The notes under the pieces: model-generated
The model's database searches: none
Told to the model about the DNA's origin: nothing
The model's input: only the letters and a program-made list of their open reading frames with translations
Translations under genes and position numbers: made by a program
Shown: one piece after another, positions 1 through 64,000 of the stretch
Numbering within the stretch: position 1 is the stretch's first letter
How the letters are laid out: the number at the start of each line of letters is the position of its first letter
DNA from: an uncultured Methanosarcinaceae archaeon
GTDB lineage: Archaea > Halobacteriota > Methanosarcinia > Methanosarcinales > Methanosarcinaceae
Direction of reading: 5' to 3'
DNA: 64,000 bases
Assembly: GCA_963727895.1 (NCBI GenBank)
Contig: CAVSHT010000004.1
Span: 384,001 to 448,000 of the forward strand

Positions 1-86
1 TTCCATAATAGAAGTTTCCATAATAGAAGTTTCCATAATAGAAGTTTCCATAATAGAAGTTTCCATAATAGAAGTTTCCATAATAG
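1..86. repeat. 15-bp tandem repeat TTCCATAATAGAAGT, about 5.7 copies, runs off window start
   Basis: Perfect tandem copies visible directly. Confidence 0.95.
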
Positions 87-879
87 GACTTACGCATTTG
101 CCTGCTTTGCAGGCAACTTTTTAATTTTACAATTTTTAAACCAAAGTATAGATTGGCTTTCTTATAAATTGATTAACTGCATTTATTGTAATGTTCCACT
201 TTGTTTCAAACCATGTAGTTTCAAACCATGTAATTCCTGTTTTTATTCTTTGGATTTCAAATCTTAGAAATGCTCTCATCGCCACCATAATATGTGCTCT
301 TTGAACATTGATCCTTCTTGCCTGACAACGCTTTACTCCACAAAACTGTTTTATTCCTCTATGATACTCTTCAATTTTCCAGACTTTTTTTGCTAACTCT
401 TTCCTTTTTTCTTACTGCAAAAGGTTTCAAGATTAAAGCCATTTACAATCTGATGATGTTTACACTCCATTGCCTGTAAACAAGTTCAATGTGTTTGGAA
501 TAAGGTTTATAGAGAACAGTATGTTTGGAATAAGGTGTATCAAGAACATTATCCTCGATAATAAGAAATCCAGTTTCAGGAGTGATGAGATATTTTATAT
601 TCCCATAAAGTCTTCCGTGTCCGGAGGCTGCCTTAGAAGTAAACGAGTAAAAGAGTCATGAGCTGGACTATTCGAGTTAAAATAACTGCACTTAGAAGCT
701 TCTGTACAGATAAATACTCTTGAAGAAACAATAAGAAAGTTGATATAATCAAGTTCAGTACATTTAGGCGGATTTATTGCCATTCAACTCAAAGATTTTT
801 TGATCATACCTCTAATAATATAGTAATGGTTGTATTTTAATATAATTTGCAGAAAAAAGATTCAACCGCGTTAGTCCTA
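84..879 (-). mobile_element. Internally deleted IS701-family element with transposase remnant
   Basis: Ends TAGGACTTACGCA / CGCGTTAGTCCTA are inverted; 595..783(-) MAINPPKCTELDYINFLI...HDSFTRLLLRQPPDTE resembles the Methanosarcina IS701-type transposase N-terminus; rest is frameshifted. Confidence 0.75.
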
Positions 880-1502
880 GATAAAATAGAAATGAGTTAT
901 TTTCCAGGCTTTCCAAAAAGCTCTATTTTCCTAGTTTTTTATTCAACCAGAGTGTTTATTTGCAGTGGATTTAGAACTGGAAAAAAGCTATTATTATGCA
1001 TATATTCCAAAAAACACAGAATTTTTAAGAATCAGAGTATATAACAGGATATTTTTTATTAAATATTAAATTAAAGCATTAAAAATACTTATTATATCAA
1101 TTTAATTGATTAAATCGTTTTATTATAGATACATTTATATTTAATCCAGTTAATATTATGGGTGCTAGTTCACAGATAGCCTTCAAAACACTTCAACAAT
1201 ACTAAATCAATCTTCAAATTTGAAATTCAGGTTATTGACTTTAAGGGGTAAATTCGGGTCAGTTAATCGAAGGATCACGTTCAGGTTTGTGAATTCAAGG
1301 ATTTATAGGGGTTATTTCTTCAGGTTTGAGAATTAAAAAATTGAATTCAGGTTAATGGGCTAAGGGTTGGATTCTTCACTAGAACACAAAAATCACAGAT
1401 TTTGTTATAGGAAATCTAAAAACTGCAGATCTTAGAAAAGGACTTTTTCTTCTCTGCATGAATCACTTTTTCATTCAATTAAGAAAATTAGGAGTACGAC
1501 TT

Positions 1503-1838
1503 ATGATATATAAAAAATTTGACAAAACAAAAAAGACTCTTGCTATTTTGCTGATACTCTGTTTCATTTTATCTGTGACAGCTGTATCTGTTAGTGCAGC
1601 TAGTAATAGCAAGAATAAAGATGGATACAGTGATGGTTATAGAAAAGGTTACGAATATGGGAAAAAGCAGGGCCAAAAAGACTGCAATCAATACGGCAGT
1701 AAAGAAGCCCTCTCTAAAATTCCTTCTCCTCCAAATGAGTCACAATGGGCAAAATATTACAAAGACAGCTACAATAAAGGATACCGAAAAGGATACATCG
1801 ACAGTTACAATGGAAATAGATATACTTGTTTGAAATAA
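1503..1838 (+). CDS. Secreted hypothetical protein with GY-x-x-GY repeats
   Basis: Signal-peptide-like N-terminus (KKTLAILLILCFILSVTAVSVSAA); AGGAG upstream of ATG 1503. Confidence 0.7.
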   Translation: MIYKKFDKTKKTLAILLILCFILSVTAVSVSAASNSKNKDGYSDGYRKGYEYGKKQGQKDCNQYGSKEALSKIPSPPNESQWAKYYKDSYNKGYRKGYIDSYNGNRYTCLK

Positions 1839-2182
1839 AGGATAAGAATCCTTGAAAACTAACCAGTATATTTATTTTTACTTTTTATATTAATATACAA
1901 TAATACAAATAAAAATATTTATTTACAATTTATACTCACCTAACTAGATAAATTGCATAAAACTTTGTAAGAGTGAAGCAGGCTAACTGACACCTGCTTC
2001 AAAATCATATATGTTTCATATTGTCTGGGGCAATATTGAAGTATACTGTAGCAAATTCATACTGGGTTATGGGGGAGAGTCAATGAGAAAGTCCAAGAAA
2101 GGATCTGATCTACACTCGAAGAGATCTTGAGGATTTTATACTCATTATTTTTAATGGCTAATCCACAACCTCAACTTACAAT

Positions 2183-3130
2183 ATGGGTTTACTGGTAGAG
2201 ATGAATCTGAGGTTCTATATCTTTTGCACTGCTGCTTTCGCCTTAGGAGTGCCTGTTTTACTCACTGTAGGGGTTCCTTTCTTAGTCGACAGCAACACTA
2301 CTGCAACGATCCATGGAGCAACCTATGCCTGGGATACTCTTGAACCCCTAAATGATACTGTGATTAATATCAATTCCAACCCTCCTCAATCAATAGTAGC
2401 AAAAAATGGAGTATATTCCTTTGAATTGGGGCCTGGAGACTACATTATTACAGCTAACTATTATAGAAACAACACTTTAGTCTATTCAAAACAAACAACT
2501 TTGAAAATTGAAGATGAAGGAAACTACGTTTTTGATCTCCTTCTTTATAAAGTATCTGAAAATAGGACAGTTGAAGCAATTCGGGATAAAACAAATAACA
2601 TTAACAATGTAAATCCTGCGGAAAAAATCAGGGTTGACTATTTTACCATAAATCATTTGGGAATAATTCTTGTGCTTTTTTTCCTGTTAGGTGAAAGCTA
2701 TAAACTTTCCAGAAGGCACAAAAAGACGAGTAAAAAAAGATCTCAAGCAAGGAAATTTGATATAACGGGATTTATATTGAAGGTTTTGGGGAAAAGCCTC
2801 GGTTCTGGAATAAAATATGAGTTTCAAAGTACTGGAGAAGCAGTTTCCATAACAGAACCAATAATAGAACATGTAGATAATTATTCTAAAATTGAAACTG
2901 CTGCTCTACAGAATCCTCCTCTTTCAAGTGACCTGCATGAAATCCTTAACATAATTAGGGGTCACAGGGGTAAGATAACGCAAAAGGAACTACGCAGCAG
3001 ACTTGGGTATTCAGAAGTAAAAGTTAGCCTTCTACTAACAGAGCTAGAAAAAAGAGGATTGATTAATAAGTTTAAGCATGGGCGTGAAAATATTGTGAGC
3101 TTAACAGATAAAGAGAGAAAAGGGATCTAA
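2183..3130 (+). CDS. Membrane-anchored protein: extracellular beta domain, TM helix, C-terminal winged HTH (COG2512-like)
   Basis: C-terminal GKITQKELRSRLGYSEVKVSLLLTELEKRGLINKFKHGREN wHTH pattern; hydrophobic segments. Confidence 0.8.
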   Translation: MGLLVEMNLRFYIFCTAAFALGVPVLLTVGVPFLVDSNTTATIHGATYAWDTLEPLNDTVININSNPPQSIVAKNGVYSFELGPGDYIITANYYRNNTLVYSKQTTLKIEDEGNYVFDLLLYKVSENRTVEAIRDKTNNINNVNPAEKIRVDYFTINHLGIILVLFFLLGESYKLSRRHKKTSKKRSQARKFDITGFILKVLGKSLGSGIKYEFQSTGEAVSITEPIIEHVDNYSKIETAALQNPPLSSDLHEILNIIRGHRGKITQKELRSRLGYSEVKVSLLLTELEKRGLINKFKHGRENIVSLTDKERKGI

Positions 3131-3399
3131 ATTATATTGACAAAAATGTAACCTATATGCAAAACATTAACAGAAAATCAAAAATTAGGGGAGTTCACAT
3201 TATTCTTTAAAGTTTGGTAAGTTGTGATTCTCCCCATTTTTGAGTGGTAAGAATCTCACTGCACTTGGTCTTACTGCTCTTTATGTTATTGTTTTTAATC
3301 ACAGTTACTTATTTCAATCAGGTTATTTTCTCTTAAATCCAGATTATTGATTTTTTAATCCAGGGGATGTATGTTAGGTAATTATTTTCTTACTTTACA

Positions 3400-3787
3400 G
3401 CTCGCTCTTACCATCTGCCTCAGCGGTAGTATTTATGGTAGTTATTATAATACTTGTAATATCCATTACACCATTTATTAAATCCAAATAACCATTTCAA
3501 ATACATTCTGTACCAGTAATCATAATCTTTGCCGTGTTTCTTAGATTTCCAGGCATTCTTTTCACGGTCCCATTTTACTCTTTCGCGGTCATATTTTTTT
3601 TATCTGCATCCCACTTATTCCTATTATTGTCAAATTTTTTCTTGTCGTAATTGTTAAATGTATTCTTTCCATGGTTGCCCTGTTTCCTTCCATCTGTGTA
3701 CGGCGCTGCGCTTGTTGCTGCAGCTGTCACAGACAGTACAAAACAGACTGCCAGAAATATTCCCAGTATCTTTTTCATTTTCAACAT
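3400..3787 (-). pseudogene. Secreted hypothetical protein, interrupted near 3575
   Basis: Signal peptide MKKILGIFLAVCFVLSVTAAATSAA; similar W/K/D-rich coding sequence continues past the stop in another frame; 3' boundary approximate. Confidence 0.5.
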
Positions 3788-4550
3788 ACGCCTAACTCCA
3801 AACATTTGTTTTAAATCAAGTTTAATTTTTATTTCCCTTTGTTATTACTCGACCTTGTTTCGTAACTAAAATTACCTGTTTAATTTACCTGTTCTAATTG
3901 TCTTACCGCTTCTCTGCGGCTTGACAATTCTAAAATTCATCAGATTCAATATAAATATACTTATACTAAATAATAGCTTAAAAAGGTTAAATTAAAAAAA
4001 TAAGTGTTTTAAAAGGATTAATTTATAAAATAAAGGTTTTTAAAATTTTAAAGTTATTTTTATTTATATTTAACATATTTACAGCTTATAAACCGCCTTA
4101 CTCTCGGGTTTTTAAGTAGAGTTGTTAATATTTAATGGATATAAATCCCTCAACATTTCCCTAAAATTTAATTTGTATTTATTTTTTAAATTTGATCAGT
4201 ATCTACCTTTTGATTTTTTATTCTAAATATTTTTACGTACATTTGTGAAGTATTTTTACCTCAAATATATGGTTTTTTTAGTAAAAAGGATCTAAATAGT
4301 AGTTATTTAAGTAAATAACTTTTTTTAAGCTTTTAATTTAAAACAGTAGAACCTATTTTCGGGCAGATATTCAAACAAAAATATATTTAAAAATAGACCT
4401 ACTTGACAATAAATAGGTTAAATGAGGATTTCTTGTAAGTAAAAACGTCAATATGAGAAAGAAAGATTTTCTACTCTTATAAAACCATAAATAACACTTA
4501 TGGACAAGAAAGGTAAAGGAACTAAAAGATACTGATTCCATTAATACAAT

Positions 4551-4635
4551 TGGGCATCCGGTGTTGGGGAGTTGGGGGTATGGGGGGTTATTAAAAAAGT
4601 TAAGGTCTATTATGACCTTCCCAGATGCCCATTCC
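4551..4635 (-). ncRNA. Candidate sRNA with 11-bp closing stem and C-rich loop
   Basis: UGGGCAUCUGG pairs with CCGGAUGCCCA; inner hairpin AAGGUC/GACCUU; TTTATATA box about 20-25 nt upstream on the minus strand. Confidence 0.5.
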
Positions 4636-4779
4636 TTTAGTATACTTTTATCATATATAAATTTAAAGATTCAATAGTACATTGTCGAAACAGAATCCAA
4701 TAATATGAAAAATAACCCGACTAATATAACAGAAAAGCCATGATAATTATTTTTAAAAGAAAATACTAGCTTTACTGCT

Positions 4780-5063
4780 TCAAAGCACATATTTCCAGCC
4801 ATTCTTTTTCAGGCTATTCCTGTATTCTTCATAATCAGGCATGAGTTCTTGGACCAGTTTCCAGAACCGAGCAGAATGGTTTTTCTCTTTTACATGGCAG
4901 ATCTCATGCACTACCACATATTCAAGCTGTTTGGGAGGAGCCATAATAAGCTGGAAATTTATCCTAAGTACATTTTCTGCAGAGCAACTTCCCCAACGCC
5001 TTTTCTGATATTTTACCTTAAATACAGGAGGATCTATTTTTAGCTTTTGTGAATAGATATTTA
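4780..5063 (-). pseudogene. C-terminal fragment of YgjP/DUF45-like (M48) metallopeptidase
   Basis: Manual translation gives KYQKRRWGSCSAENVLRINFQLIMAPPKQLEYVVVHEICHVKEKNHSARFWKLV (WGSC and HExxH motifs); N-terminal part absent. Confidence 0.8.
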
Positions 5064-5159
5064 AACAGTTTAATATTTAGTTATACACTGGACTGAATAT
5101 AAATATTTGGTTATTTTTTTGAGAAAGCGGGCGAGAAATCGTCGATTCAAACATTTTTT

Positions 5160-6303
5160 ATGAGTAAAGAAGAATATGAAAAAATACCTAAAATCAGTCG
5201 TGACATAATGCATAAATATGTCACATCAATGCAAGTGAGTAGGAAGGTCAAATCGGACATAACAGTCAAGAATAACGTCGCTGTTGTACGATTTATGCTG
5301 AGAAATATAAAAAAGACCTAGACAATCTGACGATTGATGATGTAGAAGATATACAGGCTGCTATAAATATTTGGAAACGACCTGATGGCAAACCTGTGGC
5401 TGATGCCAGCAAAAAGGTATATACAGCAGGCATAAAGAAATTTCTCAAATGGTACGCAAAAAGATATGAACAGCCGAAATATAAACATTTTTCAGATCAA
5501 ATTGAACTTGGAGGACAAACGAAGAGGGTTCAGGCAAACGACCTTTTGACAACAGCTGAAATTGAAAAAATGATTGCCTAAGCTGATAAGCCGAGGGATA
5601 AAGCGATAATTGCTGTCTTGGCTGAGAGTGGCTGTCGTGCAGGTGAAATTGCATCGTGCAGGGTTCAGGATTTTGAATTGACACAAAATGGTGGAAATCT
5701 TACATTCCCCAAAGGCAAGACAGGTCCTCGTACAGTGCCTCTAGTATTCGCAGCTCCATATATTGATTATTATTTAAGACAGCATCCAAGCAATGACAAT
5801 CCTGATGCTCCGCTCTGGCTTGCAGGTGGGCAGAATGTGCGGAGGAGTATAGGCTATGGCAGATTTATAGCATCGTAAAGGAAGTTGCCAGAGACACTGG
5901 GATAAAGAAGCGAATCTATCCACACTTGTTCCGTCACACAACAGCGACTCAGCTAAGTAAGGTCTGGGGCGAATCAATGATGCGAACTTATCTTGGCTGG
6001 GAATCCGGTAGTGCAATGCCTTCATTATACATTAGTCTAAGCGGGGAGGATGTTGAGAATGCTGTTCTTTGTGACCGTTATGGGCTTGTTGAGAAGAAGC
6101 AAAATGATAAAGGTTTAAAAGTTGGGAAGTGCCCAAAATGCTGGAAGATGATACCGGCTAATGCGACGTTCTGCCACAATTGTGGGGCACCCCTCACAAA
6201 AGAAGTTCAGCAGTCAAATGATATTGCAATGAAAGAGTTTATGGCTGCAATTATTAGCGACCCGAAACTCGCAGAAAAATTTACAGCTTTGATACAAAAG
6301 TAA
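5160..6303 (+). pseudogene. Tyrosine recombinase/integrase with C-terminal zinc ribbon, broken by two frameshifts and a stop
   Basis: AESGCRAGE (R), KGKTGPR (K), YPHLFRH (HxxR), YLGW...SLY, CPKC..CHNCG. Confidence 0.9.
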
Positions 6304-6552
6304 TTTTTTTTGTTTCTCCACCTCAGTATCATCATTAATTGATTCCTAGAGCCTCGTAGTCAAGCGTAGGGATATATCCTTGAATAATTAATCCAGTCTA
6401 GTTTTTCTTATTTACGTTTTGTCTAAATCAACAACAAAAGACCTATTAGGAATGAAACAGTAATTAATTATTATAAGTTGTGAAATTGCTTCGGCGGGCT
6501 TGCCTGATGACAGTACGTCACTACTTTTCTAAATTCATTTCGAGGCAATAAT

Positions 6553-6687
6553 TTGGATTCAACACAACAACGAGCTACTGAACTAGTTATGAAACATCGT
6601 GCTAGTATTGATTACTTCTTAAAATTTGGCAATTCCATTGAGAAAGCAATGGTGCAGATCATATTGGAAGTGGCGGGTGAGCAATAA
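6553..6687 (+). CDS. Small hypothetical protein (44 aa) of the integrated element
   Basis: LDSTQQRATELVMKHRASIDYFLKFGNSIEKAMVQIILEVAGEQ; stop overlaps next ATG (TAATG). Confidence 0.5.
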   Translation: MDSTQQRATELVMKHRASIDYFLKFGNSIEKAMVQIILEVAGEQ

Positions 6688-6839
6688 TGGCCAGAGCAAT
6701 AAAATTCGATAAAAAAATTAATACCTCCCTGGCCTTTGATCCAAAGGTCATAGCTATCATCGATAGAGAAAGATGTGGTGATAGTCGAAGTGGATGGCTG
6801 AATGATTTGATTTTAGAAATGTTTGGAGGCGGATACTAA
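6687..6839 (+). CDS. Ribbon-helix-helix (CopG-like) protein, 50 aa
   Basis: MARAIKFDKKINTSLAFDPKVIAIIDRERCGDSRSGWLNDLILEMF shows beta-strand, helix, SRS-helix pattern; TAATG overlaps at both ends. Confidence 0.65.
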   Translation: MARAIKFDKKINTSLAFDPKVIAIIDRERCGDSRSGWLNDLILEMFGGGY

Positions 6840-7057
6840 TGAAAGACCTAAGAATTGATGGCAAGCCTCTCGGGAGAAAGTAAATCTCAAAAAGCAGGAA
6901 GTACGAGAGCGGGGCCAGATCTGCCTCCCAAGCCAAAATGGTGAATAAAATGGTTGCAAAGCCCATATATTACATGGGTTTGAAAATATTTAAAGATTGA
7001 GTTTACCATTCTCGATTTTGGTTTGTTTCGTGCTTCCACTCAACAAGGAGTGGGTAA

Positions 7058-8779
7058 TATGACAACAGATAATATTGAAAATATTGAAATAATAACGACT
7101 CTGGATATTCTTAAGGAGTCGCCCGTTCTGGAAAGGCCTCAAATTGAAAAACTTGAACAAAAAGAAAAAGAGCTCGGAAATATATTCGAAGAAGTTCAGT
7201 CACCCGTTTCAGTTAAGGGAGAACCTCAGTTTGTGCCCGATAATATCCCAGAGAAGTCACAGAACTATTTGACTGCGAAGAGCCATGTACGAAATGATCA
7301 GACAAGATATGTAGATACACATGGCAAGTATGTATCAAAAGAAGAATTTGATCCAGTTAAGGCTGAGTCACCCGTCGATGAATTTGACGCTATAAAAAAG
7401 GCAACACTGAACAATGTAGATTGGAAAGACGATAGAACCTATCTTTTTGAATGTCCGGTCCCGAGTGATCATAATGTAACACCGGCTGGTATTACAAAGA
7501 CTAAACCTGCAACGCTTAAAAGACCTGCATATGATGTACCAATCTGTGATATATTTCCAGCAATTGTTGGTCACTACACAGTAAAACAATTCATAGATGA
7601 TAATACATCAGACAACTCATTTATGAAAGCATCATCACAAACATATGTTGTAGTCAAATGGGTTGATGGTGATGAAATACATACAGCTTGTGTACCACTA
7701 AGTGCAGTCATGGTCAAGACATAATTAAAAAAGGTGCTTATTGGACAATTCAATATGCGACTGCCAGAAACAAGAATAGATGACGTGATAATGTATTTTA
7801 ATGCATTTATAACCACAAATCTGGCATGTGACCCGCAAAACACTAAATTCACAAGGGGACAAGCATCTTCAGTGATTGGTTTTCTTGATGAATCTTGTAC
7901 AATATACACCAATGGAAGATCGCTATTTTGTGGTGTTAATGGCGAGCTTGTAATAAAAGATGCTGTGTTCATTGATAGTAAAAATGTCAATGCTGCATGA
8001 ATGATAGAGCCACGTGGGGATTGTAATGTTTGGGCAGATGCTGTCAAAGAGTGGCTTGAATATGATCGAATTCGATTTGCAGGCTACTATATGATGGGAT
8101 CGATGTTGTTATCCATCTTTAAATTACCACCAAGTGTCCTCGGTTATATTTGCTCAACAACATTTGGAAAAACATTTACTCAAATGATATCTGCGAGCAT
8201 GCACGGAAATCCAAGTGATACAGGTGACGGTATAATACTTGGTGGTGATATTACACTAGCTGCAATCAATGTAATATTTGGTGTTTTCAAGGATTATCCC
8301 GGATACATTGATGAGTCTACAATCACAGATGACAAGGTTCGCGATTATCTTGGCTATAAGATTGGAAATGGTTCAGGTGGTCTTCGAAGTACTGCAACGC
8401 ATACACTCGCAGATAGAACAATAATTAGATCAAACATATTAATGACAGGTGAAGATGAATTCATCAAGAAATATGCTCCAGATGGTGTGCAGCAAAGAAT
8501 AACTATAGAGAAAATCCCACCACTAGAGAAGATTGAAGATAATGATAAACTTTGTAGGCTTGAGAATACTCGTCACATAATATGTTCAAATTATGGTCAT
8601 GTATTACAACCATTTGTAGCAGCAATATATAGGCATAAGGATGAACTACAAAGCGTATATAATCAATCGTTGAATAGGCTGAGAAATACAGAAGGCCTAT
8701 CAACAGATGCTAAGAGAAAAGCTACCGGATTTGCAGTTGCGAATGTTGCCGGCTTCCTACTTGAGCCAATTTTTAAATC
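7058..8779 (+). pseudogene. DUF927-type P-loop helicase/replication protein, two in-frame stops, truncated by IS1
   Basis: ORFs 7023, 7734 and 8001 share one frame (TAA 7722, TGA 7998); Walker A-like STTFGKT..MISASMHGNP, Walker B-like YIDE, ILMTGE. Confidence 0.75.
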
Positions 8780-9024
8780 GGCATTGGTACTAAAAAATAG
8801 ATATATATGCTTATAACATATATTTCTTCATGAACTGCCCCAGATGCAATAGTTCTAATTACAAAAAGAATGGTATAGTTGGTGGGCGTCAACGGTACAA
8901 ATGCTCTGATTGTGGATATAACTATACAGTAGAGCTAAAATCAACTGCTTTTTCCGCTTTTGTAAAAAGACAGGCTTTACAACTTTACCTTGAAGGATTG
9001 GGCTTTCGCTCAATAGGATGATTT
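8780..9024 (+). mobile_element. IS1-family left fragment (InsA zinc finger), interrupted by IS110
   Basis: End GGCATTGGTAC; MNCPRCNSSNYKKNGIVGGRQRYKCSDCG near-identical to the other IS1 copies. Confidence 0.9.
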
Positions 9025-10530
9025 AGCATGAAAGTACATGAGGAGATTATCCTCACGTGCTCTCTTGATCCTTTTTCCCCATAATCGCAAATATTCCACT
9101 AATTATTTTAATCCGTTCATCAACCTAAAAAATCTCAGTTTCAATAATATTTCTCTTTTGGATTTCTCCCTTTTGATATCCGGTTTCATCTTCGTCCATC
9201 TCATCGTTTGTAATAAGATGCCATAGTATCGTTGCAATTTTCCTTGCTAAGGCAATAATTGCTTTTGCATTTCCAATCGACTTCTTTTTTCTGTTAAAAA
9301 ACTCTTTTAACCTGCTATTCTTCTTTCTTGCTGCTGCTTGAGCAATCTGTGTCAGAATCCACCTTGCTACTTTTGATCCCCTCTTTGTGATTCTGCCGTT
9401 ATAGTATTTATCTGTAGATTGATACACATTAGGAACTAGACCAAGCCAAGAAGCAAGCTTATTTCCAGAAGAAAAATCCTTAAAGTTGCCTATTTCAGCA
9501 AGTAAAATTGCCGCACCAAGTTCCCCTATACCTGGAACTGACATTAAAATCTCCATTTCTCGCTTATGATTTCGAGAAGCATAATTGAAAATTTCTGTTT
9601 CTAAAGCTTCGAGTTCATCATCAAGACTTTTTATGAGTTCCAGACAGATCTGAAGTCTGAATGCAGCACTTTGAGAAATTTCTCGATCAAGAATTTCTCT
9701 TATCTGAGCAGCTTTTTTCCGAACATTTGGAGAGAGGCTTGCAATAATCTGATCAACACTCTTACCTGAAGAGATTCCTAATAAAATCATTCTGCCATTC
9801 TTGCCAAAAACGTCTGTCAGAACATTATTCAGGTGTAGCATTTCAGATGCAAGAATTGAGTGAGCTTTATTTTTTAAATCTGTTCTTTTTTGTACAAGTG
9901 TTAACCGAAGTCGAACATATGATCTAAAATCTATATGATCCTTTGGAAAAACTCTTGATGGCTGAATCATATTATTAAGTGCAAGTTGTGCAATGACTTC
10001 TGAGTCAATCTTATATGTTTTTGTATGGGTAAATACCTTCATATCTCGCGCATTTCCAACTATCACAGTTAGATGCTTTACCAATGAATCATGAATCGGA
10101 ACCCAAAAGTCGCTGGTTGATTCACATGCAACAACATCACATTTTTCTGATATTACCCAATTTTTAAGGGCTAAAATTCCTTCATCATCTCTGTTGAAAC
10201 GTTGCTGTTGTTTTTCACCAGATCTACTGAAAATTGTAGCAATGAAAAAGAGTTTGTGAATGTCTAAACCACAAGCTTTGTTTATGACTTCAATCAAATT
10301 AGATCACCAAATTTATTTGGGCAGTGGAATTGCCTAAAAGGCCAATTTAGCATCCGTGATCAAAGTCACACTTGAGCCTTCGATGGCAATTCACTGATTA
10401 GTTTTAGGACGGTTTTGAAAAACCAAAATCGAGACAACCTTACTGCCCAAGGTAATGAGGACTTAATAGTCAAAAAAAAGAACGAAGAGTACTTTCATTA
10501 GTTGTGCTTGTTATTCGAAGAAAAGCATGT
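9025..10530 (-). mobile_element. IS110-family element, ends approximate
   Basis: Contains DEDD recombinase gene; subterminal inverted ATGAAAGTAC / GTACTTTCAT. Confidence 0.8.
9125..10297 (-). CDS. IS110-family transposase, probably impaired
   Basis: GLDIHK, ACEST, SVPGIG, ASWLGLVP..QS, GRITKRG, AIIALARK; KTYKID where KTDKID is expected; ends in TAG with 23 further open codons. Confidence 0.92.
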   Translation of the reverse strand: MIEVINKACGLDIHKLFFIATIFSRSGEKQQQRFNRDDEGILALKNWVISEKCDVVACESTSDFWVPIHDSLVKHLTVIVGNARDMKVFTHTKTYKIDSEVIAQLALNNMIQPSRVFPKDHIDFRSYVRLRLTLVQKRTDLKNKAHSILASEMLHLNNVLTDVFGKNGRMILLGISSGKSVDQIIASLSPNVRKKAAQIREILDREISQSAAFRLQICLELIKSLDDELEALETEIFNYASRNHKREMEILMSVPGIGELGAAILLAEIGNFKDFSSGNKLASWLGLVPNVYQSTDKYYNGRITKRGSKVARWILTQIAQAAARKKNSRLKEFFNRKKKSIGNAKAIIALARKIATILWHLITNDEMDEDETGYQKGEIQKRNIIETEIF

Positions 10531-10790
10531 GCGTTTTAGGTTAATCGCTTGTTTTTCTAAAGTTCTGCGATCGGCTTAGACAGTAGACATATCAACTATA
10601 ATATATACTTAATTACATTTAATACATTTTTATATATATGTTTTTGTTATTTTTTAATTATTGGGCTGGTTTTTACAAACATGCACTTAATCTGGATTTT
10701 TCGATAGTTTAATTTGATTAGGATGTAAGATGCCGACTTTAAACGTTCGATGTGACGCCCTCAAATGTTCCCTGCTGAATCTCAGGCTGG

Positions 10791-10961
10791 TCACAGAAAA
10801 TTCAGTATGTATAATCTGATATATGGAATAATATAGCGAACAATGATATAGGAATAAATAATGTACCTGATCGCAAATAAGACAAGTAGCGCTAGTAATG
10901 CAAAGGCTAGAAAGTCATTTTGTTCATATTCAGGGTTATTATGGCACTTTGGATCAACCAC
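10791..10961 (-). CDS. Possible small membrane protein (56 aa)
   Basis: GTG start after AAGGTG; FLAFALLALLVLFAI hydrophobic stretch. Confidence 0.3.
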   Translation of the reverse strand: MVDPKCHNNPEYEQNDFLAFALLALLVLFAIRYIIYSYIIVRYIIPYIRLYILNFL

Positions 10962-11336
10962 TCATCCCACCTTTTGATTTTTGTTATTAATAGTCATATG
11001 AACTCTAGTGAATAAAAATATATCTAAAGTAGCGGTTTCTTGCATTTTTAGTTTTCTTGAATATTTTAGGAAGATCTCAATAATTCCATAGTTTTGTAAA
11101 AGGTGGTATAAATGGAACTTAAAATCGATCAAGAATTTTGAGATTCTTACATTAAATTCTACAAATAATATATCGATAAAATGGATATTATAAACATATT
11201 ATTATAATATATATTACTAGTCTAAAAACGCTAAAATGTAAATTTGCATGGTATGTTTATAAATTTTGTACCTAAAGTGCATGTTCAACGATTGAAAATA
11301 AAATTTTCTACAAAATATAAATAAGGGGGAGAGAAT

Positions 11337-11611
11337 ATGGGATGTGACCCGATAACATTTCACAATGTTAATTCAAACGTATTTAATGGTAGAAACAAAA
11401 GCTTGAAGATTATGGAATTCATGTACCCTCAGGAAATGAAGGGGAAATGGAAGGACATGGCGTTAAAGGTCATTTCAAATGGGATGGAGCAGATAATCTC
11501 ACTCTCACAATCACAGATAAACCCTTTGTAATCCCATGTGATATGATCATAGATAAGCTTCAAGAATTTGTACATAGTTACGGCGGAGTTAGATCTTTAA
11601 CGGCAAAATAA
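11337..11611 (+). pseudogene. Small hypothetical protein, frameshifted near 11390
   Basis: GGGGGAG RBS; MGCDPITFHNVNSNVFN continues in the shifted frame as KQKLEDYGIHVPSGNEGEMEGHGVKGHFKWDG...KPFVIPCDMIIDKLQEFV. Confidence 0.6.
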
Positions 11612-11678
11612 TTAGACATGAAAACAAATTAACGTTAAAATTGTATATATGTACTTAATTATATGCATTATAGGCGTG

Positions 11679-11876
11679 TCACCGCAAATTCATTTGAAGA
11701 CTTGATTTCCCCATTCGTCTATTAATTTCTTTTTTAAGTTCACCATTTTCATCAACGTATTTTTTCATTTTTTCTTCAATTATTGAAATTTGTATTTTTG
11801 CAATTTTTATTTTCTTGTTATTTGACTGAATTACTCTTAGTTTATCTTTTATGTTATTCTGTGTTGCTGCATCCAT
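11679..11876 (-). CDS. Small coiled-coil hypothetical protein
   Basis: AGGAGG RBS upstream; K/I/E-rich heptad pattern. Confidence 0.55.
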   Translation of the reverse strand: MDAATQNNIKDKLRVIQSNNKKIKIAKIQISIIEEKMKKYVDENGELKKEINRRMGKSSLQMNLR

Positions 11877-12519
11877 TAATAATGCCTCCTATAATCTCTG
11901 AATTATCTAATATAGGTCTAAACACATAAATAAATTTGTTATAGTTAACGCTAATCATATCTCTGACCTGCTTGTTACTTTAGGATAAGAGAACACCAAG
12001 ATCGCATACAGAGCCGTAAATCATAGTCACAGTTAAGCAGTTAAGGAAAATTAGAAATAAAATCAGCGCAAATATTGAAGGTTGTATAAAGGCTTTTGTG
12101 CATGATTCAAGTTATCTACTTATTATCCCTAGATTTCAAAAAAACAGCACCAAAAATATACCCTCAAATAGTAAAAACATAAAAAAAGTCAAGGAAGTAT
12201 ATCCAAAGCCAATATCAGAGTCAGTACCGAGAATACCCTCTAAAATAATAAACAAGCCAGAGATAACCACTAGGGATATTTAGGAGGTTTGCAAACACGC
12301 TAAAGGTGAAATACGGGCTTTTGAACCTACTTTTGTGGCTAAAAATTATAAGTTCTAATTATGACCTATTACTTGGAGCTCCTGCTGGTGAAGTTGCTCC
12401 TCTGGGAAGCATTGTACCGTTGCTGACATATTATCTGGGTGCATTGTTGAATTCGGTGGCATGTTCCCCATTTTTCCTTCTGGAGGCATTGTTGCATTAT
12501 CTTGCATATTTCCTGATTT

Positions 12520-13260
12520 GGCATTGTTACTTAACTATATCTAGTTCTTTCTTTCTTTATTTCATCAATAGAATAACCTAGTACTTTAGCATTTCAAGAC
12601 TCTTCGTATAACACTTTGTCTTTCTTCTCAATCTTGCCAAAAAGTGCTTCAATATGCTGTTATATCCTTCAACAGTATACGTTTCTGCTTTTGATTGAGT
12701 ATGGATCTTTTCTGGAAGAACCTCTGCATATGCCCTCCAGTGATCGGTCATCACTTCTCCAATCTCTTTTTTCTTCAATTTTTCCCAGAGTAGTTTTCCA
12801 GTTTATGTTCCTCTGCTACCAAAAGAGCAGTTGATGAACTTTTTCCCAACTCTATCAACAGCAATCCAGATCCAGCAATATTTTTTTTGTTACCGATGTA
12901 AGTGTGCATCTCATCCATTTCAACAATAGATATCTCATTTTCACTTTTTAGGTTCTCTCACTCTTGACCAAATTTCTTTATCAATTTTTGGACAGAAACA
13001 TGACTTACCCCTAAAACTCGTCCTATTGAGCGAAAGCCCAATCCTTCAAGATAGAGTTGTAAAGCCTTGTCTTTTTACAGAAGCGGAAAAAGCAGTTGAT
13101 TTTAGCTCTACTGTATAGTTATAGCCACAATCAGAGCATTTGTACCGTTGACGTCCGCCAACTATACCATTCTTTTTGTAATTAGAACTATTGCATTTGG
13201 GGCAGTTCATGCAGAAATATAGGTTCTCATAATAAATAACTATAGTTAATTAGCAAAGCC
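12520..13260 (-). mobile_element. IS1-family element, full length, inactivated by stops and indels
   Basis: Ends GGCATTGTTACT / TTAGCAAAGCC; InsA and InsB remnants. Confidence 0.92.
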
Positions 13261-13402
13261 TTATTTTGGAACAAAATCGATGGAGCTGCTTATGAAACTA
13301 ATTAAGTACAGTATCAAAATGTGCCTAAGTTATTTCGCTGTGGGTCCTTAACTTTAAATACATCAGACTTGCGACACTGCCAAGAAAAAAGAAAAGGAAC
13401 AA

Positions 13403-13657
13403 TTATCTGCGCTTTACTGTTTTCTGTGCCGATTTTTGTGCTGATTTTTGAGCGGCTTTTTGTGCTGCACGCTCAGCTTTAACCTTTGGTATCTTCTTTG
13501 TACTTTGTTCTTTTTGTGATCTAACTTTATCAAATATAGATTTTTTTCCCGGTGAAGGAGCTCTCATTTTCTCTCTATTTGCATCATCTCTAGCCTTTTT
13601 AGATTTCTTTTTGGTTTCAGTTTCTTCTTTGCCTAAAATCTTTATCAATATGCCCAT
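13403..13657 (-). CDS. Lysine-rich basic small protein, paralog of 23869..24111
   Basis: AGGAG RBS; conserved second copy; AQK repeats. Confidence 0.75.
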   Translation of the reverse strand: MGILIKILGKEETETKKKSKKARDDANREKMRAPSPGKKSIFDKVRSQKEQSTKKIPKVKAERAAQKAAQKSAQKSAQKTVKRR

Positions 13658-14150
13658 TTTCGGAATCTCCTTTGCTTCCTTATAATACCTATTTCCACTA
13701 TTTATTAATCTCGTTTTCTTTTTGTATTCTGGTTTTCTCTCTGCTTATTGTACCCGATCAGAATCTCTCATTCATCCAGCTCATCATCAAACCTTTCATC
13801 CTTAAAATTCACCCGCCATCACGTAAAACCCAGAAGAATTCTCAGATGGTTGGAATATTTGCCCATACCTTCAAAAAAGAAGAAAATTCAACACTGTAGC
13901 GAAAAACGGCTTCAATGCCCGAAAAAACCTGCACAACGGTTTGAAATAAAAAGGGATTAACATAAAAATGTATTAAATGTAAAAAGGTATATATTAAATA
14001 AAGTCGGTAATGTATAGTGAAGCGTTGTCAAAATAAACAACAGCTTTAAAAAACGGCTACCCTTCCCAAAGATTGTATAAAAATCCATAGCATCAAAAAA
14101 CGAGATATAAATAGGGTACTAAATTGATTAAAAAACGAATGTGTTAACCA

Positions 14151-14180
14151 AAGTGAGAGGGGAGAGCTCCCCTCTCACTT
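14151..14180. other. Perfect 13-bp-stem hairpin
   Basis: AAGTGAGAGGGGA-GAGC-TCCCCTCTCACTT. Confidence 0.8.
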
Positions 14181-15002
14181 CTGAAAGTAAATTTTATTAT
14201 GTAATACATAAGTTATAAAGTTTTTCATTTTTCCCACATGTAAATAAGAATTATATGAAGTTGGAATCCAATTCGAAAACCAACCTCCTTGTATAGAATT
14301 TTTTATTTTTCACCGTTGGTGATAATGTAGGATCAGTTTTTTAGGTTGTCTTCCTAATATATTAATCTGCTTATATGTTTCGACAATTATTTTTTTGATA
14401 TAAATATTGACAGCTATTTTTTGGTTCCGTTGCAAAAATAATATGGCAGAAGTGAACTCTATTATGCAACGAATAATCTCTAAAAATCTAATTTTGCAGG
14501 AGACTTCAAAATACAAACATTTATAAAAAAAGTTCGTATTTTAACGGGATATTTTCAAGTTTTACTGTATATTCCTCAGGAATAAGCGTTAAGCATCAAC
14601 CTCTTTTTATTATGTTCTTATATCAATTTCGAATATAATAAAAAGATCAGCGTCAACTCAATTATTGGAGCTATGAATATCGTTAAAAAAAGACAAATAA
14701 AGCTGTGCGGGCTCGAGGATATGATAGAAGCGAATAGGGATATGGTTGGAGTAATTATGCCATAGGCTAATATCCTTAAGCTGAAGAATTGAAGAAGTGA
14801 CAATATTGCCATGCAGAGGATAAAATATCCCAGCAAAATATAATTCAGTTCTATCGACATCAAGAATGGTAAAAATAGATAGTTATTAAGTAAAAGCATT
14901 AAGGGATTTTAGGGGTTAAACCCCGGAAGATCACACTTCCTTTTCCCTTTAATGTGCTTGATTGCAAAAGTATTCCTACCGAATCAAGTACTGAAGGTAC
15001 TT

Positions 15003-15413
15003 TCAGCAGGTTGAGCAGCTTGAACAGCTTGAGCAACTGTTTTTAATTGTAACGGTTGCACAATCAGATCCATTTTTACCTTTTACACAGTACTTGAAAC
15101 TGTCAGTGCAAGATTTGCAGCTTGCTGGTTTTGTGTAACAGAAGTTACCATTGCTCTTCATGCAGACTTTTCCACCCTTTGCGGTAGTGAAGCATCCTAC
15201 AGTTGTAACTTTGAGGTTGCATCCTTTATCGTTCTTCAATACATTAAAGCAACAAGAACCAGATTTACAGTTACATGTGAAAACATCGTTCTTTGCGTCT
15301 GTTTTTGTTGTACAATTACTTTTTGTTGTACAATTACTTGCTGCTCCTGTCATTGACAGAACTAAAAAGACCAATGTAAAAATACATACTGTTTTAAACA
15401 TATTTTTTCGCAT
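15003..15413 (-). CDS. Secreted Cys-rich Ig-like (Big_9/cadherin-like) protein
   Basis: Signal peptide; AKND..NVLKND..GGKV.MKSNGNF.YT...TDSFKY.V..ATVTI pattern; GGAGG RBS before MRKNMFK. Confidence 0.7.
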   Translation of the reverse strand: MRKNMFKTVCIFTLVFLVLSMTGAASNCTTKSNCTTKTDAKNDVFTCNCKSGSCCFNVLKNDKGCNLKVTTVGCFTTAKGGKVCMKSNGNFCYTKPASCKSCTDSFKYCVKGKNGSDCATVTIKNSCSSCSSCSTC

Positions 15414-16353
15414 TACGTTTCCTCCGTATTTAATCTTGGGTTGAATTTGATCTGAAAATACCAACAATCGAAACCTAATAGAATTTTAGGGAATTTCTAT
15501 GGGTTTTAGAGAACTAATGTTTTTTATTCAATAAACATTACTTTTTTTTATCTTATTAGGTTACATTTGATCTAATGGTACTTACAATCGAAATCAACTA
15601 GTTAATTTTTGCATATAAACATACTTATTTTTAGGATCTTAAATAAAAATCAAAAAGCGAGTTTAAAGCTTTATAACACTTGATCTTCAAAATAGGTAGA
15701 TTCTAATAATAATAATAATTTTTTAACCCTCATCACATATCCGTTTAAAATTGAGTTTAAGACATTTGAGACGAGAGATCCCTTCTATGTCTTCCGACAG
15801 TCCTTTATATCCACTCCTACCACACATGTGAAGTTTTTTCCTGTAGAACTAAGCTATTAAAGTCTTTTATTCCACTAAAAGGAGAGAGGTGTATTATATC
15901 TAGAAAAGAAGGCCGTAATCTTCACAAAAAATAATGTACTTTAGGAATTTGGATTTATCAAATAACCAGGGTATTTCATATGCTTTGCCCCGACTATTTC
16001 TACAGAGCAACGTTTGTAATTCATAGAACTCTTGATTAAGATAAAAACCGTTATCATAAGCGTCAATGACTTAAGCATAATTTATAGATGCAGGAATATT
16101 ATTTGCCCAAGACTAAACCTTATTGCTAGAGCTATCAAAAAAAGAGTAATGAGAATACGCTAAATATCCTTAAACTGGGCCATGAAACTTAGGCAGGGAC
16201 AGAAACAAGTAATAAACTTAAAACATCTTATACAACCTCTCATAGAATACAGTTTTGAAACTTTTACTGATTTTATAAGAAGCTTAGTTTTTGAACGAAT
16301 ACAATAAGTAAATAAGTTCTAAAATCTATTACTCTATTAACAGAGGTGAACAT

Positions 16354-16404
16354 ATGGCTTGTAAACCAAAGGGCGACGCCAAGAAACCAAAACCAAAGAA
16401 GTAA
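16354..16404 (+). CDS. Candidate 16-aa basic microprotein MACKPKGDAKKPKPKK
   Basis: GAGGTGA Shine-Dalgarno just upstream; weak hairpin and T-tracts downstream. Confidence 0.5.
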   Translation: MACKPKGDAKKPKPKK

Positions 16405-16567
16405 TTATAAAATGGAGTCTTCATGACATCCTTCCCATTTTAAAGTGTTCCTATTTTATTTTCTTTTTTTGGGAGAAATTTAATTATGTTCTAATTGTGA
16501 CGTTCTTAGAGTAAAATTCAGCTGCATTATTTCCACGTACCTAATACGCCTATTGATATCAAGACTA

Positions 16568-16927
16568 TTATTCATTGACCCAAGCCTTTGCTTTGTCAAA
16601 TTCACTATTACTGAAAACTTTCACTTGGACAGGAATAATGAATTTAAATAGATTAACAGAATCATTTATCCAGTGAACATCGGAAACAACTGCAACTTTT
16701 TCAAATGAAAGTGTATGCCGCGAGACTTTCGCATCTTCTAAGTAAGCATCGAGTGCATAATGTGGAAAGCCCGTTTTCAATTGATAGAGCATGCGAATCT
16801 TCTTGTGTCTTTGCAGTTTGTCTTTCATTGCAGGAATTAGTACAGTGTCGGAGTCTTCTCCTGTTATTGTTCCGCTACCAATAATACCCAGAACATTATT
16901 TGGCAAGCCTTGAATTAGTTCCATCAT
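16568..16927 (-). CDS. SpoIIAA-like (STAS/SEC14) protein
   Basis: LPNNVLGIIGSGTITGED..VLIPA..KIRMLY..FEKVAVVSDVHWI..VKVFS..AKAWV. Confidence 0.85.
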   Translation of the reverse strand: MMELIQGLPNNVLGIIGSGTITGEDSDTVLIPAMKDKLQRHKKIRMLYQLKTGFPHYALDAYLEDAKVSRHTLSFEKVAVVSDVHWINDSVNLFKFIIPVQVKVFSNSEFDKAKAWVNE

Positions 16928-17352
16928 AATATTTTTCCCCAAAACGAATTTTAAATTGTTTGAATAATATGCACAAACAAATGAAAGTACTTTTCTGAAC
17001 CTTATATGTGTAATGAGACTAAAAGGATATTCACAGGCTGAATCTTTACTTCCAGTCCTGCTAACCAACAAACACTCCGATGTGTGGGTAACAACACATC
17101 GGGCAGACTGGCTACTGTACGATATGTAGAGCCGCTGTAGCTGGTTTTGGGGATATGATTGGAGTAATTGTGCCGGTTTGGTAAATATCCTTGAGCCAGA
17201 GGATTACAGAAGTAGCAATATTGCCACGCAGAGGATAAAATATCCCTGATTCTGAGTAAGGAAGGACATAATCAAAATTTGCCACTTTATCGCAGACTTA
17301 ACTAAATTATAAAAAAATAAATGTAAGATAATAATTCTGTTTTATAGTACTT

Positions 17353-18579
17353 ATGGAAGAAATGGAAGAAATACAGTTAAGGGTTGAAATAGCATTTCCT
17401 GTTGACCTTGGAAAAGGAATTATCCGACTTGATCCCACAACCTTGAGAAAACTTCAGCTCTCGATAGGCGACACCGTGGAAATAAAGGGTAAGAAAAAGA
17501 CCACGGCAAAAGTTTGGAGAGCTGATAGATATGAGTGGAATAAGTATTTTGTGAGAATTGATAACTTCATCCAGCAAAACGCAGGTGTTTCCATAGGAGA
17601 GAAAGTAACCATCAAAAAGGTTGAGGCCCCTGAAGCGAAAAAACTCTTTCTGGCACTTCCGGAAAGTATAATGCAGGGAGGCCCGGAACTTCAGTTTGGT
17701 GAACATGCAAATGAAATTATAAAGCAACATATTCTCAAAAGACCAGTTTTCATGGGAGACATCATTCCTATAATAAATTCAATGTCTCAGTCAATGACAG
17801 AATCTCTGACTACAAGTCAGGTAATTCCTCTAGTTGCCGTCGAGACTGATCCCTCAAATACTATAGTCAAAGTTTCCGAAGAAACTATAATAGAGCTTTC
17901 ACATAAAACAGTTAAACCAGTCAAATCTCCTGAAGAAACTGCAATAGAACTTACAAATGAGATAGTTCAATTTCCTGAAAAAAAGAAAAAATCAGTATTT
18001 AAATCTACAATTAACTATGCAAATCAAATATTAAAATCATTTAATTTAGCTATCATAAGTGACGAAGTCACAGGAGAACTAAATTTATGTGAAACCGAGG
18101 ATACGTTTATTTCAGCTACTAAAAATGTGCAAAAGAAAATTACATTTTCACCTTCTGTTTTTGAAATTCCTAAAAAACCTAATGTGCCCAACTGCGTATC
18201 TGTAATGATGCCTTTTTCAATCGAATTTGATGATGTATATGAATGTATAAAAGATGTCTGTTATGAAGTTGGAATGTCTTGCCATAGAGCAGATGATTTT
18301 TGGCATCATAGTGCGATAATTTAGGATATATTTGAACTGATTTTCCGATCATCTATTGTTGTTGTAGATTTTACTGGTAAGAATTCAAACGTTTTCTATG
18401 AAGCAGGAATCGCACATGCTCTAGGAAAGACTGTGCTCCCAATTACCCAAAATGATGAGGATATACCTTTTGATTTGAGACATCATAGATATATTTTGTA
18501 CCACAATGATAGAGAAGGATTGAAGAAATTAAAAAGAGATCTTGTTTCAAAATTAAATTTCGAGAACAATAGAGAGTAA
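17353..18579 (+). CDS. Chimera: Cdc48/VAT N-domain fused to nucleoside 2-deoxyribosyltransferase-like (TIR-fold) domain, in-frame TAG at 18322
   Basis: First ~180 aa closely match cdc48 at 53332; C-terminal VMMPF..RADD..II*DIF..VVDFTGKNSNVFYEAGIAHALGK..DIPFDLRHHR stays open to TAA at 18577. Confidence 0.85.
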
Positions 18580-18656
18580 CTCTACTTTAAGATCATAGGT
18601 TGGTTTAATAGTTAGATTTGAACGGTTCTAAAAATTATTTTGTGTGTGGCGACTAA

Positions 18657-18785
18657 GAGCTTATCCGAAAAGTCAGTAATGCATGTTGAAGTCACAATAG
18701 GTCTATAATATCAAAGTATCCGTTCCGATTTTGTATATTGCATATTGTAAAAGTTATAGCATTTGACTACTTTTCGGATAGGCTC
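18657..18785. mobile_element. MITE, 129 bp, 17-bp TIRs, TAA target duplication
   Basis: GAGCTTATCCGAAAAGT / ACTTTTCGGATAGGCTC flanked by TAA on both sides. Confidence 0.8.
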
Positions 18786-18813
18786 TAAGCATTTAATTCT
18801 ATGCGGTGAAAAC

Positions 18814-19099
18814 ATGTTTGAAAGCATAAATATCAAAGGTTTTCGTGGTTTTGCAGATAAACAAGAGCTAAAACTCGCAAAACCTCATGAAAATAACAGA
18901 GGATCGGGTCTTACGGTAATTGTTGGTCCCAATAATGGTGGGAAATCAACAATTATTGAATCTTTTAAGTTAATGTCCTCAGGGATAGATATCGACTTTA
19001 CAGAAGACCAAAGGAATAAATCAAAAGACGATGGTGTTGAAATAGTACTATCATCCGATGATGAAAGTCAAACGCACACTCTGAAAACGATTTATGCTG
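18814..19099 (+). pseudogene. ABC/SMC-like ATPase N-terminus (AAA_15/OLD/AbiEii type), truncated by IS1
   Basis: MFESINIKGFRGF...LTVIVGPNNGGKSTIIE Walker A; fused to IS1 sequence at 19100. Confidence 0.8.
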
Positions 19100-19707
19100 G
19101 TGGCTATAACTATACAGTAGAGCTAAAATCAACTGCTTTTTCCGCTTCTGTAAAAAGACAGGCTTTACAACTTTATCTTGAAGGATTGGGCTTTCGCTCA
19201 ATAGGACGAGTTTTAGGGGTAAGTCATGTTTCTGTCCAAAAATTGATAAAGAAATTTGGTCAAGAGTGAGAGAACCTAAAAAGTGAAAATGAGATATCTA
19301 TTGTTGAAATGGATGAGATGCACACTTACATCGGTAACAAAAAAAATATTGCTGGATCTGGATTGCTGTTGATAGAGTTGGGAAAAAGTTCATCAACTGC
19401 TCTTTTGGTAGCAGAGGAACATAAACTGGAAAACTACTCTGGGAAAAATTGAAGAAAAAAGAGATTGGAGAAGTGATGACCGATCACTGGAGGGCATATG
19501 CAGAGGTTCTTCCAGAAAAGATCCATACTCAATCAAAAGCAGAAACGTATACTGTTGAAGGATATAACAGCATATTGAAGCACTTTTTGGCAAGATTGAG
19601 AAGAAAGACAAAGTGTTATACGAAGAGTCTTGAAATGCTAAAGTACTAGGTTATTCTATTGATGAAATAAAGAAAGAAAGAGTTAACTATGTTTAGTTAA
19701 CAATACC
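19100..19707 (+). mobile_element. IS1-family element lacking its left end
   Basis: Near-identical to the 12520-13260 copy; right end GTTAACAATACC. Confidence 0.9.
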
Positions 19708-20164
19708 CTTTTTTTTCTGTATTAGATATTAAGTTTGCTTCCAATATCTCCGGGAACTCCGATAATATTTAAGCTTCACAACAAAATATGTAAGTTTTTC
19801 AACAAAATAAAAGTCAAATATAAATAAAATTATTAAGTCCGCACTTTCCAACAGTTTAACATCGAAGCATATACTTTATAAAAATAAATGTAAAGGATTG
19901 AAAATAGTAATTGAAATCTAGTAAAAAATAATAAAATTAGTAAAGCTGTACAGGCTCAATTTCATATTTTGAGTTGTTTTTGAATTCCCAGTTGCCAGCA
20001 AAGTAGAAATGCTCAGTTCCGCCTACAGCTGTGCGATAATTTGAAGTAGTCACCTTATGGTTAATAAATGAATCTTTCTCGAATATCAATAGTCTATAAA
20101 GTTATTCTAGTGTCCAGTATAAATAACATAATATATAATAACAAGGAATGCATTTACTGGTTGC

Positions 20165-20614
20165 ATGAAACCACAAATTGGACAATGTTCAGAAAACGAT
20201 TATCTTGGGATCAAAAAACACTTAATTGATATAAAAAATTCTCTTGAATCAAGGTGTGTTTCTAGAAAACAATGCTTTACGTATACTATTCTCCTTTTTA
20301 TCCTTGCGGGCATTTTTGAAATTGGCGGAGGATACTTTATATGGATATGGTTGCGAGAAGCGGGAGGTTTGCAATTTGCATTTTTAGGAGCAATCGTCTT
20401 ATTTTTATATGGGATCGTACCGACTTTTCAACCAGCAGATTTCCATAGAATATATGCAACTTATGGGGGGATTTTTGTTGTTATGTCTATTTTATGGGGT
20501 TGGGTGTTCGACAAAACTGCTCCAGATAAATATGATCTAATAGGTGCCTTGATAATTCTTGTTGGGGTATCGATTATATACTACTGGCCCAGGAAGGATG
20601 AAGTAAATGAATGA
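20165..20614 (+). CDS. ynfA: YnfA-family small multidrug-resistance-type membrane protein, start uncertain
   Basis: LAGIFEIGGGY..W.WLRE, F.RIYATYGGIF, PDKYDLIGA. Confidence 0.85.
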   Translation: MKPQIGQCSENDYLGIKKHLIDIKNSLESRCVSRKQCFTYTILLFILAGIFEIGGGYFIWIWLREAGGLQFAFLGAIVLFLYGIVPTFQPADFHRIYATYGGIFVVMSILWGWVFDKTAPDKYDLIGALIILVGVSIIYYWPRKDEVNE

Positions 20615-20808
20615 TTTAGTTTTTTCTCTTAGGTGCCTTGATAATTCTTGTTGGGGTATCGATTATATACTACTGGCCCAGGAAGGATGAAGTAAATGAA
20701 TGATTTAGTTTTTTCTCTTAGGTGCCTTGATAATTCTTGTTGGGGTATCGATTATATACTACTGGCCCAGGAAGGATGAAGTAAATGAATGATTTAGTTT
20801 TTTCTCTT
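20541..20808. repeat. 89-bp tandem triplication of the ynfA-ynfA junction
   Basis: Identical units start at 20541, 20630 and 20719. Confidence 0.95.
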
Positions 20809-21114
20809 GGTCTTTTCTTCTTAGCTGCTTTATTTGAAATTGGAGGTGGTTATTTAGTCTGGCTATGGTTAAGGGAAGATAAAAAAATTGCTTTTGGTGT
20901 ACTTGGAGGATTAACATTAGCAATTTATGGAATCATCCCCACATTCCAGCACGCTAATTTTGGTAGGGTTTATGCTGCATATGGAGGAATTTTTATAATT
21001 TCATCTCTTATTTGGGGTGCACTTATCGATAAAAAACATCCTGATAAATTTGAAATAATTGGAGCTTTCATTGCACTTGTAGGAGTTTTTATTATGTATT
21101 ATACTCCACGATAA
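20785..21114 (+). CDS. ynfA: YnfA-family membrane protein
   Basis: LAALFEIGGGYLVWLWLRE, FGRVYAAYGGIF. Confidence 0.9.
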   Translation: MNDLVFSLGLFFLAALFEIGGGYLVWLWLREDKKIAFGVLGGLTLAIYGIIPTFQHANFGRVYAAYGGIFIISSLIWGALIDKKHPDKFEIIGAFIALVGVFIMYYTPR

Positions 21115-21274
21115 TGGATTATAATGCTTATTTTTGAATACACTAACCGAAAACGTGTATAGTTCTTCTTTTTTATTTTAATTTTAAATATATCTTTTAA
21201 TTTATTAGCTCAATTTGTATCATATGATTATTGCAATAACATTAGTCAATTTTTTAGAACAAATCATAAAGGTC

Positions 21275-21675
21275 TTCAGGCCAGTCATCTATCCCCTCTC
21301 ACCCACGTGGAGCCTCTCTGGAGCCAGTTAGCTCCTCTATAGCGGGCTTGCTGGCTCCAGTAGCCATAATTGTTCAAGCCAAGGGGATATTTGGCTTAGC
21401 CAAGGTACGAAGGCTCGCTTCCAAAATATCCTTGAAACGGCTGGCCGGCGGAGCTTAGCCAGGGCTGGGTCGGAGTTATTCTAAATATGTAGGAAGCAAT
21501 ATTTCATTCAGGCAAAACTTAATCAAAAATTTGCTCATATGACCTAAGGAAAAATAGATTTGAGTATTTAAACACCTAAGGACACCTAAGGAAAAATCTT
21601 TATAAAAATAATTTATTATAAGTATGTATAGACATTATATATTATATTTCCTTAGTTTCCTTAGTTTCCTTAGCT
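21275..21675. other. Putative replication-origin remnant: GC-rich hairpins plus CTAAGGA direct and inverted repeats
   Basis: CTGGAGCCAG/CTGGCTCCAG and GGATATTTGG/CCAAAATATCC stems; three CTAAGGA and three TCCTTAG around an AT-rich tract. Confidence 0.45.
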
Positions 21676-21684
21676 AAAAAATAG

Positions 21685-22422
21685 GGCATTGGTACATAAA
21701 AATAGATATATATGCTTATAACATATATTTCTTCAAACTGCCCCAGATGCAATAGTTCTAATTACAAAAATAATGGTATAGTTGGCGGGCGTCAACGGTA
21801 CAAATGCTCTGATTGTGGCTATAACTATACAGTAGAGCTAAAATCAACTGCTTTTTCCGCTTCTGTAAAAAGACAGGCTTTACAATTCTATCTTGAAGGA
21901 TTGGGCTTTCGTTCAATAGGAAGAGTTTTAGGGGTAAGTCATGTTTCTGTCCAAAGATGGATAAATAAATTTGGTCCGGAGTTAGAGGCTCTAAAAAGTG
22001 AAAATGAGATATCTATTGTTGAAATGGATGAGATGCATACTTACATCGGTAACAAAAAAAATATTGCTGGATCTGGATTGCTGTTGATAGAGTTGGGAAA
22101 AAGTTCATCAACTGCTCTTTTGGTAGCAGAGGAACATAAACTGGAAAACTACTCTGGGAAAAATTGAAGAAAAAAGAGATTGGAGAAGTGATGACCGATC
22201 ACTGGAGAGCATATGCAGAGTTTCTTCCAGAAAAGATCCATACTCAATCAAAAGCAGAAACGTATACTGTTGAAGGATATAACAGCATATTGAAGCACTT
22301 TTTGGCAAGATTGAGAAGAAAGACAAAGTGTTATACGAAGAGTCTTGAAATGCTAAAGTACTAGGTTATTCTATTGATGAAATAAAGAAAGAAAGAACTA
22401 GATATAGTTAAGTAACAATGCC
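21685..22422 (+). mobile_element. IS1-family element, insA ATG lost, insB prematurely stopped
   Basis: Ends GGCATTGGTAC / GTAACAATGCC. Confidence 0.92.
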
Positions 22423-22499
22423 TCATTATCAAAAGCAAACTGAGCATAAGTATTTTCGGTGACTAAAGCCAATAAAAGGCAAAGCATATCGATATAAAC

Positions 22500-23356
22500 G
22501 GTTCCGTTGCAAAAAATATCTGCTAAGGATATAATTAAAATAAAAATGAAATCAAAGATAGTGATATGCTATCTAATTCCTTTAAATGGAAGCACTTTGT
22601 AGGTGAAATTATTTTATTGAATGTTAGATGGTACTTAAAATACCCACTTAGTTATAGAAATTTAAAGGAAATGATGGCAGAAAGAGGGATAATAGTCAAC
22701 CATACAACCATTATGAGATGGGTACATCAATATTCACCTGAAATCGAAAAGAAGGTCAGAAGGCATTTAAGACCAACAAACGACTCTTGGAGAGTTGATG
22801 AAACTTATATCAGAGTTAAAGGTGAATGGAAATATTTTTACCGAGCAGTTGACTCAAATGGAGATACAATTGATTTCATGTTAAGTGCAAAACGAAATAA
22901 AAAAGCAGCAAAACGTTTCTTTAAGAAAGCTTTGAACTCTAATCATAATCAAATTCCAAGAGTAATCACAGTTGACAAAAATCCAGCTTATCCACCTGCT
23001 ATAGATAAACTGAAAAATGATAAAATACTACCTATAAACGTAGGCATTCGACAAATCAAATATTTGAATAACATTATAGAACAGGATCATAGATCCATTA
23101 AACGAATAGTTAATCCAATGTTAGGATTTCAGTCTTTTCATACAGCCATTAAAACTTTAAAAGGAATTGAAGCTATGAATATGATTAAAAAAGAACAAGT
23201 CAAGAATCTAAATTACTCTGGTCTTAATGAAGCTAAATATATTAATCAATTATTTGGAATAGTTCTATAATATTGACATATCTTTTTGAATATTTTAACT
23301 TTTATTCATTATTCATAGATTTACAGGCTTATTCTAAGATTTTTTGCAACGGAACC
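22500..23356 (+). mobile_element. IS6-family element (857 bp), transposase 22566..23270
   Basis: TIR GGTTCCGTTGCAAAAAA; WRVDETYI, YRAVD, NNIIEQDHR motifs. Confidence 0.97.
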
Positions 23357-23868
23357 ATTTTTTATACTGTAAAAATATGCATGAAAATTTTGTACTCTCA
23401 TTTTTGGGGCAAAAATGGAGAAAAATTCTCCCGATGCTGATTTGTTGGGCAATAAATGGGAATAATTGGGCATATTTGGGAATATTTGGGAGTTAATTCT
23501 GTTTTTGAAAATAGAGACTTAAAAGAGCTTTAATTCAGTATAAAAAAGATACTAATTCATACATAGAGAAATGAAAAATGATAAAAATTTAATAAAGTAA
23601 GGATTTAAACCCCTACTTCTCTTGCAATTGTTATAAAGTCTCTGTTGCTTTCGAAAAGCTGCCATGGTTCAACACTTCCTTAACTCCTAAATATCTAAAA
23701 AATAGTATGATTCTTTATAGATATAATTGCCGATTTATGTATGAGTCATTAGAAGTATTCAATTGGGGTTAATAGGTTTATTTTCGTTTGTGACTTGCGT
23801 GAGAACAAGACGTGTTAAGCGGGTCATAAGCAAAAAGAATAATTAAAAAGGAGAAAAAAGGAATAAAA

Positions 23869-24111
23869 TTATCTGCGTTTTACTGTTTTCTGTGCTGATT
23901 TTTGAGCGGCTTTTTGTGCTGCAAGCTCAGCTTTAACCTTTGGTGCCTTCTTCGCGCCTTGTTCTTTTTGTGACCTAATTTTATCAAGAATCGAGGTCTT
24001 TTCCGATGACGGGGTTCTCATTTTCTTTCTATTTGCATCATCCCTAGCTTTTTTAGATTTCTTTTTGATTTCAGTTTTTTCTTTGCCTAAAATCTTTTTC
24101 AGTATGCCCAT
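23869..24111 (-). CDS. Lysine-rich basic small protein, paralog of 13403..13657
   Basis: Colinear similarity with the first copy. Confidence 0.75.
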   Translation of the reverse strand: MGILKKILGKEKTEIKKKSKKARDDANRKKMRTPSSEKTSILDKIRSQKEQGAKKAPKVKAELAAQKAAQKSAQKTVKRR

Positions 24112-24639
24112 TTTCTAAACCTTCTTTGCTTCCTTATATACCTATTTTCATTAATTGGCGCATTTTCTAAGAACGTGTTTTAAAACTCATTCTCACAGAG
24201 TTTTATCTTATCTAGTCTTCTAATTCTTTTTCTTATCATAGCAGCACAAGTTAAAGGTTTGCTTTTGCATATATGCCTCCTAAATATTCAAACATCTCCG
24301 CGAATGATAATCTGAAAACATATATAGTCTATTTTGTTAATACAAAAATCAATAGAGGTTGCAAAGGGCAATCAATGAAATATTCGATGAAAACTCAAAA
24401 ATTCTACTGAAATCAAAAAAGTGTGAACAATAACCTTGAATCGATATGTTAACCTAGTATATACAAAAAACAAATCGATAGCATTATGCTTATGCAGGGG
24501 TCAAATCGATAAGCTTGCAGGGGTAACAATAAAAAATAAGGTTCAATCGGCTTATGCAGGGGTCGGGTGACACTGCGCTTACCCCTGCAATAGGGTAAGC
24601 ATAGCGAAAAATCGACTTTATGCAGGGTTCGCTCAACAC

Positions 24640-25496
24640 GGTTCCGTTGCAAAAAATCTTAGAATAAGCCTGTAAATCTATGAATAATGAATAAAAGTTA
24701 AAATATTCAAAAAGATATGTCAATATTATAGAACTATTCCAAATAATTGATTAATATATTTAGCTTCATTAAAGCCAGAGTAATTTAAGTTCTTGATTTG
24801 TCCTTTTTTAATCATATTCATAGCTTCAATTCCTTTTAAAGTTTTAATGGCTGTATGAAAAGACTGAAATCCTAACATTGGATTAACTATTCGTTTAATG
24901 GATCTATGATCCTGTTCTATAATGTTATTCAAATATTTGATTTGTCGAATGCCTACGTTTATAGGTAGTATTTTATCATTTTTCAGTTTATCTATAGCAG
25001 GTGGATAAGCTGGATTTTTGTCAACTGTGATTACTCTTGGAATTTGATTATGATTAGAGTTCAAAGCTTTCTTAAAGAAACGTTTTGCTGCTTTTTTATT
25101 TCGTTTTGCACTTAACATGAAATCAATTGTATCTCCATTTGAGTCAACTGCTCGGTAAAAATATTTCCATTCACCTTTAACTCTGATATAAGTTTCATCA
25201 ACTCTCCAAGAGTCGTTTGTTGGTCTTAAATGCCTTCTGACCTTCTTTTCGATTTCAGGTGAATATTGATGTACCCATCTCATAATGGTTGTATGGTTGA
25301 CTATTATCCCTCTTTCTGCCATCATTTCCTTTAAACTTCTATAACTAAGTGGGTATTTTAAGTACCATCTAACATTCAATAAAATAATTTCACCAACAAA
25401 GTGCTTCCATTTAAAGGAATTAGATAGCATATCACTATCTTTGATTTCATTTTTATTTTAATTATATCCTTAGCAGATATTTTTTGCAACGGAACC
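24640..25496 (-). mobile_element. IS6-family element, transposase 24726..25430
   Basis: Same TIRs, near-identical sequence. Confidence 0.97.
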
Positions 25497-26476
25497 TTAT
25501 AAACCAATCTGACATCGATATAATATGTCTTCAGCATGAATTTGGACTTTTTGGGGGAAATGCGGGAGACTACATTTTTGCTCTTCTTTCAAGAATCAAC
25601 AAGCCTATAATAAGCACGATGCATACAGTAATCTGGGAGCCTGAACCTGAATATCGAGTGTCCACAGAAAAACTCATCATGTATTCCGAAAAGCTAATTG
25701 TAATGAGCCAGACTGCGGTAGATATACTAAAAAACATTTATAAAGTTCCTGAGGACAAAATCGAATTAATCTTTCATGGAGTCCCTGACTATCCGTTTAA
25801 CAACTGCACTAAGTATAAGGAAATGCTAAATCTAAAAGGGACTCCGCTTGTTCTTACTTTCGGCTTGCTTAGCCAGAATAAAGGTATTGAAAATATACTT
25901 GAGGCTCTTCCTGAGGTTGTGAACCAGTATTCTGACATCGTTTATCTTATACTTGGTGTTACGCATCCTATAATTAAAAAGAATTTTGGAGAAATGTATA
26001 GGCAGTCTCTCAAGAATAAAGTATCAGAATTCAATCTTGAGAAGAATGTGATATTCCATGACAAATTTGTCGAAAAAGAAGAACTTTGTAACTATATTCT
26101 TGCCAGTGACATTTACGTATCTCCTTACCTCTCTCAAGAGCAGACAGTAAGCGGTGCTCTAACCTATGCAATTGGCATGGGAAAAGCAATCGTTTCCACT
26201 CCTTATTGGTACGCTCGAGAAATGCTTTCCGACAATCGGGGGTTACTTGTTGATTTTGGAGACACGGATGGCTTTAAAAAATCTCTCTTGCACTTAATCG
26301 AAAATCCAGAAGAGTATGATAATATGCGTAAAAAAGCATACGACTTTGGTAGAAAAATGACATGGAAGAACATAGGTAGAGAATATAATGTTATTTTTAA
26401 TAAGGCTTTAAAGAATTACAATACCTATTACAAAATTCGAAATAGATTTAATTTTCCTTCCGAACCAGCTGTGTGA
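25497..26476 (+). pseudogene. Glycosyltransferase family 4, 5'-truncated by IS6
   Basis: LQHEFGLFGG, FGLLSQNKGIE, SGALTYAIGMGKAIVSTPYWYA; first codons of the ORF lie in the IS6 TIR. Confidence 0.88.
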
Positions 26477-26900
26477 AGTAAAACTTGATTATCTTTCATT
26501 TGTATTCGGTTAAGGAATCTGTTAACGTTACAATGACTACTGTAATAATTTATGCATCTCGATTTATATTTATCGGTTTACAGAAATAGCAACAAAAATA
26601 ACACATTTCTTAAATCGTATCTTAACCGAATACAAATAAATCCTTATTATGATTTTTTTGCAACAGAACCCTTAAAATATTCATTTTTTTGAGGTAAAAC
26701 ATTTTTACAGGAAGAGGCAACATTTTGAACAAACTGTTGTCTTCTCTTTTGTCTTCTCTTTATAGATAGGTCTTACCTCAAAACCCCTGCATCATAAATT
26801 AGAATTTACATAACATCTGATACACTGTATTCGACACACTGTCCATTCCAATCTCCAGTAAAGTATCTGCTTACATAGACATCTTTGATCATGCACAAAC

Positions 26901-27308
26901 TTAGGCAGGAGATTCCTTATTCATGATATAAGTAACCATTCCAGGGGTAAGCTTGCTTTCCCTTGAAACCTTTGCTTCAATGTCCTCAGTGGATTTACCT
27001 TCGATTTTCATTTCCTTTATTTTCTCAATAACTGAGGATGGAACTGTGTAATATTCGTTTATGTCCCTCCTGTGGCCCCAGACATCGCCTTCGATAAGCT
27101 GGATTCTCTGCATCTGAAGGAACATTTGAATAGAGTTTGAAACCGTAACCATGTAAGATTTAGGTAACTGAATTACCTCAATTTTTGGGCAGGTCTCAAC
27201 CAGTGCAAAGATATCCTTGTTTGACGGCCTAAAGGCCAGGTGAACAATACGCTCATTAGAATTTAATGTAAAAATTTCTTCTCTTGAACTAACTACTCGA
27301 ATTCTCAT
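26901..27308 (-). CDS. DUF1699 family protein
   Basis: MRIRVVSSREEI..ERIVHLAFRPSNKDIF..EGDVWGHR. Confidence 0.9.
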   Translation of the reverse strand: MRIRVVSSREEIFTLNSNERIVHLAFRPSNKDIFALVETCPKIEVIQLPKSYMVTVSNSIQMFLQMQRIQLIEGDVWGHRRDINEYYTVPSSVIEKIKEMKIEGKSTEDIEAKVSRESKLTPGMVTYIMNKESPA

Positions 27309-27846
27309 ATTTTCCCCCGCTATAAACTTTTTTAGCTATGGTTTGATTATAATATATATAGGCTGATTATAAAAAATTATCTCATTGAACTAACATTATT
27401 TACACACGGCTATGGAAATAAAACTGAACTTTGAAATAAACACTGATCAGTGAATTCTCCATAAAAATTACTTTCGAAAAAGATATACCTTTAGCGTACT
27501 CTTTGATAGTTTTTGAAGCAGTGACGCGTAAATCTATAACAGTAAAAAACAATATCAATCGGGTCTTTTTCAGACGTGCTGTTTTTCTTTAATAATAAAA
27601 AGTTGTTAAATAGGACCATTTATCGAAGGAAACAAGCATATTCCGATAAACTTTAGAACAATCGAGAAAACAAACACATAGGCAATTGTAGATAAATCAG
27701 CCTGAAATTGGTAATTTTTATTATAATAATCAGACGATAAAACAAAAATAACGTTTTCTGTATTACAGTTATTAGTAAAGTTATGTTAGTTCTGCATACT
27801 AGAGGTATTTTGTAATTTTTCAGATATCTTTTATCATCTTCTCTTT

Positions 27847-28467
27847 TCATTTATTTGAAGTAGCGTCATCTAAAACTTGATAAATTAAAGTGTTCATAAC
27901 TTGTTTTACAGCTTCTTCGTCATCGATGTCTTTTATTTCCAAAAGAAGCATGTCACCCATAACTCTATGAATATAGGTATCTGTTACTCCTTTAGCTTTC
28001 CCCCATTTTCTCAAAACTGAATCTAATTCCTTATCCATCTCTTGAAAATACGTACTCAATTGACTTAGTTCAGCAATCATTTCTTCTTACCCTCGCGTAT
28101 GGCTCATCTTCATGGCACGATTCCAGAAATAATGGTGTGCTACAAAGTTTCTCTTCTTCAGAGCATCGGCAAGCTTCTTTTCAAAATCATCTGGTAGATC
28201 AACAGACTTTTTGATTTGTGTTATCATTTGACCCAACGACTTAGTAAATTTTTTTTCAAGAATAACATCGTATTCCTCTCTGGTAAATTTATCTGCATTT
28301 GGGTTATATACGGTAGCTCCTAACATGGCTAAAGTTCTTTCTAAACACTGGATGTAATACATTGTAACTCCAAAGAAGGCGTAAATCTGTCTACAACGGT
28401 ATGATTCAGGATCAAGTGTAATATTGTCTTCATAATGAGCATCATTATCCATAGCATCTACCAACAT
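27847..28467 (-). pseudogene. Hypothetical protein split by one in-frame TAA (28087)
   Basis: 28087..28467 and 27847..28080 are in frame; KRNFVAHH resembles an RxxxxH (HEPN-like) motif. Confidence 0.6.
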
Positions 28468-28994
28468 CTTAATTTAAAACAGCTAACTCAAAATCTTTTC
28501 TATCTTATCTCTCACATTCTGAACCCTTATCAGCGTAGCTGTCACCACCCGCAAAGTAGGCCAAGTTTTTGACTTGGGTCTTATTGTGTATAAAGAAACA
28601 GATCAAGTTATTAATGGACCTATCAATGGATCTTTAGATGTAGAAAAGTTAGGGTGGTTCGAATTAACTCCAATGGGGCAGAAGGTTCTTAATAAAAATC
28701 AGAATATTTGAATTTTGAGGCTTAAAGAGAAGCCCAGGAAGAGCAAAACAGAAGGAGTTTAGTATTTTCTATGCCAATTTGAGAGAGCTTTTAAAAGGCT
28801 CTCTCTGTATTTTTAAAAAAGGAAGATTCTACTTTTTCACTTTAAGTCTAGGTAATTTAGTATAACCTATGCATTTTGTTCACATATCTGTGAATATCTA
28901 GGCATTTGACTTTGAATTTACAGAAAAATTGAAACAGGACACTTAATTAAAAATATAATAAATTATTAGTAATGTATAATCTGTAATTTAATTA

Positions 28995-29614
28995 ATGACT
29001 GACTCTACTATTTTGCCTTCAACAATAATGGGAACCATTGGTGCTTTATATGCAATCTTTGTTATAATAATGCAACCTATAGCAGTAGATAAAAACAAAT
29101 TTATAGCAGATCCAGTTAAAATTTTTAATTTCAATAAAAAAATAAATTTTTTCAAAACACTTTTTGAAGTTCTTGCATTTTTAGTAATTGTTTGTGAAGC
29201 GTACAACGGTATGATTGTTTACTTATTTTCTGACTCTATAATTGACAATTTCAAAACTCTTTTTGATCCTTTATATTCATATTTTCATACTTTAATCGGC
29301 CAATTTTATTTATTAATTTCATATTGTTTTTTTTAGTTTCGATTGCTTACATTATTGGCTTTTCTTATTATTTGGTTCAGTTTAAGATTTCTTTAGACAA
29401 TGATAATCCTAATTTTCATATTTCCCAATTTTTAGATTCGTTTAACGCTATTAATTTTTATAATGCAATTTCTTATCTAACCCTATTTTTTCTTATTTTA
29501 ACAGCTGTTTGCTTTACATTAGTTAAAATAAAACTTTCTTTTATACAGTTTATCTTTGTGTTAATTCCATGTGTGATTATTCTCTGTATTAAATTTATAT
29601 TTAGGTATCTATAG
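28995..29614 (+). pseudogene. AT-rich multi-pass membrane protein, frameshift at poly-T (~29330)
   Basis: Two overlapping hydrophobic ORFs joined at a T9 run. Confidence 0.6.
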
Positions 29615-29775
29615 AAATTTAATCAAAACGACATTTTAATGATGCACAGATTTTATAGCAAAACCTATGCATTATGAAATATATATAAATAACTTTCAAT
29701 TAGTTTTTATAAATTCATAAGCAAAGATCATATAACATATGTATAAAAGTAATTAATTTGTGGTAAGGCTTAAAA

Positions 29776-31074
29776 ATGGAAGCTGAAATTAAAGTAATTG
29801 AAGTACACGAATTTATTTGTAGGTTTAAAAATCTAATTATAAATAAAAAGGCAAAATTTTCCTTATTTTTGGGTGCAGGCTGCTCTGTGTCATCAGGTAT
29901 CTTAACTGCGGGATTCCTCGTAGACAAAATATGGCTTCCAAAACTTAAAGAAATTGAAACAGGAGATCAGGAAAACCTCGGGGAATGGTTGAAAACAAGA
30001 TTTCCAAGTTATAACAAGAATAACGCAGCACAACTTTGCGGTGAAATAATAGAAACTCTTTTTCCAACTCCAAAAGAAAGACAAACAGAAATAGAAGACT
30101 TGGTTAAAGATTGTGATCCTGGATTTGGTTATGCTATTTTAGCAAAGCTAATGGAAAAATATAATGTTCAGTGTAACATAATTCTCACTACAAATTTTGA
30201 TGATATGATTGCAGATGCACTTTATCTTTACACTTATCAAAAGCCTATTGTTATTTTTCATGAAGCCCTCGCTGGCTTTTTAAAAATAGCCGATACGCGC
30301 CCTATGATAATTAAGTTACATGGTGACTCAAAACTTTCTCCACTTAATACGAAAGATGAAACTGATACATTAAGTAATAAAATAATACCAGTAATTAAAA
30401 ACATATTTTCAGAAACAGGACTAATATTCATTGGATATGGAGGAAATGACAGTAGCATTAACAAAATTCTTGATGAAGTATCTGATGACCAAGGCTCTTT
30501 CCCATGGGGTATTTACTGGATAGGAGAAAGAATACCAGAAAACGAGATGGGAGAATTTCTTAGAAAGAAAAATGCACTATGGGTAAAACACAAAAATTTT
30601 AATGAGCTGATGCTTTTCATAAAAGAAGAGCTAGAGCTTGAATTGCCTACAAAAGATAGATTTGATGTTTTATTTAATGGTCTTTTTAGTGAATGTGAGA
30701 ACTTAACTAAGATGGTTTACGAAAAGCCAAATTATGATGAGAAGGAACTGCTTGAAAAAGCCGTTAAAAAAGCATCAATGGAATTAATGATATCTGTAGA
30801 GCCAATACCCCAGCCAATGATATCCCCTATATGTTATGAAATTTCCAGCTTAATGACAGCGGCTCAAGCAGCTGCTAAAGATATACAACTTTCCGGCTTA
30901 ATGACAGCTACTCAAGCTGCTAAAGGTTTGAAAATGCCCACGAGCCCAATATTAAATATTGAAGAAACCTCCGAAACTTGTATAAACTCTACAGATCATG
31001 AAATAGATGAAAAACTAGAAACATCTAAAGAAGAAATCTCTCAAGATAAGAAAAAATATGAAATAAATGATTAA
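29776..31074 (+). CDS. SIR2-family (SIR2_2) protein, putative NADase
   Basis: LFLGAGCSVSSGI, ILTTNFDD, IIKLHGD, FIGYGGND. Confidence 0.9.
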   Translation: MEAEIKVIEVHEFICRFKNLIINKKAKFSLFLGAGCSVSSGILTAGFLVDKIWLPKLKEIETGDQENLGEWLKTRFPSYNKNNAAQLCGEIIETLFPTPKERQTEIEDLVKDCDPGFGYAILAKLMEKYNVQCNIILTTNFDDMIADALYLYTYQKPIVIFHEALAGFLKIADTRPMIIKLHGDSKLSPLNTKDETDTLSNKIIPVIKNIFSETGLIFIGYGGNDSSINKILDEVSDDQGSFPWGIYWIGERIPENEMGEFLRKKNALWVKHKNFNELMLFIKEELELELPTKDRFDVLFNGLFSECENLTKMVYEKPNYDEKELLEKAVKKASMELMISVEPIPQPMISPICYEISSLMTAAQAAAKDIQLSGLMTATQAAKGLKMPTSPILNIEETSETCINSTDHEIDEKLETSKEEISQDKKKYEIND

Positions 31075-31336
31075 TCCAGTGGAAACATTGTATAAAAAGT
31101 TACGAGAAAAATCAATTTTCAATAAGGCACTAAATTAAATATTATACATGATTTGACATGAAAGTTCTTTAAAGTACTTTCATATTTTGTGCCTGTTTTT
31201 TGAAGAATTTCATGTTCGTTTTAAGTGGAAAATATCCCAAAAAAATTTCAATTATGCACAGTTTTTATTGTAAAACCTGTGCATTTTTGTGTAAATATCT
31301 ATGCACTTTACTATTTTAATATGCTTCATGTGTTTG

Positions 31337-31735
31337 TTAGTGATTTATGGAAGATTCGATAATTCGCTTGCAAATATCGTCCATCAGCTTCCAGTAATCT
31401 CTGACTTGTTGGTAGATTTCTTCTATTGCTTCTTCATCATACGTATGAGTACTGAGATTTCTATCATCGGTCATTTCAAGGACTTTTACAGTTTCTTCCT
31501 CCGAAATTATACCTACCTTAAATGCTTCTCTAAAACAAGATTTAGGTGAAGCACACTCAATGCCTTCCTTAACTCGAAGATAATCTTTTATAACCTTCCA
31601 GAAAATGTCAAATGAGTACTCAAATCTTTTAATTGAAGCATCTCTTACTATTGTTGAATATGGTTCATCAACAATTTCTTCTAAGGTTTTCAAAGCTTTT
31701 ATTGCAGTTTCAGATCTAAGCTTTAATTTTTCCAA
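31337..31735 (-). CDS. HEPN toxin (HI0074-like nucleotidyltransferase substrate-binding family)
   Basis: RDASIKRFEYSF, SPKSCFREA, DDRNLSTHTY (R-x4-H). Confidence 0.9.
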   Translation of the reverse strand: MEKLKLRSETAIKALKTLEEIVDEPYSTIVRDASIKRFEYSFDIFWKVIKDYLRVKEGIECASPKSCFREAFKVGIISEEETVKVLEMTDDRNLSTHTYDEEAIEEIYQQVRDYWKLMDDICKRIIESSINH

Positions 31736-32034
31736 ACAATACCCTCTCTAAGTGCCTTTTCTCTAAAAGCTTCCGAGACTCTGGAAAGATCTACCACATC
31801 AACAGTATAGGGAAAATTAAGATTATCAATCTTTTCTTTCAATATAACCAATTTTTTCCTGTCCAATCTATTTTCTGGAAGAATTCCAATGTCTATGTCC
31901 GAAACTTTATTATAATCCCCTCTTGCTCGCGAACCAAAAAGTATTACAATAACGTTTTCTTCTTTGAAAAACTCAATAATGAGGGATTTCAAATCTCTTA
32001 TACTTTTTTGGTAAATAGGGGTAAGACTGTTCAT
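31723..32034 (-). CDS. Minimal nucleotidyltransferase (MNT) antitoxin
   Basis: LFGSRARGDYNKVSDIDIGI; overlaps the HEPN gene. Confidence 0.9.
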   Translation of the reverse strand: MNSLTPIYQKSIRDLKSLIIEFFKEENVIVILFGSRARGDYNKVSDIDIGILPENRLDRKKLVILKEKIDNLNFPYTVDVVDLSRVSEAFREKALREGIVWKN

Positions 32035-32476
32035 CTATTACTCATTTAGAGGTTTCAATACTTGAATTTAATGTTTGAGACCACCTTGAAATTAAAAATA
32101 GTGATAATGTTAAAAAATAGGCAACTCATATTATACACAATTTTTATTAAAATCTGTGTATTTCAAGCACTTTTAGCCTCATTTTCGGGTAAAAAATGAG
32201 TCAAAAAGGGCCAAAATACACAGGTTTTACAATAAAACCTGTGCATAAACAAAACAAAAAAGCAGAAACTTTACTAGCTAAACAGTAATGAGATATTTTT
32301 ATAGAACTCATTGCTTATTTTGCCTTTTTGGGCGTTGGGCAAAAAAATCTTTAAGACATTAAAAAGTTGAAGACTTGAAATTCAACAAAAAATTTATATC
32401 TATTAATTGTGTAGTAATGTTAACACCTAAGATATTTTTATAACATTACTTCAAAATCGTTGATTCCATTTATTAC

Positions 32477-32553
32477 TAGGATTTACGCGGTTGAGAAATA
32501 AAATCAGGTGCAAATAGCCTTATCAGAATTTCAGTTCAACTACGTAAGTCCTA
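32477..32553. mobile_element. 77-bp MITE with IS701-like ends
   Basis: TAGGATTTACGC ... ACGTAAGTCCTA, like the ends at 84 and 879. Confidence 0.65.
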
Positions 32554-32658
32554 TATTACTATATCCATATGTGGAATCTTACGAAAATGGATCTCTTAGT
32601 AATTTTACCTTGTAGATATATGCAAAGCAGAAAAAAATAAAAAAGTCACTGAATATAA

Positions 32659-32775
32659 TAAGACTTACGCCCTTCTGAGGCGAAAATCAACTACAGTAAA
32701 AACCGCATGTAAGATTTTGATTTCCGAAATTTTCGATTATTGGCGTTGATTTTATACCCAAATGCGTAAGTACTG
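32659..32775. mobile_element. ~117-bp MITE with IS701-like ends
   Basis: AGACTTACGC ... TGCGTAAGTAC. Confidence 0.6.
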
Positions 32776-32795
32776 TCTAAATAGGGTGATTAAGA

Positions 32796-33542
32796 ATGGA
32801 ATATGAATTGGATATTAATATAGTTAATACTGATCAAGACCCGACTCTAACTAAGCTACACAATGGTAAATACAATTTATACATATTTAAGGCTGTACAG
32901 AGTAGTGCAGCAGGAGGCGCTCCTCTTGTCTGGCAGGGTTATAGGTATGATGAATATGAAGATGATACCACACTAACTTGGACTGAAATTTACTCAGGTT
33001 TTATTTCAAAAATTGTAATTGCTCCTGACGTAAGCTTCTTGAGTACGAAATCTATATCAATGGATTTTGGTGATATGCTTGTCGTTGATTCAAGTGGTAA
33101 CATAATAAAAAATAGCAGCGGTCAAAAAACTGATTTCGAATTCCAAGATACTAACACCGATATTGATTATACATGTGGAATTTGTCAGAAGGATCGAAAT
33201 GGTAAAATGGTTCCAATGTGTGCCTTTCCCCTAATTACAGGTGCGACAGATTATATAACACCAATTGAAAAAGTAGGTCTATTTTTTGCAACAGCGCCAA
33301 TAAACACTGGTTCTGTAAAAGAATATTCAAAAGCCAACGATGGTATTATTATTGATTTAACTAATCCAAATATAAAACGCTCTGTAGAATTCAGCCTTAA
33401 AACTGGATGGAAAACAACAGACAGTATTGACAATGGGCAACACTTTGGGCCTAATGATAAGTTAGTCGATATTCTAATCACATCGGATCAGGATATGAAA
33501 TTAGCCAAAGCAGTAATTGCTCCAAGCATATCTAAAAATTAA
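32796..33542 (+). CDS. Beta-rich hypothetical protein (248 aa)
   Basis: GGTGA RBS; long uninterrupted ORF. Confidence 0.75.
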   Translation: MEYELDINIVNTDQDPTLTKLHNGKYNLYIFKAVQSSAAGGAPLVWQGYRYDEYEDDTTLTWTEIYSGFISKIVIAPDVSFLSTKSISMDFGDMLVVDSSGNIIKNSSGQKTDFEFQDTNTDIDYTCGICQKDRNGKMVPMCAFPLITGATDYITPIEKVGLFFATAPINTGSVKEYSKANDGIIIDLTNPNIKRSVEFSLKTGWKTTDSIDNGQHFGPNDKLVDILITSDQDMKLAKAVIAPSISKN

Positions 33543-33604
33543 ACTTGATTGTACGTTTAGGATAGGACTCATATACTTGAGCCAAAAAACGATAGCGTTG
33601 AACA

Positions 33605-33788
33605 TTTAAATTGACATTCCGCAGAATCTTCTGGAAATTAAAGTTAAAAGCTTTCATTAAAGGCATATAATCGGAAAATGTGAAATGTTTCTAAAATATG
33701 CTTAGATAGGCAAAACAATTTCCAGAAAAAAAACGATAGCGAGAAATTTGTGGAATTTTAGTGAACATCTAAGGAATGTCAGTTTAAA
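33605..33788. mobile_element. 184-bp MITE
   Basis: TTTAAATTGACATTCC / GGAATGTCAGTTTAAA, 15 of 16 inverted match. Confidence 0.7.
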
Positions 33789-34165
33789 CATTTAAAATAT
33801 TAATTTTAACCATAACGTCTAGGTACTTAATTTTAAGTCTCAAGTGCGTATGATCTTGTGGGATCAAGTGATAGCCTTAAAGACAATTTGTACCTGAATT
33901 TCTGAAAATATTATAATCTGAACTTCAAGTTATTACTTCACATTATCCAATGATAGAAAAGATTTAACTTTTTAATAAACTATAACTAAGTTTAACTGTT
34001 GTAGTGTAGAAACAAAATTTCCACAGTTTGATACTATATAACTTTCCTTTGTATACCTTTTTCTCGATAATGAGAATGGTTAACTTTTCTAATTATAAAG
34101 GTTTCGCTAATTTTGCGATAAAGCTAGGTTTTTTCACTGCAACATATTTTTTAGAGGGATTGAAA

Positions 34166-34576
34166 ATGTGGAATAGAATAAAAAAAGAAAGATTTATTAA
34201 AGTATTAGTGGTACTTGTATTAATCTTCATTTTGTTCTTCAGTTCGGTGACATTCGGGCAAGTCGTAAGTTTACCAAGTGACTCTGGTAAGGCAACTGGT
34301 GTAGTTTATGCTAGTGATGGAGTTACTCCATTACTTGTAGCTGATGTAGTTAATGGCTCATATATAGAATTATATAATGCAACATCTGACTTATCAGCCA
34401 ATATTTGTGTTAGTGACACAAAAGGATTATACACCACCAAAACAGTACCATCGGGCAAATACGGTTTGAGAGTTTATTTTAAAAGTAAAAATGTCGGGAA
34501 CTCATCTATTTTTGCAATTCAAAGTGGTCAACTTACACAGGTAGACTTACGAACCTCAAGAATATCAACGAGCTAA
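34166..34576 (+). CDS. Secreted or membrane-anchored beta-sandwich (carboxypeptidase-regulatory-like) protein
   Basis: Hydrophobic N-terminus; GVVYASDGVTPL, SDTKGLY..VPSGKYGLRV. Confidence 0.6.
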   Translation: MWNRIKKERFIKVLVVLVLIFILFFSSVTFGQVVSLPSDSGKATGVVYASDGVTPLLVADVVNGSYIELYNATSDLSANICVSDTKGLYTTKTVPSGKYGLRVYFKSKNVGNSSIFAIQSGQLTQVDLRTSRISTS

Positions 34577-34810
34577 AATATAATCCTTCTATTCTTTTTG
34601 TGATTCATGTGATAGACTATTTCAAATAATTTTAATGCACTTTCCATGTCTTTTGTAGATACGAGAAATAGGACAATTAAGATTTCGAACCATCAGTTAA
34701 ATAAGCATAGATTTATGGGGGAATGGATAGGTATTGTATCTTTTTGAGATAGAGTTGAGATTTGAACCCATCTTCTTACTTTAAGTCGTTAATTATATGG
34801 TACTTTTTTC

Positions 34811-35876
34811 TTAACTCTCAGCCAAGTGTTGTAATCCCTTTTTATCACTAATAAAGAATGCAGTAATTGCCCCTGTCAAAAATACAGCTAAAGAACAATA
34901 TTTTTTTACAGAACGCATCGTATATCGGTGTAAATTCTCCATATTGCACGTTTTTTTGGCTAATTTAAATACGTCCTCAATGAGAGATCTAATAGGCTTA
35001 AGTCCTCCCCAATTTTCCATCAAAGTTTTAAATTTTGCTACAAGTCTATTATATATTTTCTTTTCTTCTTTCGTATTTCTTTTTGAATCAAATATGTTCA
35101 GAGGATAGCTTAGCATATCGAAAAGTTTATTATAATTGCAATTTATCCTTGGAAAAAATAATCGAAACTATTTTGTATTTCGCTATTCCTATTACATAAT
35201 TTTCATATGAAAAATAACCTTTATCGAAATAAAGTACATCTCCTGGTCTTATTTTCTTTCTTCTCTTTAGCTCTTCTAGAATCTGAGGATAAACCGTGTA
35301 TTCACTAACATTTGCTTCATTAACGATGAAAGCTAACGGTTTTAAGCTTGGATATTCCATGGCAAGACTCAGTTTCATTCCTATGAAATAACCTCGATGT
35401 TTAGAGTGTCCCCATTTAAATTCTCGATCTTCTAACATCTTTTTGCTAATTTTTCTCTTAAACCAGTTAAGATCAAGATTGATGTCTGTGCTATCGATTA
35501 TGATATGGCTTAAACCTCTTTTACGCCGAGAACAAACATTGTTAAGTAATCCAATAACAAAGTTGATAAATTGCTTAGGATCAAAGCTGCTCATGACACT
35601 GTATACTTCATTTTCAGAAGGTACTGACGTTATTCTCATAAATTTTCGTAATTTTTTCTTTTCGTCTAATTCTCTGACTACATAGGAAATTTCAAGGCAA
35701 AAATACATGCTCAGAATAACGATTTTCAGAGCAGGTATTGATTTTTCGAGAGGTAAGATTTCATGTTGTGAAAGAATTTGCTTGGTGGATCGTAAATCAA
35801 AAACGTTTAATATCTCTGAAAGCAATTTCCATTTGTAATCTTCGTTTGTTGGGATAAGCGGAGGTTTCACAAACAA
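34811..35876 (-). pseudogene. DDE transposase (IS4/IS5-like), frameshifted near 35155
   Basis: IIIDSTDI, YFDKGY, RSLIEDVFKLAK split over two ORFs. Confidence 0.88.
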
Positions 35877-36208
35877 ACACCAGAGGAGGATTATACGTCC
35901 TCCTCAATAAATTTTACGATTTTTAACGAAATAAAATCAAGTTTTAGACAAAAATAGAATGTATTTTTTAAGGGAAATCTAGATTTAATGTTATTTGAGG
36001 GAATAAAACATTTATATGCACTTATTGTTTCATAAGATTTTTTAGGTCCCTAGAGTTGTATTTACGTATCCTCTTCAAATTTGATGGGTTTTCAATCACA
36101 GAAAAAATGTATTAGTTGTTCCATTTACCCATATTCATATTTTGGAGAACAAAAATGGATCTTGGAGCTCTTGAACAATTGCTGTTATCACTGAACATCT
36201 ATCCGATT

Positions 36209-36460
36209 CCGTTGCAACAAATCTTAGAATCAGTTTGTAAATCTATGGATTATGAACAAAAGTTAAAATATTCAAAAAGATGTATCAATATTATAGAAAT
36301 ATATTAAATAATTGATTTAGTATATATAATGTAATCAAGACCAGAGTAATTTAGATTATTGACTTGTCCTTTTTTATCATATTCGTTTTGGTTCCGGTAA
36401 TCGAATTTATGCAGATCTCCTAAAATCTAGTCAACATTTTGTGTAAAATGTTACTTTTTT
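36209..36460 (-). mobile_element. Degenerate IS6 right-end derivative
   Basis: Similar to the IS6 right end; same junction as 40803-41060. Confidence 0.7.
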
Positions 36461-36666
36461 GATATTATTTCAAAATTGATATACGAACATAATATCGAGA
36501 AGTTCGTTTTTAATGCTTATTCTTGAGGGACAGGATAGCAAAACTTGCTGTAAATTCTAAGTTAATTTTTTGTATACAGTAGAATAAATTGATCTTCTGA
36601 TATGGAATTTTTGGCTCAAAAACTTTTTAAAATTTGTAATTTTACCGAACTTATGTTACACTGTCG

Positions 36667-36770
36667 GTAAGTCATGTTTCTGTCCAAAAATGGATCAAGA
36701 AATTTGGTCAAGAGTTAGAGAACCTAAAAAGTGAAAATGCTATATCTATTGTTGAAATGGATGAGATGCA
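36667..36770 (+). mobile_element. Internal IS1 fragment
   Basis: GTAAGTCATGTTTCTGTCCAAAAATGG...GGATGAGATGCA matches the IS1 copies. Confidence 0.85.
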
Positions 36771-36796
36771 TTTTGTCTTAAAGTAAATATCATAAT

Positions 36797-38353
36797 TTAC
36801 CAAAATTTATACCATGGTTTTTTTGTTTCCGGTATTTCAATTGATTTTTGATTGATTACATGAGTATTTAAGCAAGAAATATGAGCATTTGTTTCATTAC
36901 TTTTAGGTTTCTGTTTTTCTGCTTCTTTTCCTTGAGCTATTTGTTTTAGGAGAAAGTCGTAATTCTTTTGTGCGTTTATATTTTTAGGATCATATTTTAT
37001 AGCAATCTTAAAATGTTCTTCTGCCTCTTTTTTTCTCCCTGTTTCTGCAAGAAGAACACCATAATTATTGTGCGCATTTGCATTGTTAGGCTCATATTCT
37101 AAAGCCAGTTTATACTGTTCTTCTGCCTCTCTTTTTCTTCCCATTTGTCTAAGGAAATCTCCATAATTGTTGTGTGCAATTGCAGAAGTAGGGTTACATT
37201 CAAAGGAAATCTTAAAATGTTCTTCTGCCTCTTTTTTTCTCCCTGTTTCTGCAAGAAGAACACCATAATTATTGTGCGCATTTGCATTGTTAGGCTCATA
37301 TTCTAAAGCCAGTTTATACTGTTCTTCTGCCTCTCTTTTTCTTCCCATTTGTCTAAGGAAATCTCCATAATTGTTGTGTGCAATTGCAGAAGTAGGGTTA
37401 CATTCAAAGGAAATCTTAAAATGTTCTTCTGCCTCTTTTTTTCTTCCTGTTTTTGCAAGAAGAACACCATAATTACTGTGCGTATTTGCATTATTAGGCT
37501 CATATTCTAAAGCCAATTTATACTGTTCTTCTGCCTCTTTCTTCCTTTCAGTTTCTGAAAGTAGTAATCCATAATTATTGTGCGCATTTGCATTGTTAGG
37601 CTCATATTCTAAAGCCAATTTATACTGTTCTTCTGCCTCTTTCTTTCTCTCCATTTGTCTAAGGAAATCTCCATAATTTATGTGTTTGTTTGCATTATTA
37701 GGCTCATTTTCTAAAGCCAGCTTATATTGTTCCTCTATTTCTTTATTCCTTTCTTGTGGTGAGAGATATCCATAATCATTGCATACAATTGCTCTAGTAG
37801 AATTAGAGTCCAGAGAAAACCTAGAATCTTTTTTTCTATTCTCTAGTTTTCCCTCTTCTTTGTTTTTCTCTATAAATCTGTTCTTATTTTCTGTATGGTA
37901 TCTAGAGTCATTTAGTTGCACATCTAAATCTACAGCAGTTGAGATGAGTTTAGATTCCTTTTCTTTACAAGAATCAAGGATCCTGGCATATGATTTGTTT
38001 GAGTGCATTCTCCAGTCTATATAAGAAAAATGAGCAATGATATCAGGTATAGTGCAATCTATAATTAGTAGTGGAATTAAACGACGCTTTGTATTTGTAG
38101 GATCACGAAAAAGTATAGACTGATGCTCCAGTTTTCCCCATTCTGAGCCAAAATAATCTGGAGACATACACATTAAAAGCGTGTAGGATTTTTCTAAACC
38201 TTGTTGAATCTTTAAAGGAATAGAATCTCCAGGTTGAATAACCCATGAGTCCAGCCAAACGCGCACACCATCCTTTTTAAGTCTCCTAGCAAGAGCATGT
38301 ACGGTCCTTCGATTATTCGAACTGTAGCTAAGGAAGACATCATATTCGAACAT
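36797..38353 (-). CDS. TIR domain plus TPR-repeat protein
   Basis: YDVFLSYS..GVRVWLD..IQPGD..SPDYFGSEWGKLE; about 8 TPR units of 34 aa. Confidence 0.92.
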   Translation of the reverse strand: MFEYDVFLSYSSNNRRTVHALARRLKKDGVRVWLDSWVIQPGDSIPLKIQQGLEKSYTLLMCMSPDYFGSEWGKLEHQSILFRDPTNTKRRLIPLLIIDCTIPDIIAHFSYIDWRMHSNKSYARILDSCKEKESKLISTAVDLDVQLNDSRYHTENKNRFIEKNKEEGKLENRKKDSRFSLDSNSTRAIVCNDYGYLSPQERNKEIEEQYKLALENEPNNANKHINYGDFLRQMERKKEAEEQYKLALEYEPNNANAHNNYGLLLSETERKKEAEEQYKLALEYEPNNANTHSNYGVLLAKTGRKKEAEEHFKISFECNPTSAIAHNNYGDFLRQMGRKREAEEQYKLALEYEPNNANAHNNYGVLLAETGRKKEAEEHFKISFECNPTSAIAHNNYGDFLRQMGRKREAEEQYKLALEYEPNNANAHNNYGVLLAETGRKKEAEEHFKIAIKYDPKNINAQKNYDFLLKQIAQGKEAEKQKPKSNETNAHISCLNTHVINQKSIEIPETKKPWYKFW

Positions 38354-38937
38354 CTTATCATATGTCCGAATTGATTGTTTAAATGTGTAAATTTTGACAA
38401 AAAATCTATTATCAATGAAGAACCTTGCACCTTACGTTTCTCTTCATGAATAATCTGATATTAAAAAATAGACATTATTTTAAAACTTTTCTATTTCTAA
38501 GTGGTTGTTTATAACTTGATATTGTCAAATTGGTTCAATACACAGAACTGACATAACTTTGCTAAAAGCCGTAATACTAAAAATGTTATTTCTGTTTTAT
38601 CGTCTGATTATTATAAAGAAATTGCCCTTTCTGGGCTGAATTTTCCACAATTGCCTATGTGTTTGTTTTCTCGATCATTCCATATTATATAGGAATTCAC
38701 TTGTTTCCTTCGATAACCGGTCCATCAAATGCAAAAAAATACACAGAAACACATAGGCACTCTTCTCAGTGTCTGTAGATATCGATTAAAATAAGTGTTA
38801 CTAAACAGAAACTATATTTTTGTAAAAAATAGGCAATGAAGTTATAGATACCTTAAGCCAAATGGGAATTTAGGTAATTCAGTACAATATACCTACATTT
38901 TTAAATAGGCGAAATAATTCTAATATAGTTAAAACTA

Positions 38938-39804
38938 CTACAGATTTTTATATATATCTGTTTTAGCTTCCATGTAAGAATTAATTGCTATCTTCATTGT
39001 CCCATTTACGTTGATAATATTCATGTTAAAAATTTTTGCAAATTCAGACGCATTTCTATGAAAATTAATATCTTTATAGTCTGGGTTATTAATTTTAAAA
39101 AGAAGACTATACATAGGGGAATTTAGATATTTGCTAATCTTTTTATAAGATTCAGAAGATTTGTAATTAGTTTCATTCAGGTCGGAAAGCACCATTGGTG
39201 TTGCATATATAGCTCCTTTACCATTTCCCGATAACATTGTTTTTGTGTAAATCTCGTTTCCGCCAAGTGCTATGCTTATACAGTCATCAACAACGTTTCT
39301 TCCATCATCCCTCAGAAAATAAACAGGACAATCAAGTTGCTGCAATTCTGCTTGAACTTTTACAGAACTGAAGCCACATTTTCCATAGAATAGAAGAATA
39401 CCATTTGAGATTTTTGACATTTCTTTGGCATTCAGATAAACTTCAGATTGCAAAAAATCAATATCAGAATGTAAAGCTTTTCTAAGAAGATTCACAACAA
39501 CAGTTAATTCTTGTTTCTTTTCTTTATTGAATGGAATCATACACATTTTTTTGCAGAGAGGGATATTCGAGAACTTTCTCACGAAACTACCGAGTGATTC
39601 TCTATTGATTTCCGATATAGTAGGATACAACTTGTCAGAAGAAAACGTAAAGGGCTTAAGATTTTCATACCTGAGTTTTTTTATAAATCGCAAGCTGTTT
39701 CTGTTCTCTACCACAAATAGCCTTTTAATTTCAGGGTCTTTTGAGAGAACATATACTAGTTCATCTTCAAGTATTTCACAAGCAACTATACTTAATACAG
39801 GCAT
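38938..39804 (-). CDS. DUF1638 family protein
   Basis: MPVLSIVACEILEDEL, ALH, GILLFYGKCG, VDDCISIALGG. Confidence 0.85.
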   Translation of the reverse strand: MPVLSIVACEILEDELVYVLSKDPEIKRLFVVENRNSLRFIKKLRYENLKPFTFSSDKLYPTISEINRESLGSFVRKFSNIPLCKKMCMIPFNKEKKQELTVVVNLLRKALHSDIDFLQSEVYLNAKEMSKISNGILLFYGKCGFSSVKVQAELQQLDCPVYFLRDDGRNVVDDCISIALGGNEIYTKTMLSGNGKGAIYATPMVLSDLNETNYKSSESYKKISKYLNSPMYSLLFKINNPDYKDINFHRNASEFAKIFNMNIINVNGTMKIAINSYMEAKTDIYKNL

Positions 39805-39819
39805 TCAAAGACCCTTTAA

Positions 39820-40167
39820 TCAAACTATATTCATGATTTCTTTCTTGATGGAAAGATAGCACTTTTCAAATATCTTCTGGGTCCCGCTGACCTCAAATGT
39901 ACTATATCCAAACAATTTTGCGTATTCATTGATCTTTTTATCGATATCTTTTACATATGTAAGACCTGTATTGACCTTTGCAACTCTTGAGTACCCCGCT
40001 AAGTCATTGATTTTTTTTGCCATTTTTAATGCTTTATCAGGATTTGAATGAAGTTTATCGATATTTAAAAGTTCTCTCCATGAACTTGCATACATAGGTG
40101 TAAAGAAGAAAGCAGGCTCTTTGCTGTGGGTTTTAAGGAGTTTAAGGTAGTTTGCACCACCGCCGGA
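39820..40167 (-). pseudogene. C-terminal fragment of a DUF1638 paralog, truncated by IS6 sequence
   Basis: GGGANYLKLLK..FFFTPMYASSW..GYSRVAKVNTG; N-terminus of the listed ORF is IS6-derived. Confidence 0.75.
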
Positions 40168-40457
40168 TTTTTTGCAACAGAACCGCTTTAAATATCTACG
40201 TACTTTCTTTTCAATTTCAGGAGAGTATTGATGTACCCATCTCATTATCGTAGTGTGATCAACTTCTACTCCTCTTTCTACCATCATTTCCTTTAAATTT
40301 CAATAACTTAATAACTATTTTAAGTACCATCTGATATTTAGTAAAATAATCTCCCCTGCATAATGTTTCCATTTAAAGGAATTTACTGGCATAACATATA
40401 CTCCTACATTTCTATTATTTCAGTAAATCCCTTTCATAATTTTTTTGCAACGGAACC
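40168..40457 (-). mobile_element. IS6-family 5' fragment with two same-orientation TIRs
   Basis: TGCAACAGAACC near 40173 and TGCAACGGAACC near 40446; VDHTTIMRWVHQYSPEIEKK. Confidence 0.85.
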
Positions 40458-40668
40458 GATTTTTTTGATGTAAAAATATTAGAAAATAAATAAATTAATT
40501 TAATATCTGTCTTTAGCAGGTATCACTTTGTTTTTAAGCTTTTCTAACTTCATTTGCTGTTTTCTCTTCTTCTTTTCTTCATTTGTTAATTTATTATCAG
40601 TAATTTTATCAACTCCACGTTTTAAAAAAGAAAAACGTTTTATAGTTTTAAATTAATTTATTTATTGT

Positions 40669-40726
40669 TTATTTGAAATCACTTATTTGAAATCACTTAT
40701 TTGAAATCACTTATTTGAAATCACTT
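40669..40726. repeat. 14-bp tandem repeat TTATTTGAAATCAC x4
   Basis: Visible directly. Confidence 0.95.
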
Positions 40727-40802
40727 TTATCCGGCTTTTGTTCTTGGCAGTTCTAAGGCCGGATATTAAGCTTCTATTGCTTGACAATATACTCCTTTTC
40801 CA

Positions 40803-41060
40803 GGTTCCGTTGCAAAAAATATTAGAATAAGCACGTCAATCTGCAGACAATGAGCAAAAATCAAAATATTCAAGAAGATTTATCAATATTATAGAACTAT
40901 TCCAAATAATTGATTAATATATTTAGCTTCATTAAGACCAGAATAATTAAAATTTTTGATTTGTCCTTTTTTAATCATATTCGTTTTGGCTCCGGTAATT
41001 GAGGTTATGTGGATCTCCTAAAGTCTAGTCAACATTTTAGGTAATATGTTGCTTTTTTCT
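40803..41060 (-). mobile_element. IS6 right-end derivative
   Basis: TIR plus transposase 3' end, then the same junction as the 36209 copy. Confidence 0.75.
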
Positions 41061-41191
41061 TGAAATTTTCGTATCCTCTTCAAATTCAATGGAGAATTTT
41101 CCAACTCGAAAAATGTGCAACAATTTTATCATACAGTTGTAAAGTTGAATGCATTGCTTGAGGCTGTTTATTAGACTTTATTAAATTTTTA

Positions 41192-42048
41192 GGTTCCGTT
41201 GCAAAAAATATCTGCTAAGGATATAATTAAAATAAAAATGAAATCAAAGATAGTGATATGCTATCTAATTCCTTTAAATGGAAGCACTTTGTTGGTGAAA
41301 TTATTTTATTGAATGTTAGATGGTACTTAAAATACCCACTTAGTTATAGAAGTTTAAAGGAAATGATGGCAGAAAGAGGGATAATAGTCAACCATACAAC
41401 CATTATGAGATGGGTACATCAATATTCACCTGAAATCGAAAAGAAGGTCAGAAGGCATTTAAGACCAACAAACGACTCTTGGAGAGTTGATGAAACTTAC
41501 ATCAGAGTTAAAGGTGAATGGAAATATTTTTACCGAGCAGTTGACTCAAATGGAGATACAATTGATTTCATGTTAAGTGCAAAACGAAATAAAAAAGCAG
41601 CGAACAGATTCTTCAAAAAAGCTTTGAACTCTAATCATAATCAAATTCCAAGAGTAATCACAGTTGACAAAAATCCAGCTTATCCACCTGCTATAGATAA
41701 ACTGAAAAATGATAAAATACTACCTATAAACGTAGGCATTCGACAAATCAAATATTTGAATAACATTATAGAACAGGATCATAGATCCATTAAACGAATA
41801 GTTAATCCAATGTTAGGATTTCAGTCTTTTCATACAGCCATTAAAACTTTAAAAGGAATTGAAGCTATGAATATGATTAAAAAAGGACAAATCAAGAACT
41901 TAAATTACTCTGGCTTTAATGAAGCTAAATATATTAATCAATTATTTGGAATAGTTCTATAATATTGACATATCTTTTTGAATATTTTAACTTTTATTCA
42001 TTATTCATAGATTTACAGGCTTATTCTAAGATTTTTTGCAACGGAACC
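41192..42048 (+). mobile_element. IS6-family element, transposase 41258..41962
   Basis: Both TIRs and intact ORF. Confidence 0.97.
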
Positions 42049-42078
42049 ATTTATTTGAACTATAGAATCTCACTTGAT

Positions 42079-42209
42079 GAGGCCATCCCAAAACCAATTT
42101 TATTCTCAAAATCATAAAATTTTCAGTATTGTTTTCATTATCCGAAGCTCAAATTAATGATTGCAAATTCAAGATCTAAATAAACGATTTTGAGTTTTGG
42201 GATCGGCTC
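42079..42209. mobile_element. 131-bp MITE
   Basis: GAGGCCATCCCAAAAC / GTTTTGGGATCGGCTC. Confidence 0.7.
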
Positions 42210-42616
42210 GATGGTAAAATAATATGTTTTAGGGATACTTCCAATTAATTTTTAGAAACAAATTCTGATTTTTTTCAATATATTTAAATAATAACAGTAA
42301 TAATGTACACTGATAACAAGTGTCATGCTATTGATTATCATATTATTGAATCTATCTCTAAATATGAAATTTAGGTCTTGTAGAAAAATTATATAAATCA
42401 GCTACAATAGACTGGAAAGAGTATACACTTAAGATGCAAAATCAAGTGCATTAGACATTGAAATTAGATTTACGTTTTAGATAATTGAAGGTTTAAAAGC
42501 TTACTGGTTTATAAAGAACCAAGATTCGCTTTTTAAATCTCGCATTTTGGATTACAAATCAAGTCTCCACTCATGAAAACAATCCGGAAAAGTGAGACTT
42601 TCTTAATATTCATTTA

Positions 42617-43867
42617 ATGTCGGTTAGTCAAAATAATTCAAAAATTAATATTGGAAGGACTGTTTCCATGGATAGAACTAATAACAGATGGTTTTACGTT
42701 GTTATCGGTATAGTATTATTTTTATTTTTAGGAATGCTTTATGCGTGGTCTTTATTTATTGCACCGCTTGAAAAGGACTTTGGATGGACTCGTGCTCAGA
42801 CATCTCTTATTTTCACAATTTCAATCATATTCTTCTGTTTAGGAGGGATGGCAGGAGGTTTTATCACTGGTAAAAAGTCTCCAAGCTTTACTACCTTGAT
42901 TTCAGCCGTTTTCCTATTGTGTGGCTTTGTTGCATCTTCAAAGATAAACAGTCTTACAGGCATTTATATAACATATGGTATCATAAGCGGCTTCGGCATT
43001 GGTCTTAGCTATAATGCGGTCATAAGCACAGTGACAAAGTGGTTTCCAGATAAAACAGGTGCAATTTCTGGCCTTCTTCTTATGGGGTTTGGTTTAGGAG
43101 GTATGCTACTTGGCTCCACTACAAATGAGCTCATCACAGCAATAGGCTGGCGTGAAACCTTTTTGTATCTAGGTATAGCCTTTGGAATAGTGGTTTTTAT
43201 AGGCTCTCGATTATTAGTGCTTCCACCTTCAAATTATGTTTTCCCAAAAGCTGTTGCCAAGGCAAAAGATGCTGATATTGTAGGTCTGGAAATAAATTCT
43301 TCTTCAATGATAAAAAGACCCACTTTTTGGATATTTCTGGTCTGGAGCATTCTATCAACTGCAATGGGTCTTGCTCTGATTGGACACGCAGCTCCTTTTG
43401 CAAGTGACCTTAAAGCCACAGCATCGCTAGCTGCCTTTGGAGTTGGTCTGATTTCGGTTTGCAATGGCTTAGGAAGGGTAGTTCTTGGGGCAGTTTGCGA
43501 TAGGATAGGTTTAAAAAAGACAATGACTATAATCAATGCAACTTATATCACAGCTATAGTGATATTAATCGCTGCAGCCGTTTCAAAGAACATTTCTCTT
43601 CTTCTTCTAGGATTTGCGCTTACAGGTCTTTCTTATGGTGGAGTTCCCACAATGAATACCGTTTTTGCAAGTGTCTTTTATGGGAAAAAATATTTTGCCC
43701 AGAATTTGGGGATAGTAAATACCAGCCTTATTGGTGCTGCACTTATTGGTCCTTATGTAGCTGGTACGCTCCGTACCGCTACAGGTTCATATTTATCAAC
43801 CCTCTATGCTATGGCCGTTCTCGCAGTCGTCGCCTTTATTGCAAACGTTCTTATCAAAAGGCCTTAA
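42617..43867 (+). CDS. MFS transporter, OFA (oxalate/formate, lactate-type) family
   Basis: About 12 TM segments; YAWSLF..PL..FGW, KWFPDKTG..G...GFGLG, NGLGR..G...DRIG. Confidence 0.9.
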   Translation: MSVSQNNSKINIGRTVSMDRTNNRWFYVVIGIVLFLFLGMLYAWSLFIAPLEKDFGWTRAQTSLIFTISIIFFCLGGMAGGFITGKKSPSFTTLISAVFLLCGFVASSKINSLTGIYITYGIISGFGIGLSYNAVISTVTKWFPDKTGAISGLLLMGFGLGGMLLGSTTNELITAIGWRETFLYLGIAFGIVVFIGSRLLVLPPSNYVFPKAVAKAKDADIVGLEINSSSMIKRPTFWIFLVWSILSTAMGLALIGHAAPFASDLKATASLAAFGVGLISVCNGLGRVVLGAVCDRIGLKKTMTIINATYITAIVILIAAAVSKNISLLLLGFALTGLSYGGVPTMNTVFASVFYGKKYFAQNLGIVNTSLIGAALIGPYVAGTLRTATGSYLSTLYAMAVLAVVAFIANVLIKRP

Positions 43868-44045
43868 TTTTATATAAAAAATGCAAAGTGGAAACTTATC
43901 GAAACCTTAGGTTTCGGTTTCCTCTTTATATGTATCTATTTATATTTAATTTATTTTTTAATTTATATTTTAAGATATTATTTTAATAGATGAGCTAGTT
44001 TTTTAAAATCTATAGTTCAATTAAAAATAAGCTCATAAAGAGTTA

Positions 44046-45308
44046 TCAATTGTTATCTTTTCTGACCGGCAGAGTCTGCCCTCCATGAGGCATAAGGTGA
44101 ATTTTTGCATCAGGATTTTCTGAGAGCACTTCAGATAAGGCATCTTCTACACTTGCCATCGGAGTAAAGAATGCATTTCTTGTTTGCTCGTCTGAAAGCT
44201 TTGAGACCAGATAAAGCTTAAATTTCTTTGAGGTTTTTGCAATGATTGCCGTTTTGTGCCCACCAAACTCAAAACATTTTTTGAAACGTTCAATTGCATC
44301 ATCAGGGCTCTGGCACTCTCTGTTCCAGCATTCATATACCTGATTTCCTATCCCTTCTGCACATTCGGCTACAAGGATAATGGAGCCTCCTTCTTTCACA
44401 GCCTGAGTTGCATTGTCAAGCGACTTATTTGCCTGGAAAAGATTGATATCTTTAGGGAAACCTCCACAGGAAACGATTACAGCATCTGCAGGTTCTACGG
44501 GCACTTTGTACATAGAGTCAACAGCTTTTACGCCTTGCCTATGCGCCCCTATAAAATCCCCTGCAACAGCCGCAACAATCTCTTTTTTGCTATCAAGAAC
44601 CACATTCAAGATAAAATCAAGACCGAGAATTTTTGCAGCTTCTTCCATATCCTGTCTGACAGGACCATCAACCCTTCCGGAAACAGCTTTTTCATCAATC
44701 ATCATTTTATGGTTTGTGATAACTGTTTCTCTCGAACTTACGCCGGGCAGAACTGACTTTGCTCCACCACTGTACCCTGCGTAGTAATGGAATTCGATGC
44801 TTCCGGTTCCTATGATAACATCGGAGTTGATTACTTCTTCAAAAACCTCAATTGGAGTTCCTCGAGATGTTATACCGATACGCCTGCACCTCTGAGTATC
44901 ATGCTGAATACACCTCCTTTTTTCGAAGATCTCATCTCCAACCAGTTTTCGGGATTCCTCTTCAGTCTGGTTTCTATGGAGTCCGAGAGCAAAGAAAATA
45001 GTGATGTTTTCGTCCTTTGCCCCTCCAAGATGAAGCTCTTCAAACAGAGGCAGGAGAAGCTTTGCAGTAGGAGTTGGCCGCGTAACATCGCTAACTATGA
45101 TTGCAATCTTCGAATCAGGGTTTACAAATTCAGAAAGCCTTCGACTGTTTATGGGTTTTTCAAGGGCTTTTTTAATTAGAGAAAACCCATCTTCCTTTTT
45201 CTCAGGTTCTGAAGGCAGAATAATACTGGATACATTTTTTTCCGGAATTTCAAACTCAATTCCAGAGCTTCCAAGAGCAAGTGATATTATTTTTGTATTT
45301 GCAGTCAT
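44046..45308 (-). CDS. larA: LarA-family nickel-pincer 2-hydroxyacid racemase
   Basis: SDVTRPTP, ALGLHR, FHYYAGYSGGAKSVLPG, PKDINLFQANK. Confidence 0.9.
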   Translation of the reverse strand: MTANTKIISLALGSSGIEFEIPEKNVSSIILPSEPEKKEDGFSLIKKALEKPINSRRLSEFVNPDSKIAIIVSDVTRPTPTAKLLLPLFEELHLGGAKDENITIFFALGLHRNQTEEESRKLVGDEIFEKRRCIQHDTQRCRRIGITSRGTPIEVFEEVINSDVIIGTGSIEFHYYAGYSGGAKSVLPGVSSRETVITNHKMMIDEKAVSGRVDGPVRQDMEEAAKILGLDFILNVVLDSKKEIVAAVAGDFIGAHRQGVKAVDSMYKVPVEPADAVIVSCGGFPKDINLFQANKSLDNATQAVKEGGSIILVAECAEGIGNQVYECWNRECQSPDDAIERFKKCFEFGGHKTAIIAKTSKKFKLYLVSKLSDEQTRNAFFTPMASVEDALSEVLSENPDAKIHLMPHGGQTLPVRKDNN

Positions 45309-45451
45309 GTTTATGCCGACATTTTAATCCTGGGACTATTTTTCTTTATTTGTAAAATAATAAGAATAAACAAGTATAAAAAGAACTAGAAGGTGATTTT
45401 AAAGAAAAAGTAATAAAGGTAGTTAAAACCTTTTTCTTTGTATGTACTTCT

Positions 45452-46720
45452 TTATAGTTTTACAGGCAAGGTCCATCCACCATCTGGCATAATATGAATT
45501 TTAGCATCAGGATTTTCGGAAAGAACCTTTTCGAGAGCTTCATCTATGCTTTTTGCTGGAATAAAAAAAGCATTTTTACTTTCGGTCTCTGGAAGCTTCG
45601 ATACCAGATAAAGTTTGAATTCTTTTGCAGCCCTTCCAACGATAGCAGCTTTATGCCCGCCGAACTCAAAACAATTTTTGAAACGTTCAATCGCATCTTC
45701 AGGATCTCTGCATTCTCTGCTCCAGCATTCGTAGACTTTGTTTCCTATTCCTTCGGCACATTCGGCTACAAGGACAATGGAACCTCCTCTTTTTACAGCA
45801 GCGGTGGCGTTTTCAAGGGATTTAGTTGCCTGATAAAGGTTTATATCCTTTGGAAAACCCCCACAGGAAACAACTACAGCGTCTGCAGGTTCTACTGGAA
45901 TCTTATACATGGAATCGACATACTCTGTCCCTTTCCTGTGAGCTTCAATAAAATTCCCTGCAACGGCTGCAACTATCTCTTTTTTGTTGTTGATCACAAC
46001 ATTAAGGATAAAGTTAAGACCTGCAATTTTTGCAGCTTCTTCAATATTCTTTCTTGCCGGACTATCGACTCTACCTGAGAGAGGATCACCTTCAAAGAGC
46101 TTGCTATAAGAGCTATGGAATGAAAGAATGGATTTCTCAGAACTAACCCCAGGAAGAATAGACTTTCCTCCTCCTCCATATCCCGCATAATAGTGAAATT
46201 CCACAGTACCTGTGCTTATGATGACATCGGAATCAATGACTTCTTCAAAAATCTCAACTGGAGTCCCAAAGCTAGTCTCTCCAAGCAATTTACACCTATT
46301 TCTGTCATGCTGGATGCACCTTATTTTTTCGAATATCTCATCTCCTACAATCTGGCGGCATTCTTCTTCAGTCTGTAAACGGTGAAGTCCGAGGGCAAAA
46401 ACAATAGTAATATTCTTATTCTTTGCTCCTCCAAGATAAAGTTCTTCAAGCAGAAGAGGAAGAATTTTTGCAGTAGGAGTTGGCCGCGTAATATCACTTA
46501 CGATAATTGCAATTTTTGAATTGGGGTTTACAATCTCAGAAAGCTGTCGGCTCTTGATGGGATTTTGAAGCGCTTTTCTCATCAGAGAAGACCCTTCTTC
46601 CTTTATTTCCAATTCGGAAGGTAAGATGATGCTGGATATGTTTTTCTCAGGAATATTCAGCTCAGAAATCCCGCTTCCAAACGCTAATGGAATCGTTTTT
46701 ACATTCGTAGTCATGGTCAT
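45452..46720 (-). CDS. larA: LarA-family paralog
   Basis: SDITRPTP, FHYYAGYGGGGKSILPG, PKDINLYQATK. Confidence 0.9.
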   Translation of the reverse strand: MTMTTNVKTIPLAFGSGISELNIPEKNISSIILPSELEIKEEGSSLMRKALQNPIKSRQLSEIVNPNSKIAIIVSDITRPTPTAKILPLLLEELYLGGAKNKNITIVFALGLHRLQTEEECRQIVGDEIFEKIRCIQHDRNRCKLLGETSFGTPVEIFEEVIDSDVIISTGTVEFHYYAGYGGGGKSILPGVSSEKSILSFHSSYSKLFEGDPLSGRVDSPARKNIEEAAKIAGLNFILNVVINNKKEIVAAVAGNFIEAHRKGTEYVDSMYKIPVEPADAVVVSCGGFPKDINLYQATKSLENATAAVKRGGSIVLVAECAEGIGNKVYECWSRECRDPEDAIERFKNCFEFGGHKAAIVGRAAKEFKLYLVSKLPETESKNAFFIPAKSIDEALEKVLSENPDAKIHIMPDGGWTLPVKL

Positions 46721-46791
46721 TTCGCTGTCATAGTATTAATTGTATAAAATCGTATAGGTAAACAATAAAGAATTCAATTATAAATATTTGT

Positions 46792-47607
46792 GGTTCCGTT
46801 GCAAAAAATCTTAGAATAAGCCTGTAAATCTATGAATAATGAATAAAAGTTAAAATATTCAAAAAGATATGTCAATATTATAGAACTATTCCAAATAATT
46901 GATTAATATATTTAGCTTCATTAAAGCCAGAGTAATTTAAGTTCTTGATTTGTCCTTTTTTAATCATATTCATAGCTTCAATTCCTTTTAAAGTTTTAAT
47001 GGCTGTATGAAAAGACTGAAATCCTAACATTGGATTAACTATTCGTTTAATGGATCTATGATCCTGTTCTATAATGTTATTCAAATATTTGATTTGTCGA
47101 ATGCCTACGTTTATAGGTAGTATTTTATCATTTTTCAGTTTATCTATAGCAGGTGGATAAGCTGGATTTTTGTCAACTGTGATTACTCTTGGAATTTGAT
47201 TATGATTAGAGTTCAAAGCTTTCTTAAAGAAACGTTTTGCTGCTTTTTTATTTCGTTTTGCACTTAACATGAAATCAATTGTATCTCCATTTGAGTCAAC
47301 TGCTCGGTAAAAATATTTCCATTCACCTTTAACTCTGATATAAGTTTCATCAACTCTCCAAGAGTCGTTTGTTGGTCTTAAATGCCTTCTGACCTTCTTT
47401 TCGATTTCAGGTGAATATTGATGTACCCATCTCATAATGGTTGTATGGTTGACTATTATCCCTCTTTCTGCCATCATTTCCTTTAAACTTCTATAACTAA
47501 GTGGGTATTTTAAGTACCATCTAACATTCAATAAAATAATTTCACCAACAAAGTGCTTCCATTTAAAGGAATTAGATAGCATATCACTATCTTTGATTTC
47601 ATTTTTT
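46792..47607 (-). mobile_element. IS6-family element, left end replaced by IS1
   Basis: Right TIR at 46792; transposase 46878..47582; IS1 abuts 25 bp upstream of the ATG. Confidence 0.95.
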
Positions 47608-48346
47608 GGCATTGTTAATTAAACATAGTTAACTCTTTATTTCTGTATTTCATCAATAGAATAACCGAGTACTTTAGCATTTCAAGACTTTTTTATAACA
47701 CTTTGTCTTTCTTCTCAATCTTGCTAGAAAATGCCTCAATATGCTGTTATATCCCTCAACTGTAAATGTTTCTGCTTTTGATTGAGTATGGATCTTTTTT
47801 GGAATAAACTCTGCATATGCTCTCCAGTGATCTGTCATTACTTCTCCAATCTCTTTTTTCTTCACTTTTTCCCAGAGTAGTTTTCCAGTTTCTGTTCCTC
47901 TGCTACCAAAAGAGCAATTGATGAACTTTTTCCCAACTCTATCAACAGCAATCCAGATCCAGCAATATTTTTTTTGTTACCGATGTAAGTGTGCATTTCA
48001 TCCATTTCAACAATAGATATCTCATTTTCACTTTTTAGGTCCTCTAACTCCTGACCAAATTTCTTTATCCATCTTTGGACAGAAACATGACTCACCCCTA
48101 AAAATCGTCCTATTGAACGAAAGCCCAATCCTTCAAGATAGAGTTGTAAAGCCTGTCTTTTTACAAAAGCGGAAAAAGCAGTTGATTTTAGCTCTACTGT
48201 ATAGTTATAGCCACAATCAGAGCATTTGTACCGTTGACGCCCGCCAACTATACCGTTCTTTTTGTGACTGGAACTATTGCATCTGGGGCAGTTCATGAAG
48301 AAATATACTTTCTAATAGTATATAACTATGTTTAAGTATCAAAGCC
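47608..48346 (-). mobile_element. IS1-family element (insA 47862..48296, insB with late indel)
   Basis: Ends GGCATTGTTAAT / GTATCAAAGCC; A8 slippage tract at GNKK. Confidence 0.93.
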
Positions 48347-48383
48347 AAAATTTAATATTCTGTAAATTTCCTTAATCTATTTC

Positions 48384-49067
48384 ATGTATAGTGGGTTGAA
48401 GAGAGATGTAATAAGACTTCAAAATATACTGGTTTCGCGCGCAACTGGTCGTATAGATCCCGATGAAAATAAGTTTCAAGAACTCAGAAAAAAAATAATT
48501 TTGCAAAAAGAATTTGATGACTATATCCCTGATTTTATTGTTAGTTGTAGGACTTTAGATCAATTCTGGTATTATATAAAACCTAAATTCAGTCATTATG
48601 ATGAGCGTCAAAAATATTTGCAGGATGAATTCAATCCTCTTTTAAGTTACATTGAGGAAAAGCAGCGTTCTAGAGCACAAGAACAGCTATTTGAATATGA
48701 TGTGGCTCTCTCTTTTGCAGGTGAAGAAAGAATATACGTTGAAAAAGTTGCTAAATACCTTAAAGATAATGGTGTCAAAGTTTTCTATGATAAGAATGAA
48801 GAGGAACAAGCAAAGCTATGGGGCGTGGATTTAACTGAATACTTATATAGAATTTATGCAAAGGAAGCTCTCTACTGTGTGATGTTCATATCAAAAAATT
48901 ACTCTGACAAAATATGGACTAGACATGAAAAAAGAAGTGCTTTAGAAAGAGTAATTAAAGAAAAACGAGAATATATATTGCCTGCGCGTTCTGATGATAT
49001 AGAAATAGAAGGATTACCATCGACTCTTGGATATATTGACTTAAGAGTAAAAACACCTGAAGAGTAG
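48384..49067 (+). CDS. Abi-type N-terminal domain plus TIR domain protein, last helix frameshifted
   Basis: LQNILVSRATG..CRTLDQFW..EFNPLL; YDVALSFAGEER..VFYD..LWG..FISKNY..WTRHE; GKIILIKL follows in another frame. Confidence 0.85.
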   Translation: MYSGLKRDVIRLQNILVSRATGRIDPDENKFQELRKKIILQKEFDDYIPDFIVSCRTLDQFWYYIKPKFSHYDERQKYLQDEFNPLLSYIEEKQRSRAQEQLFEYDVALSFAGEERIYVEKVAKYLKDNGVKVFYDKNEEEQAKLWGVDLTEYLYRIYAKEALYCVMFISKNYSDKIWTRHEKRSALERVIKEKREYILPARSDDIEIEGLPSTLGYIDLRVKTPEE

Positions 49068-49230
49068 GGAAAATAATTCTAATAAAACTACGAAATCACA
49101 GTTAAAAACTCTAAGTAAAATAATGAAAGATGAAAAACTAGCTACTGACTATATAGATACAAAAGCACCATAAGAACACAAGTTTATAAAAGTTCTCTTG
49201 AGCTTAATTCAGCATCTTTTTTATAAATTC

Positions 49231-49335
49231 GTCCGCTTGAACGAGCAAAGCGAGTGAAACGGACAGCGCACTGCAGAGCCGCAACTCTGCCGAAAAGTGC
49301 ACCGTCCTCCCGAGACGGGACTCGGGCGATGGAAA
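49231..49335 (+). repeat. Structured intergenic repeat (REP/MITE-like), copy 1
   Basis: Core CGTCCTCCCGAGACGGGACTCGGGCGATGGAA shared with copies near 51905 and 56070. Confidence 0.85.
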
Positions 49336-49343
49336 CGCAGCTT

Positions 49344-50327
49344 TTAACTCTCATCGTGAGTTTCTCTACGTTCTTCTATGAAATTAAGGAGTTCCTGAGA
49401 ATCACTTATTTTGTCAAGTTCCTTTTTCTCGATCATAACCGTGTTTTCTACGGATTTTATTTTAGAGTGTCCATTGATTATAAATACAGATTGGGTCTCT
49501 GTTATGCAGGAGATACTGCTCATCAAATGAGCCCTTTTGACCACGGTCGTATTGAATTCACTGACTCCTGTAAGGATAACTGAGGATTTATCCCGTGAAA
49601 TAGCCTTGAAAGGAGCCTGTAAAGTAGGAAGTACGTCATAACCAAGCATGGAAATGGTATTGAGGATCAAATCTTCCGGCAAGAGCGTACAGGTTTTTTT
49701 CTGGTTTTCAGCTTCGGATTCTGCCTTTTTCCGGGGTTTTCGGCTGCCACAGGATTTCAAGATATCAATAGGTTTTGCTAGTTCAACTCCAAAGATGTCT
49801 TCAAGCTGGATTACAACGTCTATCGATGCATCCATACCTTCTTCTTCATACTTGCTAATTGTTCTCCTTGAAACTCCTACCATTGAAGCAAGAGTACCAA
49901 GAGACATTGACTGATCCATCCGGGATTTTTTTAGAATTTCTCCTTCTATTGAGATATATAGCCCACCTGGAGCTGCTGATACCAGAGGAGGAACATTTTC
50001 AATAAAGTAGTCATAGAGAGTCTGCACGTTCAGGGCCAGAATATCATAACGCATATATACAACGCTATCTTCAAGCATCTGATCTCTGGTTTTTGCCCCC
50101 ACGACAATGGCAGAACCTCCAAGATATTCGGCCAGATACTTCATTTCCCTGGCAGTTTCTTCATTCAAGCCGTCAATATTAAATAAAACCTTGCAAAGTA
50201 ATAATGTTTCATTTTTCCGTGCTGCAACGTCAAAACTCCTCGGACGAATATTGCAGCGATCAGAAAGTGCAAAACCTGCACGTGCCAATACATCAATAAT
50301 TTGATGTATAAGAACTTCTTTTGTCAT
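49344..50327 (-). CDS. Conserved archaeal HTH transcriptional regulator (COG1395-like)
   Basis: RPRSFDVAAR, AAPGGLYI, SLGTLASMVGVSRRTISKYE. Confidence 0.9.
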   Translation of the reverse strand: MTKEVLIHQIIDVLARAGFALSDRCNIRPRSFDVAARKNETLLLCKVLFNIDGLNEETAREMKYLAEYLGGSAIVVGAKTRDQMLEDSVVYMRYDILALNVQTLYDYFIENVPPLVSAAPGGLYISIEGEILKKSRMDQSMSLGTLASMVGVSRRTISKYEEEGMDASIDVVIQLEDIFGVELAKPIDILKSCGSRKPRKKAESEAENQKKTCTLLPEDLILNTISMLGYDVLPTLQAPFKAISRDKSSVILTGVSEFNTTVVKRAHLMSSISCITETQSVFIINGHSKIKSVENTVMIEKKELDKISDSQELLNFIEERRETHDES

Positions 50328-50477
50328 TCCAGTATTAATTTCTGTTTGAACATCTATATATATGTTTCTTCACTTTTGACAATCCAAAAGTGTAAAAATA
50401 CGTCGGAGAATAGCGAAAAATGTAATTATATGAAAATACATCTGGGAAATTAAAAAGCAATAACTGGAATCGAAAAA

Positions 50478-51764
50478 ATGATTATTGGAATCGATGATAC
50501 GGATTCAAACGAAGGAATGTGTACGACATATCTGGGAGCTCTGCTGCTGGAAGAACTTCAAGTCTATGGAAAAGTGAAAACTCTTCCACTCCTTATACGC
50601 CTTAATCCTACAATTCCCTACAAAACAAGAGGAAATGCTTCAGTAGCACTGAAACTCAAGACTAACTACCCAGAAAAAGTAATTGATCACGTTGTGTCCA
50701 GAATAGAAAAATTTGCACGTATGGAGTGCGAAAAAACCAATCCTGGCACGGTTTTTATCCTGGAAAATGATTACGAGAAACTCAAACCTATCCTTATGAG
50801 CTTTCTGGAAAAAGCAGTAAGGGATGTGATCGAAATAGAGGAGGCAAAAAACCTTATCTCAAAATATGGAATTTCCTCAAGAGGATTCAAAAACGGAAGG
50901 GGATTAATAGGTGCCCTTGCAGCTTGTGGAGCCATGCTTAACTCCGAAAAATGGGATCATACTTTCGAATACCTGGCATACCGTCAAAAGGAAAAATGGG
51001 GAACCCTTCGCGAGATTGAAAAAGGAAGCTTCTTTGAAGCTGACAGAGAGACTTATCCAGAAACCTGGGACACAGTGGATCTCAAAAATAGACTCATTGT
51101 TTGTGTACCTCATTCTGCCGATCCTGTGCTTTTCGGGATCAGAGGAAAAAATCCGGCAATAGTTACTAAAGCTGCATCCTTGATAAGCACTGAGCCTATT
51201 GAACGCTTTGCCATATACAAAACTAATCAGGGTACTGATATGCACCTGCTTTCTGCAGAAAGTCTTGCAGAAATAAAGGATATGCACTCTTACAAGCTAG
51301 AAGGCACAGTCTCAGCAATTCCAGAAACCATTAACGGAGGACATGTTATATTTTTCATCCAAGATCAGGAAGGAAACAAAATTGACTGTGCAGCCTTCGA
51401 ACCCACAAAGAACTTTCGGCTGCTTATAAGGAAACTGAGAACAGGAGATAGAGTTATACTATCTGGAAGTGTAAATTCCCAAACATTAAACATTGAAAAA
51501 ATAGAGATCAAAAATCTTGTAACTCTTTACAGAGAAGAAAACCCGGTATGTCCTACCTGTAGAAAACATATGAAATCATCAGGTCAATCCCAGGGCTTCC
51601 GCTGTAAAAAATGTGGAACCCAAGCCACCTCAAAAATAAGATCTGAAATAAAAAGAAACCTTACAGCAGGATTATATGAAGTCCCTCCCTGCGCCCGCAG
51701 ACATCTTGCAAAACCCCTAGTAAGAGAACAAAGATCTGATATAGAGATTCACCCTTCTCGCTAA
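50478..51764 (+). CDS. tiaS: tRNA(Ile2)-agmatinylcytidine synthase
   Basis: IGIDDTDS..GMCTTY, RLNPTIPYKTRGN, TNQGTD, AAFEPTK, Zn ribbon, ARRHLAKP. Confidence 0.95.
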   Translation: MIIGIDDTDSNEGMCTTYLGALLLEELQVYGKVKTLPLLIRLNPTIPYKTRGNASVALKLKTNYPEKVIDHVVSRIEKFARMECEKTNPGTVFILENDYEKLKPILMSFLEKAVRDVIEIEEAKNLISKYGISSRGFKNGRGLIGALAACGAMLNSEKWDHTFEYLAYRQKEKWGTLREIEKGSFFEADRETYPETWDTVDLKNRLIVCVPHSADPVLFGIRGKNPAIVTKAASLISTEPIERFAIYKTNQGTDMHLLSAESLAEIKDMHSYKLEGTVSAIPETINGGHVIFFIQDQEGNKIDCAAFEPTKNFRLLIRKLRTGDRVILSGSVNSQTLNIEKIEIKNLVTLYREENPVCPTCRKHMKSSGQSQGFRCKKCGTQATSKIRSEIKRNLTAGLYEVPPCARRHLAKPLVREQRSDIEIHPSR

Positions 51765-51864
51765 AGAAAATTCACGTGAGCAAAGAAAAAATGAAGCTTG
51801 TTTCCAACTCAGAATTCGTATAAATTATGCATTTCAATGTTGGAAAACAATTCCTTTTACCCCT

Positions 51865-51940
51865 ATTCAGCTCTCTTGAGCGAACAAAGTGAGCGAAAAG
51901 GGCACGTCCTCCCGAGACGGGACTCGGGTGATGGAACTCG
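51865..51940 (+). repeat. Structured intergenic repeat, copy 2
   Basis: Shared core, between convergent tiaS and nadE. Confidence 0.85.
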
Positions 51941-51974
51941 GGTGACGGAACTATAGAGAATGAATTAAGGAAGT

Positions 51975-52742
51975 TCAAATGGATGGTGCAGGAGGAGCAT
52001 ATCTTTTATGCTTGCTTCTCTCTATACGGCTCATAACTGAGTTCATCTGTTCTGCAGAAATCCCGAGAGTTTTCATAATAGTTTCGGGATCTTCTTTCTG
52101 TTCAAGCTTTTTGAGTACTTCGTCTACTTTTAAGTAAGAGATTCCAAGTTCAGCTTCATCTGTCTGACCTGCCCAAAGGCCTGCTGAGGGTTTTTTCGTG
52201 ATAAGAGTCTCCGGAACCCCAAGCATGCGTGAGAGTTCCCATACCTCGGTCTTGTAAAGCCCCCCAATAGGTTCGATATCAACGCCTCCATCTCCATATT
52301 TAGTGAAATAACCAAGCAAGAGCTCAGTTTTATTACCGGTTCCTATAACCATACGATTCATCTGGTTTGCGTGGAAATAGAGAAGAGACATTCTGATTCT
52401 TGCCTTCAGGTTACCCATAGTGAGTCTGTCTGCAGATTCTTTTTCCGGAACTGCAGACATGAAAACCGAAATAATTCCTGAAATATCAATAGTCTTAAAT
52501 TCGATTCCCAGCCAGTCTGCAAGAGCTTTTGCATCGTTGCTATCTTCAGAAAGAGTAAGCCCAGATTCCGGCATGTGAATTCCAAGCACTTTATCCCTTC
52601 CCAGAGCTTCTACTGTGAGAGTTGCGGCAAGGGCTGAGTCTACTCCTCCGCTTATACCTACAACAGCTCCATTTACACCTGCTTTAAGGGTTTCGTTCCT
52701 AATAAAATCAATAATTCTGTTCTTCGTGATTTCAAGGCTCAT
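51975..52742 (-). CDS. nadE: NH3-dependent NAD+ synthetase
   Basis: GISGGVDS, GNLKARIRM, GTGNKTE..GYFTKYGDG, PSAGLWAGQTDE. Confidence 0.95.
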   Translation of the reverse strand: MSLEITKNRIIDFIRNETLKAGVNGAVVGISGGVDSALAATLTVEALGRDKVLGIHMPESGLTLSEDSNDAKALADWLGIEFKTIDISGIISVFMSAVPEKESADRLTMGNLKARIRMSLLYFHANQMNRMVIGTGNKTELLLGYFTKYGDGGVDIEPIGGLYKTEVWELSRMLGVPETLITKKPSAGLWAGQTDEAELGISYLKVDEVLKKLEQKEDPETIMKTLGISAEQMNSVMSRIERSKHKRYAPPAPSI

Positions 52743-53331
52743 AATATCAGTTCCTAGGTACCCGTAAGGATATAATTCAAAATGACCTGAAAAACCTGAA
52801 TTCAGGATAGAATTCAAGATCATAAAGATAGGAAATTCAAAAGATATCAAGTTTAAGTGATTATTTTGAGGATTAAATAATTTTATACACAGAAGTTAGA
52901 GATATATAAATATTCAGAGGAAATACGGAGTTGTGGTAAACTTATTTAATAAATGGAAGATATAGGGAGTAAGATATGTCTGGTAATATAATATAAATAA
53001 ATAATTATTAAATACACTCTAACCAATAACGAATTATCAAATATGCCTTTAACCGACAAATTATTATCAGGACAATGCTACAGTTATAAAGGGGTTTCTT
53101 TGGATCGGAAAACTGAATAGAATATTCAAGGCGTAGCAGTTCCATTACAAACTCTCATGGATGAAAATCTACCTGATCAAAGGTATTGAAATAAAAAGAC
53201 ATCTAATATAGAAAACAGGTAGTTCCATAATATGTATTCCGGAAAAACCGGAAAGAGACGTTGCCTGTTTATGTTATGTAATTATTAAATAAAGGTTACA
53301 ATCAAAAAGACAACTATTTTCGGGATGATCT

Positions 53332-55658
53332 ATGGAAGAAATACAGTTGAAGGTTGAAAAAGCATATCCTATCGACCTTGGAAGAGGAATTATCCGACTG
53401 GACCCTACAACTTTGTTGAAGCTTCAGCTCTCACCAGGCGACATCGTGGAAATTAGAGGTAAGAAAAAGACCACGGCAAAGGTTTGGAGAGCTGATCGGC
53501 AGGACTGGGATCAGGGACTCGTGAGAATTGATAACTTCATCCGGCAAAATGCAAGTGTTTCCATAGGAGAGAAGGTAACCATCAAAAAGGTTGAAGCCCC
53601 TGAGGCGAAAAAACTTGTTCTGGCACTTCCGGAAAGCATGATGCAGGGAGGTCCTGAACTTCAGTTTGGGGAACATGCAAATGAAATTATAAAGCGACAC
53701 ATTCTCAAAAGGCCGGTTTTTAGGGGAGACATAATTCCTATAATAAATTCAATGTCTCAACCAATGACGGAATCTCTGACTACAAGCCAGGTAATTCCTC
53801 TTGTTGCTGTCGAGACTGAGCCTTCAAATACTATCGTTCTTGTTACAGAAACTACGCTTATCGAACTTCGAAAAAAGCCGGTACAAGGATACGAAAAAGC
53901 AACCCGAGGCGTAACTACCTATGAAGACATAGGAGGTCTCGGGAATGAAATCATGCGTGTCCGAGAAATTATAGAGATGCCTATGAAGCATCCTGAGCTT
54001 TTCGCCCACCTTAATATCGAGCCTCCAAAAGGAGTCATTCTCTATGGCCCACCCGGAACCGGAAAAACTCTGATTGCAAAAGCCGTAGCTAATGAATCTG
54101 GGGCAAGTTTCCATTACATTGCTGGTCCTGAGATTGTAGGAAAATTCTATGGAGAAAGTGAAGAAAGGCTCAGGAAGATCTTTGAAGAGGCAACTCAGGA
54201 TGCGCCGTCGGTCATTTTTATTGATGAAATCGACTCCATTGCTCCAAAAAGAGAGAATGTAACAGGAGAAGTGGAAAGACGAGTGGTCGCCCAACTTCTG
54301 ACTCTTCTTGATGGAATGGAAGAAAGAGGACAGGTTGTGGTTATCGGAGCCACAAACCGTGTGGATGCTATTGACCCCGCACTCAGGAGACCAGGTCGCT
54401 TTGATAGAGAAATCCATATAGGCGTGCCTGATACAAAAGATAGATATGAGATCCTCCAGATCCATACAAGGGGTATGCCCATAGAAAGAGACGAGGAAAA
54501 GAGGAAATCGAAAAAGCTGAAAATGAAGTTGATGAAGCTACTCTGGAGAGAGAAAGGAAAGAAAAGGCAGATAAATACCTGATGTATCTGGCTGAAAGAA
54601 CCCAGGGGTTTGTAGGCGCAGATTTGCTGGCCCTTGTGCAGGAAGCCGCTATGCGGTGTCTCAGAGAAAATCTGCCGGATCTTGACCTTGAAAAGGAAGC
54701 AATTCCACCAGAAAGACTGGAAAAAATCGTTGTAACCAAGAAAAACTTTGAAGATGCCCTGATTGAGGCAGAACCCTCAGCTCTTAGAGAAATTTATGTA
54801 GAGATGCCCACAGTTAGCTGGAATGATGTGGGAGGGCTCGATGAAGCAAAGCAGTCCATTATTGAGGCTGTGGAATGGCCCATTAAAAGTCCGGAAAAGT
54901 TCACTAAGATGGGTATAAAAGCTCCTAGAGGAATCCTACTTTACGGCCCACCAGGGACTGGAAAAACCCTGATAGCAAAGGCTGTTTCCCATGAGTCAAA
55001 TGCGAACTTCATAAGCGTAAAAGGACCTGAGATTTTTTCAAAGTGGCTTGGAGAATCGGAAAAAGCCATCCGAGAAATATTCAAGAAAGCTCGGCAAGTT
55101 TCCCCATGTGTGGTATTCTTTGACGAAATAGATTCGATTGCTTCGATGCCAGGAATGGAATCTACGGATAGTCGAACTTCAGAAAGAGTACTCAATCAGC
55201 TCCTGACAGAGATGGACGGACTTGAATCTCTCAAAGATGTAGTGGTAATTGCCGCAACCAATCGCCCTAACCTTCTGGATCCTGCAATTATCCGCCCTGG
55301 ACGTTTTGACAGATTGGTTTACATAGGTTCTCCTGACCGAAAAGGCAGACTCAAGATATTCAACATTCATACAAACGATACACCTCTTGCTGATGATGTG
55401 GCTCTTGAAAACCTTGCTGATATTACTGAGGGATACGTGGGTGCTGATATAGAGTCAGTGTGCAGAGAAGCTGTAATGATTGCGCTCAGGGAGAACTTCG
55501 ATGTAGAAAGCATAGAAATGAGACACTTTAAGGAAGCTCTGAAAAAGGTAAAACCAACAATTACGGAAGATATTGCTCAGTTCTACGAGAAGATCGAAGC
55601 TCATTTCAAAGGAGGCCAGAGACTCACAAATACAGCTGGTTATATTGGTTACAGGTAA
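53332..55658 (+). pseudogene. cdc48: Cdc48/VAT AAA ATPase, frameshifted near 54495 (real or sequencing error)
   Basis: N-domain; D1 and D2 each with YGPPGTGKT and DEID; linker [32 protein letters not shown] lies in the second ORF frame. Confidence 0.9.
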
Positions 55659-55668
55659 AATTTAAATG

Positions 55669-55691
55669 AGTTGCTCCTTTAAGGAGCAACT
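55669..55691 (+). terminator. Hairpin just after cdc48
   Basis: AGTTGCTCCT-TTA-AGGAGCAACT. Confidence 0.5.
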
Positions 55692-55803
55692 TATAAAAGG
55701 AAAAAGTTTTAAGGAACCTAGTTTCAAATGGAATAAAATATTCGAAGTGAAAAGCCAACTTTACCCAGACCGTATAACACGCTGTGAACGGAGATAAGAT
55801 AAA

Positions 55804-56058
55804 ATGTCAAAGGAATTTGCAAAGAACCTCTTTAACAAACAGATAATGGCTACCGACGGAACAGAAATAGGAATACTGAGCAATATTATAGTCGAGATTA
55901 AAGGGGGAAACATTATTGACATGGTAGTGGCCCCAAATGTCAATTTTGATACTTCCAGATACAGAAAAGCAGACAACTTTATTCTCATTCCTTTTGATTC
56001 CGTAAGTGCTATCAAAGATTACATAATAATAGACAAAATGAAAGCAAAGGCAAACTAA
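55804..56058 (+). CDS. PRC-barrel domain protein
   Basis: NLFNKQIMATDGTEIGILSNI, LIPFDSVSAIKDYIII. Confidence 0.9.
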   Translation: MSKEFAKNLFNKQIMATDGTEIGILSNIIVEIKGGNIIDMVVAPNVNFDTSRYRKADNFILIPFDSVSAIKDYIIIDKMKAKAN

Positions 56059-56065
56059 AATAAAT

Positions 56066-56178
56066 GAGTTCCATTGCCCGAGTCCCGTCTCGGGAGGACG
56101 GTGCTTTTTTCGCTACCCGAATTTCGCTTCGGGAGCACGGAAGCCCTTTTCGCTTCGCTCAAGAGGGCTGAATTAGGG
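56066..56178 (-). repeat. Structured intergenic repeat, copy 3 (inverted)
   Basis: Reverse complement of the shared core. Confidence 0.85.
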
Positions 56179-56752
56179 ACGTGAGAAAGTGTTTTTCAAC
56201 TTGCTGAAGAGGGCCTGATTTGTCTGAACTCCGCTTGGGGAGTAGGGACCCCCTTTTCGTTGAACTCAGGGAAGTAGATTTCTCCAAAACTATAGCTTTC
56301 CTGTTCTAGCTATGTTTCCTGAATATTCCGCCTTTTTTTGGTTTCTAAAAAATCAATTCTTTAATTAATTAGAATACAGAACGTCTTGATGTATATAATG
56401 AGCTATTACTCATTCCAAATCTCGATAGTGCTTTTGATTATGGTTACATTAGTTTTGATAATATAGGAAAAATAATCATTAGTAGTTCACTTAAAGAAAA
56501 TAACAAGATTAAGCTTGGTATTCATTCTGAACTGAGAATAAGAAAGGTAGAACAGGACCATCCCAATTATTTAGAATAACACAGACAAAATATTTTTATA
56601 AAGTTAAAATACAATGAATATAAGTAAGACTCTATAAGGCTTTTGCCAGTAAGTCTTCTGTGGAAGATTTCACGGCGAGGCTGGAGTATATAATACTATG
56701 AAGGGACTATAAAGATTAAACTAAATAAAATAAGTGGAAAAATAAATGAAAA

Positions 56753-57170
56753 GTGATCAAACAGTGCTTAAAAAGAACCCAAGCAGTATTTAAAAAGAGC
56801 CTCAAATATGATGCTGATTTTCTTAAAGAAAACATGATGGGTCCAAATTCAATGAAAATAAGTTCGGAACTTGCGGAGTCTTTGAAACTTGAAAAAGGCA
56901 TGCGAGTGCTTGATCTGGGCTGCGGGCGAGGGCTAACATCAATTTTCTTGGCAACAGAGTATGATGTTGCTGTTTTTGCAACTGATCTATGGATAAATGC
57001 AACAGATAACTAGGAAAGAATCAAGTCAATTGGACTGGAAGATCAGATAATTTCAATCCATGCTGAAGCCGATGATTTACCATTTACTTATGAGTTTTTG
57101 ACCTTGCGATATATGTTTGCCTATAATTATTTTGGAGTTAAAGAAGACTATTTGGCAAAGTATCTTTTCT
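56753..57170 (+). pseudogene. SAM-dependent methyltransferase remnant
   Basis: ENMMGPN, RVLDLGCGRGLTSIFLA, ATDLW; TAG at 57011 followed by frameshift and truncation. Confidence 0.8.
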
Positions 57171-57568
57171 GAACATAGGTTCAGAATAGGAAATCGAGGC
57201 GCAAAACCAAGTTTAATGACATTTTTTTCCTAAATAATATTGTAAACTTTAGGGGGTTTTGGGGAAAAAAGCAAGATTATATAAAGATATGAGAATAATA
57301 TATCTTTCGATAATTCGAAAAAAGATAAGGTTAAGTAAAGCCAGATGTTACAAAACAAATAAAACTATCCAGTAAAAATTCTGGCTTATTATAGTCTTTT
57401 AAGCTTGCCTATAGGCTTGATTTTTACGCTTTTTATTATATAATGAATAAACGCCTTACGAAAAAAGAAAGATGAAACCTTAAAAAACTGAAAAGAGGGT
57501 AATTTTACCAAACTGAGTATTGGTAACAACACTAATAATTTTAAAGGCAGTATTAATCAAAAATAAAA

Positions 57569-59297
57569 ATGGGGGTTAAATTTCTGGAGTATACGCTTAG
57601 AATAGGAGGAGAAGCTGGACAGGGACTTCAGACGATAGGAGGAGCTCTTGCAAAAGTATTTTCTCGCATAGGTTATCATGTTTTTACTCATCAGGACTAC
57701 ATGTCCAGGATACGAGGAGGACATAATTTTTACCAAATCCGGTTTTCTAACCAGGAAATAATGTCTTCCAGAGAGACGCCTGATATTCTTCTGGCTCTTG
57801 ATCGGAATACCATTGAAGTTCACAGGAAAAGTGTTAGTGATGGAGGATTTATTCTCTATGATTCTGAAATTGCCAAAGTGAAATATGAGGAACCTGAGTT
57901 CATAGATATTCCTTTCAAGAAGATAGCTCTTGATGTAGGGAAAAATAGCGTTATGGCAAATACCGCAGCAACTGGAGCTGCACTTGGAATACTTGGTATT
58001 GGACTCGATGCACTTAAAAAAATATTAAGAGAAACATTTGAGAAAAAAGGAAATGAAATAGTCCAAAATAATATTGCCTGTGCAGAAGCTGGGTACAATT
58101 ATGCCGTTAAGAATTGTCCTCGCTGTGAAGCTTTTGGAATCCGTGAACCTGAGAACAAAAAAAGGCTTATGCTTATAACCGGAATTCAAGCAATCGGGAT
58201 GGGAGCAATTATGTCCGGCTGTAAGTTCTATTCGGCATATCCGATGTCACCTTCAACAGGGATTATGAATTACCTTGCTTCAAGAGAAGAAGAATATAAT
58301 CTCGTTGTTGAACAGGCTGAAGACGAAATTTCAGCCATCAATATGGCTATAGGAGCCTCTTTTGCAGGTGTAAGGTCTATGACTGGAACTTCTGGTGGAG
58401 GATTTGCCCTGATGGTAGAAGGTCTTTCCCTTGCAGGAATAACCGAAACCCCTCTTGTGATCGCAGAAATGCAACGCCCTGGGCCGGCTACGGGATTGCC
58501 CACACGTACAGAACAGGGAGATCTCCTTTTTATTCTGCATGCAGGCCACGGAGAATTTCCAAGAGTAATTTTTGAGCCCGGAACCCCAGAGCAAGCTTTT
58601 TACCTGACTAATAAGGCTTTCGAATTTGCGGAAAAATATCAAATACCTGTTTTCATTCAGTCAGATCAATATCTTGCAGAGTCCGAGTGGACTTTTGAAG
58701 GCTTCGACCTGGACAACTTGGTTTATGATGATTATCGGATGAGAGAAAAAGATCTTGAAGGCGTTGAAGTTTATAAACGCTATGAATATTTTAGCACAGG
58801 AATTTCTCCTCTTGCCATTCCTGGAGAAGCAGGAAAACACCTTGTCGTAGCGGATAGCGATGAACATGACGAGGAGGGGCATATTATAGAAGATTCTGAG
58901 ACCCGAATTACAATGGTTCAGAAAAGGTTGCTAAAGAAAATGCCGCTTATAATGGAAGAGATAGATGCTCCGCTTTTATATGGAGATTCTTCTCCAAAAA
59001 TAGTGCTTGTAGGACATGGTTCTACCTACGGTGTAATAAAAGAAGTCATAGATACAATTCCAAAGGACAAAAAAGTCGCAATGGTTCACTTCAGCCAGAT
59101 TTATCCTCTTTCAGAGAGGGACAGATTTGATTATATTGAGCTTTTTGAGAATGCAGACTTTACGATTTGCATAGAAAATAATGCTAGCGGACAATTTGCA
59201 AAAATCATTCGGGCAGAAACAGGATTTGAGTTTTCCCACTTGATCTGCAAATATGATGGTAGACCTTTTACAATCGAAAACCTAAAGGAGGAGCTGC

Positions 59298-59311
<14 letters not shown>
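57569..59311 (+). CDS. korA: 2-oxoacid:ferredoxin oxidoreductase alpha subunit (gamma-alpha fusion)
   Basis: GGEAGQG, SRIRGGHN, SAYPMSPST, EQAEDE, TSGGGFALM, QRPGPATGLPT. Confidence 0.93.
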
Positions 59312-60150
<839 letters not shown>

Positions 60151-60517
60151 AATCTTCTCTTTCTATTTTTATTTAAAATAATTTCTTGAAATATTGGCTT
60201 TTTTAGGATAATTTCAGAATTGAGAATAGCTCTCGAATCATTGGAAACTATTTTATCGGTTCTTGATTAAATTTCCACCATATAACTTGTCATTTTTTCA
60301 GAAAAGTTAATAAATTAAAAGATGTTAGTTATCTATTGTAAATTTATTGGTATGTGTATGGGGGTTATTAATAGGGAACCATGTAGATCAGCTCCTGAAT
60401 ATCTCAACTTTCATAAAAAATTCCAGTCAAAAATTAAAAAATGCAGGCGCTGAGAACTTGACCCTTTAATTTCTCTATATACTTTCATTCAAAAATAATA
60501 TGTAGGAGTGAAATCGA

Positions 60518-61114
60518 ATGAAAGGGATTTTTAGCATTTTTAGAAAAGACGATAAAGCCTTTACAGGGCTCGAATCAGCAATTGTGCTGACCGCTTTCGT
60601 AGTTGTGGCAGCAGTGTTTTCTTATGTGGTGCTCGGGGCAGGGTTTACAACCTCCGATACCGCCAAGAAAACCATCGATGAAGGTGTCAAACAGACTACT
60701 TCTTCAGTTGAACTTGCAGGCGATGTGATCGCAAAAAGTAACGATGCAAAGACTACGGTAACTAATATTCTTGTCACCCTTCAGCTTACAGCAGGGCAGT
60801 CTCCTGTAGATATAGGAGAAAATAATGGTACGGGAATGATGGTGGTAACTTATGCAGACAATAATACATACAACCAAAGCGTGACTTGGACTAAGAAGTT
60901 TGTAGGGGACAGCGATGGAGACTCGATTTTAGAACAGCATGAAAAAGTTGAATTAAATCTCAGTGTTCCTAGTGACTCAATGCTTCAGAGTAACACCGCT
61001 TCTAATGTTGTAAACAGAGAATTCAGGATGGAGATAAAACCGAAGGTAGGCGCAATTGTTCCAATAACAAGAGTGACTCCGGCACAGCTCGATGGGGTTA
61101 TGGTTCTGAAGTAA
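60518..61114 (+). CDS. flaB: Archaellin
   Basis: Class III signal peptide KA/FTGLESAIVLTAFVVVAAVF. Confidence 0.93.
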   Translation: MKGIFSIFRKDDKAFTGLESAIVLTAFVVVAAVFSYVVLGAGFTTSDTAKKTIDEGVKQTTSSVELAGDVIAKSNDAKTTVTNILVTLQLTAGQSPVDIGENNGTGMMVVTYADNNTYNQSVTWTKKFVGDSDGDSILEQHEKVELNLSVPSDSMLQSNTASNVVNREFRMEIKPKVGAIVPITRVTPAQLDGVMVLK

Positions 61115-61194
61115 CCCCTTGAGATTTCAAGGGGAACTTCCCCCTTCTCTTATTTAAAAATTGGAAAATTAGTTTTTTTCAATTGGTGGTTAAT

Positions 61195-61930
61195 ATGGAA
61201 CTGGAGAAAAGAGTAGCAGATATGGAAACGGAACTTAAAGTAGTAAAAGGGGAAATCAAAGATTTACTTGTGGATATAAGGGACCTGTAAACAAAAGTGA
61301 AAATCCCTTCTATAACAGCCAGAAAAATGGAATCTCCAGGTCCTGAAACTAAAGAAAAGGAGACAGAAAATAAAAATCAAACACTTGATTCTGATAAAGA
61401 AAAAACGGATTTAAAGAAATCTGAAGGTGTTTCGGAAACTGGGGTCGAAAGATGAAAAAAATAAAGAATATCGCCCAGGAACCGGTTAGAACCAGTTCAA
61501 GGCTCCTTCATATGAGGTTCCGGAGCAAAATATATCACGACAGAAAAATACGATAAGTGAAACGCAGACGATTGAGCCTGAAAATCAAGTCCGAAAAATT
61601 GATACGTTCACCCTTGTTGAACTCATGCGCTGGGTGGATTACGCTGTCAGGACAATTGGGCACAGCAACCTCGAAGTCCTGCTTGACCTTTATTCACTTA
61701 CCGGACAGCTTCCTGAAGAAACAAAATACATTATAAAAAATATTGCAAACCTTTCCATTGAAGAACCTGCATGTGAAGACAGGGTTAGCATGAAAGATAA
61801 TATCACAGTACTTTCACAATTGAATGCAATCCTCAACCCAGAAGAATTCAAAAATAGAATCCAGCCTCTTTATGAAGATTCAGGCTGGAGAGAAGATACA
61901 AAAGGAAAAAACAGGCTTGCCTTCAATTAA
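61195..61930 (+). pseudogene. FlaD/FlaE-like accessory protein, multiple frameshifts
   Basis: N-terminal ELKVVKGEIKDLLVDIR and ENPF; C-terminal LMRWVDY..IG..NLEVLLDLY; position in cluster. Confidence 0.7.
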
Positions 61931-62191
61931 ATGTACGAACTGATGAATCAACTGAAAAACAGAATTAATTGTTCCAACTAATATCAACTAATTGTTATCA
62001 GTATCAATCAAATCAATGATTGTCTAGATTAATAATTATTGTCTGGTATGATCAATAATACCTTGATCTGACATAATATGTATCATTACATATAATCATT
62101 TATCTTATATTGATCACTTATTATCTTGAACTGGGTATCAACTTGTTCAAATCGATAAGGAAAAGCCGGAAAGTGAGGCGGGGGCTGAAAA

Positions 62192-62686
62192 ATGAGTGGG
62201 GAAGCGATAAGCTCTGCAATTCTAACAATAGCATCCATTATCTGTGTATTTTCATTTGTTTCAGTTGTATACCCGTCTGTAATTTCTGCAGGAGACCCTA
62301 TAATCAGCCGTACCAACGCAATGGGAGACCAGATACTGACAGATGTGGAAATTTTGCATGAAACGACTGCTGCTGAAGGTTCTGAGGTAAATATATGGGT
62401 CAAAAACGTGGGACCTAAGGGAATATCTTCTGGTTTGATTTCAGAATCTGACCTTTTTTTTGGAAAGTCCGGAAACTTTGAACGGATACCATATGATGAG
62501 AATGGAAGTCTGGCTCCTTGCTGGAATTATTCAATAGAGCAAAGTAAAGACGATAACTGGGACAAAGGGGAAACACTGCAGATCAAAATAAAACCGACTG
62601 ATGTACCTGTCAGTGGAGAGAAATATTTCATTAAATTCAGTGCATACAACGGGGTTTCGAAAGAAACCTATTTTACGGTGTCATGA
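62192..62686 (+). CDS. flaG: Archaellum protein FlaG
   Basis: EAISSAILTIASII, IWVKNVG, WDKGETL. Confidence 0.85.
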   Translation: MSGEAISSAILTIASIICVFSFVSVVYPSVISAGDPIISRTNAMGDQILTDVEILHETTAAEGSEVNIWVKNVGPKGISSGLISESDLFFGKSGNFERIPYDENGSLAPCWNYSIEQSKDDNWDKGETLQIKIKPTDVPVSGEKYFIKFSAYNGVSKETYFTVS

Positions 62687-63193
62687 TGGGATTCGGAACA
62701 GTTATTGCAGCAATGGTTTCGGTTGCAATTATCCTCCTGGCATCTTATGTCTGCTCAAACGGGGGGTTTTACATGGCAGATGTAATTACAGATTCAGTAA
62801 TGGAAATGCAGGAAAATGAGAATGAGATTCTGAAAACAGAGATCGAGATTACAGGCATCTACGCAGATGAAGCCGACGTTTTCGTATCCCTGCATAATAC
62901 GGGCTCCACAAAGATAGGAGACTTCGATTATATGGATGTAATCGTTAATTACTCCAATACATCCGGCAATGCAAAGACAATATGGATTCCCTACCAGGAA
63001 GATGCAGGCAATTAGAAAACAGATGGATTGTAAGAAGTATCAGTCCAGATCTGATAAATCCCGGGATTCTTGACCCAGATGAGAAGATGGAATTACAGAT
63101 TATACTTGAAGATTCCCTGGAAAACGAGAAGTGTAGACTGGTTGATGGTAGCTGCTCCAAATGGAGTAAAAGCTTCAGGATACTTCGATACAT
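62683..63193 (+). pseudogene. flaF: Archaellum protein FlaF, frameshifted
   Basis: MGFGTVIA, LHNTGSTKI, INPGILDPDE, AAPNG in different frames. Confidence 0.8.
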
Positions 63194-63312
63194 GAATTTA
63201 ATGACTGATTCAGATAGTCAAGAATTATGCAGGCAGAATCAGTTTAGCTAAATTAGATGAACTACTAAGTAAAAGATAATGAAATCTTTGAAAAAATAAA
63301 GAGGGGGAGAAA

Positions 63313-63838
63313 ATGGGAGAAAATGTGGGAGAAGAGATTATTTCTTGAAAAAGAATCATTTCTGTGAAGAGATAGCAAATAATTCGGAAACTGAGAAGAG
63401 AAAAAATCTTTAGAATTTATATCATCAGGAAATATGGAAATTGATAAGAAGACTGGACGGAGGCATCCCTACTAGGTTCTCTATGTCTTCTCGAAGGTGC
63501 AAATGATAGTGGAAAATCAATTTTCATGCAGCAGATTATGTGGGGAGCCCTTAACCAGGACAAAAAAGTTTTAGCTATAACAACTGAGAAAAACATCCAG
63601 AGAATCTGTTGAAGAATATGGAAAACCTGAAACAGGGCATTTCAGACTACTTCATAATAGGAAGATCTAGAATATTTGAAATAAATCCGGATTCAATTGA
63701 AGAAAATCCCAAGCTAAGCGAAAGTATGCTCCAGACACTTCTAGAATGTATAAAGGAATGTGAAGAGGAATTAATCTTAATTGATTCACTGACTCTCTTT
63801 GCAGTGAATACTTCTGAAAGTATACTATTAAATTTTTT
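63313..63838 (+). pseudogene. flaH: FlaH ATPase, frameshifted and IS1-disrupted
   Basis: GGIPL, SLCLLEGANDSGKS, LILIDSLT. Confidence 0.8.
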
Positions 63839-64000
63839 GGCATTGATACTTAAACATAGTTGTATACTATTAGAAAGTATATTTCTTCATGAACTGCCCC
63901 AGATGCAATAGTTCTAATCACAAAAAGAACGGTATAGTTGGTGGTAGTCAACGGTACAAATGCTCTGATTGTGGATATAACTATACAGTAGAGCTAAAAT
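63839..64000 (+). mobile_element. IS1-family element, runs off window end
   Basis: GGCATTGATACT end followed by MNCPRCNSSNHKKNG. Confidence 0.9.

Follow-up and report, generated by a model that had tools for sequence, protein, structure and literature searches.

Proteins built from a variable N-terminal domain and a toxin-like C-terminal domain in one gene have already been described among abortive-infection systems. Fusions of AbiJ-NTD2, AbiJ-NTD3 or AbiJ-NTD5 to a 'TIR' domain, and of AbiJ-NTD1 to an NDT domain, were reported in 2013 by Anantharaman et al., and the sections of that work dealing with them propose that the N-terminal domains are sensors and the C-terminal domains toxins in abortive infection (PMC3710099). 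Background of another kind comes from Methanosarcina mazei infected with the virus MetSV, where, in the passages of PMC9694453 on induced host factors, a 'CDC48 family protein' of the host, MM_RS02400, is co-induced with the viral replication genes and is proposed to work to the benefit of the virus; the second host factor that MetSV induces is the single-stranded DNA-binding protein (SSB) RepA1. Literature searches (supplements left aside) gave no description of a Cdc48 N-domain fused to a TIR/NDT domain, the architecture of the gene analysed here. This gene lies in the window, by which we mean the whole stretch of 64,000 nucleotides that was analysed.

Layout of the fusion gene and the origin of its N-domain

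The features of the gene, together with the resident cdc48, are as follows.

17353..18579, + strand: complete fusion gene of 408 codons and a stop codon, interrupted by a single in-frame TAG (ORF listing, translation)
17353..17370, + strand: 9-nt tandem repeat ATGGAAGAA, two copies at the gene start, encoding MEEMEE (sequence)
17374..17625, + strand: CDC48_N subdomain, double-psi beta-barrel, aa 8-91 (Pfam PF02359, E 4e-25)
17695..17922, + strand: CDC48_2 subdomain, aa 115-190 (Pfam PF02933, E 2e-11)
17865..17970, + strand: 54-nt stretch duplicated in tandem where the domains meet, its copies diverged (repeat search, 75% identical)
17977..18093, + strand: linker module made of a helix and a beta-hairpin, aa 209-247 (predicted models)
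18139..18180, + strand: conserved ITFSPSVFEIPKKP segment preceding the enzyme domain (family alignment)
18181..18576, + strand: NDT/TIR-fold (flavodoxin-like) domain, aa 277-408, putative N-glycosidase effector
18322..18324, + strand: in-frame TAG, aa 324 (translation, homologue alignments)
18400..18402, + strand: GAA codon of Glu350 (family alignment, n = 76)
53332..55658, + strand: resident cdc48, source lineage of the fusion's N-domain

The original prediction saw in the N-terminal part a close copy of the N-domain of the cdc48 at 53332, and this is borne out by the protein alignment, in which residues 4-188 of the fusion match residues 1-185 of the cdc48 ORF without a gap (154 of 185 identical, 83%, E 1e-107), and by the two Pfam families, whose curated cut-offs are both exceeded (CDC48_N with 88.2 bits against 35.1, CDC48_2 with 43.8 bits against 22.4). 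The similarity, claimed to end where the D1 ATPase would begin, stops at about residues 185-188, at the start of the Cdc48 N-D1 linker. The long identical DNA runs that were also claimed are less marked than described, the longest being 26 nt, which does not exceed what is expected at such identity (permutation P ~0.8); at the DNA level the N-domain is 85.5% identical to the resident cdc48, and 48 of the 78 differences over 537 nt fall at third codon positions. The fold of the N-domain is predicted confidently, with pLDDT of 83-96 in most 10-residue blocks, block means for the CDC48_N region of the full-length model also lying at 83-96. A 1-nt deletion near 54499 breaks the resident cdc48 itself, which is read as two ORFs (its orthologues have 775-798 aa).

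The check by an N-domain tree against host cdc48 gave the answer that had been foreseen. The N-domain shares 83% identity with the resident cdc48, compared with 61-66% for the cdc48 of other genera (g13 and g2 excepted), and in DNA trees it is nested among the closest cdc48 relatives of the host (UFboot 84-87; 77-86 with third positions). Identity and phylogeny together show the N-domain to be a copy that originated from Methanosarcina's own cdc48. The nesting in the host clade might also mean that gene conversion from the resident cdc48 has refreshed the N-domain of the window copy; monophyly of the three fusions for which DNA was at hand is not rejected (AU test, p=0.29), long identical tracts shared with cdc48 are not in excess, and a FastTree protein tree unites all 23 Cdc48-N fusions, with a low support of 0.66.

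Since its capture the domain has changed fast. Its dN/dS is 0.18-0.50 in the fusions, as compared with a median of 0.029 over 432 pairs of cdc48 orthologues, that is, about 6-17 times faster evolution, and the same low median means that the host Cdc48 N-domain bears no arms-race signature across those pairs. Members of the fusion family depart from Cdc48 at 12-64 of the 141 sites that are invariant in Cdc48, most of them at 20-64, and Cdc48 positions 144-146, in the Nc subdomain, are missing from 13 of the 23 fusions. Judged from these alignments, the divergence would suit a diversifying sensor no less than a faithful mimic.

The short diverged duplication that had been noticed where the Cdc48 similarity ends is a 54-nt tandem repeat, its copies at 17865-17916 and 17919-17970 being 75% identical. 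It adds 18 aa and is private to the window copy, being present in none of the 16 aligned homologues and missing likewise from a related metagenome contig (run X2). The full-length model gives the duplicated stretch a pLDDT below 50, and the N-domain and the enzyme domain are thus joined through a junction predicted to be disordered. The following helix-hairpin linker is shared with relatives of about 290 aa that carry no Cdc48 domain (the alignment with P0047 begins at aa 220), and F270 in the ITFSPSVFEIPKKP segment is invariant across 76 sequences. At the other end of the protein, where the window copy reads MEEMEE, most homologues start with MEEIQL, and a membrane-type fusion, P0025, with MEEIEE.

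The C-terminal domain as a cassette

The part described in the original prediction as replacing the ATPases, VMMPF..RADD..DFTGKNSNVFYEAGIAHALGK..PFDLR, is present in the translation, and no AAA match was found in the fusion. The predicted structure (pLDDT 85 for the C-terminal fold) has the form of a flavodoxin-like domain with a Glu opening the helix after the fourth strand, as in the superfamily of Pfam Nuc_deoxyrib_tr (PF05014). The Pfam model itself matches the window protein weakly (E 0.04-0.18, 12.4-14.5 bits, cut-off 28.8) and, among the best 147 relatives, exceeds the cut-off in 3 and reaches E<=1e-4 in 7. The Glu, E350, is invariant in all 76 aligned family members and, in a narrow-profile search of PDB sequences, falls on the YE Glu of Rcl/DNPH1, a weak match (E 0.09); a wide-profile search of the same sequences gave none. 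The PADLOC 'Effector TIR' model matches the C-domain at 6e-10, and neither Pfam TIR model (PF13676, PF01582) matches the fusion at E<=1. The claim of an NDT/TIR fold with a catalytic-type Glu therefore finds support in the predicted model, in the PADLOC match and in the invariance of E350. With a dN/dS of 0.06-0.16 the C-domain is under purifying selection, and it would cleave an N-glycosidic bond in NAD+ or in a nucleotide.

A profile of the C-module recovers 29,139 representatives at E<=1e-3, and the N-terminal partners were tallied on the best 147 of them. AbiJ_NTD5 is found on 23, AbiJ_NTD3 on 1 and a DnaG-type Zn ribbon with NTD5 on 2; response regulator, CHAT, SpoIIE, Metallophos and integrase domains occur once or twice each, the integrase fusions being 2 of the 147, and P0223 alone bears a distant CDC48_N plus CDC48_2. 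By these domain architectures the C-module is a swappable cassette, and in thousands of relatives it stands under AbiJ-NTD5, AbiJ-NTD3 or other N-terminal domains. The N-domain, for its part, occurs on further conflict modules, namely on multi-TM proteins (P0025, P0026, P0029, P0030, P0037 and P0271) and on a PifA-like KAP NTPase in P0027 (PADLOC PifA, 7e-29). The genome of the window also encodes a paralogue in which this enzyme family is coupled to an RPA/SSB-like domain.

Distribution, neighbourhood and the in-frame TAG

The fusion is found beyond the window assembly. There are 14 intact homologues of 380-400 aa (98-99% query coverage, 62-70% identity), coming from Methanosarcina soligelidi, M. 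mazei, Methanosarcina sp. DH1 and metagenomes, all of them named 'hypothetical protein' in the databases, and their C-domains evolve under the purifying selection noted above; the original prediction thus survives two of the outcomes by which it could have fallen, a fusion confined to this assembly and a lack of intact homologues under such selection. An assembly chimera or junk made by IS elements is ruled out by the same intact homologues. The gene is rare all the same. A search with the N-domain found it in 1 of 61 genomes of the family, no second copy of the Cdc48 N-domain was detected in 40 other genomes of the genus or 60 other genomes of the family (overlapping sets), and scans with the family alignment returned no confirmed relative on the contigs of species-representative genomes and only two full-length loci in metagenomes. 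As far as these genome comparisons reach, the fusion constitutes a rare, conserved gene family restricted to Methanosarcina, and it is an accessory gene.

The fusion sits in an IS-rich accessory island with other defence genes. The window holds a SIR2_2 gene (29776-31071), HepT/MNT (31337-32031) and a TIR_2-TPR gene (36797-38350), so that the SIR2, TIR and toxin-antitoxin genes named in the original prediction are indeed there; they do not adjoin the fusion, from which they are separated by 11-19 kb and by IS elements. Besides many IS elements, the window contains a DUF927 gene and a GajA/AriA-like ATPase fragment. Next to the fusion stand, in the window, a SpoIIAA-like gene and an ATPase fragment; this fragment, which lies on the downstream side of the fusion, is missing from both homologous loci, and no flanking gene is common to the window and these two loci. 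One homologue has a phage-type integrase at a distance of 1.3 kb. No Thoeris or CBASS partner (ThsA, cyclase) was seen in the window or among the 15 ORFs scanned around loci L031 and L032, and Rfam models matched nothing over 17000-19200 at E<=1.

The column of the in-frame TAG holds Gln in 16 of 16 aligned homologues and is at least 90% conserved over 76 family members, and by these alignments the window copy carries a CAG>TAG change where Gln is conserved. Either this is a null allele of very recent origin, or its expression depends entirely on pyrrolysine read-through, which may not occur because pylS is split in this genome. Decay beyond the stop is ruled out by a dN/dS of 0.07-0.08 after the TAG, equal to that between intact copies. 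Run X1 yields two contigs that match the window without a difference at 17200-17431 and 18066-18268, the TAG lying outside both. The allele provides a natural case in which one may ask whether ambiguous UAG decoding could make the expression of a toxic gene conditional.

Proposed function and comparison with known systems

On the architecture of the gene, its conservation, the host origin of its N-domain, the fold with its conserved Glu and the mobile and defence context, we regard it as somewhat probable that the fusion is a single-protein defence gene of the abortive-infection type, with a host-derived sensor and a constant C-terminal toxin made up of the helix-hairpin linker and the NDT/TIR-fold domain. 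From these features we infer a role in defence, the activity of the enzyme, what is bound and how the protein is switched on. The sensor slot would be filled by the substrate- and adaptor-binding N-domain copied from the Cdc48/VAT unfoldase, and this domain would bind something that normally engages Cdc48, the candidates being a viral protein exploiting or blocking Cdc48 and clients of the Cdc48 type that accumulate in the course of infection. This contact would release or assemble the enzyme, and cleavage of the N-glycosidic bond of NAD+ or of a nucleotide would arrest the infected cell. Points against the reading are that neither a conserved partner gene nor a known system such as Thoeris or CBASS adjoins the fusion in the window or the two homologous loci, that host Cdc48 bears no arms-race signature and that the window copy has a stop codon within its frame.

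A special case of this explanation is the strict integrated decoy put forward in the original prediction, in which the N-domain, as a mimic of Cdc48, would catch a viral Cdc48 binder or inhibitor and switch on nucleotide cleavage; we hold it only tentatively and think it rather unlikely. It is in keeping with an N-domain that matches the resident cdc48 at 83% identity and is nested in the cdc48 clade, with the presence of the same N-domain on three unrelated effector modules, with the induction by MetSV of a CDC48 family protein that, in the passages seen in PMC9694453, the virus is proposed to use, and with the RPA/SSB-like paralogue fusion, which parallels the induction of SSB RepA1 in the same account. 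It is weakened, as a model of mimicry, by the far drift of most fused N-domains from Cdc48, with 20-64 of 141 invariant positions altered in most members and the Nc deletion of positions 144-146 in 13 of 23; moreover, the CDC48 paralogue induced by MetSV may be another than the resident cdc48, and the literature searches (supplements left aside) gave no archaeal viral protein that binds Cdc48. Taken further, the idea would amount to an integrated-decoy immunity of Methanosarcina, in which the client- and adaptor-binding N-domain of Cdc48, an essential and nearly invariant unfoldase, would be carried by at least three unrelated suicide modules, a PifA-like KAP NTPase, a membrane module and the NDT/TIR-fold hydrolase, and would trap Cdc48-hijacking viral proteins, being reshuffled and possibly refreshed from cdc48, and in which the RPA/SSB-like fusion of the same genome may do likewise for a second host factor. 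We consider this speculative and unlikely; if true, it would be a prokaryotic counterpart of the integrated decoys of plant NLRs and would suggest that archaeal viruses target Cdc48.

It is a good deal less probable that the gene is a weapon or addiction module of a mobile element or virus, interfering with the adaptors or clients of host Cdc48 or killing cells that lose the element. The integrase 1.3 kb from a homologue, the IS elements and DUF927 gene that crowd the window, the patchy distribution and the integrase domains on 2 of the 147 best relatives could all be read in this way, but defence genes too are found in such a mobile context, no conserved antitoxin-like partner adjoins the gene in the window or the two homologous loci, and the N-domain is nearest to a chromosomal cdc48 of Methanosarcina and not to a viral homologue. 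A housekeeping regulator, whose ATPase-less N-domain would compete for Cdc48 adaptors or substrates while its C-domain merely bound a nucleotide, seems very improbable, for although NDT/TIR/SLOG-like folds can also act as ligand binders, the N-domain search gave a copy in just 1 of 61 genomes of the family, the gene belongs to an accessory island, its catalytic-type Glu is the same in all aligned members, the PADLOC match is to a defence-effector model and relatives bear AbiJ-type N-termini.

Prokaryotic immune sensors are mostly of obscure origin and specificity, and here the candidate sensor, set on a known toxin cassette, can be recognised as the recent copy of a domain from an essential host machine. 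Its presence on three effector types leads to a testable idea of what may be sensed, namely something that engages the Cdc48 N-domain, and this would offer a handle on viral factors exploiting Cdc48 in archaea, whose virus-host biology is little known and for which a culturable pair, MetSV and M. mazei, exists.

Among known systems, Cdc48/VAT/p97 shares with the fusion the CDC48_N and CDC48_2 subdomains, 83% identical to the resident cdc48; unlike it, the fusion has no D1/D2 ATPases (TIGR01243 scores 106.7 bits as against 802.65, over profile positions 2-169 only), so that it is unable to unfold substrates, and nothing would require it to be hexameric. From the NDT superfamily (NDT, Rcl/DNPH1, the CMP hydrolase MilB) it differs in a Pfam score below the cut-off and in an architecture of the conflict type and not that of a salvage enzyme, and from the TIR NADase effectors of CBASS, Thoeris and SPARTA in the missing Pfam TIR match and in having no cyclase, ThsA or Argonaute nearby. 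PifA and the KAP NTPases are represented by the sibling P0027, which carries the same N-domain on another effector module, one absent from the window. The integrated decoys of plant NLRs resemble the fusion by analogy only, in that an immune-type protein has taken up the copy of a host domain, while the fusion lacks a P-loop domain and the STAND/NB-ARC-LRR chassis, a KAP NTPase occurring only in P0027. The AbiJ-NTD proteins with TIR/NDT domains, as far as the sections of PMC3710099 on them go, have a homologous C-cassette and the same single-gene plan, with a sensor that varies at the N-terminus and a toxin at the C-terminus, and relatives of the fusion at 50-63% identity bear AbiJ_NTD3 or AbiJ_NTD5, some with the DnaG-type Zn ribbon, as described there. 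The fusion has no HEPN match and hence is not AbiJ itself; what sets it apart from the AbiJ-NTD proteins is an N-module that is a recent copy of the host's Cdc48 N-domain.

The fusion gene and its family

The fusion gene consists of an open reading frame that reaches an in-frame TAG and continues in the same frame to a TAA, 408 codons in all, and its N-terminal part corresponds, as had been predicted, to the N-domain of the resident cdc48, the host Cdc48/VAT unfoldase gene.

17353-18579, plus strand: fusion gene; ORF 17353-18324 with TAG at 18322-18324, then same frame to TAA at 18577-18579
17865-17916 and 17919-17970: diverged tandem duplication of 54 nt, copies 75% identical, at the end of the Cdc48 similarity
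53332-55658, plus strand: resident cdc48, with a 1-nt deletion near 54499, inside the acidic D1 insert, that divides it into ORFs of 416 and 358 aa

The ungapped alignment between fusion residues 4-188 and the opening 185 residues of the cdc48 ORF at 53332 has 154/185 identities, and Pfam recognizes CDC48_N (4e-25) and CDC48_2 (2e-11). Of the 537 DNA positions compared between the two N-domains 78 differ, including 48 third codon positions; the long identical DNA runs claimed in the original prediction come down to a maximum of 26 nt, unremarkable at such identity (P about 0.8). The similarity does end at a short diverged duplication before D1, as proposed, at the start of the Cdc48 N-D1 linker; this duplication is private to the window copy, being present in 0 of 16 homologues and absent also from a related metagenome contig.

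Among 5.8 billion proteins searched, intact homologues form 14 clusters (380-400 aa, 98-99% query coverage, 62-70% identity), and there are a few fragmentary ones besides. Annotated entries exist for one of them in both Methanosarcina soligelidi and an M. mazei MAG, and for a second in Methanosarcina sp. DH1; every database name is 'hypothetical protein'. DNA was recovered for two full-length homologues from metagenomes (loci L031 and L032), and dN/dS was calculated among the three copies. Intact homologues under purifying selection, on which the original prediction depended, thus exist, and the fusion is a real, conserved gene family.

Table. dN/dS of fusion regions and of true cdc48
Enzyme domain, three copies: 0.06-0.16
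Linker: 0.20-0.31
Fusion N-domain: 0.18-0.50
N-domain of true cdc48, 432 orthologue pairs: median 0.029, maximum 0.144
Window copy 3' of TAG: 0.07-0.08
Region 3' of TAG, intact pair: 0.08

The TAG (codon 324) stands where all 16 aligned homologues carry Gln, in a column at least 90% conserved over 76 wider-family members, so that the window carries a CAG-to-TAG change; since constraint beyond it equals that of the intact copies, the stop is very recent, read through, or an error. In M. acetivorans, UAG is decoded as stop and as pyrrolysine alike with no motif required (PMC12626013), so that such a codon need not inactivate a Methanosarcina gene. The available reads of the identical strain leave this codon uncovered. 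Whether it can be read as pyrrolysine in this host depends in part on pylS, which is broken into two ORFs (286 and 154 aa) beside an intact tRNA-Pyl(CUA).

Own genome, contig C12, about 42192-42909 (loci L006/L007): split pylS, next to tRNA-Pyl(CUA) and pylB

The cdc48 orthologues in 39 genomes of the genus are single ORFs of 775-798 aa, bar one copy cut at a contig end, and the split in the resident gene, an essential one, is due either to an assembly indel or to a true frameshift. Taken together, the two split genes indicate either a decaying strain or indel errors in the assembly of this Methanosarcina-group genome (3.67 Mb, 19 contigs), whose completeness of 84% would fit the latter.

Origin and partners of the N-domain

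This type of cdc48 is present as one copy in 39 of 40 other genomes of the genus, with N-domains 92-98% identical, and the picture is alike in 60 other genomes of the family, where N-domain identity is 88-89% in one genus (g13), 81% in another (g2) and 61-66% elsewhere. The fusion N-domain, 83% identical, is therefore derived from the Methanosarcina cdc48 lineage. No second copy of the N-domain in a short ORF was found in those 60 genomes. Protein change in the fusion N-domain (dN 0.089 at dS 0.49) is far above that of orthologues at similar or larger synonymous distance (dN 0.010-0.037 at dS 0.31-1.67).

DNA trees place the window N-domain inside the clade that unites the resident cdc48 with its two nearest relatives (UFboot 84-87; 77-86 with third positions only), the other two fusions with DNA branching outside that clade; monophyly of the three fusions was not rejected in a constraint test (AU p=0.29). 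In a protein tree of 71 sequences (23 fused and 48 cdc48 N-domains) the fusions group together weakly (support 0.66), with effector types intermixed, and nearest to the window N-domain are the membrane-type fusions P0025 and P0026 (support 0.86), the former sharing with it three extra starting residues. Near the junction, derived residues recur at Cdc48 position 172 (Thr>Ser in 17/23 fusions) and position 170 (Leu>Gln in 19/23). We read this history as a single old capture, after which effector modules were shuffled; a later exchange with the resident cdc48 is possible in the window lineage.

In six proteins (P0025, P0026, P0029, P0030, P0037 and P0271) a Cdc48 N-domain of Methanosarcina type, 81% identical to the window one in P0025, is followed by a coiled-coil and a multi-pass membrane region; P0027 carries the same N-domain on a KAP NTPase with a PifA match (PADLOC, 7e-29), and P0223 a far more distant Cdc48_N-type domain on the same NDT/TIR-like cassette (31% identity overall). 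Pairing of Cdc48-type N-domains with conflict-type modules is therefore recurrent. The membrane module also occurs without a Cdc48 N-domain (P0272-P0275). The host's own genome may contain a further instance of this enzyme joined to a domain from a host factor.

Own genome, contig C8 (1375-2340 of locus L005): RPA/SSB-like paralogue, 321 aa, with NDT/TIR-like N-terminus (PADLOC 'Effector TIR', 5e-5)

Its C-terminus is replication-factor-A/SSB-like (NCBIfam, 1e-22) and shares 46% identity with two RPA-like ORFs, each of 427 aa, that this genome also encodes.

The C-terminal domain and the neighbourhood

In the AlphaFold2 model of aa 206-408, built on an alignment of 76 sequences (mean pLDDT 85.4), a long helix is followed by a beta-hairpin; a disordered stretch and the conserved ITFSPSVFEIPKKP segment then precede a three-layer alpha/beta domain. 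In the full-length model (mean pLDDT 83.2, pTM 0.49) the domains are confident, the junctions fall below pLDDT 50 and the inter-domain arrangement carries no confidence. Foldseek matches NDT, DNPH1 and TIR structures at E 1e-4 to 1e-3, so the modelled fold is NDT/TIR-like, with the two indistinguishable by fold. The family-profile motif ivvvDfsgrNpNVfYEtGiAHtLGk aligns to VVVAEVTQPSLGVGYELGRAVALGK of Rcl/DNPH1 at a non-significant E of 0.09. Glu350 is invariant (76/76 sequences). In NDT this Glu is the nucleophile, as the title of a work listed in PMC3710099 states; it would also have a role in Rcl and be equivalent to the catalytic Glu of TIR NADases. The NDT/TIR fold of the original prediction is supported, with its conserved Glu, and the PADLOC model 'Effector TIR' matches at 6e-10; for Pfam Nuc_deoxyrib_tr the window protein scores under the cut-off, which 3 of 147 relatives exceed.

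The gene lies in an accessory, IS-rich region where the SIR2, TIR and toxin-antitoxin genes originally predicted are indeed found.

Fusion-gene region: IS110, IS1 fragments, three IS6/IS240 copies, one DDE_Tnp_1 element; a DUF927 gene
18814-19269: first ~95 aa of a P-loop ATPase, GajA/AriA/PtuA-like (AAA_15/AAA_23), leading directly into IS1-family InsA-like sequence 184 bp downstream
21712-22364: second IS1 copy
29776-31071: SIR2_2 protein, Argonaute-associated SIR2-APAZ-type models (PADLOC, 5e-40)
36797-38350, minus strand: TIR_2 with long TPR array, 517 aa (PADLOC PDC-S66 and ThsB-like models)

The ATPase remnant looks like a defence gene destroyed by IS activity. Two tandem YnfA/UPF0060 membrane protein genes (20165-21114) lie between the two IS1 copies, and the SIR2_2 gene is flanked by small ORFs upstream and a HepT/MNT pair downstream, with no Argonaute-sized ORF noticed beside it. 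A 39-nt stretch (18652-18690) that separates the fusion gene from the ATPase remnant recurs in many contigs from three metagenome runs, where the sequence to either side of it is unrelated. It occurs only once in its own genome at up to 3 mismatches and has no Rfam match. At L032 the homologue adjoins a phage-type integrase; no neighbour is common to the window, L031 and L032, and the fusion would therefore act as a single gene.

A putative sensor and its known relatives

The original prediction holds in what it observed and is supported in part in its interpretation. What the data show is the architecture, its conservation, the host origin of the N-domain, the fold with its invariant Glu and the mobile and defence setting. 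In the mechanism that we propose, the N-domain would recognize a normal ligand of the Cdc48 N-domain, and binding would release or assemble the C-terminal putative N-glycosidase, which would deplete NAD+ or nucleotides. The ligand might be Cdc48-type clients piling up in infection or, in the decoy version, a viral protein using or blocking Cdc48. When MetSV infects M. mazei, dual RNA-seq shows induction of the host's 'CDC48 family protein' and of the SSB RepA1 along with viral replication genes, and the authors propose that the virus makes use of both (PMC9694453). The induced paralogue may be other than this cdc48. The decoy is the most interesting reading left; in its strict form the fused N-domain would mimic that of Cdc48 for a viral ligand, but most fused N-domains are altered at 20-64 of 141 cdc48-invariant positions.

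The C-terminal module is an exchangeable cassette. A profile search with it over 1.84 billion representatives gave 29,139 proteins with E<=1e-3, of which 1,649 reach E<=1e-30, and partner domains were counted in the best 147.

Table. Partner domains in the best 147 matches
AbiJ_NTD5: 23
AbiJ_NTD3: 1
DnaG-type Zn ribbon with NTD5: 2
Response regulator receiver: 2
Integrase: 2
CHAT, SpoIIE, Metallophos, TPR: 1 each
Distant CDC48_N+CDC48_2 (P0223): 1
No Pfam partner: most of the remainder

The closest relatives without a Cdc48 domain (about 290 aa; Methanosarcinales, Methanoperedens and ANME groups) are about 60% identical to the fusion from residue about 220 on and have an unrelated N-terminal ~98 aa, whose place the Cdc48 N-domain therefore took. 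Anantharaman et al. (2013, PMC3710099), in their passages on these architectures, describe 'TIR' behind AbiJ-NTD2/3/5, a DnaG Zn ribbon combined with NTD5, and NDT behind NTD1, and propose that the NTDs sense invader components and the C-terminal enzymes are suicide toxins; a Cdc48 N-domain in the sensor slot goes unmentioned in those passages, and further literature searches found no description of one in the AbiJ-NTD slot. The known element is a single-protein sensor-toxin of the AbiJ-NTD/TIR-NDT class, and the new one is a Cdc48 N-domain as its sensor.

Follow-up and report, generated by a model that had tools for sequence, protein, structure and literature searches.

Palindromic 31-bp sites in Methanosarcina as likely gene-block breakpoints of a very short tyrosine recombinase

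Palindromes of 31 bp dispersed through Methanosarcina genomes appear, from sequence comparison, to be breakpoints at which blocks of genes swap neighbours, and probably serve as crossover sites for a tyrosine recombinase of about 200 aa; we put the probability of this reading at roughly 0.8. Site and enzyme were linked because the palindrome lies upstream of the recombinase gene and co-varies with the recombinase clade. The starting point was a window, a stretch of 64,000 nucleotides from an uncultured Methanosarcinaceae genome (G000), whose initial annotation had proposed a recombinase-shuffled array of defence cassettes of pdif or integron type. Its movable modules, delimited much as by pdif sites, stood up to analysis; the mainly defensive cargo and the assignment to integrons or to the pdif/Xer system did not.

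Sites and genes of the window

Analysis of the G000 genome with the palindromic consensus, allowing at most 7 mismatches over 28 positions, gave 22 matches versus 0.67 per locally shuffled genome. A PWM trained on the same G000 matches that it then scored returned 23 sites of at least 22 bits, versus 0 in two shuffles; 22 of the 23 lay outside ORFs of at least 120 aa, and most were solitary. A logo built from 214 sites resolved a 13-bp arm, an asymmetric 5-bp centre and a second 13-bp arm, with the consensus ATRCAYAGDTTTT-RNNNY-AAAAHCTRTGYAT. This replaces the 11-7-11 geometry proposed at first, but with inverted arms, an asymmetric centre and crossover within the site, the form is still that of a tyrosine-recombinase site. 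The asymmetry of the centre is strong, positions 15 and 17 being complementary in 34 of 214 sites versus 72 expected. The sites are confirmed as real palindromes, and their tyrosine-recombinase type is supported. The relevant features of the window are as follows.

26762..26792, no strand: site, centre ACCTC; PWM 27.7 bits; 109 bp beyond the end of a DUF1699 gene; absent from the initial annotation
28844..28874, no strand: decayed half-site, right arm intact and left arm eroded; PWM 11.2 bits
28995..29614, plus strand: hydrophobic membrane-protein gene in two frames (113 aa and 96 aa), from open reading frames
29642..29672, no strand: full site, centre ATAGC; PWM 40.3 bits
29776..31074, plus strand: SIR2-domain protein, 432 aa; PF13289 (SIR2_2), E 3e-15
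31254..31284, no strand: full site, centre ATTGT; PWM 42.3 bits; located where the SIR2 and HEPN genes meet 3' end to 3' end
31337..31735, minus strand: HEPN-domain toxin, 132 aa; PF08780 (NTase_sub_bind), E 1e-28; PF01934
31723..32034, minus strand: MNT (minimal nucleotidyltransferase) antitoxin, 103 aa; PF18765 (Polbeta), E 4e-16; PF01909
32133..32161, minus strand: site II, a 13-3-13 variant with a centre two bases shorter; same motif in intact recombinase loci
32133..32246, minus strand: recombinase leader (site I, 54 bp, site II), recombinase ORF gone; 82.6% identical over 115 bp to the leader of locus L105 and 81% to that of L268
32216..32246, no strand: full site with centre ACAAT, forming site I of the leader; PWM 43.6 bits

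Palindromes were thus located where they had been reported, at 31254, 32216 and 29642. Those at 31254 and 32216 are inverted copies around the HEPN/MNT pair and, one centre being the reverse complement of the other, share the same centre. The related site at 29642 is complete, whereas its supposed companion at 28844 has only one good arm. To the right of 28844 the sequence matches the flank of a full site, C5:182048, as well as three loci from other genomes (L207, L224 and L225), and the homology stops in or at the site; 28844 is therefore read, from these shared flanks, as a decayed junction.

The SIR2, HEPN and MNT genes named in the initial annotation were borne out by Pfam. The membrane gene, split over two frames, is likely a frameshifted cargo gene; it had no Pfam or PADLOC match, and an ORF at the same position in G223, considered as a relative, was unrelated on comparison. 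SIR2 is the sole gene of the module 29642-31284, and its product likely carries a defence-type NADase domain, PADLOC SIR2-type profiles covering its N-terminal ~285 aa (best E 5e-40). SIR2 homologues with 72 to 73% identity, on contig C11 of G000 and in G222 and G175, have no site nearby.

The window region is rich in IS remnants. Rfam gave no match over positions 26000-34000, and a promoter scan, using a bacterial promoter type on an archaeal host, remained at chance level. The DUF1699 gene was considered as a site-associated gene and dropped, as only 2 to 3 of 10 matches lay within a few kilobases of a site.

Homology breaks and module structure

Comparisons between genomes, which rest on contigs rather than closed genomes and many of which pair related soil MAGs, placed breakpoints inside the 31-bp site, in line with the initial annotation. 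The 220 distinct sites yielded 301 pairs with a flank in common; 291 of these were alike on one side only and 10 on both, versus 21 one-sided pairs of 109 when the anchors were shifted by 250 or 500 bp. Recent pairs, of at least 93% identity (20 pairs in 17 independent groups), located the exchange more finely. Variable positions of the outer arm agreed in 55, 50 and 70% (random, 49, 39 and 35%), the centre in 80 to 95% (random, 26 to 49%) and the inner arm in 100, 85 and 75%. This places the crossover between outer arm and centre, the outer arm going with the flank and not with the cargo. That recent partners have their centres in common is consistent with an exchange that would need identical or near-identical centres.

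Some modules recur whole: C5:182048-183645 of G000 in L215 (98.6% identity over 1602 bp), and a module of L119 in L146 (96.5% over 1820 bp). Only two inter-site segments and the toxin-antitoxin (TA) block of the window were found near-whole and bounded by two sites in another place. Four other genomes (G223, G231, G186 and G214) have the MNT-HEPN block in new contexts, 87 to 94% identical. Site 31254 is the breakpoint of this module in G223, G231 and G186; at the other end, homology with G186 and G231 stops at about 32081, away from any site. The best provirus comparison (L211/L212) had a site at its right breakpoint and none detected at its left one. The sequencing runs compared consisted of contigs, and no run contained as much as half of the stretch; among these contigs, one metagenome piece over the SIR2 block, 93% identical, starts exactly at 29642; the joints listed from such contigs are short and probably derive from other copies of the site.

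Arrays of four to five sites at gene-sized spacing exist, one of them at L216. The 82 neighbouring site pairs comprised 26 direct, 31 inverted and 25 unorientable ones, at odds with the single orientation that an integron-like array had implied. Inverted sites enclose a module in the TA block of the window and in L105, L268 and L100. Centres of neighbouring direct sites differed by no more than one base in 16 of 90 pairs, versus 7.7 expected (p 0.004); matches between inverted neighbours were not enriched (8 versus 7.6 expected), and most neighbouring sites have unmatched centres.

Pfam-annotated cargo consists mostly of metabolic, secreted or repeat proteins and not, as first proposed, mainly of defence genes. 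TA families made up 9 of 88 inter-site proteins versus none of 88 proteins encoded in ten 9-kb stretches of G000 chosen at random, which is suggestive only, the set having been hand-picked: likely spurious and duplicate ORFs were removed from a list of 110, and short ORFs were added, several because they were TA-like. PADLOC matched 8 of 38 chosen proteins, mostly through generic domains. The modules retain long non-coding flanks.

The short recombinase and its leader

The same palindrome lies 124 to 161 bp upstream of the gene for a tyrosine recombinase of 201 aa that consists of the catalytic domain only (PF00589, E 3e-8). Residues R55, K85, K142-x-x-R145, H168 and Y177 are invariant in 28 sequences and supply the R-K-H/K-R-H/W catalytic set and nucleophilic Tyr expected of a lambda-Int-like fold. 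The predicted structure (pLDDT 90.6) has XerA, integron integrase and XerH as its best fold matches; the protein scored 19.5 bits on the XerA model, whose cut-off is 220, and did not match the IntI model in NCBIfam. A protein search yielded 17 distinct intact copies of at least 60% identity, nine with this site upstream, four with a variant palindrome and four with neither. Each recombinase clade carries its own palindrome, distant clades having other 13-5-13 palindromes. A clade-B site predicted from that clade's own palindrome proved multi-copy in 26 of 59 genomes, and in G000 five clade-B sites lie within 500 bp of a clade-A site (~0.15 expected); neither the palindrome of clade C (0 matches) nor that of A2 (1 match) is dispersed in this genome.

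No site was found in 10 of 59 Methanosarcina genomes, copy numbers within the genus running from 0 to 126, and sampling of 28 genera gave none in 26. A close recombinase (E <= 1e-115) is present in 16 genomes, which are related and not independent, and every one of them has sites. A near-complete member of the recombinase family is missing from 9 of the 10 site-less genomes and from 9 of the 49 site-bearing ones, and six genomes with a fixed chromosomal recombinase have 52 to 126 sites each. The cognate clade-A enzyme was not found in the G000 assembly, which is 84% complete; the best copy there is 49% identical, belongs to clade B and has a different palindrome. None of 11 PF00589 matches in G000 is flanked by a site.

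The gene is also carried by five PLSDB plasmids, all five from Methanosarcina, and the site precedes it on small replicon contigs (L179/L209, L186/L214 and L188). GenBank phages gave no match to the recombinase, and viral contigs gave one locus (L071), with tandem sites and no recombinase match.

In eight intact recombinase loci (L105, L027, L177, L178, L179, L181, L191 and L268) the site II motif follows site I by 52 to 54 bp and immediately precedes the recombinase start; site II is likely an operator. The window has the same arrangement, with a spacing of 54 bp, and MNT-HEPN follows the leader where the recombinase ORF would stand. The stretch 32133-32246, first taken for an empty unit, thus aligns to the leader of a recombinase gene that has been deleted. 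A unit of site, recombinase, TA pair and site recurs in L105, L268 and L206.

These features can be accommodated by a mechanism in which one subunit would bind each 13-bp arm and two sites would pair. Strands would be exchanged across the asymmetric centre, with its five variable bases and probably an overlap of 5 to 7 bp, and the centres of paired sites would have to be the same or almost so. With matching centres, a direct pair would support excision and integration; an inverted pair would support inversion or an exchange in two steps through a cointegrate, which is the route proposed for pdif modules. In origin the enzyme was likely a single-site multimer resolvase of a plasmid or provirus; sites would later have spread into chromosomes, accessory genes becoming strung between them. 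The MNT-HEPN unit of the window would be a site-recombinase-TA-site form with the recombinase ORF deleted. Because its two sites are inverted and have identical centres, the block could flip or be swapped and not simply be excised; the recombinase would have to act in trans.

Relation to known systems and alternative explanations

In resolvases of the Cre-loxP and Flp-FRT type a single tyrosine recombinase is paired with a site of two symmetric arms and an asymmetric centre. The Methanosarcina system resembles them in having a symmetric site close to a recombinase gene on a plasmid or provirus. It differs in its enzyme of only ~200 aa without a core-binding domain, in its five variable central bases and second, 13-3-13 site at the gene start, and in the amplification of sites to dozens or more than 100 per genome.

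Integrons (IntI, attI and attC) likewise have a recombinase with an adjacent site, arrays of accessory genes and orphan arrays without the enzyme, and here too a lineage in which the enzyme is fixed in the chromosome has large numbers of sites. The integron class was nevertheless rejected: the enzyme has no IntI-like size or core-binding domain, orientation is mixed and modules keep long non-coding flanks. Unlike attC hairpins, the sites show little internal covariation: of 14 arm pairs, only 9/23 (p 0.0015) and 6/26 (p 0.03) were complementary more often than expected, the other 12 were not, and no conserved bulge or extrahelical base was found in folded sites.

FimB/FimE-type invertases are also short and consist of the catalytic domain only. 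So, by description, do the single-PF00589-domain archaeal families (HSTV2-like, fam30-07, -17 and -28; about 180 to 230 aa) of Badel et al. 2021 (PMC8371274), in the consulted text of which no site or function is given for them.

The closest parallel is with the pdif (dif) modules of Acinetobacter Rep_3 plasmids, which are acted on by XerC/XerD (PMC13141974 and PMC11705084). In both systems accessory modules, often TA pairs, lie between short sites whose asymmetric centres vary, and partners in exchange apparently need centres that are the same or almost so; the TA module of the window has an inverted pair around it. The pdif site, however, has 28 bp, a XerC arm and a different XerD arm flanking 6 bp (Table 1 of PMC13141974), that is, 11-6-11, versus a symmetric 13-5-13 site of 31 bp, and the pdif/Xer class was rejected by this difference in form. 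A dedicated mobile enzyme would probably take the place of the host dimer resolvase, direct neighbours are about as common as inverted ones, and the sites are mostly chromosomal and archaeal. As read from the genomes, the system works like pdif modules, yet it belongs neither with integrons nor with MITEs and, by the form of its site, not with pdif/Xer systems.

A wider reading, to which we give slightly better than even odds, is that of an undescribed Methanosarcina cassette system of minimal recombinases (~200 aa), each clade with an orthogonal 13-5-13 site. At least two site families would coexist and cluster at the same G000 junctions. In one lineage the enzyme would have been domesticated at a fixed chromosomal locus, have lost its own crossover site and serve 52 to 126 sites genome-wide, much as chromosomal integrons or dif-module systems do outside the archaea. 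We found no paper on this site or enzyme family in a search of the main texts of mostly open-access literature. If true, the system would be a driver of large, rearranged Methanosarcina accessory genomes and an archaeal pdif-like route moving TA, defence and metabolic genes among plasmids, proviruses and chromosomes; Methanosarcina would have its own means of gene-cassette shuffling. Recognition of a 13-bp arm by a tyrosine recombinase lacking the core-binding domain would become a testable question, and the clades would provide several very small recombinase-site pairs of different sequences, possible genetic tools for methanogens.

The strongest competitor keeps the enzyme and its sites and does without a cassette system: the sites would be scars that a resolvase of plasmids or proviruses left in occasional integrations, deletions or inversions, with incidental DNA between them. 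The solitary position of most G000 sites, the mixed orientations and unmatched neighbouring centres, the heterogeneous cargo and the small number of near-whole two-site segments found elsewhere would all fit. We nevertheless consider it unlikely in view of the arrays at gene-sized spacing, the two-site modules that turn up intact in other surroundings, the repeated occurrence of the site-recombinase-TA-site unit and the abundance of sites in the six genomes with a fixed recombinase.

That host XerA acts on the sites as XerC/D do at pdif, the short recombinase being a passenger or operator-binder only, would agree with the persistence of sites in genomes without a detected cognate clade, G000 included, and with the several other PF00589 genes of G000. 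It is very improbable: the symmetric arms around 5 bp are unlike the 11-6-11 dif, the site was not found in part of the genus or in most genera sampled, and no G000 site adjoins a PF00589 gene. XerA is probably not the enzyme, since the dedicated short recombinase co-varies with the site.

The non-autonomous transposon raised as an alternative in the initial annotation, with the sites as terminal inverted repeats and 32133-32246 as an empty MITE, could draw on the inverted pair around MNT-HEPN, the recurrence of the 115-bp unit in several loci and the IS-rich surroundings. This reading was rejected as scarcely credible: 11 modules had no consistent target duplication, and none was common to two copies of one module; the outer arm goes with the flank; neighbouring sites are often direct; and the 115-bp unit is a recombinase leader. 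No transposase bounded by these ends was found among 45 listed clusters of 636 ORFs from 75 loci, where IS6-like transposases lay at a median of 2.4 kb from the sites versus 124 bp for the recombinase, nor was any among the 88 inter-site proteins except one DDE fragment. Equally remote is the reading of the palindromes as transcription-factor operators placed at gene boundaries for regulation, for which their dyad symmetry, their position outside longer ORFs and the operator-like site II would speak, but the genes on either side of site 31254 both have their 3' ends towards it, homology breaks within the sites, their centre is strongly asymmetric and their number varies from 0 to 126 in one genus.

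Site structure and breakpoints

A check of the sequence confirmed the positions that the initial annotation had assigned to the three full sites of the window, and a position weight matrix (PWM) added a fourth good one.

Sites of the window
26762: fourth good site, from the PWM
28844: decayed site
29642: full site, start of the SIR2 block (29642-31284)
31254: full site, one end of the MNT-HEPN toxin-antitoxin (TA) block
32216: full site, other end of that block, inverted relative to 31254

Scanning this genome (G000) with the palindromic consensus yielded 22 matches with at most 7 mismatches, versus 0.67 in shuffled DNA. The PWM, trained on the consensus matches of the same genome, retrieved 23 sites of at least 22 bits, 22 of them outside ORFs of at least 120 aa. 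From 214 sites, the unit was defined as a 13-bp arm, 5 variable bases and the mirror arm, with an asymmetric center that typically reads R-T-N-G-Y on one strand. Little covariation was seen between the two arms of a site, in line with recognition as double strand rather than as a hairpin.

The expectation that breakpoints would lie inside the sites was borne out: among 301 pairs sharing one flank (220 distinct sites), 291 differ on the other, versus only 21 of 109 pairs for control anchors moved by 250 to 500 bp. The 20 closest pairs have the center and inner arm in common, and variable positions of the outer arm agree at close to the random rate (position 9 exceeds it, 70 versus 35%, with small n); this puts the crossover where the outer arm meets the center. 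Whole site-to-site modules have also moved, namely 1.6 kb of contig C5 of this genome, 98.6% identical in G136, and 1.8 kb common to loci L119 and L146 (96.5%). The MNT-HEPN block is 87 to 94% identical in genomes G223, G231, G186 and G214, each time with different neighbors; homology begins at the 31254 site in the first three, and in G214 the pair is bounded by two sites of its own. A metagenome contig matching the SIR2 block at 93% identity begins its match at 29642. The 11 modules compared showed no consistent target duplication.

A short tyrosine recombinase and its leader

Clustering of 636 ORFs near sites revealed a protein of ~200 aa whose median distance to a site is 124 bp; it matches PF00589 and retains the catalytic residues of tyrosine recombinases. 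Its predicted fold lacks a core-binding domain and resembles the catalytic domains of XerA, integron integrase and XerH; among its relatives (515 clusters at E <= 0.001), lengths of 180 to 230 aa predominate. A protein search returned 17 distinct intact copies of at least 60% identity, nine with this site 133 to 161 bp upstream, four with a variant palindrome and four with neither. More distant clades have different palindromes of the same 13-5-13 form, and that of clade B, predicted from its position by the gene, occurs as a dispersed element in 26 of 59 genomes. Sites are present in each of the 16 genomes that encode a close enzyme, and any near-complete family member is missing from 9 of 10 site-less versus 9 of 49 site-bearing genomes, these counts being taken over related genomes. 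Only a clade-B enzyme and fragments were found in the G000 assembly, which is 84% complete.

The segment 32133-32246, which the initial annotation had described as looking like an empty unit, aligns over 115 bp, with 82.6% identity, to the leader of the intact recombinase gene in locus L105. This leader comprises site I (the full palindrome), 54 bp, and site II, a 13-3-13 variant directly before the start codon. L105 and L268 are site-recombinase-small genes-site units (HicAB in L105) with inverted end sites whose centers match within one base, and in G186 a recombinase remnant precedes the same MNT-HEPN pair and site. The MNT-HEPN block of the window is thus most simply a site-recombinase-TA-type unit minus the recombinase ORF. 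The deletion was probably not site specific, since its junction is found a few bases beyond site II.

Proposed mechanism, known systems and cargo

Sequence comparisons establish the sites and their geometry, the breakpoints inside them, the moved modules, the adjacent enzyme and the co-varying sites. We propose that the ~200-aa recombinase cuts these sites, that the centers of two recombining sites must match, that site II serves as an operator, and that multimer resolution was the ancestral role; we give this mechanism as a whole a probability of roughly 80%. Neighboring sites are direct in 26 cases, inverted in 31 and unorientable in 25. Direct neighbors match within one base above chance (16 of 90 versus 7.7 expected) and inverted ones show no excess (8 versus 7.6), which favors a main route in which circles integrate. 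Inverted pairs such as that of the window would then reflect inversion or cointegrate exchange.

The label "pdif/integron-like" held in part. According to two reports (PMC13141974, PMC11705084), Acinetobacter dif modules, many of which carry TA genes, rearrange only between spacers that are identical or nearly so. The Methanosarcina system appears to work like these modules but differs in site structure and probably in enzyme. Compared with integrons, using integrase features from PMC8138268, the enzyme, hairpin and site orientation all differ. Our literature search found no description of this site/recombinase system; archaeal families with a single domain are listed by Badel et al., with no function given in the portion available, and their Table S1 may include this one (PMC8371274). 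The recombinase-site system of Methanosarcina is real and apparently undescribed so far.

A mainly defensive cargo was not supported: TA pairs, SIR2, Schlafen-AlbA and TIR proteins occur between sites, but so do methyltransferases and other metabolic-type cargo, sensors, pentapeptide proteins and secreted proteins. TA enrichment is only suggestive because the protein list was hand-picked. A defense-like TIR-TPR protein of 518 aa with 102-bp repeats (36797-38353) lies outside any site pair.

Distribution, mobile elements and neighboring repeats

Of 201 genomes representing the order, 24 have the site pattern, in only 2 of 28 genera; within the genus, 49 of 59 genomes have it, with copy numbers from 0 to 126. 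When all species genomes were scanned for exact matches, 104 stretches emerged. Among the 80 listed with titles, 72 are assigned to Methanosarcina/Methanosarcinaceae and 5 to higher archaeal ranks, and 3 are rows from bacterial MAGs that represent two contigs only. The latter (L105, L106, L080), from MAGs labeled Patescibacteria and Ignavibacteria, bear Methanosarcina-type sites and genes, and the recombinase of L105 shares 95% identity with a G231 copy; they are therefore likely misbinned.

The recombinase gene is found on five Methanosarcina plasmids and also in a provirus-like element that encodes a rolling-circle Rep. To the right of the site, G108 and G140 share the backbone of this element at 99.98% identity, and the cargo to the left differs (Abi_alpha versus ThsB-TIR and others); the left breakpoint has no detected site. 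In a related element (L216:4954-12876), five sites separate different genes, beside a different PF00589 recombinase of 191 aa. Each of six genomes with 52 to 126 sites has an intact enzyme, which in five adjoins a gene of identical translated sequence and in the sixth the same gene with its reading begun at a more upstream position. This neighbor seems flavoprotein-like, from a reading of its sequence rather than a domain scan. No full site I was detected upstream of these enzymes (L258-L262, L180), site I being eroded and site II mostly kept. Given the constant neighbor, the intact enzyme and the lack of a full site I, we read this as domestication.

Five clade-B sites of this genome are no more than 500 bp from a clade-A site (clade A being the type of palindrome in the window), versus 0.15 expected; six of the 23 listed did so, one being the clade-A site itself.

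Clade-B palindromes 31 to 450 bp from clade-A sites in G000, none of the five in the window
C4:29659
C5:355198
C7:2495
C17:21637
C3:47396

This proximity suggests shared junctions that two recombinases may use. Tandem full sites 47 bp apart (L011:5764-5841, L071:4902-4979, L144:80-157) are homologous across three sources, one a viral contig. An imperfect palindrome of ~72 bp (31151-31222) has 26 matches in this genome, many copies of 80 to 93% identity across the genus, and no Rfam match. Some copies adjoin IS110-like transposase remnants and one lies ~5 bp from the C11:229016 site; it is possibly an IS110 noncoding end. A broken tyrosine integrase (5546-6036; two PF00589 pieces, one stop) is distant from the sites. 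The DUF1699 gene at 26901-27308 has about nine copies in this genome, is present across the genus, and also occurs on small replicons near the recombinase.
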